Part shown: piece by piece, positions 1-32,000 of the stretch
Numbering within the stretch: the first letter of the stretch is position 1
Layout of the letters: each line of letters begins with the position of its first letter
Assembly: GCF_014280195.1 (NCBI RefSeq)
Contig: NZ_CP047960.1
Coordinates: 1,560,001 to 1,592,000 of the forward strand
Origin: Synechococcus sp. A15-24
Lineage (GTDB): Bacteria > Cyanobacteriota > Cyanobacteriia > PCC-6307 > Cyanobiaceae
Length of the DNA stretch: 32,000 nt
Direction of reading: 5' to 3'
The notes under the pieces: model-generated
The model's input: the letters and a program-made list of their open reading frames with translations, nothing else
What the model was told of the DNA's origin: nothing
Database searches by the model: none
Translations under genes and position numbers: made by a program

Positions 1-459
1 GCCACGGGAAGTGCCAATCTCAGCCTCCCAACCATCTTCTACGGGATCCCGATTCTTCTGGGGGGGCTGGCACTGAAGTCATCGGAACTCCCACCCGCCA
101 GACGGGTTACCCCCAAGGCCCAGCTCAAGGCAGAACGCGAGCAAGCCGCTCCAGAGCTGGGCAAGCTGCTTGGGGATGTGACCCGGTGGCGCTATGGGCA
201 GAAGGCCCATCTGGAGTCCTCCCTTGAAGCCCTCAAACTCTGGGACGAAGACAACCCACCGGCTCTCACCGAGATTGAAGAGTTGTCATCCGCTGCGGGC
301 TATGGCCTGCGACTCCGGTTTGAGGGCAACGCCGTACCGATGGATCGCTGGGAAGACAAACTCGATCGCCTCGGTCGTTTTTTCGCCAAGGGGATGAAGG
401 CGGAACTGACCCCTGTTGATCAAACCTGTTTCGATTTGAAGCTCCTGCCTGATGCCTGA
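1..459 (+). CDS. conserved hypothetical membrane protein, C-terminal part (5' end outside the window)
   Basis: Frame 1 is open from base 1 to the TGA at 457-459. The visible N-terminal part is hydrophobic ([17 protein letters not shown]). The 3' end overlaps the argB start by 8 nt, and codons are GC3-rich like the neighbours. Confidence 0.5.
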
Positions 460-1333
460 GCCGATTCAATCCGGTGACGATGCCCTGAGGGTGTCGGTAC
501 TCAGTGAAGCGCTGCCGTACATCCAGAGATTTTCTGGCCGCCGCATCGTGATCAAGTACGGCGGTGCCGCCATGGCCCATGCCGAGCTGCGCGAGGCGGT
601 GTTCCGTGATCTCGCCCTGCTGGCCTGTGTTGGGGTGCAGCCGGTGGTGGTCCATGGCGGAGGGCCGGAAATCAACCAATGGCTCAAACGTCTGGAGATC
701 CCTGCCGAATTCCGCGACGGCCTGCGGGTCACCGATGCCGACACGATGGATGTGGTGGAGATGGTGCTGGTCGGGCGGGTCAACAAGCAGATTGTCAACG
801 GACTCAATCAACTCGGAACGCGGGCCGTGGGTCTGAGTGGCAGCGACGGCAGCCTGGTGGAAGCACGCCCATGGGGCGACGGCAGCCATGGACTGGTGGG
901 AGATGTGGCCCGGGTCAACCCGGATGTGCTGGAGCCGCTGCTGGAACGGGGTTATGTGCCGGTGATCTCCAGCGTTGCCGCCACCCCGGGTGATGGCCGC
1001 GCCCACAACATCAACGCCGACACCGTGGCCGGCGAGCTGGCGGCAGCCCTCGAGGCCGAGAAGTTGATCCTGCTGACCGATACCCCCGGAATCCTCAGGG
1101 ATCGGGACGATCCCGACTCACTGATTCGCAAACTGCGTCTCTCAGAGGCGCGTCAACTCATCGATGATGGTGTTGTGGCCGGTGGTATGACCCCCAAGAC
1201 CGAATGCTGCATCCGGGCCCTGGCGCAAGGGGTTTCAGCGGCTCACATCGTTGATGGACGGGTGCCCCACGCTCTGCTGCTGGAAGTGTTCACCGATGCC
1301 GGCATCGGCACCATGGTCGTGGGACGCGGCTGA
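452..1333 (+). CDS. argB: acetylglutamate kinase
   Basis: 293 aa. Amino-acid kinase motifs are present: [40 protein letters not shown] and LTDTPGIL. The N-terminal [11 protein letters not shown] is typical of ArgB. Confidence 0.9.
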
Positions 1334-1336
1334 AGC

Positions 1337-2386
1337 GTGGACGAGCAACCGGCTCCGCTGGACCTAACGATCGCTCAAACCGCGTTGGAACGCGGTGACT
1401 ACGGCCAGTGCCTGGAACAGCTGACCCCGTTGGCGGAAGCCCGGCCTTTACCGGATCCCGAGGGAGCCAGGGTCCGGCTGTTGATGGTCACGGCCTTGAT
1501 GGGTCAGGGGCGGGACCAGGAGGCCCTCACCATCTGTCAGCTGCTGAGCCGTTCCGGTGAACCGCAGCTGCGCCAGCAGGCCCGTCAGTTGCTGACGATC
1601 CTCGAAGCCCCCGCGTTGGACCGTCCAGAGCGGTGGTCCATGCGGCTTCCGCCTTTATCGATTCAAGCCACTGGCGATGCCGCACCGGTGTCGTCCCGAC
1701 GTCGACGTTCGCGCAAACCGCCACCACCGCCCACAGGTCCCACCCGGCCTCCGGCACTGGGGTTTGCCGTCCTGGTCGCCGCCGTGCTGCTGGCCCTGAC
1801 GGTGGCCCTGAGCGGCTGCGTTCGCATGCAAGCCGATCTCAGCAGCCCGGCGCCGAATCGCCTACAGCTCGCCTGGGAGATCCAGAGCAGCACCGGCCAA
1901 CTCCTGCCCTGGCAGCAACGGTTTGACCGCAAGCTCCAGCCGCTTCAGCCTGATGTAACCGTGGAGCATCCCCGTCCGGGAACTCAGCGGATCACCACCG
2001 CCGCCATGCCCTCTGCAGCCTTCCGGTCAACCCTCACCCAGGTGTTTGAACTCTTAAGCGCCAGTGCTGGGATCGACCTACCGGAACCCAGGATCAGGCT
2101 CGTGGAGCGCAACTGGCTGGTGGGGGTGCAGCAGCGCTTGATCCTGCAACTGGATCTCGATCGACTGCCAGAGCTGCCCGGGGTTGATTTGACCCTCGGA
2201 CTGAACCAGGGGCAGGTGAACCAAACCCTTCGCCCAACTAAAAACATCAACCTGGAAGCCAGCAGCTGGCGCTGGAGTCCACTGGGTCTGGGCAGCCTTG
2301 TGGTGGCGGTTCTGCTGTTGCTCAGTCTGCTGCTGCAGGGGGTTCGACGTCGTCTCGGATTCGGTTTCCCGGAACTTCCCTCCTGA
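1337..2386 (+). CDS. hypothetical membrane-anchored protein (TPR-like N-terminus, Pro/Arg-rich linker, two TM segments)
   Basis: 349 aa ORF with a GTG start 3 nt after the argB stop. It has an SRRRRSRKPPPPPTGPTRPP linker followed by a hydrophobic helix, plus a C-terminal TM segment (LGSLVVAVLLLLSLLL). No family was recognised with certainty. Confidence 0.55.
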   Translation: MDEQPAPLDLTIAQTALERGDYGQCLEQLTPLAEARPLPDPEGARVRLLMVTALMGQGRDQEALTICQLLSRSGEPQLRQQARQLLTILEAPALDRPERWSMRLPPLSIQATGDAAPVSSRRRRSRKPPPPPTGPTRPPALGFAVLVAAVLLALTVALSGCVRMQADLSSPAPNRLQLAWEIQSSTGQLLPWQQRFDRKLQPLQPDVTVEHPRPGTQRITTAAMPSAAFRSTLTQVFELLSASAGIDLPEPRIRLVERNWLVGVQQRLILQLDLDRLPELPGVDLTLGLNQGQVNQTLRPTKNINLEASSWRWSPLGLGSLVVAVLLLLSLLLQGVRRRLGFGFPELPS

Positions 2387-2387
2387 C

Positions 2388-4691
2388 CTACAGCTCCAGC
2401 GGATCAGGATCCACCGCCAGAGCCACACCGCGGGGAAGTTCGTCCCAGAGGGTCTGCCCGGGGGGAAGCGGCAGGGGGGAGCCCACCGGACCGTGGAGCA
2501 GCAACTGCCATCGGCTGCGCCCTGCCACCCGTGCCACCGGGGCTGGGGCCGGCCCCAACAACCACCAGCCACGGTCGCGACAGAGAGGACGTACCCGTTC
2601 CGCCAGAACCGATGCCGCTGTGGCCGTGGCGCTGGCGGACACACCGGACAACCGCAGCAGACAGGCGCGGCTGAAGGGCACGAGCGCCGCCTCCCGCCGC
2701 AGCTGCACCTCCTGGGCCAGGAAATCCTCGTACCGGCCATCCACCAGATGACGAATCACGGGATGGTCTGGGCAGTAGGTCTGCACCAGCACCTGACCGG
2801 GGCGTTCGCCCCGCCCAGCACGACCCGCCAGCTGCATCAGCAATTGCAGAGCCTGTTCAGAGGCCCGTAGATCGGGACGGTGCAACAGGCCATCCGCCGC
2901 AAGCACCGCCGCCAGCGTCACCTGGGGAAGGTCCATGCCCTTGGCCAGCATCTGGGTTCCGATCAACACATCCGCCTCGCCGGAGGCAAAACGATCCAGC
3001 AAGCGACGGTGTCCGTCTCGACCACCGGTTGAGTCCCGGTCGAACCGGAGCAGCCGCAGCCCATCCAATTCCTGATTAAGCAACTCCATGACCTTCTGGG
3101 TTCCGGCACCGAAGGGCTTGAAGGCGGTGGACCCGCAATGGGCGCAACGGTTGCCGATTGCATCGCGGTGATCACACCAGTGACAACGCAGCCACTGACG
3201 ACCGCCGGAACCCCGGTGGACGGTGAGCGCCACATCACAGTTCGGGCACATCACCACCTCCCCGCAACTACGGCACCCCAGAAAAGGGCTGTAGCCCCGT
3301 CGTGGCACGAGGATCACCGCCTGTTCCCCCTTCTCCGGCAGCTCGGCCAATCGATCCATCAGCGGCCGACTGATCAGTCGACGGTGTCCTTCGGCGAGCT
3401 CATGCCGCATGTCCACCACATGGACCGGAGGCAGAGACTGCTGAGAGATCCGCTGGGTCAGACGTCCCAGATGCAGGGGCCCATCGGGATGCAGTTGCAC
3501 CCAGCTGTCCAGTGATGGGGTGGCGCTGCCGAGCACCAGGCGCCCACCACTGGCACGAATCCGATCCAAAGCCAGGTCCCTGGCGTGATAGCAGGGCATC
3601 GGGGAGTCCTGTTTGTAGGAGCTGTCGTGTTCCTCATCCAGCACCACCAACCCCAGCGGCGAGAGGGGAATGAACACCGCTGAGCGGGTTCCCACCACCA
3701 GCAGAGGCTGCTCGGGCGCAAGGCAGCGACGCCACACCTGGAGGCGCTCCCGATCCCGGCAACCGCTGTGATATTCGAGAACCCTGGAGCCGAAGCGACG
3801 CCGGCAACGATCCACCAACTGAGGAATCAGGCCGATCTCAGGGGTGAGGATCAACACATGACGGCCGGCCGCCAACTCCTGCTCCGCCAACTGCAGGTAC
3901 ACCTCGGTCTTGCCGGACCCGGTGATGCCCCAGAGCAGCATCCCCTCCCCATCGGGAACGGCCTCAAAGCGCTGCATCACCTGCTGCTGCTCACTGGTGA
4001 GGGGCCTGGCGGCCTCCAGCGGGGCAGCAGACATCACCCCTGTGGAGAGGGGACGCCGATCCCGGCGCACCCAGCCTTTTGCCTCCATGGACCGGACCAT
4101 GGCAGGACTGAAGCCGGAAGCTTCCAGCGAGCGCTGCCACAGTCCCGACCCCGCAGCATCCAGCGCATCCAGGAGTTGCTGCTGGCGGAACGTGAGGCGG
4201 GGAGCGGGCTCGGGTGGCTGCAACCGCTCCACCCACAACAATGCACGACCTTCAGACAGGGTCCGGGCCTGGCCCAGCCAACCGGCGGGGAGGGCTGCTT
4301 TCAGCATCCGGAACACACTGAGATGGCAGCGTTCAGCCACCCCCTCAAGCCAGAGGCGCCACTGGGGGTCTACTGCAGCTCGTTGCACCAGGCCTTCAAC
4401 CGCCTGAAGCTTCTCCGGCACGGTGGCTCCAAGGGACACGTTGTATCTGGCAACCACCAATCCATGCAGAGGACGTCCCCTCAACCGCACCCGCACCAGG
4501 TCGCCGGCCTGCAACCCAAGCGCTGCATCGGCGCTGTAGGTGAAGGTCCTGCCCTCACGCCCAGCCTCAAGCCAGACCTCAACGAGATCAGGAGGCTTGT
4601 CGGAAGGGTTGCAAAGGCCCGAAAACTTCATTAAGGTGGAAATGTTGACTAAGTATTGGTCGACACTGCGCTCGATCCAGCGGGAAGACAC
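2388..4691 (-). CDS. priA: primosomal protein N' (replication restart helicase PriA)
   Basis: 767 aa. Walker A GITGSGKTEV and DEAH-like VLDEEHD are present. So are the Cys-rich zinc-binding segments CRSCGEVVMCPNCDVALTVH...CHWCDH...CAHCGS typical of PriA. The start is uncertain (ATG at 4691 or ATG at 4631). Confidence 0.88.
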   Translation of the reverse strand: MSSRWIERSVDQYLVNISTLMKFSGLCNPSDKPPDLVEVWLEAGREGRTFTYSADAALGLQAGDLVRVRLRGRPLHGLVVARYNVSLGATVPEKLQAVEGLVQRAAVDPQWRLWLEGVAERCHLSVFRMLKAALPAGWLGQARTLSEGRALLWVERLQPPEPAPRLTFRQQQLLDALDAAGSGLWQRSLEASGFSPAMVRSMEAKGWVRRDRRPLSTGVMSAAPLEAARPLTSEQQQVMQRFEAVPDGEGMLLWGITGSGKTEVYLQLAEQELAAGRHVLILTPEIGLIPQLVDRCRRRFGSRVLEYHSGCRDRERLQVWRRCLAPEQPLLVVGTRSAVFIPLSPLGLVVLDEEHDSSYKQDSPMPCYHARDLALDRIRASGGRLVLGSATPSLDSWVQLHPDGPLHLGRLTQRISQQSLPPVHVVDMRHELAEGHRRLISRPLMDRLAELPEKGEQAVILVPRRGYSPFLGCRSCGEVVMCPNCDVALTVHRGSGGRQWLRCHWCDHRDAIGNRCAHCGSTAFKPFGAGTQKVMELLNQELDGLRLLRFDRDSTGGRDGHRRLLDRFASGEADVLIGTQMLAKGMDLPQVTLAAVLAADGLLHRPDLRASEQALQLLMQLAGRAGRGERPGQVLVQTYCPDHPVIRHLVDGRYEDFLAQEVQLRREAALVPFSRACLLRLSGVSASATATAASVLAERVRPLCRDRGWWLLGPAPAPVARVAGRSRWQLLLHGPVGSPLPLPPGQTLWDELPRGVALAVDPDPLEL

Positions 4692-4944
4692 GCAGTCTGA
4701 AGTCAGGACCTACGACCTGCCACTTCGACCGGTCTGAGACCACCCCGGACAGCACAGAATCCTGATCCAAGAGACCCCATCAGCGGTCACCTGCACAGCT
4801 TTCCATTGATCACGAGCGACGTTCTTCATCGCGGCACTGCCGTCGAGATTTAAACCGCCGTGACTTTCTCAGGGTTTCGTCTGCACGGGACTCCACTGGG
4901 ATTGGTGCTGTTCTTCGTCTTCCCCTTTTCACGCTTCATCGACC

Positions 4945-6360
4945 ATGAGCCCTGCCGCCACCAAAACCGCCAAGCCGGACATCGTTCTGCTGGCCAACTC
5001 CGAGGGAGAGGTGGGGGAGGTCATGCCAACCGCTGAAACCAAGAAGGTTCCAGCCCGACGTCGCAGCAGTAAGGCCAGCGCCAAGGATCTAACAACAGAA
5101 GCCGACGAGCTTTTAGCCGCCGCCGACCCGAAGAAGGCAGAGGCCAGCAAAACAAAAGACAAAGCAGCTCCGAAGGCCAGCACGAAAAAGACCACGGCCA
5201 AGGCAGCAACAGCCAAGAAACCCTCTGCCAAGAAAGCCACCGCCAAGAAAGCCAGCAGCAAGACCATCGCTGCGACTGATGCGGCACCAGCCAAGGCTGT
5301 GGTGGCCAAGCCTGAAATCGTGCTGTCTCCAGAGGAGAAAGCCAAAGCCATTGCTGCTGAGAAGGCAGCGAAAGCCAAGGCGCTGGCCAGCATCAAGATC
5401 GGCCCGAAGGGTGTCTACACCGAAGACTCCATTCGGGTGTATCTCCAGGAAATCGGACGTATCCGCCTGCTCCGGCCCGATGAGGAGATTGAGCTGGCTC
5501 GGAAAATCGCCGATCTGCTCCACCTTGAAGAGCTCGCCGCTCAATTCGAGAGCGACAACGGCCGGGAACCCGACAACAAGGAATGGGCGGCTCTAGTGGA
5601 GATGCCCCTGATCCGCTTCCGCCGACGCCTGATGCTCGGACGTCGGGCCAAGGAAAAGATGGTGCAGTCCAACCTGCGCCTGGTGGTGTCCATCGCCAAG
5701 AAGTACATGAACCGGGGCCTGAGCTTCCAGGACCTGATCCAAGAGGGCAGCCTCGGCCTGATTCGCGCCGCCGAGAAGTTTGATCACGAGAAGGGCTACA
5801 AGTTCTCCACGTACGCCACCTGGTGGATCCGGCAGGCCATCACCCGTGCCATCGCGGATCAATCCCGCACCATTCGCCTGCCGGTGCACCTCTACGAGAC
5901 GATTTCCCGCATCAAGAAAACCACCAAGGTCCTCTCCCAGGAATTCGGTCGTAAGCCAACCGAAGAAGAAATTGCTGAATCGATGGAGATGACCATCGAG
6001 AAGTTGCGCTTCATCGCCAAGAGTGCCCAGTTGCCCATCTCCCTGGAAACCCCCATCGGCAAGGAAGAAGACTCGCGCCTCGGGGACTTCATCGAAGCCG
6101 ACATTGAGAATCCTGAGCAGGACGTGGCCAAAAATCTTCTTCGGGAAGATCTGGAAGGAGTTCTCGCCACCCTCAGCCCCCGCGAACGGGATGTACTGCG
6201 GCTGCGCTATGGCCTGGATGACGGACGGATGAAGACCCTCGAAGAGATCGGTCAGATTTTCGATGTAACCCGCGAACGCATCCGCCAGATCGAAGCCAAG
6301 GCCCTGCGCAAACTGCGCCACCCCAACCGCAACGGTGTTCTGAAGGAGTACATCAAATGA
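4945..6360 (+). CDS. rpoD: RNA polymerase primary (group 1) sigma-70 factor
   Basis: 471 aa. Region 2 ([29 protein letters not shown]) and region 4.2 ([30 protein letters not shown]) are present, with a long Ala/Lys-rich N-terminal extension. Confidence 0.93.
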
Positions 6361-6441
6361 TCCTCAAGCATCGCTGAAAAGCGCTGCTATTACTGAGTTC
6401 ACAGATACAGCCTTGACAACTGCACGCCGAGGGACCTCAAT

Positions 6442-8292
6442 ATGTACCTCGGCTTGTACCTCACTCTGGCTTCTGCACCGTTCCGCTATGCCTGGAGAAA
6501 GGGCAACGCTTGGTGGTTCAAGCGGCGAGTGCCTGCCAGTTGCAGAGAGGCCTTAGGCACCGCCCAATGGGCGTACAGGCTCGGGCCGATCAACGACGAG
6601 AACGGCTGTCGGATCAAAGCGGCGGAACACGAGAGAAAGACCAACGAGCTGATCAGCACGATCACAAGCGAAGTGCCGCCGTCGCCAGCAGCCGTGGAGC
6701 TGCTGGCACGGCGCATCGCAGCCAAGACCAACAACAAGCGTTTGGAAGTGCCTGAGGGCATCGCTGGCGAATCGGCGTTGCTCCTGAACAAGGCCAAGCG
6801 GTCCGCCATCGCTCAACACCTGAAAGACGACACGGCAGTGGTGCCGCTTGAGGCGGCACCAACGACTGTGGAACAGACAAAAGACAAGAACGGCGGCGTC
6901 CGACTCGCAACGCAACTGCCTGACGCAAGACACCTGCTGACGAGGTTTGAACTCACTGAGGCCAAGCTCCAACAGATCGAAGACGCGACAGCAGGCGAGA
7001 CGTTGACGATGGAAGTAGGACAAATTGCGGCATCGACGGAAGAAGCTCCGTCTGGACTGCTGACAAGCGACAAAGAGCTGGCGGGAGAGCTGAAGAAAAC
7101 GAGAGCCCGCCTGATCGATGAAGGGCAAGACGTCGATGGCGATCTGCTGCGCCGAGCCACGGCATTAGTCGCCCACCTCCAGGGCAAGCACGAGGGGAAA
7201 AGGCTGAGCGTCAATCGCGACGGCTTTGAAATGGTGCTGGAGCCAGAGAAGGTTCCCGCCGTCAAACGCAAATTGGAAGACCTGCCACGTCTGTACATCG
7301 AAGCCAAGAAAGGGGCTTACGACACCAAGCACAAGGCCATGGAGCATTTCATTGAGGTAACTTGGAAACAACATCTGGATCAGACATCCATCAACGACAG
7401 ACACAAGCTGATCAGCGATCACCAACTGAAAGGCAGGGAGAAACGCGGAAAGAAAGCCTGGAAGGATTCCACCTTCATGACAAACATGCGGCACCTGAAC
7501 TCACTGTTCAAATGGGCGGTCGACATGCAATATATAGAGAAAAATCCAGTTGAAGGATGGTCGAACGTATGGACACCTGAGAAGTCAGAGACAGACGAAG
7601 AAGACGACAGCAAGGGATTCACAGTTGATCAAATCAGGAAGATCGACAGGATCATCACTAACGGTATTTTCGACAACCCTGAAGACTTACATCTTTGGAT
7701 CTTGCAAAGATGCTTCGGAGGACGCATCTCCGAATTTGCTGGCCTACGTCACTCTGACTTCAGAGAATTCAAAGGTCAAAAGTGTATCTTTGTCGTCAAG
7801 CATTCTCTCCGATCACTCAAGAACGGAAAGACAAAGAAGATCCTCCCAGTGCCAGCTTGCATCGAATGGCTGTGGGATACCTATGCAAGCGATGACAAAA
7901 GTGTGATTTGGCCGAAGTTCATGACCCAACGAAAAGACAAGATGGGTAACATGAGGACAGAATGGGCAACTACCTTTGCTGGCAATCTTGGAAGATGGAT
8001 GAGGAAATATGCAAAAGACAACCAACTTGAACGCGAACTCCCGAATGAATACTGGACAACAAAAGTATTCAGACGTTCTATTGGATCAATCCTGAGAGAT
8101 CTCACTGGAGAAGATCACGTGAGCCGAGACCACCTCAATCTCATGAGAGGCCACGCCGACGGATCCATTGCCAGGATCTACGACGACTCAGAAGTCAGGC
8201 AGGTCGCCAGGGCAGCCGAGATCTACGCGAGGGTCACAGGCTTCGACAAAATCGCCCTGGCCATGGGGGAGTCTGAGTGTCTTACTGTCTGA
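6442..8292 (+). CDS. tyrosine-type site-specific recombinase / integrase with a long N-terminal extension
   Basis: 616 aa. The N-terminal RKGNAWWFKRRVPASCREALG resembles the Y-x-RRRVP motif seen at the N-termini of many integrases. The C-terminal catalytic residues read by eye are GGRISEFAGLRHSDF (Arg), LKNGKTKKILPVP (Lys), FRRSIGSIL (Arg) and LMRGHADGSIARIYDD (His, Tyr). Confidence 0.8.
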   Translation: MYLGLYLTLASAPFRYAWRKGNAWWFKRRVPASCREALGTAQWAYRLGPINDENGCRIKAAEHERKTNELISTITSEVPPSPAAVELLARRIAAKTNNKRLEVPEGIAGESALLLNKAKRSAIAQHLKDDTAVVPLEAAPTTVEQTKDKNGGVRLATQLPDARHLLTRFELTEAKLQQIEDATAGETLTMEVGQIAASTEEAPSGLLTSDKELAGELKKTRARLIDEGQDVDGDLLRRATALVAHLQGKHEGKRLSVNRDGFEMVLEPEKVPAVKRKLEDLPRLYIEAKKGAYDTKHKAMEHFIEVTWKQHLDQTSINDRHKLISDHQLKGREKRGKKAWKDSTFMTNMRHLNSLFKWAVDMQYIEKNPVEGWSNVWTPEKSETDEEDDSKGFTVDQIRKIDRIITNGIFDNPEDLHLWILQRCFGGRISEFAGLRHSDFREFKGQKCIFVVKHSLRSLKNGKTKKILPVPACIEWLWDTYASDDKSVIWPKFMTQRKDKMGNMRTEWATTFAGNLGRWMRKYAKDNQLERELPNEYWTTKVFRRSIGSILRDLTGEDHVSRDHLNLMRGHADGSIARIYDDSEVRQVARAAEIYARVTGFDKIALAMGESECLTV

Positions 8293-8346
8293 GAGAAAAT
8301 AAGAAAACACCCGTACCTGAAAAGCCGCTGTCTGAGCACAGGCACT

Positions 8347-8383
8347 AAAAAAGCCGAGTGCCCAAAATCAATCGGACACTCGG
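8347..8383 (-). terminator. rho-independent terminator of the VirE-like gene
   Basis: On the minus strand there is a CCGAGTG / CACTCGG 7-bp stem (8354-8360 and 8377-8383) followed by C and T6 (8352-8347). It starts 18 nt downstream of the stop at 8401. Confidence 0.6.
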
Positions 8384-8400
8384 ACAGAGGCGATGGAAGA

Positions 8401-9687
8401 TCAGAACAGTGGGCCGTCGCCGAACTGCATTGCGCGTTCTTGGTCCTCGATCTCCAGGCGCAACTCGTGGTTACACCGATAGACATTTTGGCGTGATCCC
8501 TCGATCCACTCCTTCTGTCCTGCCTTGATCCACTTGATCGGGGCAATACCTCGGCCAACCATCCCTTTGTTGCGTTCATAGTCCTTCTCTTCACCGTTGA
8601 AGACTTCCTTCCAACATTCGATGCCTCGGAAGTAAGGACGCTGTTTTGCAAATCGGGCAATTTCAAGCGTCATGGCAACTTCCTGCATGTACTGAAGGTT
8701 GTCTTCGTCAGCAAGCTCAGAAAGCTCAAGCGGAAGCATTGGAAGTTCTCCTTCTTTGTATGCCAAGACTGCTGCCAGCAAGATGGAATCTCGCTCAGCC
8801 AAGAGCTGGTCAGTGTCAATGGGATCGACCTTGGCCTTCTGAACAGTAATGATCTGATAGCGCCTATTGCCAGTTGGATCGCTGAGGAAGTTAGCTTCGT
8901 CGTTAATTAAGCCGCAAAGAACAAACCCACGCTTATGGGATTCTGAAGTTCGACCGTATTGAGGAACAAAGTCATCCCTAACGCTCGTCACGAAAGCCTT
9001 GAAGCTGTCAGTAGCTTCAAGACGTCCAGAGACGCGCTTGCCCAACTCAGTTAGCTCTACAGCGGCAAACTGATGGATGGTCTGCAATACCTTGGCAGTG
9101 ACATCACCCGACTTTGGCATTGAGAAACCAGCAGTGATGTAGTCACCACCGACCAAGGCAGACCAGAACGAAGATTTACGGCAACCACCTTCCACTTGCA
9201 AAGTGACGATGTGGTCATACTTGAAGCCAGGCTCATACTGCCTAGCAACGAAGGCAATCAACCATTTACGTAAATAGACCGAATAGAGCTCTTCAAACTT
9301 GGATTCACCCGTAGGTCTCAAATAACGAGCAACTAGCGAATCAAGGTTTGCAGGCTCCAGCAAACCTTCTTCGTAACTCCCCAACAGTCCATAAAGATAC
9401 TGACGAACAGGGTGATAGCTGTTCTTCAATGCAGCGCGGATCATGGCATCCATTGCAAGAGCCTTCGTAACTTCAACGTCAAGCTCTTCTGACAAGATGA
9501 AGTAAGCCTGCTGAGTATCTCGGTTCAGCAGAATCTCTCCATCCAGTTCAACATCGTTGCGCATCTCGTTGAACTTGAGCCTGTCACCAAATAACTCAGT
9601 CAACAGTTTCACCACTTCACGCGGTGATGTAATTCGATTAGTAATGGCAGTCATGGCGGGATATCTCTTGGTGCTCGGCGACAGCAC
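8401..9687 (-). CDS. VirE / phage-plasmid primase-helicase-like (P-loop NTPase-like) replication protein
   Basis: 428 aa. The central block IVTLQVEGGCRKSSFWSALVGG...FAAVELTELG...FVPQYGRTSESHKRGFVLCGLINDEANFLSDPTGNRRYQIITV resembles the virulence-associated protein E / D5-like NTPase layout. Position 9687 is a GTG; an alternative ATG start lies at 9654. Confidence 0.6.
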   Translation of the reverse strand: MLSPSTKRYPAMTAITNRITSPREVVKLLTELFGDRLKFNEMRNDVELDGEILLNRDTQQAYFILSEELDVEVTKALAMDAMIRAALKNSYHPVRQYLYGLLGSYEEGLLEPANLDSLVARYLRPTGESKFEELYSVYLRKWLIAFVARQYEPGFKYDHIVTLQVEGGCRKSSFWSALVGGDYITAGFSMPKSGDVTAKVLQTIHQFAAVELTELGKRVSGRLEATDSFKAFVTSVRDDFVPQYGRTSESHKRGFVLCGLINDEANFLSDPTGNRRYQIITVQKAKVDPIDTDQLLAERDSILLAAVLAYKEGELPMLPLELSELADEDNLQYMQEVAMTLEIARFAKQRPYFRGIECWKEVFNGEEKDYERNKGMVGRGIAPIKWIKAGQKEWIEGSRQNVYRCNHELRLEIEDQERAMQFGDGPLF

Positions 9688-9726
9688 AAAAAAAAGCCGA
9701 TCAGCAATCCAATGAAGGGGGAAGCC

Positions 9727-9888
9727 TTAGAGCTTCCCTTCGATCACCTGCTTTGCATAAGCCGTTGCTGCATGGCGGATCAACACAGAACGCGAGACAT
9801 TCTTCAGCCCAGCAGCCTCATCGATTATCCTCAATTGATCAGGAAGAAAGCGAGAACCTTTGGGTGAGTATGTGTTTAGATTCGCCAT
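9727..9888 (-). CDS. ribbon-helix-helix (CopG/Arc-like) DNA-binding protein
   Basis: 53 aa from the ATG at 9888: MANLNTYSPKGSRFLPDQLRIIDEAAGLKNVSRSVLIRHAATAYAKQVIEGKL. This gives a beta-strand (SRFLP) plus two helices, the typical RHH pattern. It sits 39 nt upstream of the VirE-like gene. Confidence 0.55.
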   Translation of the reverse strand: MANLNTYSPKGSRFLPDQLRIIDEAAGLKNVSRSVLIRHAATAYAKQVIEGKL

Positions 9889-9994
9889 AGAGAAAGAAAC
9901 AGGGGCGCCCCTTATAAACGCCCCTGACAGCAAGTGAATGGACCGCCAATCGCACGCGCCGAGTTACGCGTACCCTTTAATTTTAGCGGCAAAT

Positions 9995-10024
9995 ATTGAA
10001 CAAAGAGCACGTTTTGGCTGTCAA
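9995..10024 (-). promoter_or_regulatory. candidate sigma-70-type promoter for the RHH/VirE-like genes
   Basis: The minus strand reads TTGACA (10024-10019), an 18-nt spacer, then TTCAAT (10000-9995). Downstream lies the 12-bp perfect palindrome AGGGGCGCCCCT (9901-9912), just ahead of the RHH ATG. Confidence 0.35.
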
Positions 10025-10032
10025 TAGCACTA

Positions 10033-10320
10033 TCAACGATGCCTTTTCTTGATGCGCACAACTGCGCCAGCAGAAGACCAGACTTCTTCAATCTCGTCAT
10101 CACTAACCATGCTCAAAGCATCGGCCCTTGAATCACTGGTAGGACGCAATCTCGCGTCCATCAGCTCACTTTGATTAGTACGAGAAAGTTGCTGAAGCCA
10201 GGCATTTTGGAGCCTGTCCAGATAGTCTTGCGTGGCTTGCTGCGCCTTTAGTGGCGCAGTGTGCTTCCAGCCCGATGGAAGTGGAGTGCCAGCAGGTGCG
10301 TGTGCTTGTACGTTGATCAT
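10033..10320 (-). CDS. hypothetical small protein (95 aa), translationally coupled to the upstream gene
   Basis: The ATG at 10320 overlaps the TGA of the upstream ORF (ATGA overlap). The product is MINVQAHAPAGTPLPSGW...VVRIKKRHR. No family was recognised. Confidence 0.45.
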   Translation of the reverse strand: MINVQAHAPAGTPLPSGWKHTAPLKAQQATQDYLDRLQNAWLQQLSRTNQSELMDARLRPTSDSRADALSMVSDDEIEEVWSSAGAVVRIKKRHR

Positions 10321-10613
10321 TCGTCCAGTCGTTGGGAAATGCGATTTCGTTGAATTACCTCGGCAGTTTCCAGAAGAGTGATCGCGTGAGCAAGCTCGTC
10401 CTCGCTCTCCATCCACAGCGCCGATGCATGTCTGACTTCATGGGTCATACCGAGAGTGCGCGCTTCCAAAAGCGCCATTTCCAACCCTGCGGGTTTCACT
10501 CCAAGAAGCTTGCAAAGAGAAAAGTGACGCTGCTCGTTTAAACGAGAACACCTATTCTTCCAGAGTTCACACTCCAGCAAATTGTCTGGGGAAGGAACAC
10601 ACCTTGTGCCCAT
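10317..10613 (-). CDS. hypothetical small protein (98 aa), first gene of the leftward island operon
   Basis: ATG start at 10613 and a stop overlapping the next start. A possible helix-turn-helix-like stretch (FSLCKLLGVKPAGLEMALLEAR) is not diagnostic. Confidence 0.45.
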   Translation of the reverse strand: MGTRCVPSPDNLLECELWKNRCSRLNEQRHFSLCKLLGVKPAGLEMALLEARTLGMTHEVRHASALWMESEDELAHAITLLETAEVIQRNRISQRLDE

Positions 10614-10661
10614 AATTACATCACTACGTATAAAACTATTCTAACGACGCTAAATCAAACA

Positions 10662-10677
10662 ACGTGCCCGAGCACGT
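10662..10677. promoter_or_regulatory. candidate operator palindrome upstream of the leftward island operon
   Basis: ACGTGC-CCGA-GCACGT has perfect 6-bp inverted arms. It lies 49-64 nt upstream of the ATG at 10613. A TAGAAT -10-like hexamer (minus strand, 10643-10638) lies between it and the start. Confidence 0.3.
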
Positions 10678-10749
10678 CAACACAAACTGATCTAAAAGGC
10701 AGCAGATTTGACAATGGTGGGGCAAGCGAAGATGCCCTTACAAACGGTG

Positions 10750-11433
10750 TTATTGCGCTGTGCGTTCTAAACCAAGTCGTTTCATCGTTCTCGCCACCTG
10801 AGTTGGTTGCCAAGCGGTCTTGCCAGCAGGCGTTTTGACGCCTGCTGCCATCAACGCATCAGCAATTTGAGCGAGCGTTGCGGTGTTCGCAGTGAAGGCA
10901 GACAGAAAGCCGCGAAGCCTTTCTGCCTCTGAATCCGCCTTTGCTTGCTGAGCAGCCCTTGCTCGTTCTTGATTTGGCCGCAGCCCTCCCAACTTCACCC
11001 CGCGAGCCTTGGCTGACGCCAGGCCCGCCTTCGTTCTTGCACTGATGAATTCCCGCTCCTGCTCCGCCAGGGCTGAATAGATGTGGAGTTGGAATTTGTC
11101 CGCATGCGGCATCGAGGCCACCTTGAACTCCAGGCCCTCCTCCTCCAGCAGCGCAGCAATAAAGGAGACACGACGCGACAAGCGATCGAGACGAGCCGCC
11201 AGCAGCGTTACTCCAGTTGCCTTGCACTGCGCGATGGCTTTGGTCAGCTCAGGACGATCGTTGTCAGTTGCGGTTTCGACTTCTTGGTAGCTCCCAAGCT
11301 CTTCGCAGCCTTCAACGTCGGGGCAGCAAGCGCTCAGAAAAACGTACAAATTACGGCGCTGAGCATCCAGACCGTAATTGCGGCCGTTCTTGCTGTCATG
11401 CGACAGACTGAGGTAGGTGACGAAGTGACCCAT
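10750..11433 (-). CDS. small serine recombinase (resolvase/invertase family), copy A, with a non-canonical catalytic motif
   Basis: 227 aa from the ATG at 11433, which is the start shared with copy B. Motifs are YLSLS (expected Y-x-R-x-S), ARLDRLSRR, EQEREFISARTKAGL and a C-terminal HTH-like TLAQIADALMAAGVKTPAGKTAWQPTQV. About 91% aa identity to copy B by hand alignment. Confidence 0.8.
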   Translation of the reverse strand: MGHFVTYLSLSHDSKNGRNYGLDAQRRNLYVFLSACCPDVEGCEELGSYQEVETATDNDRPELTKAIAQCKATGVTLLAARLDRLSRRVSFIAALLEEEGLEFKVASMPHADKFQLHIYSALAEQEREFISARTKAGLASAKARGVKLGGLRPNQERARAAQQAKADSEAERLRGFLSAFTANTATLAQIADALMAAGVKTPAGKTAWQPTQVARTMKRLGLERTAQ

Positions 11434-11439
11434 GAAGCC
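10771..11439 (-). repeat. 669-bp direct repeat, copy A (serine recombinase gene body)
   Basis: Aligns without gaps to 13207-13875 at an offset of 2436 bp. Similarity starts about 20 nt inside the 3' end of the gene and stops 6 nt upstream of the ATG (shared CATGAAGCC). Confidence 0.85.
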
Positions 11440-11826
11440 TTTGCGCAAGCCTCCTCTATTAACCATCTAAAACATCTCCACCGCATCAATTCCTTTCAAT
11501 TGCAGTACGAAGCAAAACATGAGGCAACAAGCTTCCGAATGCAACAGCGCTGGAATATGTCAGGCAGCGGTCAATAACTGGAAGCTCTGAATCATATCTA
11601 ATTAACCAAAAAAATTTAAATCAAAAGTGTCATTTTTTTTAACCAATCAAGTGCAACCGAGATATATAAAAATAGTCATTCTCCTCTGCCGAAGCCAGAT
11701 AAAAAGAGGGCGGGCCGTGGATAGAAAGTCACACCAAACCGCAATACTTCACGCCGGCCGAATAAAAACCCAATACCAAAGATCAAATATGATACATTTG
11801 AACCGACAAACCTCTAATTAGCCTCA

Positions 11827-13101
11827 ATGCACGAATTCAAAAAATATTTGTCAAATGAAAACTCTGCTCTCGAAAAATCATCCTCAAAAGGCATAAATTA
11901 TCCCTTTTGGTTCAAGAAAGACGATTTCAGCATAAACATCCAAGACCGCCAAGAAATCCCGGCAACGATACTCTCAATGGAGGGGAATAAAAATTATGAT
12001 AAGTTTGTGATTCCGTCAAATTTCAACTCACTAGCCGACCAACTTTGCAAGTACTACCTCTACCTTCTCAAGATAAGCAACCACAAAAACAATCGCCAAG
12101 AATTACAAATAATACCCAACGACACCATACTGAAAGCAATCCACAACTACCATTTTGCAGAAAATTGCTGCAAAATAGTAAATTCGCTCAGCATGCAGCC
12201 CATTACTATCTTTGAGACAGGACCTGGAGCTGGATTTCTAGCCCCATTACTCATTTCAAACATAGACCTCGAGAGATATATTCACTTTGATGTTTATCAA
12301 CCCTACTTTTCTTTGCAGAGCATTGGACTTAATTACTCTGAGACTTTAAACAATGAATATCACCATTACGACCTAAGCCAAAGCAATCAAAAATATAAAG
12401 ATCTAGCTGACAATGTCAGATTTCAATTTTCACCAGAATCGACAATAACAGCGACTAGCATTGGCTTGCCTTCACAGTTACTGAATCCTAATGCTCATAG
12501 AGCATTAATATCAATTCCCTGGTGGCATATCAATGACTTCAAAGAATCAGACACCAGTCCCGACTTATGGATTGCAAATGGCTGCCTGCAGGAAATGGAC
12601 AAGAAAGATTTTGTTGAATATATCAACATGGTTGATAAAAAAAGTACAGAAAATAGCCTTTTACTTGTTTGCGGGACTGGAGCGACAAGAGACTTCTACC
12701 TTGTTAATGAACTAATACAAAACTCAAATTTATATCCTATAGTAATGGCTGGTAAAAACATTCCTTTCCTTGAAGGAGAAAGATCATATCTACAGACAAT
12801 GCTTTTCGCGCATAAAAACAGTATCTATTTCAAAGACTCAAAAGGAAGTTGCAATAATGAATTATTTTTCAAATCAGATTTAATGACAGCTTGTTCAAGG
12901 AGCATTGTCGGTGAATTTTCCTCGAGGGTGACCATGGAGCACTCAGGAATGTATATACATCCGCAAGCTTACTTTGTAGCCAAGGCTCTCTTCAAGGAGA
13001 TCGGCTGCTTACCGAAGCCCAAAAGTACTGGACTATATATCGACTCAGTCGAACAGACATCGGAAGATGAGTTCACCACGAAATACAAATCAATCCAATA
13101 A
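11827..13101 (+). CDS. AT-rich orphan protein with a class I SAM-dependent methyltransferase-like motif
   Basis: 424 aa and about 35-40% GC in three hand-counted 60-nt lines. ITIFETGPGAGFLAPLL fits motif I (E-x-G-x-G-x-G). An acidic residue follows about 20 aa later (YIHFDVY), and DLWIANGCLQEM is motif II-like. I saw no DNA-methyltransferase DPPY/NPPY or PCQ motif. Confidence 0.45.
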   Translation: MHEFKKYLSNENSALEKSSSKGINYPFWFKKDDFSINIQDRQEIPATILSMEGNKNYDKFVIPSNFNSLADQLCKYYLYLLKISNHKNNRQELQIIPNDTILKAIHNYHFAENCCKIVNSLSMQPITIFETGPGAGFLAPLLISNIDLERYIHFDVYQPYFSLQSIGLNYSETLNNEYHHYDLSQSNQKYKDLADNVRFQFSPESTITATSIGLPSQLLNPNAHRALISIPWWHINDFKESDTSPDLWIANGCLQEMDKKDFVEYINMVDKKSTENSLLLVCGTGATRDFYLVNELIQNSNLYPIVMAGKNIPFLEGERSYLQTMLFAHKNSIYFKDSKGSCNNELFFKSDLMTACSRSIVGEFSSRVTMEHSGMYIHPQAYFVAKALFKEIGCLPKPKSTGLYIDSVEQTSEDEFTTKYKSIQ

Positions 13102-13194
13102 CTTACAATAAAAGCCAGTCAAGTCAATGCCAAGTTGAATAAAATTATAAAATAGTCTGCGTTAAAAATTGAAATCATGTTAGTTGAAAGATCA

Positions 13195-13869
13195 TCATCG
13201 CTCCAGACCAAGTCGCCTAATTGTTCTCGCAACTTGAGTCGGCTGCCAGACAGTTTTTCCTGCTGGTGTTTTCATACCAGCCGCCATGAGCGCTTCAGCA
13301 ATCTGAGCGAGCGTTGCGGTGTTGGTAGTGAATGCAGACAGAAAGCCGCGGAGCCTCTCTGCTTCTGAATCCGCCTTTGCTTGCTGAGCAGCCCTTGCTC
13401 GTTCTTGATTTGGCCGCAGTCCTCCCAGCTTCACTCCGCGGGCCTTGGCTGCCGCCAGGCCAGCTTTCGTTCTTGCGCTGATGAACTCCCGCTCCTGCTC
13501 CGCCAGGGCTGAATAAATGTGGAGTTGGAACTTATCCGCGTGTGGCATCGAAGCCACCTTGAATTCCAAGCCCTTCTCTTCCAGCAGCGAGGCGATAAAG
13601 GAGACACGACGCGACAAGCGATCAAGACGCGCCACGAGCAGCGTTGCTCCTGTTGCCTTGCACTGCGCGATGGCTTTGGTCAGCTCAGGACGATCGTTGT
13701 CAGTTGCGGTTTCGACTTCTTGGTAGCTCCCAAGCTCTTCGCAGCCATCAGCATCAGGGCAGCAAGCGCTCAAGAAGACATCTAAGTCGCGCCGCTGAGC
13801 GTCGAGGCCGTAATTACTGCCGTTTTTGCTGTCGCGAGACAAGCGGAGGTAGGCGACGAACTGACCCAT
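13195..13869 (-). CDS. small serine recombinase (resolvase/invertase family), copy B, canonical motifs
   Basis: 224 aa. Motifs are YLRLSRD (Y-x-R-x-S with the nucleophile Ser), ARLDRLSRR, EQEREFISARTKAGL and a C-terminal HTH-like segment. Confidence 0.85.
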   Translation of the reverse strand: MGQFVAYLRLSRDSKNGSNYGLDAQRRDLDVFLSACCPDADGCEELGSYQEVETATDNDRPELTKAIAQCKATGATLLVARLDRLSRRVSFIASLLEEKGLEFKVASMPHADKFQLHIYSALAEQEREFISARTKAGLAAAKARGVKLGGLRPNQERARAAQQAKADSEAERLRGFLSAFTTNTATLAQIAEALMAAGMKTPAGKTVWQPTQVARTIRRLGLER

Positions 13870-13875
13870 GAAGCC
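13207..13875 (-). repeat. 669-bp direct repeat, copy B (serine recombinase gene body)
   Basis: Gap-free alignment to 10771-11439, with roughly 85-90% nucleotide identity by eye. Confidence 0.85.
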
Positions 13876-14046
13876 AATTTACGCCGGCCAACGGACGTTG
13901 ACCTCGTAAAACGGTCAGTTGAGCGGTCGGCCGAGATGTCTGAATCCGTTGTTTTCCTATATCCGAGCTCTCTGTAATGACCCAGAGCACTTTCACTACA
14001 AACGAAACAACCTGGTACCCACCTCGGTACCTCACCTGGTATCTCG

Positions 14047-14366
14047 TCCGCTCCCAAGCCTTTGGCCCAGCTTGGGTTTCAGCCGAGAGCGGAAAACATC
14101 AAGTAAGTCCTGCAGGAGCCCTTCAGGGCTCCATCCCCGGCAGCAACTTCACCAGTAGCCAGACGCAGAGAATGATTGCCATGAGCACGTAAGCCTCGTT
14201 CACTGCACCTCTTCAAGTGATCAAAGTTTGGCAGGACTGCCACATCACATAAGTACATCTGCACCTACCTAGGCTCCCCCAGCCGCCCTATAAGGGTGAA
14301 GAGGGAATTGAGACGCCCTCCTCACACGGAAGAGATCAAACCCTGGCGGAAACCGGGGTTTTTTTT
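14047..14366 (+). ncRNA. candidate structured non-coding RNA, or displaced 3' UTR of rpoD
   Basis: I found no convincing ORF on either strand. Nested helices can be read directly: CCGCTC-CCAAGC...GCTTGG...GAGCGG (14048-14092), GGAGCCC-TTCA-GGGCTCC (14115-14132), TGGCAG-GA-CTGCCA (14229-14242) and GTGAAGAGGG...CCCTCCTCAC (14296-14325). The stretch ends in a strong + strand terminator. Confidence 0.3.
14338..14366 (+). terminator. rho-independent terminator (+ strand; possibly bidirectional)
   Basis: AAACCCUGG-CGGAAA-CCGGGGUUU stem-loop followed by a run of 8 T (14359-14366). No + strand CDS lies upstream. The minus-strand gene ending at 14410 faces it, but has only TTT after the hairpin in that orientation. 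Confidence 0.65.
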
Positions 14367-14409
14367 GGCTCAAACAGCGTTACTGACGGGCAGCAAGACC
14401 AAACGCGGC

Positions 14410-14886
14410 TTAGTCCTCAAAACTCTCCGTAAATTCTTGAAACGCGCGTTTCAGTCGCTCCACCGGTGTTTCCTCCAGGGGGCACTCCTGGGAGGTCTGG
14501 GTCGCGTAAGCCTGCAACAGGAGGCCATCGGGTTCAAGGACTGAGGCCACGGCATGCTTGAACAACACCAGGTTGCTCTGGGGAGTGAGTCCACTGAGGA
14601 AAGGGGTCAAGGTGAAGCCCTCAGCCTCGCTGTCGCAGCTAAGCACCCGCCTGGGGCGAATCAATTGATAAGCAGGCTGACCGTCGCCATCAGTGGTGGT
14701 GCGCAACCGTGCCATGAGCAACTCACCACTGCTTAAAAGGAGAAGGCGAATGGTGCCCTCTGCCATCAGAGGCAGCTGGGGCTCGTCCGACGACCCACCT
14801 GTCACGGACGACGAACTCGACAACGTGGCCTGACGTACACCGTTCACAACTGGGCCTGGCATACATCGACGGGCTGATGGCGACAA
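14410..14886 (-). CDS. conserved hypothetical protein (start uncertain)
   Basis: 158 aa ORF divergent from hemC. Alternative ATG starts lie at 14862 and 14766 (MAEGTIRLLLLSSGELL...). Codon usage is like the core genes, and no family was recognised. Confidence 0.5.
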   Translation of the reverse strand: MSPSARRCMPGPVVNGVRQATLSSSSSVTGGSSDEPQLPLMAEGTIRLLLLSSGELLMARLRTTTDGDGQPAYQLIRPRRVLSCDSEAEGFTLTPFLSGLTPQSNLVLFKHAVASVLEPDGLLLQAYATQTSQECPLEETPVERLKRAFQEFTESFED

Positions 14887-14989
14887 TGTTACGCAGTCTT
14901 CACAGAACCACGATCCACCGCAGCAGCTTCACATTCGCAGAACCAACAGGCCGCGAGTCCGTAGTCTTGGCGGCTGATTCGCACTCTCC

Positions 14990-15943
14990 ATGGCTCTCAC
15001 CGAACTGCGCATCGCCTCACGTCGCAGTCAGCTGGCGATGGTGCAGACCAACTGGGTGAAGGCGGAGTTGGAGAAAGCCCACCCTGGACTCACCATCATG
15101 GTGGAGGCGATGGCCACGCAGGGGGACAAGATCCTGGATGTGGCTCTGGCCAAGATCGGCGACAAGGGCTTGTTCACCAAGGAACTGGAAGCGCAGATGC
15201 TGGTGGGACGCGCGGACATCGCCGTCCATTCCCTCAAGGATTTACCCACCAACCTGCCTGAGGGCCTGATGCTGGGCTGCATCAGCGAACGGGAAGACCC
15301 CGCCGACGCACTGGTCGTGAATGCCAAGAATCAGGCTTTCAAGCTCGACACCCTTCCCCAAGGAGCGGTGGTGGGCACCAGCTCCCTGCGCCGGCTGGCA
15401 CAGCTGCGTCACCACTACCCCCACCTGATCTTCAAGGACGTTCGCGGCAACGTGATCACGCGCCTTGAGAAGCTCGACTCAGGCGACTACGACTGTCTGA
15501 TCCTGGCGGCCGCTGGCCTTAGCCGCCTGGGATTCGGCGACCGGATCCACCAGATCATCCCCGGTGACATTTCTCTTCATGCCGTTGGCCAGGGCGCCCT
15601 TGGCATCGAATGCGTGGAATGGAAACCAGAGGTTCTGGAAATCATCAAGGTGCTGGAGCACACCACCACCTCCCGCCGCTGTCTGGCAGAACGCGCCTTC
15701 CTGCGAGAGCTGGAGGGGGGCTGCCAGGTGCCGATTGGTGTTAACAGCCAGATCAGCAATGACGACCTCACCCTCACGGGCATGGTGGCAAGCCTGGATG
15801 GCAGGCGCCTGATCCGCGATGAGGCCAGTGGTTCCGCTGCTGACCCCGAGTCCATCGGCATCGAGCTGGCCGGCAAACTCAAGCAGCAGGGCGCAGGAGC
15901 CATCCTCAAGGAAATCTTTGATGAGGTCCGTCCCGAGGCCTGA
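14990..15943 (+). CDS. hemC: hydroxymethylbilane synthase (porphobilinogen deaminase)
   Basis: 317 aa. [39 protein letters not shown] and RGNVITRL are present. The cofactor Cys region [11 protein letters not shown] is also present. Confidence 0.92.
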
Positions 15944-15949
15944 TCAGCC

Positions 15950-16435
15950 CTAAATCTGCAGAGGTGTCCCCACCTCAACAACATCGAACAGTTCACGAAT
16001 GTGAGCGTTGAGCATGCGCACACATCCACGGCTGACGGAGGCTCTTCTGCGGACCCAGTGGGGCCATGGGGTCCCATGAATTCCGAATTCACCGCGGCCA
16101 TCGCGATGGAACCCGAAGTAACGATCGCCGATGGGGCTGGACGGTCCCACCAGCTCGCGCCGCTGGCCTTCCTTGGTGGAGAGGTACACAGGATTGACCT
16201 GTTTCGACACGATGGAGAACGTTCCCTTCGGGGTCGGCGTCTGGGGATCACCAATGGCGACAGGCCAGGGACCCAGGCGTTGACCGGCAGGGATCACACT
16301 GATTTGCCGACGCCGCAGATCCAGAACGATCCTGGTGTCAGTTGACGTCCGCAACGCCAGCTCCTGCGCAACCCCAGGCGCCATTAAGCCCATGGGAAGA
16401 AACAGTCCAACGAAAACAGCGACATTCCGCATCAA
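15950..16435 (-). CDS. L,D-transpeptidase (YkuD domain) with signal peptide
   Basis: 161 aa. N-terminal signal MMRNVAVFVGLFLPMGLMAPGVAQE. The catalytic motif is FGIHGTPWP...SRGCVRM. Confidence 0.8.
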   Translation of the reverse strand: MMRNVAVFVGLFLPMGLMAPGVAQELALRTSTDTRIVLDLRRRQISVIPAGQRLGPWPVAIGDPQTPTPKGTFSIVSKQVNPVYLSTKEGQRRELVGPSSPIGDRYFGFHRDGRGEFGIHGTPWPHWVRRRASVSRGCVRMLNAHIRELFDVVEVGTPLQI

Positions 16436-16516
16436 GACTCACGAGACTCGCTGATCTCAAGCTATGCACGGCTGGTTGGTTCAGCTACGCGGTTTTGTCC
16501 CGGTACGCTGAATTCC

Positions 16517-17407
16517 ATGACCACGCGGGCCGAACCCACTTCAGCCGACACTTCAGGCCTGCCGCTAATGCTGGGCGGAACGGAGCGGGAGGCGGCCATG
16601 GACCGCCTGAGCGTTGGGTTCAACGCCCTCAGCTGCAGCAAGCGTGCCTTTTTGCGGGCAGCCTTGATCCTGCGACGCCAGGGGGTCCTAGTGGTGCGCC
16701 AGGCCGTTCCCCCTCAACCTCTCGAATCCTTCAATGCGGAGGTGAATCAACTGCTGGCGCAGTTGGACGCCGGGCAAACGAAACAACTGGCCTCCATCGC
16801 CATCCTCAATCTGCCGAACAAGCGGCTGATAAAGGGGTATGAGAACTTCGTGGATGCTGATCAGGCCGTCATCAACCACCGAGTGAAACGGCCGGATGGC
16901 CGCAGCGGCAGCGATGCCGGCATGGTGGACATCTTTCACCCGGAACGCCTCAGCGAAGCCATGGCGCACTGGGTGTCGGTCTGCTTACACGAACGCCTGA
17001 TCAGCAGACTGCTGCTGACCTCATCGCTGCTGCCGATGCGGGTGAAGTGCCGCAACCTTTACGTGAACCACGGCGTACAGGACACCCGGGGGTATCACTG
17101 CGATGGTCGATCGCAGAAGTTCAAGTCGTTTGTCTTCCTGACGGACGTTCGGAACCTCAGCGATGGCCCTTATTGCTATGTCCCGGCCACGCACCGGGAT
17201 CGACGCTCCTGGAAACGCAGCCGCCAGTTCAATGAGGCCAATGGCCTCAACCGTCATGAATACAGCCAACTGCAGGGGCTTGAAGCGCTGCCGCTGCTGG
17301 CCAAGGCCGGAGACATGGTGATCTCCAGCCAGCGTGGTGCCCACCGCGGCCATCCCCAGCACCCGGGCGCCAGGCGGGCGGTGCTGGTGAACATGTATCA
17401 GCGCTGA
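16517..17407 (+). CDS. Fe(II)/2-oxoglutarate dioxygenase, phytanoyl-CoA dioxygenase (PhyH)-like
   Basis: 296 aa. H-x-D (YHCDG), FVFLTDVRNLSDGPYCYVPATH and a distal GAHRGHP fit the PhyH-type pattern. This is a motif-level call only. Confidence 0.45.
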   Translation: MTTRAEPTSADTSGLPLMLGGTEREAAMDRLSVGFNALSCSKRAFLRAALILRRQGVLVVRQAVPPQPLESFNAEVNQLLAQLDAGQTKQLASIAILNLPNKRLIKGYENFVDADQAVINHRVKRPDGRSGSDAGMVDIFHPERLSEAMAHWVSVCLHERLISRLLLTSSLLPMRVKCRNLYVNHGVQDTRGYHCDGRSQKFKSFVFLTDVRNLSDGPYCYVPATHRDRRSWKRSRQFNEANGLNRHEYSQLQGLEALPLLAKAGDMVISSQRGAHRGHPQHPGARRAVLVNMYQR

Positions 17408-17416
17408 CGCATGAGA

Positions 17417-17439
17417 AAGGCGGGGTCTTGCCCCGCCTT
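17417..17439. terminator. GC-rich hairpin between convergent genes (possible bidirectional terminator)
   Basis: AAGGCGGGG-TCTTG-CCCCGCCTT is a 9-bp perfect stem. The T-tract is weak on both strands. Confidence 0.4.
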
Positions 17440-17472
17440 GATCCCCTGAGGGTCAGTGGATCCTGTGAAGGA

Positions 17473-18060
17473 TCAGTCCACCAGCTTGGGGTCGATCTCG
17501 GCCATGTAGCGCGCTTCGCAGCCCTTGATTATCTCCACCGCTTTCTCGGTGCCGAAGAAACCGTTCACGCTGCAGGTGCCGGGCTTCTTGAGGTCCTTGT
17601 AGTGCTCCCAGTAGTAGGTGGTCTCCTTCTTCCAGTGCTCACCAAGGTCTTCGAAGCTCTTGATGTGATCCATGCGCTTGTCGTCAGCAAGCACAGCAAT
17701 CACCTTGTCATCCACTTCTCCGCCGTCGTCGAAGGTCATCACACCGATGATGCGAGCCTCAACGATGGAACCAGGAACCAACGGCTCGGTGACGTTGACG
17801 ATTTCGATGTCGAGAGGGTCGCCGTCTTCATCCCAGGTGCGGGGAATGCAGCCGTAGGCGAAGGGATAGGCCAGGGAGGAATAACCGACACGATCCAGCT
17901 TCAGGTGGCCGGTTTCCGTGATCAGCTCGTACTTGTTGATCGTGTTGGAGTTGAGCTCCACGATCGTGTTGAGGCGAAGTTCGGCTTCATCAGCAAAGGC
18001 CGGCAGCACATGCAGCAGGTTGGGCATGCTGCGGCTGGGAGCCTGATCAAGGTTGGCCAT
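17473..18060 (-). CDS. ppa: inorganic pyrophosphatase (family I)
   Basis: 195 aa. YPFAYGCIPRTWDEDGDPLDIEIV and DDGGEVDDKVIAV are family I PPase signatures. Confidence 0.9.
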   Translation of the reverse strand: MANLDQAPSRSMPNLLHVLPAFADEAELRLNTIVELNSNTINKYELITETGHLKLDRVGYSSLAYPFAYGCIPRTWDEDGDPLDIEIVNVTEPLVPGSIVEARIIGVMTFDDGGEVDDKVIAVLADDKRMDHIKSFEDLGEHWKKETTYYWEHYKDLKKPGTCSVNGFFGTEKAVEIIKGCEARYMAEIDPKLVD

Positions 18061-18143
18061 GGATGGCGGACGTTAGCGCCGGGATCCTACGGGCAGCCCG
18101 ACCAATCGCTGAGACAAAGCCTTTATGGCACGAAATCTCACCT

Positions 18144-18169
18144 ATATTGAGTTATTATTAACTCAATAT
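18144..18169. repeat. perfect AT-rich palindrome (11-bp arms, 4-nt spacer) upstream of ppa
   Basis: ATATTGAGTTA-TTAT-TAACTCAATAT. It is flanked asymmetrically by GGCACG (18127-18132) and CGTGCC (18170-18175). It lies between the carboxypeptidase stop (18185) and the ppa start (18060). Confidence 0.7.
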
Positions 18170-18184
18170 CGTGCCGTTCAGGTG

Positions 18185-19699
18185 TCATGCCGGCTGTAAG
18201 GCCTGAACCTTTCCTCTCACGTGCTGCAGAAAAGCCGTGCTGTCCAGCGGACGTCCGGTGACCTGACGCACCAGATCCTCAGAATTCAAAGCCCGTCCCA
18301 CCGGATGCACGTGCTGCCGCAACCATCCCAGCAGTGGAGTGATGTCACCGTTGGCGACATGGTCCTCGAGGGCACCGATCTCGGAGGCCATCGCCTGGCA
18401 CAACTGGGCACTGATCAGATGTCCCAGCAGATAGGAGGGGAAGTAGCCGAACAGGCCCTCGCTCCAGTGCACGTCCTGCAGACAGCCCTCGGCGTCGTTG
18501 GCGGGCGTGACCCCCAACAGTTCGCCGTAGCGGCGGTTCCACTCCGCCGGCAGATCCGCCACGTCCAGCCCTTGCTCCAGCAGGGCGATCTCGAGATCGG
18601 TGCGGATCAGGATGTGGAGTCCGTAGCTGAGCTCATCGGCCTCCACGCGGTTCAGGCCCGGCGCCAAAGGGTTCAGAGCCCGCCAGAGATCCTCCGCTCC
18701 ATCAAGGGGAGCGCCCATCGCGGCGAATTGACGCCACCACTGCTCCGCAAAAGGACGGCTGCGGGCCACCCGGTTCTCCCAGAACAGCGACTGGCTCTCG
18801 TGCACAGCCATGGACGTCGCCTGGCCGAGCGGCCAGGCAAACCATTGATGGCTCTGGTCCGGTAAACCCTGTTCATACAGGGAATGGCCCCACTCATGGG
18901 CCGTCGCCAGAAAACAGGACAGGGGCTGACCTTGCACCACCCGGGTGGTGATGCGGTAGTCGGCAGGCCCCAGGGTGATGGAAAAGGGGTGGGGCGAACG
19001 CGCCACACAGGTGATCGAGGGATCACGCCCCCAACTGTTGAGCAGCGCGTCGCACAGCTGCTGCTGGGCTGTCTCCGGCAGATCCCAGCTGGCGGTGCGG
19101 GAACGGGGGCCAGAGGCGGTTGCGGCCACCAGGTCTGGCAGAGCCTCTCGCAGGGGAGCAAACACCTCCTGCAGCCGCTTGAGGCTGAGGCCTGGCTCAA
19201 ACGGCTGGGCCAGGGTCTCCCAGCAGGACCGGGGCTCGGCCAGTTGACGGGCCTGTTCCTGGCGTAATTGGATCAGGCGCTGCAGGGCTGGCGCGAACTG
19301 AGAGAAGTCCGAGGCCGACCGCGCCTGTTGCCACTGGTTGTATCCGCTTGCTTTGGCGGTTGCCAGGGCAGCCACGAGAGCGGGATCCAGCGATTGCTGG
19401 CGGCGCAGATCCTCCTCCAACAGATCGAGGTTGCGACCCCGCGGGCCACGGTCATCGTTCTCTGACTGCTGGTTCCACTCCTCTCGCGCCGCTTGCACGA
19501 GGTCGGCGTACTGCGTGGAGCTTTGCCGGGCATGCAACTGGGTCGCCAGCAGTGACAGCTGCTCGCCACGCCAGGCCGCACCACCACTGGGCATGCGGGT
19601 GTTCTGATCCCAATACAACGTGCTCTGAATTGAACCAATGATCTGGGTTTCCCGCAGATGCTCACCGAGACGACTCCAGGCCGGTGATGCGGGCAGCAT
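18185..19699 (-). CDS. carboxypeptidase Taq-type metallopeptidase (M32 family)
   Basis: 504 aa. HEWGH (HExxH) and DVHWSEGLFGYFPSYLLG are typical of M32. Confidence 0.85.
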   Translation of the reverse strand: MLPASPAWSRLGEHLRETQIIGSIQSTLYWDQNTRMPSGGAAWRGEQLSLLATQLHARQSSTQYADLVQAAREEWNQQSENDDRGPRGRNLDLLEEDLRRQQSLDPALVAALATAKASGYNQWQQARSASDFSQFAPALQRLIQLRQEQARQLAEPRSCWETLAQPFEPGLSLKRLQEVFAPLREALPDLVAATASGPRSRTASWDLPETAQQQLCDALLNSWGRDPSITCVARSPHPFSITLGPADYRITTRVVQGQPLSCFLATAHEWGHSLYEQGLPDQSHQWFAWPLGQATSMAVHESQSLFWENRVARSRPFAEQWWRQFAAMGAPLDGAEDLWRALNPLAPGLNRVEADELSYGLHILIRTDLEIALLEQGLDVADLPAEWNRRYGELLGVTPANDAEGCLQDVHWSEGLFGYFPSYLLGHLISAQLCQAMASEIGALEDHVANGDITPLLGWLRQHVHPVGRALNSEDLVRQVTGRPLDSTAFLQHVRGKVQALQPA

Positions 19700-19804
19700 C
19701 AGATTCGGTTCACTTCTGCAAAGACCTTAACGAGATCCACCGGAACGGAACTGGCAGGGAGGGCTTCCCTCGAGCCATCCTGAAGCTGTCGCATCCGAAC
19801 CAGC

Positions 19805-19903
19805 ATGCGCCGTCTGCTGATGTCCACGACCCTGGCTCTGGCCCTCCCCCTGGCGCTGTGGCCGCTCAAATTGATCTACCGCCAGCCGGCGGCCAAGCCC
19901 TGA
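19805..19903 (+). CDS. possible small hydrophobic peptide (32 aa)
   Basis: ATG at 19805 to TGA at 19901-19903: MRRLLMSTTLALALPLALWPLKLIYRQPAAKP. It is below the ORF-track cutoff, signal/TM-like, and has no further support. Confidence 0.25.
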   Translation: MRRLLMSTTLALALPLALWPLKLIYRQPAAKP

Positions 19904-20162
19904 TCAGCGGGCCTCGTCGTCAGCGACCTGATCGGCACTGGCGTCTTCCCCCTCCGCATCGGACTGGTTCTGACGCAGTCGCTTCAGCCAGCGGCCATAG
20001 GCAACGGTACGGTCATCGTCACTGCCATCGGTGACGCGCTCGGAGAACCCTTCAAACGGTGGTGTCGATCGTTCCTGCACAGGGACAACGGGGACTTCAC
20101 CGCATTGTGCGCTGGAGTGAACGAAGCGTTTCCGCAGGCCACGAAATCCGCATACCGCAGCA

Positions 20163-20588
20163 TCAACGGGTAGAAGTCTCGAGGCGGCACCGCTGCCGCT
20201 CGTCGCAGAGGCTTTGCAGATCAGGCCGTCGTGTGAGCTGCAGCCGACGGGCCGCCCAGATGCCGTACAACCAGTCGACAACAGCTGAAACAACGGGCCA
20301 ACGTGTGGGGGCGTACAACCAGCCCAAGCCGATCAGCCGATAGGCCTCGCGGAACACCGCAACATCACACACCACGTCACCGGAGGCGGTGATGGCATGG
20401 ATGCGACCCATCGCCTCTTCGTAGCTGATGCCCTGATGGGACTCAGGGTCGTAGTCCAGGGCATCAATATCAACAAAGCCCAGGGCGTCCCGGCGATCGC
20501 GTCCCCTGAGAAAGGTCACCTCACGCACGCACAACGGGCAGCCTCCGTCGAACAGCACGGTGAGCTCAGGAGAAGCAGACCTTGTCAT
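20163..20588 (-). CDS. thiol-disulfide oxidoreductase, DCC family (DUF393)
   Basis: LFDGGCPLCVREVTFL carries the D-x-x-C-x-x-C motif. The ATG at 20588 overlaps the stop of the upstream small gene (ATGA). Confidence 0.7.
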   Translation of the reverse strand: MTRSASPELTVLFDGGCPLCVREVTFLRGRDRRDALGFVDIDALDYDPESHQGISYEEAMGRIHAITASGDVVCDVAVFREAYRLIGLGWLYAPTRWPVVSAVVDWLYGIWAARRLQLTRRPDLQSLCDERQRCRLETSTR

Positions 20589-20875
20589 TCCCGCTTGCAG
20601 TAACCGCCTCCCACGTTGATCCATTGCGCTGGGCAATCGCGACCCTGACGGGGCTTCAACCGCTCGACACGACGACCAAAACTGCAACAGCGGCCATTGC
20701 GGGTGTCGGCGTAACCAATGGGACAGTCTTCATTCAGCCTTGGCACCACACGCTGAGCAGCTGCAGGCACTGGCTCCAGCAACAGCACAGCAATAACAAT
20801 GACGAAACCCAGCAGCGCGATGGTGGAACAACCAACAGAACGCACCACAAACTTAAGGAGCTCAGCGTTCTGCAT
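20585..20875 (-). CDS. small secreted/membrane-anchored Cys-rich protein
   Basis: 96 aa. An N-terminal hydrophobic anchor (STIALLGFVIVIAVLLL) is followed by two DCP-X10-C modules (DCPIGYADTRNGRC and DCPAQWINVGGGYC). It is translationally coupled to the DCC gene. Confidence 0.55.
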   Translation of the reverse strand: MQNAELLKFVVRSVGCSTIALLGFVIVIAVLLLEPVPAAAQRVVPRLNEDCPIGYADTRNGRCCSFGRRVERLKPRQGRDCPAQWINVGGGYCKRE

Positions 20876-20880
20876 CTGCC

Positions 20881-21444
20881 ATGGCCTTGCAGCAGGTTCT
20901 GCATCAGCTCGAGCTGGCCACCCAGGGCCAGGGTTTCACGCGATTGGATCGCCAGATCAACCAATGGCTTCGTGGCACTGGGCTCTGGCAGGGAATGCTG
21001 CATCTCACCTGCCTTCACACCAGCTGCAGCCTCACAATCAATGAAAACGCTGATCCACGCGTTCTGAACGATCTCGCCGACTGGATGGCGGACATCGTTC
21101 CCGAGTTCCGTCGCTACAGCCATGACGACGAAGGAGCCGACGACATGCCGGCCCACATCCGCACAGCGCTCACCGCTCAGAGCCTGAGCCTCAGCGTTGA
21201 CGCCGGCCAGCTTGTGTTGGGCACCTGGCAGGCGGTCTACCTCTGGGAGCACCGACGCCGTCCCCATCAACGGCGCGTGCTGTGTCATCTCCTTGGAGAA
21301 CCAGCCGCAATAGAGACAACAAGCAAAACCCTGAACCAGCAGATCCAGGCACGCCACGACCCCGAGGCCTGGGCTGCGGATGGAGGAATCGAAACGGAGG
21401 TGGATTTGCTGGTGGACCAACTGCACGACCTGGCGGACACCTGA
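20881..21444 (+). CDS. YjbQ/UPF0047 family protein with a C-terminal extension
   Basis: 187 aa. LHLTCLHTSCSLTINENADPRV and HDDEGADDMPAHIRTAL match the UPF0047 pattern. About 45 extra C-terminal residues are present. Confidence 0.7.
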   Translation: MALQQVLHQLELATQGQGFTRLDRQINQWLRGTGLWQGMLHLTCLHTSCSLTINENADPRVLNDLADWMADIVPEFRRYSHDDEGADDMPAHIRTALTAQSLSLSVDAGQLVLGTWQAVYLWEHRRRPHQRRVLCHLLGEPAAIETTSKTLNQQIQARHDPEAWAADGGIETEVDLLVDQLHDLADT

Positions 21445-21479
21445 TCGACATAGGCCGAAGATGGCGGTGACTGTCGTGG

Positions 21480-21776
21480 ATGATCGCCATGCCCTCCCTG
21501 CTCTCAGCAGACCAACGGCAGATGCTGCCGGTGACGCTGCCGAACTGGACCATTCATGAGCAGTCCATCAGCCGGGAGCTGGTGTTCAACGATTTCAACG
21601 AAGCCTTCGGTTTCATGAGCCGGGTGGCTCTGTTGGCGGAGGGTCGCAACCACCACCCCAATTGGAGCAACGTCTACAACCGCGTGTTTATCACGCTCTC
21701 CACCCACGATCTGGGGGGACTGAGCGATCTCGATGTCGAGCTGGCTGCAGCAATCGATCAACTGCTGCCAGCATGA
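21480..21776 (+). CDS. phhB: pterin-4-alpha-carbinolamine dehydratase
   Basis: 98 aa. [39 protein letters not shown] is the PCD/DCoH signature. An alternative ATG lies at 21489. Confidence 0.8.
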
Positions 21777-21795
21777 CTGGAGAGGTCTTGATCGC

Positions 21796-22935
21796 ATGAC
21801 GACCGCACCTGTCGCCTCCGGCACCCCCGTGACCATCCTGAGCGGCTTTCTGGGGGCGGGGAAAACCACCCTGCTGAATCACATTCTCAGCAATCAGCAG
21901 GGGGTGAAAACCGCTGTTCTGGTGAACGAGTTCGGCGAGATCGGCATCGACAACGATCTGATCGTGTCCACCGGTGAGGAGATGGTGGAACTCAGCAACG
22001 GCTGCATCTGTTGCTCGATCAACGGCGAACTGATGGAGTCCGTTGAGCGGATTCTGGAACGCCCTGAGCCACTGGATTACATCGTTGTTGAAACCACCGG
22101 ACTGGCTGATCCACTGCCGGTGGCCATGACCTTTCTCGGCAGTGAGCTGAGGGATTCAACCCGCCTCGACTCGATCATCACCTTGATTGATGCGGAGAAT
22201 TTCGAGGTAGGCCTGCTGGACACCGAAGTTGGGCGGGCTCAGGTGATCTACGGCGACATCCTGCTGCTGAACAAATGCGATCTCGTCTCTGAAGTGCGGC
22301 TGGCGGAGGTGGAAGCGGAATTACGGGCCGTCAAAAACGATGCCCGCATCCTGCGGTCGGTGAAGGGGGATGTGCCCCTGGCCCTGCTGCTGAGTGTTGG
22401 CCTGTTCGAGTCCGACAAGGTGGCCACGCCCGTGGAGGACCCCTGCCTCGACCACAGCGACTGTGATCACGACCATGGCCACTGCAGCCATGACCATGAC
22501 CACAGCGAGGGGCATCACCACAGCCATGGGCATGACCACAGCGAGGGGCATGACCACAGCGAGGGGCATGACCACAGCCATCACCATGACCATGACCACA
22601 GCCATGGGGAAGACTCGGATCATCTGGCCATCGAAGGGTTCACATCCCTGTCCTTCCAGAGCGATGGTCCCTTCTCCCTGCGCAAATTCCAGAACTTCCT
22701 CGACAACCAGATGCCCCAGGAGGTGTTCAGAGCGAAGGGGATTCTCTGGTTCAACGAAAGCGAACGACGCCACGTGTTTCACCTCGCCGGCAAGCGCTTC
22801 TCCATCGACGACACCGACTGGACAGGCGATCGCAAGAATCAACTGGTGTTGATTGGTCGCAACATCGACCACACCACCCTGCGCCAGCAGCTGAACGCTT
22901 GCGTGGCCAAGGATGCCGGACAAGGATTCGCCTGA
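21796..22935 (+). CDS. COG0523 (CobW/ZigA-like) GTPase metallochaperone with a His-rich insert
   Basis: The ATG at 21796 gives [31 protein letters not shown] (P-loop). NGCICCS (CxCC motif), LNKCDL and a roughly 55-aa His/Asp-rich tract are present. Confidence 0.85.
22501..22590 (+). repeat. in-frame 18-nt tandem repeat (five units) encoding [12 protein letters not shown]-type units
   Basis: The units are CACAGCGAGGGGCATCAC, CACAGCCATGGGCATGAC, CACAGCGAGGGGCATGAC (twice) and CACAGCCATCACCATGAC, all inside the COG0523 gene. Confidence 0.85.
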
Positions 22936-22972
22936 CTCAGCGCAATCAAGGCAACCCCACTAAGGTGTTGAC

Positions 22973-23134
22973 ATGGAGAACACCCTCATGGCCGAACCGA
23001 TCACGCTGTTGGCGTTGCTCGTGATCGTCGGTCTGCTGCTTCTGTTGCAGGATTCCGACGATGACAACAGCGGTGGCGGCCTCAGAGAGCCTGTTCTGAT
23101 TCCTGTGCGGGTGCGCGATCAACAGCGTCGGTAA
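22973..23134 (+). CDS. small single-pass membrane protein (53 aa)
   Basis: MENTLMAEPITLLALLVIVGLLLLLQDSDDDNSGGGLREPVLIPVRVRDQQRR. It is below the ORF-track cutoff and is followed 23 nt later by a strong terminator. Confidence 0.5.
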   Translation: MENTLMAEPITLLALLVIVGLLLLLQDSDDDNSGGGLREPVLIPVRVRDQQRR

Positions 23135-23157
23135 GCCGAAATTCAAATCCCACTCCG

Positions 23158-23187
23158 ATCCCCTGCCAACGGCGGGGGATTTTTTTT
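23158..23187 (+). terminator. rho-independent terminator
   Basis: ATCCCCTGCC-AAC-GGCGGGGGAT is a 10-bp stem with one G-U pair, running into 8 consecutive T. Confidence 0.8.
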
Positions 23188-23268
23188 GCACGTTGTGTCA
23201 TCTCGATCGCCCTAAGCGCAGACCGCCCATCGCTATTGTGTATCATTCTCAAAACCAACAAGAAGCGA

Positions 23269-24312
23269 ATGGTTTTCATTCTCAATAAGCTCGTCAAGTC
23301 ACGACGTAACGCTTCCGCGCTGGTACTGGCGATGGGCGCCCTGCTCGGTGCCTGCAGCGGCCCTGAGACAACCAGCCAGATCGGCATCTACTCAGGCCGT
23401 CACTACAACACCGACAAGGACCTCTATGCGCGCTTCACCGAGGCCACCGGCATTCAAGTGAAGCTGCTGGAAGCCAAGGACGACGCCCTGATCGAACGGC
23501 TCAACACCGAGGGAGATGACTCCCCCGCCGATGTGTTGATCCTGGCGGATGTGGCCCGACTCGACAGGGCCGCCGGCATGAATCTGTTCCAGACGGTCGA
23601 CTCCGATGCCCTCAACCAGGCGGTACCCCGTGATCTGCGTGACCGCGAGGGACGCTGGTTCGGCCTGACCCGTCGCCTGCGGGCCCCGATGTTCAACGCT
23701 GACCGCGTCAACGCCGAGCAGGTGAGCAGCTATGGGGTGCTGGCCGACCCCAGCCTCAAAGGCAAGCTATGCCTGCGCAACCGCCGCAGTGTCTACAACC
23801 AGTCCCTGGTGGCCTTCATGCTGGATGAACAGGGGCAGGCCGCCACGGAGGACTGGATCAAAGGCATGGTGAACAACCTGGCGGAACCTGTCTTCAGCAG
23901 CGACACGCCGATGATCCGAGCTGTCGCCCAGGGGCAGTGCGGTGTCGCCCTGGCCAACAGCTACTACCTGGGCCGGATGCAGGCCGGCGACAAAGGGGAA
24001 TCCGACAGGACCCTGTCGGGCAAGGTGACCGTGCGCTGGCCCGATCCCGTGCACGTGAACATCACTGGCGGTGGTGTCACCCGTGCCAGCCGCAACCCCA
24101 AGGCAGCCCAACGTCTGCTGGAATTTCTGAGCTCGGATCAGGCCCAGGGTGGCTACGCCGCGGCAAACCACGAATATCCACTCAAAGGAATCGGGGAGGA
24201 CCCGGTGCTGCAGGCTTGGGGGCCTTTCAACCAGGCCAAGGTGTCCGCTGAGCGTCTTGGCGAGCTGAACGCGCAAGCGCTCGAGCTGATGGCCGCCAAC
24301 GGTTGGCAATGA
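23269..24312 (+). CDS. futA: Fe(3+) ABC transporter periplasmic substrate-binding lipoprotein (FutA/IdiA/AfuA-like)
   Basis: The ATG at 23269 gives MVFILNKLVKSRRNASALVLAMGALLGACSG, a lipoprotein signal with a lipobox Cys. IGIYSGRHYNTDKDLY, ADVLILADVARL and ANSYYLGR resemble ferric-binding proteins. The gene symbol is tentative. Confidence 0.7.
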   Translation: MVFILNKLVKSRRNASALVLAMGALLGACSGPETTSQIGIYSGRHYNTDKDLYARFTEATGIQVKLLEAKDDALIERLNTEGDDSPADVLILADVARLDRAAGMNLFQTVDSDALNQAVPRDLRDREGRWFGLTRRLRAPMFNADRVNAEQVSSYGVLADPSLKGKLCLRNRRSVYNQSLVAFMLDEQGQAATEDWIKGMVNNLAEPVFSSDTPMIRAVAQGQCGVALANSYYLGRMQAGDKGESDRTLSGKVTVRWPDPVHVNITGGGVTRASRNPKAAQRLLEFLSSDQAQGGYAAANHEYPLKGIGEDPVLQAWGPFNQAKVSAERLGELNAQALELMAANGWQ

Positions 24313-25817
24313 GCCGTCGTCTGCTGACGCTGCTGGCCTCTGCTCTGGCACTGCTGGCCCTCTGGCCTCTGCTGCAGTTGTTGAGTCAGGGGCTGCAGGG
24401 TCTGCAGCAAGGGCTCGTGCAGCTTGGGCCGGATGGCGGACGTCAGATCCGCGGAACTCTCCTGCTGCTCTTGGGCAGTGCCCTGGGGGGCACGGTGATC
24501 GGCACCGCCAACGGATGGCTGCTGATCAACTGCCGTTTTCCTGGACGGCGCTGGTTGCGCATCGCCCAGCTGATTCCACTGGCAACCCCTGCTTATCTGC
24601 TGTCCGCCACCCTGGTGGATCTGGGCAGCCGAGCCGGTTGGCGCATTCATGGACTGGGCTGGGGCATCGCCGTGATGGCCCTCGCCACCTACCCCTACGT
24701 GTTTCTGCTGAGCACGGAAAGTTTTGGCATGAGCGGCAGACGCCAACTGGAGGCCTGCCGCAGCATGGGCATTGGTCCCTGGTCTGCCTTTCGGCGCGTG
24801 GCGCTACCCATCGCCATGCCAGCGATCGGTGCCGGTGTGGCCCTGATGGGAATGGAGATCGTCAACGAGTTGGGGGCTGTGCAGCTGCTGGGGATCCCCA
24901 GCCTGTCGGCCGGCATCCTGGACGCCTGGCAATCGAACAGTGATCCCACCGCCGCCATCAGCCTGGCTCTGGTCACGCTGGTGATCGTGCTGGGCCTGGT
25001 GGTGGGGGAACGTCGGCTGCGCCGTCGCAGCCGACGCTGGAGTGATGGCGTTGCCGGCGGTGATGCCACCGCCTGGCCCCTGCACGGAACCCGGGCCCTG
25101 GCCGCCCAGCTGCTGGGGCTGATCCCACCAACCCTCAGCCTTGGGATTCCTCTGGTCTGGGCCCTCGCCAATCTTGACCAGCTGGGCAGCAGCCTCCGCG
25201 ACGACCTGCTGCCCCTCAGCCTGCGCAGCCTGTTGCTGGGGGTGAGTGCTGCCCTGCTGGCCCTGGCGGCAGCCTTGCTGCTGGCGATTGCCAAACGCTG
25301 GAGCTCGGCCGTTTGGCTGCGCAGCCTCACCTTTCTGGCCGGCATTGGCTACGCCATCCCCGGCACAGTGCTGGCCCTGGCACTGCTGCTGACCGGCGCT
25401 CCCTGGCAACTGGCTCCGCTGCTGTTGCTGCTCTGGGGCTACAGCGACCGCTTTCTGGCGGTGGCCAAGGGCGGCCTCGATGCCGCCCTGGAACGGATCA
25501 GCCCCAACCTCGATGAAGCCGCCACAGGCTTGGGTTTCAACTGGCAGCAGGTGTTGCGCAGGGTCCATTTGCCGTTGCTGCGGGGTCCGATGACCGTTGG
25601 GCTGCTGCTGGTGTTCGTGGACACCGTGAAGGAATTGCCCCTCACCTTTGCGCTGCGCCCCTTCGACTTCGACACGCTGTCGGTGCGGGTGTATCAGTAC
25701 GCCAGCGACGAGCGGCTGGCGGCGGCACTGCTGCCGGCCCTGATGATCCTGTCGCTTGGTTTGGTGGCAGCGATGGCCCTGGTGCCGAGCCTGGATCAGG
25801 CCTCCAGCAAAGGCTGA
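24309..25817 (+). CDS. futB: Fe(3+) ABC transporter permease, duplicated-domain type (FutB/AfuB-like)
   Basis: The ATG at 24309 overlaps the futA stop (ATGA). The protein is polytopic with two EAA-like loops (LEACRSMGIGPWSAFRRVALPIAMP and LDEAATGLGFNWQQVLRRVHLPLLRGP). The gene symbol is tentative. Confidence 0.7.
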   Translation: MSRRLLTLLASALALLALWPLLQLLSQGLQGLQQGLVQLGPDGGRQIRGTLLLLLGSALGGTVIGTANGWLLINCRFPGRRWLRIAQLIPLATPAYLLSATLVDLGSRAGWRIHGLGWGIAVMALATYPYVFLLSTESFGMSGRRQLEACRSMGIGPWSAFRRVALPIAMPAIGAGVALMGMEIVNELGAVQLLGIPSLSAGILDAWQSNSDPTAAISLALVTLVIVLGLVVGERRLRRRSRRWSDGVAGGDATAWPLHGTRALAAQLLGLIPPTLSLGIPLVWALANLDQLGSSLRDDLLPLSLRSLLLGVSAALLALAAALLLAIAKRWSSAVWLRSLTFLAGIGYAIPGTVLALALLLTGAPWQLAPLLLLLWGYSDRFLAVAKGGLDAALERISPNLDEAATGLGFNWQQVLRRVHLPLLRGPMTVGLLLVFVDTVKELPLTFALRPFDFDTLSVRVYQYASDERLAAALLPALMILSLGLVAAMALVPSLDQASSKG

Positions 25818-27946
25818 CCGTTGCTGCGCTGAATCGCCACAACCCCCGGGCGAGGTGGTCGTCCCGGTGCCTGCGCCGGCCAGTTGGACCCCAGCGGCAC
25901 CGTGCGCAGCTGCTGGAAGACGCCGCCGTCCCGATCCACCAGTTCATGGGCCTGAATCTCCTCATCCCCCTGGGAACGGCTGCCGTTCACCTCACCGGGA
26001 TGCTGCACCGCCAGAAACACAGAGGCCTCAGCCTGATCCAGACAGACCCCAGTGACCTCACACTCCATCGGCCCTGTGGCAAAGCAGGCCGCCTGCTCCT
26101 CCCCGTTGCCACTCCTGGGAACAAACCAGCAGCTGTTGTTGCCGAACACATCGCCCGCTGACGCCTTCATCGATCGGTCGGTGACGATCCAGAGGTTGCC
26201 CTTGCTGTCGAGGGCAACGTTGTCGGGATTGGTGAATCCAAGGCCACCGGCCCATGGGGTTCCTCCGGTGACCGCCATGCGCCAGGTGAAACCGTTCTCG
26301 CCGGATTCACTCAGACGCATCACCCAGCCATTGGGCCAGCTGCTCTGACCCTCCGGTCCCTTGAACACCGCGGGATCAGCCCCCCCAGTACTGCCAGGGG
26401 ATCCGGAGGTGAATGCGATCAGCAGATCTCCGCTGACCGGATCGATCTTGGTGTCCTCCGGACGGGCGGTTGGGGTGGCCCCGATGGCGCTGGCCGCCAG
26501 GTGGGCATCCACCAAGATCGCCCCCTGCAGAGCCTCTCCTTCGCCGCGGTACAGATCCGACAGGGTGGCGAACCGACGGCAGTAGTCCTCAACAGCGGCG
26601 TCCTCCCGGAACAGTTCCGCGCCTGCCTGGCTGCGATCACGGTGGGGCAATTCCACCGGACAGCCGAGATCCGCATCGCTGAAGCGGCTGGGCCGGAAGG
26701 GATCGACCACCGCCTCGGGAGTCACCGCCAGCCATTCACCGCTGCCGTCGGCACGGAACCGCGCCACCTGAAGCTCGCCGACTTCAAACAGGCGGGAATT
26801 CCGCTTGTCCTGCACCGTCTCAACGCGTTCTGCACTGACGAAGCGATACAGATGCCCGCCGCGGCGGTCACAGCCGGAATACACCTGCAGCGGCTTGCCG
26901 GCTTCGGCCCGCACCGCCACGGCTTCATGGCGGAAACGGCCCAGGGCCGTGTGTTTCACCGCCGATTGGTCAGCTGAATTGGGATCCACCTCCACCATCC
27001 AGCCGTACTTGTTGCCGGCCAGTCCGTAGACGTTGCCAAGTCCCCCCAGTTTTCCGTCCTTGCAGACAAACGGCCGCTCCGACGGAGCCGCCGCGCTGCC
27101 ATCGGCATAGACCGGTTCCGGCACCTGCGATTGGAAATTCTCCTCAGCGCTGAGCACGGTCCCCCAGGGCGTGGTGCCGCCACCGCAATTGGCAAACGTG
27201 CCCACGATCCTGTCGCCCAGGCCGTCGTCATAGCCCTGCCGGTTGCTGGCCCGGAACACCGCCGCAGCTGGACCCGTGCTGAGCAGCTGCTGCTCAGGCT
27301 CTTCCAGTCCGCTGATGCCCGTGATGCGTCGATCCTGGGGGGCCTGAGCCCGTTTCCACCGGCCCTGACCATCCCGCTGCAGGGTCATCACCCCGATTCC
27401 GAGGTCGGTCATCGCTTCATCCGCGACGGTGCGGATCTGCGGCAAACGGCGGTCACCAGCCGGCAGCGCCGTGCAGTCGATGACGCCATCGCTGCTCTGG
27501 AGGGCCGACACAAGGGCGGCAAAGGGCAGGGGGCGACCCACAACCTCGGCAAAGCCCTGCACCCAGGGCACGGCACTGATGTATTCGAAATTGACCGTCA
27601 TCGACGCCCGATCCGGTGCGTGCTGCACAAAACCGAGGTGATCGTTGTTGAACCCGAAGCGGCTGTCGCCGAGGGGATCACCCCAGGCCGCCAGCAGTTG
27701 CGACTGAAACCCCTCCGGAACCGTCAGCCGGTCCTCCACCGCCAGCTCCCGATAGGTGGACTGCTGTTCGCTGGCCTGAAGCCCATCACTGTTCACCGGA
27801 AGGGGCACCTGCACCGGCTGAAAGGGGAATCCTTTGACAACACCGCTGCTGTTGCCAACTGGCGCGACGCAGCCCGACAGTCCCTTGGCCGTCAACACAC
27901 CGACTCCGCCGAGGCCGAGCAGGGAGAGCACGGAACGTCGGCGCAT
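25796..27946 (-). CDS. phoX: alkaline phosphatase PhoX (DUF839 beta-propeller) with Tat/lipoprotein-like signal
   Basis: 716 aa. The N-terminus is MRRRSVLSLLGLGGVGVLTAKGLSGC. FANCGGGTTPWGTVLSAEENF, GRFRHEAVAV, RPEDTKIDPVSGDL and FTNPDNVALDSKGNLWIVTD are present. Confidence 0.8.
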   Translation of the reverse strand: MRRRSVLSLLGLGGVGVLTAKGLSGCVAPVGNSSGVVKGFPFQPVQVPLPVNSDGLQASEQQSTYRELAVEDRLTVPEGFQSQLLAAWGDPLGDSRFGFNNDHLGFVQHAPDRASMTVNFEYISAVPWVQGFAEVVGRPLPFAALVSALQSSDGVIDCTALPAGDRRLPQIRTVADEAMTDLGIGVMTLQRDGQGRWKRAQAPQDRRITGISGLEEPEQQLLSTGPAAAVFRASNRQGYDDGLGDRIVGTFANCGGGTTPWGTVLSAEENFQSQVPEPVYADGSAAAPSERPFVCKDGKLGGLGNVYGLAGNKYGWMVEVDPNSADQSAVKHTALGRFRHEAVAVRAEAGKPLQVYSGCDRRGGHLYRFVSAERVETVQDKRNSRLFEVGELQVARFRADGSGEWLAVTPEAVVDPFRPSRFSDADLGCPVELPHRDRSQAGAELFREDAAVEDYCRRFATLSDLYRGEGEALQGAILVDAHLAASAIGATPTARPEDTKIDPVSGDLLIAFTSGSPGSTGGADPAVFKGPEGQSSWPNGWVMRLSESGENGFTWRMAVTGGTPWAGGLGFTNPDNVALDSKGNLWIVTDRSMKASAGDVFGNNSCWFVPRSGNGEEQAACFATGPMECEVTGVCLDQAEASVFLAVQHPGEVNGSRSQGDEEIQAHELVDRDGGVFQQLRTVPLGSNWPAQAPGRPPRPGVVAIQRSNGQPLLEA

Positions 27947-27956
27947 CGGTCAGACC

Positions 27957-28910
27957 TCAATCGGTGCAGGCGGTGGTGCGGCGTGGACTCAGCACCCCAA
28001 CCCAGCTTGACTGAAGCGGATTGAAGTTGTCATCGCTGGCCAACACCAGGGTCTGTCGTCCATCCGACATCACAGGTCCCCGCGCCATGGCCTCCCAGTT
28101 GTCCGGAGGCAGACCGGCCTCCAGCAGGTCCCAGCCGATAATCGGCTGCAACGGAGGCCCCTGGGGATCAGGCAAGGCGAACAGCTGAAGCCTGGCCGTC
28201 CATTGATCAGGGGGCGCAAACCCCCGCCGCAGACCCAGCAGCTGCTGCCGGGTTGGCAGGGCCAGCAGCTCCGTCAGTCCGTCATGGCGGCCAGCGGCGC
28301 CCACATTGAGGGCCCCAGCTGTGCGGAGCACATTCCCAGGCGCGCGTCGCATCAGGCTGATCCCATCCTCGGCTTGGTGCTGCAGCAACGGCGCCTCCGC
28401 AGCCATCAGAAGATCGCCAGGGGCAAGGGCCGTGAGCGATTCCGGACCTTTGTTCGAGTCAAGGCCCTGCCCTGGGCTGGCACGCCAGGCCTGAGGCAAC
28501 GGCAGCTCCTGCTGCAGCCGACCGCTGGCGAGATCAATGCGGATCAACCGGGCGCGACGGTTCTGGGAACGGCGACCCTCACTGGCGATCCAGGCCTGCC
28601 GACCCTCGATCACCAACCCCTCCCCATCGAACCCCTCGGGCAGGGGCTCGCCATCGCCTCCCCTCAGCAGCAGCCTGCGACCCGGTCGCAGCGTGTCGCG
28701 TTGACCCTCGAGCCATCGGGCCAATCCCCCCCAGGGCACCAGATGGCCAATCGGTGCATCGCTGAGCAACCAGAGACGGTCCTGCTTGGGCTGGTAGGCC
28801 GCTGCCGAGAAGCCACCCAGGGGACGGCCATCAGCAAGGGTCCTGGGCAACGCGATCGTGCGCACCAGCTCCCAGCCGGCCTCCAGCGGACAGGGCAGGG
28901 GTAGGTCCAT
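27957..28910 (-). CDS. esterase-like activity of phytase family protein (tentative)
   Basis: 317 aa. GGFSAAAYQPKQDRLWLLSDAP and EGLVIEGRQAWIASEG resemble the phytase-like esterase pattern. It lies 10 nt upstream of the phoX start on the same strand. Confidence 0.4.
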   Translation of the reverse strand: MDLPLPCPLEAGWELVRTIALPRTLADGRPLGGFSAAAYQPKQDRLWLLSDAPIGHLVPWGGLARWLEGQRDTLRPGRRLLLRGGDGEPLPEGFDGEGLVIEGRQAWIASEGRRSQNRRARLIRIDLASGRLQQELPLPQAWRASPGQGLDSNKGPESLTALAPGDLLMAAEAPLLQHQAEDGISLMRRAPGNVLRTAGALNVGAAGRHDGLTELLALPTRQQLLGLRRGFAPPDQWTARLQLFALPDPQGPPLQPIIGWDLLEAGLPPDNWEAMARGPVMSDGRQTLVLASDDNFNPLQSSWVGVLSPRRTTACTD

Positions 28911-28915
28911 GGCGG

Positions 28916-29836
28916 TCAGGGCGCAGGGTGCAACCGTTGCATCAGGGCCTGATCGGCGGCAAGCACAGCGGCCGCAAGCAGGTCCGCCACCGTGGAGATC
29001 ACCCGGTAGCTCAGCACCACCGCCAGGAGGGAGGCCTCATCAAGGCCGGTCCCCAGGCGCAACAAAAGCGTGGCTTCAAACACCCCCAGTCCCCCGGGTG
29101 CTCCAGGCACCACCAATCCCACCGCGTAGGCCAGGGCAAAGCCGGCCAGCCACTGGGGCACTGCCGGTGGAATCAGATCAAAGGCCACCAGGCAACAGGC
29201 AAATCCGGCGAAACGAACCAGCACGAACACCACCTGAGCTGCCAAGGGCCACCAGGGAGCTCCGCCGCGGCCACTGCCATCCACCGGCAGATCTCCGCTG
29301 ACCGCCGTCTGCAACTGAGCGGCCTTGGAGCGTTCCAGTCGCCGCAGCACCGGCTCCCGCAGGCGCGGCAGCAGCAGCACCAGCGACGGGATCGGTGCCA
29401 GCACCAACAGACCGTCCTGCCATCCCCCCGCCAGCAACAACAGCGAGGCGGCCGCCACTATCAGCAGTGGATCCAGGATCACCCCCGCCAGAGCGGGACC
29501 TGCACCGATGGCGGGTCGCAGCACCCGCACCCGTTCCACCAGATGCCAGATGCCCCCCGGCAGGTACTTGAGCAGATTGCTGCGCACAAACAACGGCACC
29601 AGCGCCAGGCCAGGCGGCCGCTGCCCCAGCCAATCCAGCAGCACCCGCCAGGCCAAGCCATTGATGAGGATGCTGAGCCAGGTGAGGCCGAGGCCCAGCA
29701 GCAGCAACCACCAGCCATTTGATTCGAGATTGATCTGCCGCAGCTGCTCCCCCTGATGCACCAGGGCCACAGCGATGAAGGCCAGGCTGGCCAGGGTGAT
29801 CCACAGCTTTGGTTTCAGCAGGGATCGGATCACCAC
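28916..29836 (-). CDS. polytopic membrane protein, UPF0104 / lysylphosphatidylglycerol-synthase-TM-like (tentative)
   Basis: 306 aa with about 8 hydrophobic segments. FVRSNLLKYLPGGIWHLVERVRVL is present. Its start overlaps the larC stop by 7 nt. Confidence 0.4.
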   Translation of the reverse strand: MVIRSLLKPKLWITLASLAFIAVALVHQGEQLRQINLESNGWWLLLLGLGLTWLSILINGLAWRVLLDWLGQRPPGLALVPLFVRSNLLKYLPGGIWHLVERVRVLRPAIGAGPALAGVILDPLLIVAAASLLLLAGGWQDGLLVLAPIPSLVLLLPRLREPVLRRLERSKAAQLQTAVSGDLPVDGSGRGGAPWWPLAAQVVFVLVRFAGFACCLVAFDLIPPAVPQWLAGFALAYAVGLVVPGAPGGLGVFEATLLLRLGTGLDEASLLAVVLSYRVISTVADLLAAAVLAADQALMQRLHPAP

Positions 29837-31062
29837 GTCCAGGGCTCCTCACTCTCGAAGCTGGCCGCCTGGGCCGCGACTCTCAGATCAGCAATGGAAC
29901 AACCACTGGCCTGGCTGAGCCGCTGAAGCGCATCAGCCTCCGGCTTCACCGTGCAACGACCATCCGGGCGGCGGACCTGCTTGGCCGTCAACACACCCCA
30001 GGGGGTGGAGAGGGTTCCGGCACGTCGGGGCAGCAGCCAGCGCCCCTGTTGCCGCTCCCGCAAACCGATGCTGGGGCCGGCTTCAAACCAGGTCCGTCGC
30101 AGCTGCGGGGCATGCTCGGTTGTCGCCAGAGCCGTGACAGCAACCCCAGAGCGGCCCTTCTTCATCTGCAGAGATTGACAGGCCACATCCAGGGCACCGG
30201 CCTGGCGCAATCGATCCAGCAGCCAGGCGATGTCTTCCGCCGAGGCATCATCGATCCAGGCCTCCTGCACCACCAGCGGCTGCCAACGGGGCTCGAGCTC
30301 TGGGGTGGAACTCTCCCCTTGGCCAAGGCACAGCCTCACCAGGTTGGGCCTATCCAGGCGGCGGTGACCCAGGCCGATGCCGATGGCAGAAGCGGTGAAC
30401 AAAGGTGGCGCCGTGAAGCGCTCGGCCAGAACGGACACCAGCGCCAGACCGGTGGGTGTGGTGAGCTCTCCCTCCGGCAGCGAGGGGTCGTGCCGCAGCG
30501 GCACCTGATGGGCACGGGCCAGCTCAAGCACCGCCGGCACTGGCACCGGCAGCAGACCATGGGCGGTGGTGACGCTGCCGTGACCCGCCGGCGGCGGGGC
30601 GCAGCTGATCCGATACGGAACCAGGTGATGGATGGCTGCGCAGACCCCCACCACATCCACCAGGGCATCGATGGCGCCCACCTCATGGAAATGCACCGAC
30701 TCGGGGGTCTGGCCATGGACCGTGGCCTCCGCTTCGGCCAGAGCCGTGAACACCGCCAGCACCATATGCAGGAGCTTGGGTTCAAGGGAGGAGTTCTGCA
30801 GGCGGTCGCGGATCTCCGCCCAGTGGCGATGAGGCGGGTCAGGCTCCAGCCCGACAACATTGAGGCGACGCCCCCGCAGGCCACCGCTGCGGGCCTCCTC
30901 CACGTCCAGGCGCACCAGATCCTTCAGCCCAAGCTGCGCCAGGGGAGCCTTGATCACTTCAAGCGGAACCCCAAGGTCGAGAAGAGCCGCCAGCAGCATG
31001 TCGCCGGCCAATCCGGTCGGACAGTCGATATGCAGCGATCCAGCGGTCGCGTCCGGGGTCAT
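29830..31062 (-). CDS. larC: nickel-pincer cofactor biosynthesis protein LarC (DUF111 nickel insertion protein)
   Basis: 410 aa. HIDCPTGLAGDMLLAALLDLGVP and VHFHEVGAIDALVDVVGV are hallmark LarC/DUF111 motifs. Confidence 0.8.
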   Translation of the reverse strand: MTPDATAGSLHIDCPTGLAGDMLLAALLDLGVPLEVIKAPLAQLGLKDLVRLDVEEARSGGLRGRRLNVVGLEPDPPHRHWAEIRDRLQNSSLEPKLLHMVLAVFTALAEAEATVHGQTPESVHFHEVGAIDALVDVVGVCAAIHHLVPYRISCAPPPAGHGSVTTAHGLLPVPVPAVLELARAHQVPLRHDPSLPEGELTTPTGLALVSVLAERFTAPPLFTASAIGIGLGHRRLDRPNLVRLCLGQGESSTPELEPRWQPLVVQEAWIDDASAEDIAWLLDRLRQAGALDVACQSLQMKKGRSGVAVTALATTEHAPQLRRTWFEAGPSIGLRERQQGRWLLPRRAGTLSTPWGVLTAKQVRRPDGRCTVKPEADALQRLSQASGCSIADLRVAAQAASFESEEPWTW

Positions 31063-31706
31063 CGCCCCAGTCGCGGTGCCGCGCTCAACAACTGATCGGC
31101 TCTCTGGCTGAGGTCAGCCTGTTCACGCCGCAGCAGCTGCTCGATTTCCCGACGGGCGCGACGCTGTTCCCGCTGGGCCGTGGCGACGTCGTGGCCCGAG
31201 AGCCCCCAGAGCTGCCCAAGCAGAGCCCTGTCATCAGCGCCACCACGGGCTTTGCCGTAAACCACGGTTTCCGCCGCAATCCCGGCCTGCAGCACACGAC
31301 TCCAGCGGCGAAGATCCTCCAGGGGCATGCGAACGCTGTCCGGCACTGGGAACTCAGTGGCACCACTGCTGCGCAGCCCCGCCTTCAGACAGGCCAGGGT
31401 GCCCACCAGCACCCGTTGCACCGGCATCTGCTCCTGCTCGGCGATCAGCAGATGACCGGCTTCATGAACGGCAATCCGCCGCAGCCGCCCCTCACCGCCC
31501 GGCAGGGCCTCCGCCAGCACATGCCCCCCCATGCCCTGCCAGCTGGCGGCATCAACGCTGAGCATGATCAGACCACCGCCGACGGTAACCACAATCCAGG
31601 CCGGTGACAGGCCTAGCACTGGTCCGAAGGCTCCAAGCCCCGAGATGACAACCACAACTATACCCGCCCGAAGCGTTCCGGTCGAACCCTCACCAGCAGG
31701 TGCCAT
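31059..31706 (-). CDS. membrane protein with an HExxH (M41/FtsH-peptidase-like) motif
   Basis: 215 aa. Two N-terminal TM segments and IAVHEAGHLLIAEQ are present. Its stop overlaps the larC start (ATGA). Confidence 0.45.
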   Translation of the reverse strand: MAPAGEGSTGTLRAGIVVVVISGLGAFGPVLGLSPAWIVVTVGGGLIMLSVDAASWQGMGGHVLAEALPGGEGRLRRIAVHEAGHLLIAEQEQMPVQRVLVGTLACLKAGLRSSGATEFPVPDSVRMPLEDLRRWSRVLQAGIAAETVVYGKARGGADDRALLGQLWGLSGHDVATAQREQRRARREIEQLLRREQADLSQRADQLLSAAPRLGR

Positions 31707-32000
31707 CAGCCGCGACTGCGAGCAGGGGCACGCCCCCGCGAGCCGCGGGACTTGCCGCCCCGGGTGGGCATCGGAGCGATCACCTCATGGGATTCGAGAT
31801 GAAGCTGCTGCCCCTGTCGGCGCACATCCAGGCTGACGAAATGCCGCAGGTGCTCGAGGGGCAGCTCACCTTTGACCTGCAACTTGAAGGGCAGTGGCCG
31901 GCTGCCATCGGCACGGGGCTGCTGGCGCACCTTCACCACCAGCTCACCGGTCTCCGGTTTGGTGAAAATCAGTTCACCGCGAATGGAGAAGTAGTCGTCC
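31706..32000 (-). CDS. hypothetical protein, C-terminal part (5' end outside the window)
   Basis: The frame is open to the window edge (DDYFSIRGELIFTKPETGELVVKVRQQ...). The tail is basic (GGKSRGSRGRAPARSRG). The stop overlaps the next start (TGATG). Confidence 0.5.
   Translation of the reverse strand, partial: DDYFSIRGELIFTKPETGELVVKVRQQPRADGSRPLPFKLQVKGELPLEHLRHFVSLDVRRQGQQLHLESHEVIAPMPTRGGKSRGSRGRAPARSRG

Follow-up and report, generated by a model that had tools for sequence, protein, structure and literature searches.

What kind of element occupies the space between rpoD and hemC in Synechococcus sp. A15-24, and how could it have entered there without a tRNA gene as a target? In this work we analysed a window of 32,000 nucleotides, the whole stretch of DNA to which all positions below refer. 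It contains the gene of the principal sigma factor, rpoD (4945..6360, + strand), an island of 7,746 bp at 6357-14102, and hemC (14990-15943). A preliminary description had seen here a mosaic integrative island of lower and patchy GC, lying at the end of rpoD amid conserved core genes and having no tRNA target. Each of these features was found again in our analysis, the integrative nature being borne out by empty sites and att anatomy and the composition by the GC profile. We confirm the island as a single integrative element with site-specific insertion; moreover, we consider it highly probable that it is intact, horizontally acquired and tycheposon-like of the cargo type, with the 3′ end of rpoD as its target.

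The product of the target gene matches Pfam Sigma70 regions r1.2, r2, r3 and r4, as well as the NCBIfam RpoD equivalog NF005643 (726 bits, with a cutoff of 500). The gene order argB-DUF3153-priA-rpoD-DUF6561-hemC is kept in 80 loci, in many of which only about 200-360 nt separate rpoD from the DUF6561 gene, and the empty site that had been anticipated in relatives, where the DUF6561 gene and hemC follow on rpoD, does exist. Left-side homology to 68 other loci ends at 6356-6362 (two outliers, 6365 and 6372), while on the right side homology to an empty-site locus, L011, restarts just past 14102. GC content is about 0.58-0.66 in the flanks and drops to 0.36-0.52 over approximately 7250-13250, with the lowest values, 0.36-0.39, at 11500-13000. 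No tRNA or tmRNA gene was found in the whole 32-kb window, and the Rfam search gave no match.

The borders are given by two att sites, both read on the + strand. attL (6350..6360) consists of the core ACATCAA at 6350-6356, which falls within the rpoD codons Tyr-Ile-Lys, and of the element-derived ATGA; attR (14096..14106) has the same core at 14096-14102, followed by GTAA (Ile-Lys-stop). attL and attR have little sequence in common (7 bp exact, 12/16). The pattern ACATCAARTRA occurs twice in the 32-kb window, at 6350 and 14096, against 0.05 occurrences expected, and the core is invariant in 8/8 elements. The displaced original end of rpoD, ACATCAAGTAA, persists at attR, where the sequence is that of the natural rpoD end of the empty-site locus L011 (GGAATACATCAAGTAAG). 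The present last codon and the TGA stop of rpoD (6357-6360) are supplied by the element, so RpoD remains unchanged. The insertion had earlier been placed behind the rpoD stop codon, with borders at about 6446 and about 14040 (14046). Since the att core overlaps the last rpoD codons, it lies inside the 3′ end of the gene, which is regenerated by the element, and the borders move to 6350-6356 and 14096-14102, element sequence beginning at 6357. The circle junction suggested at that time (14039/6446) joins two internal sets of GTACCTC repeats and not the crossover points. The metagenomic element L081 and the isolate MU1643 show the same arrangement, with the integrase gene at the edge of an insertion that has a short direct repeat at its borders and a fixed target.

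Both ends of the element carry conserved cis elements. Just past the new rpoD stop, in the P′ arm, there is a stem-loop with a GAAA loop and without a U-tract (6368..6387, + strand); in the 8 elements 86% of its cells are paired, and two pairs show compensatory changes. The element replaces the 3′ UTR and terminator of rpoD with this conserved stem-loop of its own, and the integrase gene int follows directly downstream. The stem-loop was also considered as an intrinsic terminator and was rejected as such, and no terminator lies between rpoD and int. A further possibility, which we hold to be unlikely, is that element and target are coupled, with rpoD transcription feeding int or the fate of the rpoD mRNA being altered; if this is true, the stability of the element would be linked to the housekeeping transcription of the cell. 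Upstream of int lies a promoter-like pair (6413..6441, + strand), composed of TTGACA at 6413-6418 and CTCAAT at 6436-6441 with a 17-nt spacer, for which we infer promoter function; CTTGAC and CCTCAAT form invariant columns in the alignment of 8 elements (A6).

Three direct repeats with 12-nt spacing, GGACCTC, GTACCTC and GTACCTC (6432..6462, + strand), overlap the -10-like box and the start of int, and three P-arm repeats of the same spacing, GTACCCA, GTACCTC and GTATCTC, are located at 14015..14045 (+ strand). Exact GTACCTC has four matches in the window, three of them at the element ends. The left-end repeats are kept throughout the 8 elements, even in L081, where the reading frame is a different one, which marks them as DNA elements and not as coding sequence; equivalent right-end repeats are present in L081, and the P arm (13953-14102) has 85% identity to its counterpart in MU1643. 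The GTACCTC repeats are probably arm-type integrase sites, and the left triplet is a putative set of such sites or an operator. As this triplet overlaps the promoter-like boxes and the start codon of int, autoregulation would be possible. The TTGACA/CTCAAT pair, overlapped by the GTACCTC repeats, argues for int being driven by its own regulated promoter, because the pair is kept in all 8 elements, to which the core, the stem-loop and the three GTACCTC repeats are likewise common.

The int gene (6442..8292, + strand) encodes a large protein of 616 aa, probably an integrase of the tyrosine type. Its N-terminus is DUF6538-like and is connected through a long linker to a C-terminal, presumably catalytic region. 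The protein matched PHROG_1 'integrase' at 2.9e-15 (aa 265-595) and phrog_216 at 3.4e-07, and in Pfam it gave weak matches to DUF6538 and Phage_int_SAM_5. No PF00589 match was obtained in Pfam, even with the C-terminal domain alone at E <= 10, and no PDB chain was matched by sequence or profile; the AlphaFold model, with a pLDDT of 37, was unusable. By-eye reading of the translation revealed the motifs GGRISEFAGLRHSDF (Arg I), LKNGKTKKILPVP (Lys), TKVFRRS and RGHADGSIARIY (His and the Tyr nucleophile), with TKVFRRS being read as Lys-x-x-Arg, in which Lys replaces the first His. The same four motifs are conserved in the homologs, which comprise only 5 protein clusters among 5.8 billion, plus one JGI contig and the isolate MU1643, the relatives being 57-92% identical. 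Judged from these searches, int is a rare and very divergent integrase. All 8 of its distinct instances (L081, L082, L083/84/85, L086, L087, L088, L089 and the window) stand directly after the 3′ end of rpoD. No further integrase is encoded in the 89 loci analysed.

The gene content had been described as an integrase, an RHH protein, a helicase-like gene, two serine recombinases and an AT-rich cargo gene, and we found it so; the backbone consists of the integrase, a VapE-type helicase, the RHH protein, two small genes and a small serine recombinase. The first gene of the leftward operon is o98 (10317..10613, - strand; 98 aa, unknown function), with 88% identity in MU1643, 31% in L081, and 13/9/57 substitutions per codon position. 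The ATG of the next gene, o127 (10033..10320, - strand; 95 aa, unknown function), overlaps the stop of the upstream gene, the constrained frame in the overlap being that of o98. It has homologs in L081 and MU1643, and its substitutions are enriched in the third position (9/7/25). Substitutions by codon position also led us to abandon the 127-aa length of this ORF, the real start being ATG 10320, and gave no support for coding in the ORF at 9912-10103. Further along the same strand are the RHH (CopG-like) regulator (9727..9933; PF01402 at 4.7e-4; 6/4/18 substitutions per codon position against MU1643), the true start of which is likely ATG 9888, giving 53 aa, and the VapE/VirE-type (D5-like) helicase of the replication module (8401..9687, - strand; PF05272 at 1.7e-39). 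The latter scored down to 3.7e-40 against PHROG DNA helicase/primase families and has homologs at the same position in L081, L082 and MU1643. Of its earlier designation as a VirE/primase-helicase the helicase part holds, by virtue of a VapE helicase-type domain, while a primase domain was not detected. The VapE operon is followed by an intrinsic terminator with a 12-bp stem and a T-run (8354..8383, - strand), convergent with int and identical in sequence in L086. No excisionase was recognised among the element genes. Searches of Pfam, PHROGs, NCBIfam and PADLOC found no capsid, terminase, terS, portal or capsid-remodelling match, in agreement with the earlier statement that virion genes are missing, and no packaging or conjugation genes. 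The genes of the element are intact and under purifying selection, as seen from substitutions by codon position and from the comparison of the two serine recombinase genes, SR1 and SR2.

Related copies were found in other hosts. L081 is a second complete element of about 6.5 kb, with its own attR, CACATCAAGTAA, 6.46 kb downstream. The element of the isolate MU1643 shares locus and backbone but differs in cargo, and it is followed by a 157-bp remnant in which a P′ arm and a P arm are combined; this natural attP-like junction (GCGGAAAACATCAAATGAACATCAAGTGATCCTCAAG) is expected from tandem site-specific integration. The nearest relative of MU1643 in our set, L002 (91% nt identity), has an empty site. 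Comparison of A15-24 with MU1643 shows, on the measure of amino acid identity, that the element was horizontally transferred, since the value for the integrase (88.6%) exceeds those for PriA (72%) and DUF3153 (52%). Decaying copies are represented by L088 and L089, in which int is split, and in L083 a TPR gene takes the place of the VapE gene. The metagenome scan yielded integrated copies only, with no excised circle or free-element attP. The host context downstream of L081 differs, and by-eye reading of the first codons there apparently indicates a glycosyltransferase.

In the right third of the element the cargo gene is placed between the two serine recombinase genes. SR1 (10750..11433, - strand, ORF 10750-11466), a small recombinase of the resolvase/invertase type with PF00239 at 2.6e-19, is contiguous with the backbone, the block 9671-11439 being an 83% match to MU1643. 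SR2 (13195..13869, - strand; PF00239 at 4.9e-24), also small, lies beside the P arm and shares 96% identity with the single serine recombinase of the MU1643 element. Both have the PF00239 catalytic domain, a weak HTH_62 match and an intact YL(R/S)LS..(D)AQ motif, and together they form direct repeats with 86.7% nt and 91% aa identity over 677 nt. Between them cargo424 (11827..13101, + strand, GC 0.37) encodes a 424-aa ORFan with a sole close match, which is itself in Synechococcus sp. A15-24, and with 19 distant relatives among 1.84 billion representatives, some of which weakly match Methyltransf_23/25/11/12. Its PDB profile matches, 18 in number and all weak, include 14 SAM-dependent methyltransferases (best E = 0.0055), and a G-x-G-x-G motif (ETGPGAG) is invariant; the protein is a putative divergent class I SAM-dependent methyltransferase. 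The cargo differs between A15-24, MU1643 and L081, and across the elements the variable region encodes methyltransferase-like, T5orf172, TPR and zinc-ribbon proteins.

This arrangement raises the possibility, which we regard as tentative, that the segment 10750-13869 is a nested serine-recombinase unit, e.g. a circular recombinase and cargo cassette integrated beside a resident recombinase gene, or else the scar of a deletion in tandem elements. The SR1/SR2 direct repeats flank a window-specific segment of 1.77 kb with a GC of 0.37, and MU1643 has one such recombinase only, with the cargo on the other side of that gene. The family is moreover very abundant in picocyanobacteria (>5,000 matches at E <= 1e-20) and is listed among the genes of tycheposon-like islands in Synechococcus and Prochlorococcus. 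However, the homology between SR1 and SR2 is confined to the coding sequences, breaking off precisely at start and stop codon; the sequences upstream and downstream revealed no common res- or hix-like site, and no convincing inverted repeats were found around the cargo. Their 13% nt divergence, mostly synonymous, speaks against a recent duplication in situ and does not discriminate between cassette and scar; as tandem integration is documented in MU1643, the deletion scenario is equally plausible as the cassette.

For the element as a whole, the best reading is that it is tycheposon-like in function and layout, with a new, non-tRNA target, a likeness which we judged from the list of hallmark genes. 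These hallmarks include YR, hel_VirE, reg and SSR (Hackl et al., bioRxiv 10.1101/2020.12.28.424599), and the integrase, regulators, VirE/VapE helicase and small serine recombinase described here fit them, as the preliminary description had proposed for the layout. Common to both are marine picocyanobacterial hosts, a length of some 5-10 kb, a site-specific recombinase (here probably of the tyrosine type) encoded at one end, a small replication module with a VirE/VapE helicase, regulators, small serine recombinases and variable cargo. In both, capsid, conjugation and transposase genes are absent, tandem and decayed copies occur at one site, the locus varies between strains and the distribution is patchy. 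Tycheposons, however, have one of 7 tRNA/tmRNA genes as their target (Hackl et al., bioRxiv 10.1101/2020.12.28.424599), and tycheposon-like insertions in Synechococcus sit at tRNA-Phe (PMC8995045). They carry a partial tRNA copy giving about 40 nt of att identity, whereas the element described here uses the rpoD 3′ end and a core of 7 bp. A further difference lies in the integrase, which has 616 aa, no Pfam Phage_integrase match and about 8 known relatives.

Protein-coding genes are known as integration targets, the 3′ ends of guaA, fda, rpsI and rplL being occupied by ICEs or prophages. A limited literature search found no described element targeting the principal sigma-factor gene. The dusA-specific integrase family (PMC4482086) resembles our case in that attB lies within a conserved housekeeping ORF, the substitute gene end keeps the product, and integrase family and target strictly co-vary. 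It differs in that the target here is the principal sigma factor, with an ORF overlap of only 3 codons and the stop, and sequence search showed the dusA-specific integrases and int to be unrelated.

The preliminary description had also likened the island to phage satellites. A minimal satellite of the PICI, PICMI or VEIME kind (PMC10803314, PMC9618062) would stay integrated until a helper cyanophage infects, then excise, replicate by means of VapE and be packaged via pac or cos into helper capsids, needing no packaging protein of its own. The integrase, small regulators, primase/helicase-type gene, specific site and compact size (6.5-7.7 kb) do resemble such elements, and PICI-like tycheposons exist, although host-type cargo, as found here, marks the cargo type and not the PICI-like one (bioRxiv 10.1101/2020.12.28.424599). 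The proteins o98, o127 and cargo424, of unknown function, may have an unrecognised role in interference or packaging. Nevertheless, the comparison fails in the absence of any detected terS, capsid, portal, capsid-redirecting or interference gene and of a known helper; neither int nor VapE has relatives in 2.9 million IMG/VR viral contigs, and int has none in 50,697 phage genomes. We consider a satellite quite improbable.

Even less credible, to the point of being very improbable, is a passive hotspot in which the rpoD-hemC spacer is swapped by homologous recombination with the integrase as a passenger: the rpoD-DUF6561/hemC interval is indeed variable in many genomes, with other low-GC (0.38-0.55) inserts of 0.7 to >9 kb that lack an integrase, and the rpoD 3′ half, at 97-100% aa identity across Synechococcus, is a good substrate for homologous recombination, but the ends are precise at the 7-bp core, the P and P′ arms are conserved in 8 hosts, L081 is a complete second copy with its own attR, MU1643 has a tandem attP-like junction, int is never found away from rpoD, and arm relics are absent from all integrase-free rpoD-hemC inserts. 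A wider proposal, that the picocyanobacterial rpoD 3′ end is a recurrent, tRNA-like landing pad seeding a flexible genomic island through more than one recombination system, we hold to be unlikely.

For the tycheposon-like element at rpoD we propose the following mechanism. The integrase would recombine attP (approximately ...GCGGAAA-ACATCAA-ATGATCC...) with attB (approximately GGAGT-ACATCAA-GTAAG), i.e. the last codons and stop of rpoD, by a crossover in or adjoining the 7-bp ACATCAA, and would bind the GTACCTC-like triplets located about 50-100 nt inside each end as probable arm-type sites. The P′ arm would bring the substitute last codon and TGA, leaving the old rpoD end at attR. Excision would produce a circle in which 14040-14102 is joined to 6357-6420 and would restore attB (GGAGTACATCAAGTAAGTCC). 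Replication of the excised circle would presumably be helped by the VapE-type helicase and regulated by the RHH protein and the two small proteins. The cargo slot, adjoining the backbone serine recombinase, varies in gene content from host to host; in the present case it holds the methyltransferase-like ORFan, with a recombinase gene on either side (91% identical to each other). As the element has no packaging or conjugation genes, its transfer between cells must use external means (vesicles, phage capsids, transduction), the routes proposed for tycheposons (Hackl et al., bioRxiv 10.1101/2020.12.28.424599).

Besides the family with the 7-bp core, two other inserts at this locus belong with the landing-pad proposal. 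Prochlorococcus MIT 0707 has a 4.9-kb insert between 79-nt direct repeats that include the last 34 nt of rpoD, and in the MAG CUG2171 an insert of at least 9 kb carries a 138-nt rpoD 3′ relic at its distal end.

In the window, argB, a DUF3153 gene and priA (-) lie upstream of rpoD (4945-6360), whose product matches the NCBIfam RpoD equivalog NF005643 with 726 bits (cutoff 500). After rpoD the GC content of the conserved core (0.58-0.69) drops to lower and patchy values: 0.45-0.52 over approximately 7250-11000 and 0.36-0.39 over 11500-13000, with at least 0.55 reached again past approximately 13250. This interval contains a 616-aa integrase ORF (int, 6442-8292, +), a leftward operon including an RHH gene (9727-9933) and ending with a VapE-like gene (8401-9687; PF05272, 1.7e-39), and two resolvase-type serine recombinase genes, SR1 (10750-11466) and SR2 (13195-13869), flanking an AT-rich cargo ORF of 424 aa (11827-13101). 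Beyond it are located a DUF6561 gene (14410-14886, -) and hemC (14990-15943). Matches in Pfam, PHROG and NCBIfam bear out the gene list of the preliminary description for island and flanks, and its remark that no tRNA serves as the target agrees with the ARAGORN result, no tRNA or tmRNA in the 32 kb.

A HemC scan over species-representative genomes provided 80 loci, in which the argB-DUF3153-priA-rpoD-(DUF6561)-hemC order is kept throughout marine Synechococcus and Prochlorococcus. The empty site that had been proposed to exist in relatives was found in many genomes, where the rpoD stop is separated from the next gene by only about 200-360 nt (L002, L003, L006, L011, L022, L030, L034, L036, L040 and L042). 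Nucleotide homology of the left flank to 68 other loci ends at 6356-6362, which is the rpoD stop (outliers 6365 and 6372), while on the right it restarts at 14123 according to BLAST and at 14096 when aligned by eye. A lookup of the exact window RpoD protein for near-identical strains returned no record.

The natural rpoD end in one empty-site locus, L011, reads GGAATACATCAAGTAAG, and the window's own (6345-6360) reads GGAGTACATCAAATGA; positions 14096-14106 carry ACATCAAGTAA, followed by the hairpin and small gene common to L011. The motif ACATCAARTRA occurs exactly twice in the 32 kb, at the rpoD end and at 14096, against 0.05 occurrences expected by chance. These two copies, together with the L011 rpoD end, therefore bound the element by a 7-bp core, ACATCAA, overlapping the last three rpoD codons, Tyr-Ile-Lys (bases 2-3 of Tyr, the whole Ile and bases 1-2 of Lys). 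The left junction, attL, is host-GGAGT-ACATCAA-ATGATCC-element, and the right one, attR, is element-GCGGAAA-ACATCAA-GTAAGTCC-host. From the two junctions we infer GGAGTACATCAAGTAAGTCC as the empty chromosomal site (attB) and GCGGAAAACATCAAATGATCC as the site on the circle (attP). Excision would join 14086-14102 to 6357-6375, yielding a circle with the junction GAGAGCGGAAA-ACATCAA-ATGATCCTCAAGCATCGC and restoring attB. The third base of the last rpoD codon and the TGA stop are element-derived, so the RpoD protein is unchanged, and the displaced original stop remains at attR. The insertion noticed in the preliminary description is real, with its borders corrected to 6357-14102, an element proper of 7,746 bp. 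The circular junction suggested there (14039 joined to 6446) was ruled out, as it connects internal GTACCTC repeat triplets and not the true common core, present at 6350 and 14096.

In some copies of the element the 11-nt unit ACATCAA(A/G)TGA is doubled in tandem (ACATCAAATGAACATCAAGTGA): on the attL side in L083/84/85 and L086 (integrase copies), and at attR and an internal junction in isolate MU1643. In the window it is single. The doubling would fit an attP with two cores and crossover at either of them.

The GTACCTC-like repeats form triplets with 12-nt spacing at 6432/6444/6456 and 14015/14027/14039, both approximately 50-110 nt inside the element ends; of the window's four exact GTACCTC sequences, three fall in these end regions. 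In an alignment of eight left ends (P' arms), the core ACATCAA.TG is invariant, as are CTTGAC and CCTCAAT, which in the window correspond to TTGACA (6413-6418), a 17-nt spacer and CTCAAT (6436-6441). The three repeats are conserved, and so is a stem-loop with a GAAA loop (6368-6387), with 86% of its cells paired and compensatory changes in two pairs; the observed pairing was reached by 2 of 500 shuffles. The repeats are kept despite a different reading frame in the metagenomic element L081, and therefore they are DNA signals, not codons. We propose that they are arm-type integrase sites on both arms; overlapping the putative int promoter and start, they would allow autoregulation. The rpoD-int spacer contains no intrinsic terminator and folds no better than shuffled sequence (z = -0.48), so the hairpin between the two genes was correctly called weak. 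Read-through from rpoD into int is possible.

Homologues of the integrase are confined to five clusters among 5.8 billion, with one further copy among 241 million JGI metagenome records; this copy is integrated, so no free attP was seen in that single scan. All copies with readable context are situated directly after an rpoD 3' end. L081 (integrase 57% identical) has the full rpoD upstream and a convergent VapE gene downstream; an rpoD tail precedes the integrase in L082 (61%, also with a VapE gene), L083/84/85 (88%), L086 (92%, with the same terminator as the window), L088 (70%) and L089 (82%). L081 represents a second complete element: 6.46 kb separate attL from a downstream attR (CACATCAAGTAA), and GTAC-type repeats precede the latter. 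The host gene past this attR, read by eye from its first codons, appears to be a glycosyltransferase, not hemC. With rpoD upstream and another host gene downstream, the target is therefore rpoD itself and not its neighbourhood. The elements form a rare family with strict specificity for the rpoD 3' end and a very divergent integrase. Decay is visible in some copies: L088 has its integrase split into two ORFs (93-1985), and L089 has a truncated one (65-1908). In L083 a TPR-repeat gene (2286-2861) directly follows int, in the position expected for the VapE gene.

The same backbone occupies the same locus in Synechococcus sp. isolate MU1643, which was met via the SR2 search. Its proteins share with those of the window 88.6% (integrase), 88% (o98, encoded at 10317-10613, -), 82% (RHH), 70% (o127, encoded at 10033-10320, -) and 55% (VapE) amino acid identity, and its single serine recombinase is 96% identical to SR2. 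The cargo differs, comprising two T5orf172-domain proteins and a 219-aa protein. In the nearest relative of MU1643 in our set, L002 (91% nucleotide identity in priA-rpoD), the site is empty. Compared with the integrase, host proteins of A15-24 and MU1643 have drifted much further apart (PriA 72%, DUF3153 52%), which indicates horizontal spread. The MU1643 element is followed by a 157-bp remnant (13354-13511 of the reverse complement) that contains nothing but a P' arm (70 nt) and a P arm, the right end (77 nt), and forms a natural attP-like junction, GCGGAAAACATCAAATGAACATCAAGTGATCCTCAAG, ahead of the final attR. Such a junction is the signature of tandem site-specific integration and subsequent decay. 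The remnant could be a non-autonomous mini-element mobilised in trans by the integrase, or a plain deletion scar.

The integrase matches PHROG_1 'integrase' over aa 265-595 (2.9e-15) and phrog_216 (3.4e-07). In Pfam it gives weak DUF6538 (N-terminus) and Phage_int_SAM_5 matches and none to Phage_integrase, even when the C-terminal catalytic domain is scanned alone. Searches of the PDB by sequence and by profile returned nothing relevant, tblastn against 50,697 phage genomes returned nothing, and the AlphaFold2 model built on a 6-sequence alignment is unusable (pLDDT 37). The canonical motifs were read by eye and are kept in homologues: GGRISEFAGLRHSDF (Arg), LKNGKTKKILPVP (Lys), TKVFRRS (Lys-x-x-Arg, with the first His replaced by Lys) and RGHADGSIARIY (His, Tyr). 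The first third of int (6442-7250) has a host-like GC of approximately 0.60, and the remainder (7250-8292) 0.45-0.52. The same step is present in MU1643 int and therefore characterises the gene family rather than reflecting local amelioration; the GC-rich part codes for the poorly conserved stretch that links the DUF6538-like N-terminus to the catalytic part.

The VapE protein contains a helicase-type domain alone (aa 130-334), with no primase domain recognisable by Pfam or PHROG. For the small genes, coding was assessed by counting window versus MU1643 substitutions by codon position. The counts of 13/9/57 for o98, 6/4/18 for RHH and 9/7/25 for o127 in its own frame identify all three as coding, the last only from the ATG at 10320 (95 aa), where its start overlaps the o98 stop (ATGA). 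The ORF at 9912-10103 (63 aa) was dropped, because its substitution pattern does not support coding. PADLOC detected no known defence system in the island.

SR1 and SR2 are 91% identical as proteins and 86.7% as DNA over 677 nt, the homology ending at the start and stop codons; the family is very abundant in picocyanobacteria (more than 5,000 matches at E <= 1e-20). The reverse complement of MU1643 aligns with the window at 6005-8321 (MU1643 5228-7545, 87%), 9671-11439 (8921-10690, 83%), 13208-13910 (10023-10725, 90%) and 13953-14102 (13199-13349, 85%), leaving 11440-13207, the SR1 upstream region and cargo, as window-specific. The MU1643 cargo (2.5 kb) is placed between the recombinase upstream region and the P arm, and therefore the cargo slot adjoins the recombinase gene. 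The SR1-cargo-SR2 arrangement fits an internal deletion within two tandem elements, and it also fits the insertion of a recombinase plus cargo cassette; no convincing shared res- or hix-like sites or inverted repeats were detected around it. A hypothetical protein of Synechococcus sp. A15-24 (a clade III strain) matches the cargo ORF at 100% identity. The cargo gene is an ORFan, with 19 relatives among 1.84 billion representatives (exhaustive HMMER) and two at E < 1e-30 besides the cargo protein itself. Several relatives give weak class I methyltransferase matches, 14 of 18 weak PDB profile matches are SAM-dependent methyltransferases (best E = 0.0055), and the G-x-G-x-G motif (ETGPGAG) is invariant. 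The product is a putative divergent methyltransferase.

Tycheposons are characterized by a tyrosine recombinase, hel_VirE, regulators, excisionase and small serine recombinases, by modular integration, replication and cargo parts, and by tandem and decayed copies, without capsid or conjugation genes; they integrate at seven tRNA/tmRNA genes (bioRxiv 10.1101/2020.12.28.424599). Tycheposon-like insertions of Synechococcus are located at tRNA-Phe, also with TnpR-like resolvases (PMC8995045). The element behaves like the cargo type of tycheposon, but its target is the rpoD 3' end and not a tRNA gene. The ACATCAA core, the rpoD target and the hallmark-type genes all favour the initial view of an integrative, tycheposon-like element outside tRNA genes. 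The suggested resemblance to phage-inducible chromosomal islands (PICI) received no support: no packaging or interference gene was found, and IMG/VR searched with int and with VapE yielded zero relatives. Use of a housekeeping ORF end as a target which is then regenerated is known elsewhere in bacteria, for example in the dusA-specific integrases (PMC4482086), which the element resembles in both respects. A limited literature search gave no report of rpoD as an att site, the matches only using rpoD as a qPCR reference, and a Synechococcus comparative-genomics paper covering A15-24 does not mention the element. The mechanism of the element belongs to a familiar class.

In the ocean's most abundant phototrophs, flexible genomic islands are believed to arise through tycheposons and related elements, which until now have been tied to tRNA/tmRNA genes. 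Here the same kind of vehicle lands in an essential protein-coding gene, rpoD/sigA, with seamless repair, and therefore tRNA-anchored screens miss part of the mobilome. With a 7-bp core, arm repeats and one integrase, the element offers a compact, fully delimited experimental system available in two cultured hosts, A15-24 and MU1643. Synechococcus and Prochlorococcus share a nearly invariant attB, as this stretch codes for the conserved C-terminus of RpoD; a divergent, highly site-specific integrase with such a near-universal site could therefore be turned into a genetic tool for marine picocyanobacteria, a group difficult to engineer. The element merits follow-up for its target, its clean anatomy, this attB and the availability of two cultured hosts.

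The spacer between rpoD and DUF6561/hemC is a general flexible hotspot. In many marine Synechococcus it carries inserts of 0.8-7.6 kb, mostly of low GC (L005, L008, L012-L014, L021, L023, L026, L035, L037-L039 and L048), with products such as TPR proteins, Coq4-like, DUF3104 and DUF6790 proteins and an FMN oxidoreductase. These inserts lack an integrase, and a search of them for relics of the element's arms or core was negative. Prochlorococcus sp. MIT 0707 (L033) has a 79-nt direct repeat (4486-4564 and 9419-9497, 98.7% identical) composed of the last 34 nt of rpoD and 45 nt downstream. The repeats enclose a 4.9-kb insert (GC 0.41) of tandem 84-aa ORFs with a period of approximately 500 nt and no Pfam match, an insertion unlike the element but likewise placed at the 3' end of rpoD. 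In Synechococcus MAG CUG2171 (L029) an insert of at least 9.4 kb (GC 0.38) ends on its hemC side with an rpoD 3' relic (8236-8373, aa 426-471, 87% identical). The genes of the insert, for an ABC transporter, a 1,352-aa protein and a TolC-like outer-membrane protein, resemble a type I secretion system. The relic suggests use of this gene end by a different integrase with a longer att.

Directly past attR is a 26-aa hydrophobic ORF (VNEAYVLMAIILCVWLLVKLLPGMEP, 14123-14203, -), which has a bidirectional hairpin (14114-14132) in common with the original rpoD end. It is kept in L011 with mostly synonymous changes, the region aligns also in L012, L013 and L019, and the ORF probably encodes a genuine small membrane protein. 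A small-RNA-like element (14296-14361, +) is situated between island and DUF6561 gene. It combines a 5' stem-loop (GAGGG...CCCTC) with the unpaired stretch CCUCCUCACAC and a GC-rich terminator that carries a T-run. Rfam scanned at gathering and permissive thresholds reported no family in the window, Yfr1-like RNA included. The element is approximately 90% identical in L005, L009, L010, L011 and others, and its unpaired stretch agrees with the Yfr1 motif ACUCCUCACAC (PMC2190773) in 10 of the 11 positions; Yfr1 or a Yfr10-family member is its probable identity.

Follow-up and report, generated by a model that had tools for sequence, protein, structure and literature searches.

Single-crossover integration of the Campbell type, as in insertion duplication by suicide plasmids, leaves direct, reciprocally chimeric copies of a gene around the incoming DNA and is reversible. 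Tycheposons, found in marine picocyanobacteria, comprise an inward-facing tyrosine recombinase, a small replication module, and variable cargo; a small serine recombinase (SSR) is a hallmark gene of the class, and both tandem and iterative events have been reported (Hackl et al., bioRxiv 10.1101/2020.12.28.424599). In Synechococcus, tycheposon-like insertions that precede phycobilisome regions also contain genes for tnpR-like resolvases, which have been read as traces of repeated integration (PMC8995045). Here, we analyzed a 32,000-nucleotide stretch of the Synechococcus sp. A15-24 genome, referred to as the window, in which two small serine recombinase genes lie in direct orientation on the minus strand. 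They are labeled recA (10750-11433) and recB (13195-13869) in this work; their products, like that of the cargo between them, match A15-24 proteins exactly.

The locus formed by recA, its neighboring cargo, and recB is part of a tycheposon-like integrative element of 7.7 kb, which has a sigma-70 gene on one side and hemC on the other. The element is attached at the 3′ end of the sigma-70 family gene (4945-6360, plus strand; Pfam Sigma70_r1_2/r2/r3/r4), a gene that also flanks the related elements L001 and L155; L001, from strain MU1643, occupies the same sigma/hemC site with one recombinase and different cargo. According to the comparison with L001, the attL region (6350-6419) spans the stop codon of the sigma gene and some 60 bp beyond it. 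A 70-bp att stretch is present at both ends of L001 (81 to 83% identity); in the A15-24 window, ACATCAAATGA (6350-6360) is the only part of the attL region to reappear at the right end. The left end encodes an inward-facing tyrosine-type integrase of 616 residues (6442-8292, plus strand; PHROG phrog_1 integrase, E = 2.9e-15) with weak Pfam matches to Phage_int_SAM_5/DUF6538 and only 5 homologs among 5.8 billion proteins. The replication module is a VapE/VirE-like helicase (8401-9687, minus strand; Pfam VapE-like_dom, E = 1.7e-39; PHROG DNA helicase/primase families), and the small conserved ORFs that follow (68, 127, and 98 residues; 9727-10613, minus strand) are syntenic in L001, L047, and L048, between VapE and the recombinase. 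The window matches L001 at 83% across 9671-11439 by blastn, and a terminator-like hairpin detected by a terminator scan in the resident 3′ flank downstream of recA (10660-10679, minus strand) is conserved in L001. On the other side, a conserved right-end segment (13953-14107; 85% identity to L001) ends in the att core ACATCAAGTAA (14097-14107). Its equivalent occurs twice in L001, around attR; in L048 and L055, relatives without cargo, it adjoins the 5′ flank of the recombinase gene with no break. The chromosomal flank carries a DUF6561 gene (minus strand) and hemC (plus strand) (14410-15943; Pfam DUF6561 and Porphobil_deam), neighbors identical in kind to those of L001. ARAGORN detected no tRNA or tmRNA in the window, Rfam gave no credible match for the window at gathering thresholds or for 14100-14450 at E values up to 1, and no transposase ORF was detected in the window. 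A preliminary description based on the DNA sequence had not recognized the pair as part of any described element type; its location inside a tycheposon-like element, a class that lists small serine recombinases as a hallmark, argues otherwise.

The two recombinase genes share an ungapped direct repeat at an offset of 2436 (10771-11439 and 13207-13875). The copies are identical at 582 of 669 positions (87%) and differ at the other 87, with recA/recB mismatches falling mostly at every third base, and the 91% identity first given for the pair holds for the proteins but not for the DNA. Overall, dN/dS between recA and recB is 0.07 and dS is 0.61. Pfam Resolvase matches and the shared minus-strand orientation support the initial view of two serine recombinase genes in direct orientation separated by foreign-looking DNA. 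The 1,767 bp between the repeats has a GC content of 38.0%, compared to 57 to 58% inside the repeats and 59.8% in the whole window, which refines the first estimates of about 35% (between) and 60% (inside). Ungapped similarity does end 6 nt upstream of both ATGs, as had been noted, but when indels are allowed a decayed similarity extends to about −42, with 0.3% of shuffles or sliding windows scoring equally. Only the position-anchored comparison of −7 to −42 was significant; no significant similarity emerged when the 260-nt upstream regions and the 3′ flanks of the two genes were aligned locally. At the 3′ end, repeat similarity stops 11 nt short of the recA stop codon, and recB terminates 3 codons sooner. 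No terminal inverted repeats were found around the 2,436-bp unit and no transposase was detected, which speaks against an IS or composite transposon, marked by these two features together with a target-site duplication, in agreement with the preliminary description. It had also set aside an invertible switch, and the Hin/Gin/Pin-type hallmark of two inverted sites is indeed absent, since the genes are direct repeats and there is a single site.

We then compared both copies to relatives carrying one recombinase gene. Four independent single-copy relatives (L001, L047, L048, and L055) resemble recB in the 5′ flank and in the gene up to about nucleotide (nt) 418, but recA from about nt 435 onward, the 3′ flank included, and recA and recB are therefore reciprocal chimeras. 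According to the switch of informative sites and a maximum chi-square test, the best-estimate crossover interval is gene nt 418-435, corresponding to 10999-11016 in recA and 13435-13452 in recB (minus strand in both cases), and the chi-square value observed at 418/435 was reached in 4 of 10,000 permutations. Over nt 1-123, dS to L001 is 1.45 for recA versus 0.39 for recB; over the 3′ 112 nt (nt 561-672), the comparison of recB to L001 is saturated, versus a dS of 0.37 for recA. In the middle of the gene, dS is about 0.3. Shared polymorphism and probable gene conversion across nt 219-450 make the exact place of the crossover uncertain, and the longest identical recA/recB run (95 nt, at nt 124-218) is not located at the switch given by the breakpoint test. 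Upstream of the recombinase gene, L048 and L055 show no cargo: their 5′ flanks run without a break to the equivalent of window positions 14093-14102, and the basal state of the locus is, on parsimony, one without cargo. Both inner flanks of the pair form one continuous foreign segment of 1,767 bp, suggesting that the donor was circular or tandem. We found no free circle, tandem donor, or native locus of the incoming allele, here called rec′; neither the 120 homologs nor the cluster at 90% identity contained a closer relative of this allele (the recA N terminus and the recB C terminus). The rec′-type ends and the cargo occur only in A15-24 and in one near-identical environmental contig (L153).

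The recB gene is predicted to encode a chimeric recombinase of 224 residues (Pfam Resolvase, E = 4.9e-24, with the alignment starting at model position 2) with an intact active-site motif (YLRLS) and zero unique deviations at positions conserved at 90% or more. Upstream, at −9 to −41 from the recB ATG, lies a 33-bp imperfect palindrome, TTTACGAGGT-CAACG-TC-CGTTG-GCCGGCGTAAA (13878-13910), a candidate recombination or operator site. Since the active site and the upstream site are both intact, recB probably specifies a working enzyme. The palindrome is the sole such site in the 32-kb window, and none of 72 loci contains a second copy. Of 127 family loci, 73 carry its CAACG-NN-CGTTG core ahead of the recombinase gene, versus 0.024 expected per window; the arms are subfamily-specific. 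The two direct, three-subsite res sites and DDE transposase typical of Tn3 are not seen, given one site in 32 kb and no detected transposase. PDB matches of the recombinases include Gin invertase, gamma-delta resolvase, and Tn3 resolvase, the best being Gin invertase over the catalytic domain only, and their HTH_62 matches (22.7 and 18.1 bits) fall under the 27-bit Pfam cutoff. Members of the family are common among marine cyanobacteria and proteobacteria, where they occur on islands, viral contigs, and a small plasmid. Family genes adjoin replication genes (VapE; AAA_25) and are present on a 6.4-kb plasmid with the same site, which makes a resolvase role plausible. By analogy with plasmid and transposon resolvases, recB would probably act on multimers of the element, once excised and replicating, resolving them at this single site, and would repress its own promoter.

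The recA gene (227 residues, or 238 from an upstream in-frame ATG at 11466; Pfam Resolvase, E = 2.6e-19) is also chimeric, and its Y-x-R-x-S active-site motif reads YLSLS. The arginine replaced by this R9S change is present in 119 of 120 relatives, and the aspartate altered by D28N in 120 of 120; further substitutions are D30Y, A75V, and V79A. Pfam and PHROG alignments of recA leave out the N-terminal motif. The counterparts of this motif in Tn3 resolvase are Tyr6, Arg8, and Ser10, with R9 of recA corresponding to R8, mutation of which greatly reduces cleavage and recombination (PMC2794168). By positional alignment to 13878-13910, a decayed copy of the palindromic site can be recognized upstream of recA (11440-11472, minus strand), in which the arms are partly kept but the CAACGNNCGTWG core is absent; 0.3% of controls score equally. 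Lacking both the catalytic arginine and the site core, recA is probably catalytically inert. Site-specific excision of the cargo is unlikely, because only recB keeps an intact site. Homologous deletion of the cargo between the repeats is possible, which agrees with an earlier suggestion of a deletable cassette, as recombination between the repeats would remove the cargo plus one copy.

The incoming non-repeat DNA (11440-13206, 38% GC) starts with about 150 bp of intermediate GC content followed by the AT-rich cargo, which carries an orphan ORF of 424 residues (11827-13101, plus strand) with remote homologs at 33 to 34% identity. A word-indexed search with the cargo protein returned only the self-match from Synechococcus sp. 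A15-24, and there were zero matches in Pfam, NCBIfam, PHROGs, and PADLOC. Nucleotide searches with the cargo region gave zero matches in phage genomes and, among the 154 fetched loci, only L153 and that of a remote cargo homolog (L154; 33% amino acid identity). In the alignment with remote homologs, the glycines of a GxGxG motif (motif I; G132, G134, and G136) are invariant. Matches of the homologs to Methyltransf_12/23 are sub-threshold only, PDB profile matches to methyltransferases have E values of at least 0.009, and the AF2 model from the single sequence was unusable (pLDDT 34). One homolog (P0123) is encoded in a sugar-modification gene cluster. The predicted cargo product is probably a SAM-dependent methyltransferase of class I that modifies a surface glycan.

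The doubled recombinase layout did not recur: it is absent from all of about 150 other family loci, and a search of 151 loci for a second recombinase copy gave only a distant, partial pair in L143. The preliminary description had allowed that the copies might be ordinary paralogs or a misassembly. Homologous loci carry a single copy rather than two paralogs, and the junction between the cargo and recB is confirmed independently by the environmental contig L153, which is collinear with 12667-13954 (cargo 3′ end, recB, and upstream site). L153 is 96% identical to the window overall and 99.3% in the cargo part, the differences lying mostly in two recA-type tracts inside recB. It is probable that the recombinase copies exchange sequence in nature by gene conversion, and L153 could in part be an assembly chimera.

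We favor, with reasonable though not high confidence, an origin of the doubled gene by a single reciprocal crossover of a 2,436-bp unit, made up of the diverged allele rec′ and the cargo, into the resident gene. The donor unit would have carried rec′ and the AT-rich orphan methyltransferase-like gene, either as a circle or as tandem repeats in the donor. One reciprocal exchange in the well-conserved middle of the ORF, with gene nt 418-435 as the best estimate, would have been homologous (RecA-type) rather than catalyzed by a serine recombinase. Its Campbell-type outcome would be recA (resident 3′ half and rec′ 5′ half), the cargo, and recB (rec′ 3′ half and resident 5′ half). Later homologous recombination between the copies could delete the cargo and restore a single intact gene, and could also lead to gene conversion. 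We see the locus as an ordinary product of recombination rather than a new type of element; it calls for no new mechanism, its layout being the reciprocal-chimera signature of one homologous crossover inside a gene. Among the readings offered earlier, accretion of recombinase-plus-cargo modules comes closest to the data, except that it placed the event at a recombinase-linked site, while the crossover appears to be homologous and within the gene.

The same inserted unit is formally a circle with a recombinase gene and could have been excised and integrated by a serine recombinase at a resident site, like an integron gene cassette. The palindrome conserved family-wide directly upstream of the gene, the L001 cargo that begins exactly at its outer edge, and the decayed site copy still present upstream of recA all fit such a cassette. 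However, it predicts an entirely resident recA, an entirely incoming recB, and hybrid half-sites, whereas the changeover falls within the ORF, and the recB site is of resident type in each of its halves, as is its flank. Given also that a second site occurs in 0 of 72 loci, that no other locus has the doubled layout, and that the incoming 5′ part encodes R9S, this origin is unlikely. It is similarly doubtful that the 2.4-kb recombinase-plus-cargo unit is a minimal mobile cassette traveling as a circle between tycheposon-like elements, with the recombinase gene as a homology arm or the palindrome as an attachment site; if so, small serine recombinase modules would be docking points for cargo onto picocyanobacterial islands. 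Alternatively, two complete related elements could have inserted in tandem at the sigma-gene att site, followed by internal loss of the second integrase-VapE module. Tandem tycheposon arrays have been reported (Hackl et al., bioRxiv 10.1101/2020.12.28.424599), iterative integrations have been proposed as the source of resolvase genes within Synechococcus insertions (PMC8995045), and L001 retains duplicated right-end remnants around attR. This scheme seems quite improbable, as it predicts two non-chimeric genes, so that the mosaic needs two more exchanges at the same place, and a deletion ending exactly at the stop codon of one gene, and remnants of att, integrase, or VapE are absent between the copies.

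The preferred single crossover and an ancestral two-copy state differ in polarity only, the single-copy relatives being derived by homologous deletion in the latter case, and insertion is chosen by parsimony only. Deletion between the repeats would yield the recB-5′/recA-3′ gene of all four relatives, but the resident segments nest in the single-copy clade (dS to L001 of 0.3 to 0.4 versus about 0.7 between L001 and L048), so deletion would be needed repeatedly at similar points. The cargo, moreover, is an AT-rich orphan limited to A15-24 and L153 (96% identical overall), and we consider an ancestral pair a poor candidate. Direct orientation, two intact ORFs, and low dN/dS would be compatible with a tandem duplication in situ followed by cargo capture and paralog divergence or subfunctionalization, close to an earlier proposal of a duplicate that captured a gene. 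This is highly improbable: dS is saturated at opposite ends of the copies but about 0.3 in the middle, a distribution that selection cannot yield and that rules out divergence in situ, and each copy is near outside relatives in one half only. Finally, repeats can mislead assemblers, but an artefactual duplication is scarcely credible when 87 of 669 positions are not the same in the two copies, their flanks are different, the record is a single 2.3-Mb contig, and the independent metagenome contig L153 spans the cargo, recB, and the upstream site.

The A15-24 locus thus offers a clean natural example of cargo loading onto a picocyanobacterial mobile island, in which a conserved hallmark gene would act as the homology target for a reversible, duplication-flanked insertion. 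It also illustrates that a pair of recombinase ORFs, even when both look intact, does not have to amount to two active enzymes or to a cassette system of the site-specific kind. The uncharacterized family of small serine recombinases gains a candidate recognition site, the palindrome of about 33 bp, which makes the biochemistry of the family directly testable.

Compared to known systems, the A15-24 element resembles tycheposons in its inward-facing end integrase, VirE/VapE-type helicase, SSR, and far-end cargo. Tycheposons, however, insert at one of seven tRNA genes and leave partial tRNA repeats, whereas the A15-24 element lies at the 3′ end of a sigma-70 gene; its integrase family is very rare, and the likeness is one of gene layout. 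As in the insertions of PMC8995045, resolvase-type genes lie within integrase-bearing marine Synechococcus insertions, although those are at tRNA-Phe and the portions of the report considered do not describe a cargo-bracketing recombinase duplication. Like the resolvase/res systems of Tn3/gamma-delta (TnpR) and plasmids, the A15-24 recombinases combine an N-terminal catalytic domain with a putative C-terminal HTH (sub-threshold here) and a candidate site directly upstream of their own gene, and the family is replicon-associated, including on the 6.4-kb plasmid; there is, however, one visible palindrome of about 33 bp instead of a three-subsite res, and no accompanying transposase. The comparison with Campbell-type integration differs in that the A15-24 event is natural, the alleles are only about 80 to 87% identical, and the donor circle was not observed, but the locus shows exactly such reciprocal chimeras bracketing the incoming DNA.

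The direct repeat at 10771-11439 and 13207-13875 is real, its two copies being offset by 2436 nt and aligning gap-free, although the 91% identity given for it in the preliminary description applies to the encoded proteins and not to the DNA, where 582 of 669 positions match (87%). Mismatches fall mainly at every third base of the repeat alignment. Both repeats lie over complete minus-strand ORFs, which we refer to as recA (10750-11433; 227 aa) and recB (13195-13869; 224 aa). For recA, an in-frame ATG at 11466 would give a 238-aa form, as annotated in GenBank. The two genes match the Pfam Resolvase family and the PHROG DNA invertase family. The intervening DNA of 1,767 bp has a GC content of 38%, compared to 57-58% for the repeats and 59.8% for the whole window, and no terminal inverted repeats bracketing the unit of recombinase plus AT-rich cargo were found in the window.

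To trace the origin of the pair, both genes were compared with four independent relatives that have a single copy, one from strain MU1643 (L001) and three from the metagenome contigs L047, L048, and L055. Wherever the two copies differ, all four relatives are recB-like across the 5' flank and the first ~420 nt, and all four are recA-like from about nt 435 onward through the 3' flank. In a maximum chi-square test, the switch maps to nt 418-435, and only 4 of 10,000 permutations reach the observed value. Synonymous divergence follows the same partition: over nt 1-123, dS to the MU1643 gene is 1.45 for recA and 0.39 for recB, while over nt 561-672 it is 0.37 for recA and saturated for recB; in the intervening nt 124-560, the two copies differ from each other with a dS of about 0.3 and from MU1643 with values of 0.26-0.52. 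Since selection is unable to make such a pattern, duplication in situ followed by divergence is excluded. Judging from these sequences, the resident gene was composed of the recB 5' part and the recA 3' part, and the incoming allele, rec', of the recA 5' part and the recB 3' part. The 5' flank of the recombinase in L048 and L055 runs unbroken into the equivalent of window positions 13870-14100, and thus the cargo-free single-copy state is the common one.

As the two inner flanks of the pair are parts of one continuous foreign segment, the donor carrying rec' and the cargo would have been circular, with a length of 2,436 bp, or would have held this unit in tandem or concatemeric form. A single crossover inside the recombinase gene would then yield the observed order of recA, cargo, and recB, i.e., a classical Campbell-type insertion duplication, and the cargo would have entered a tycheposon-like island via the small serine recombinase gene of the island itself. 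The crossover could also have been site-specific, at the palindrome upstream of the recombinase gene. Such an event predicts one wholly resident gene, one wholly incoming gene, and hybrid half-sites, whereas the observed switch lies within the ORF, and the recB site is resident-type over its full length, as is its flank. We therefore infer homologous recombination, for which identical recA/recB runs of 95 and 56 nt are on hand. Homologous deletion between the copies would, in turn, leave one intact gene and free rec' and the cargo as a circle.

A 1,288-bp metagenome contig (L153; ENA ERZ23491327), collinear with window positions 12667-13954, covers the 3' end of the cargo (99.3% identical in this part), recB, and the palindromic site, and independently confirms the junction between cargo and recB. 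In its recB, two tracts (nt 219-354 and nt 507-621) are of the recA type, which suggests that the copies undergo gene conversion in wild populations, with assembly effects possibly contributing in part. At one tract boundary only 5 bases are identical, a finding that favors real gene conversion over k-mer chimerism.

The site upstream of recB is a 33-bp imperfect palindrome (13878-13910; TTTACGAGGT-CAACG-TC-CGTTG-GCCGGCGTAAA) that occurs once in the 32-kb window. According to an alignment of upstream regions, relatives down to about 44% protein identity share its architecture, the core (CAACG-NN-CGT(T/A)G) being conserved and the outer arms varying by subfamily. With at most 1 mismatch allowed, 73 of 127 non-redundant loci have the core within 120 nt upstream of the gene, against about 0.024 expected per window; these loci span cyanobacteria, alpha- and gammaproteobacteria, and viral contigs; none of 72 loci had a second palindrome copy. 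The palindrome is most likely a recombination and/or operator site of the recombinase. A subgroup at 57-59% identity carries CAACGTTG in place of the core, without the 2-nt spacer. The Synechococcus elongatus plasmid pIITB3_2 (6.4 kb) shares this site architecture: a homologous recombinase is preceded there by the core site inside a 16-bp perfect inverted repeat, CTTGTAACACCCTCAA ... TTGAGGGTGTTACAAG (4790-4860); this plasmid has no annotated replication gene.

The two copies differ in their state of preservation. Alone among 120 relatives, recA carries R9S (119 have R) and D28N (all 120 have D), as well as D30Y, A75V, and V79A. R9 corresponds to Arg8 in the Y-x-R-x-S motif, and Tn3 resolvase with a mutated R8 is strongly impaired in cleavage and recombination (PMC2794168). 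Upstream of recA, the palindrome arms persist in decayed form and the core is lost, while recB shows no unique deviation at conserved positions and its upstream site is intact. Together, these features point to one probable working recombinase (recB) with one site and one probable dead copy (recA). Site-specific excision of the cargo is unlikely.

For the 424-aa cargo ORF, a word-indexed search returned only the self-match, and a full HMMER scan retrieved relatives at 33-34% identity. Aligned with its homologs, the cargo shows an invariant GxGxG motif; the homologs have methyltransferase matches below threshold, and a PDB-sequence profile search likewise gave weak methyltransferase matches. 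One homolog sits among sugar epimerase, glycosyltransferase, and radical SAM genes. A surface-glycan methyltransferase is at most a reasonable guess for the predicted product.

We then considered how general this layout is. Genomes, metagenomes, and viral contigs contributed 151 loci (1.4 Mb), and none of these has two close recombinase copies. The only other locus with two family members, an IMG/VR viral contig (L143), has a divergent and partial pair; these distant serine recombinases (1-669 and 6001-6678) are in direct orientation, 5.3 kb apart. In a range of island settings, family members otherwise occur next to defence genes and an integrase, next to an AAA_25 helicase, among ordinary genes, or on a plasmid. 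The doubled arrangement is a one-off and not an element class. The proposal of an undescribed element type was not borne out; the locus is better described as a tycheposon-like island whose cargo would have arrived by crossover within the recombinase gene. That recombinase-plus-cargo circles serve as a regular cargo-loading vehicle is improbable, A15-24 being the sole case in its favor.

The cargo protein and both recombinases are identical to proteins of Synechococcus sp. A15-24, encoded on a 2.3-Mb record. Around the pair, a sigma-70 gene (4945-6360) is followed by a 616-aa integrase (6442-8292; PHROG match), a VapE-like helicase (8401-9687; Pfam match), small ORFs, recA, the cargo, and recB, and then by about 230 bp of conserved non-coding DNA before a DUF6561 gene and hemC (Pfam). 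The integrase, barely recognised by Pfam and with five detectable homologs among 5.8 billion proteins, is an unusually rare, long tyrosine recombinase lineage targeting the sigma-70 gene 3' end. A related element with one recombinase occupies the same sigma/hemC site in MU1643, with a different cargo of two T5orf172 genes and a 219-aa gene; the two T5orf172/MUG113 genes are paralogous and flank the latter. There, a 70-bp stretch over the sigma gene end is duplicated at both element ends, while the att repeat in the window comprises only an 11-bp core (ACATCAAATGA at 6350-6360 and ACATCAAGTAA at 14097-14107). In addition, a 150-bp right-end segment occurs twice at the MU1643 right end (reverse complement 13199-13525), together with one complete copy of the 70-bp att stretch and another att fragment, an arrangement apparently left behind by repeated integration at the sigma-gene site. 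Just outside the island, a ~45-nt stretch (GAGGGAATTGAGACGCCCTCCTCACACGGAAGAGATCAAACCC) followed by a strong terminator hairpin and T-run (14301-14361, plus strand) is near-identical in MU1643 (reverse complement ~13621-13680) within intergenic DNA that is not conserved; it has no Rfam match and a fold z-score of -2.0, and may be a small RNA or 3' UTR element. Distant variants of the integrase-VapE element are found on two contigs, L155 and L156 (ENA ERZ24794615), the second of which ends too soon to show sequence beyond VapE. L155 has a complete sigma-70 gene directly upstream, at the same site, and the contig lacks any serine recombinase, with other small genes in its place; the serine recombinase is thus an optional module of the integrase-VapE element.

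The A15-24 element is an integrative element of the tycheposon type, a class whose described hallmarks include a tyrosine recombinase that faces inward, a VirE-type helicase, and small serine recombinases (Hackl et al., bioRxiv 10.1101/2020.12.28.424599). Resolvase-like genes in Synechococcus insertions are also noted in another study (PMC8995045). Unlike tycheposons, which are defined by a tRNA att site, the A15-24 element has its att site in a protein gene.
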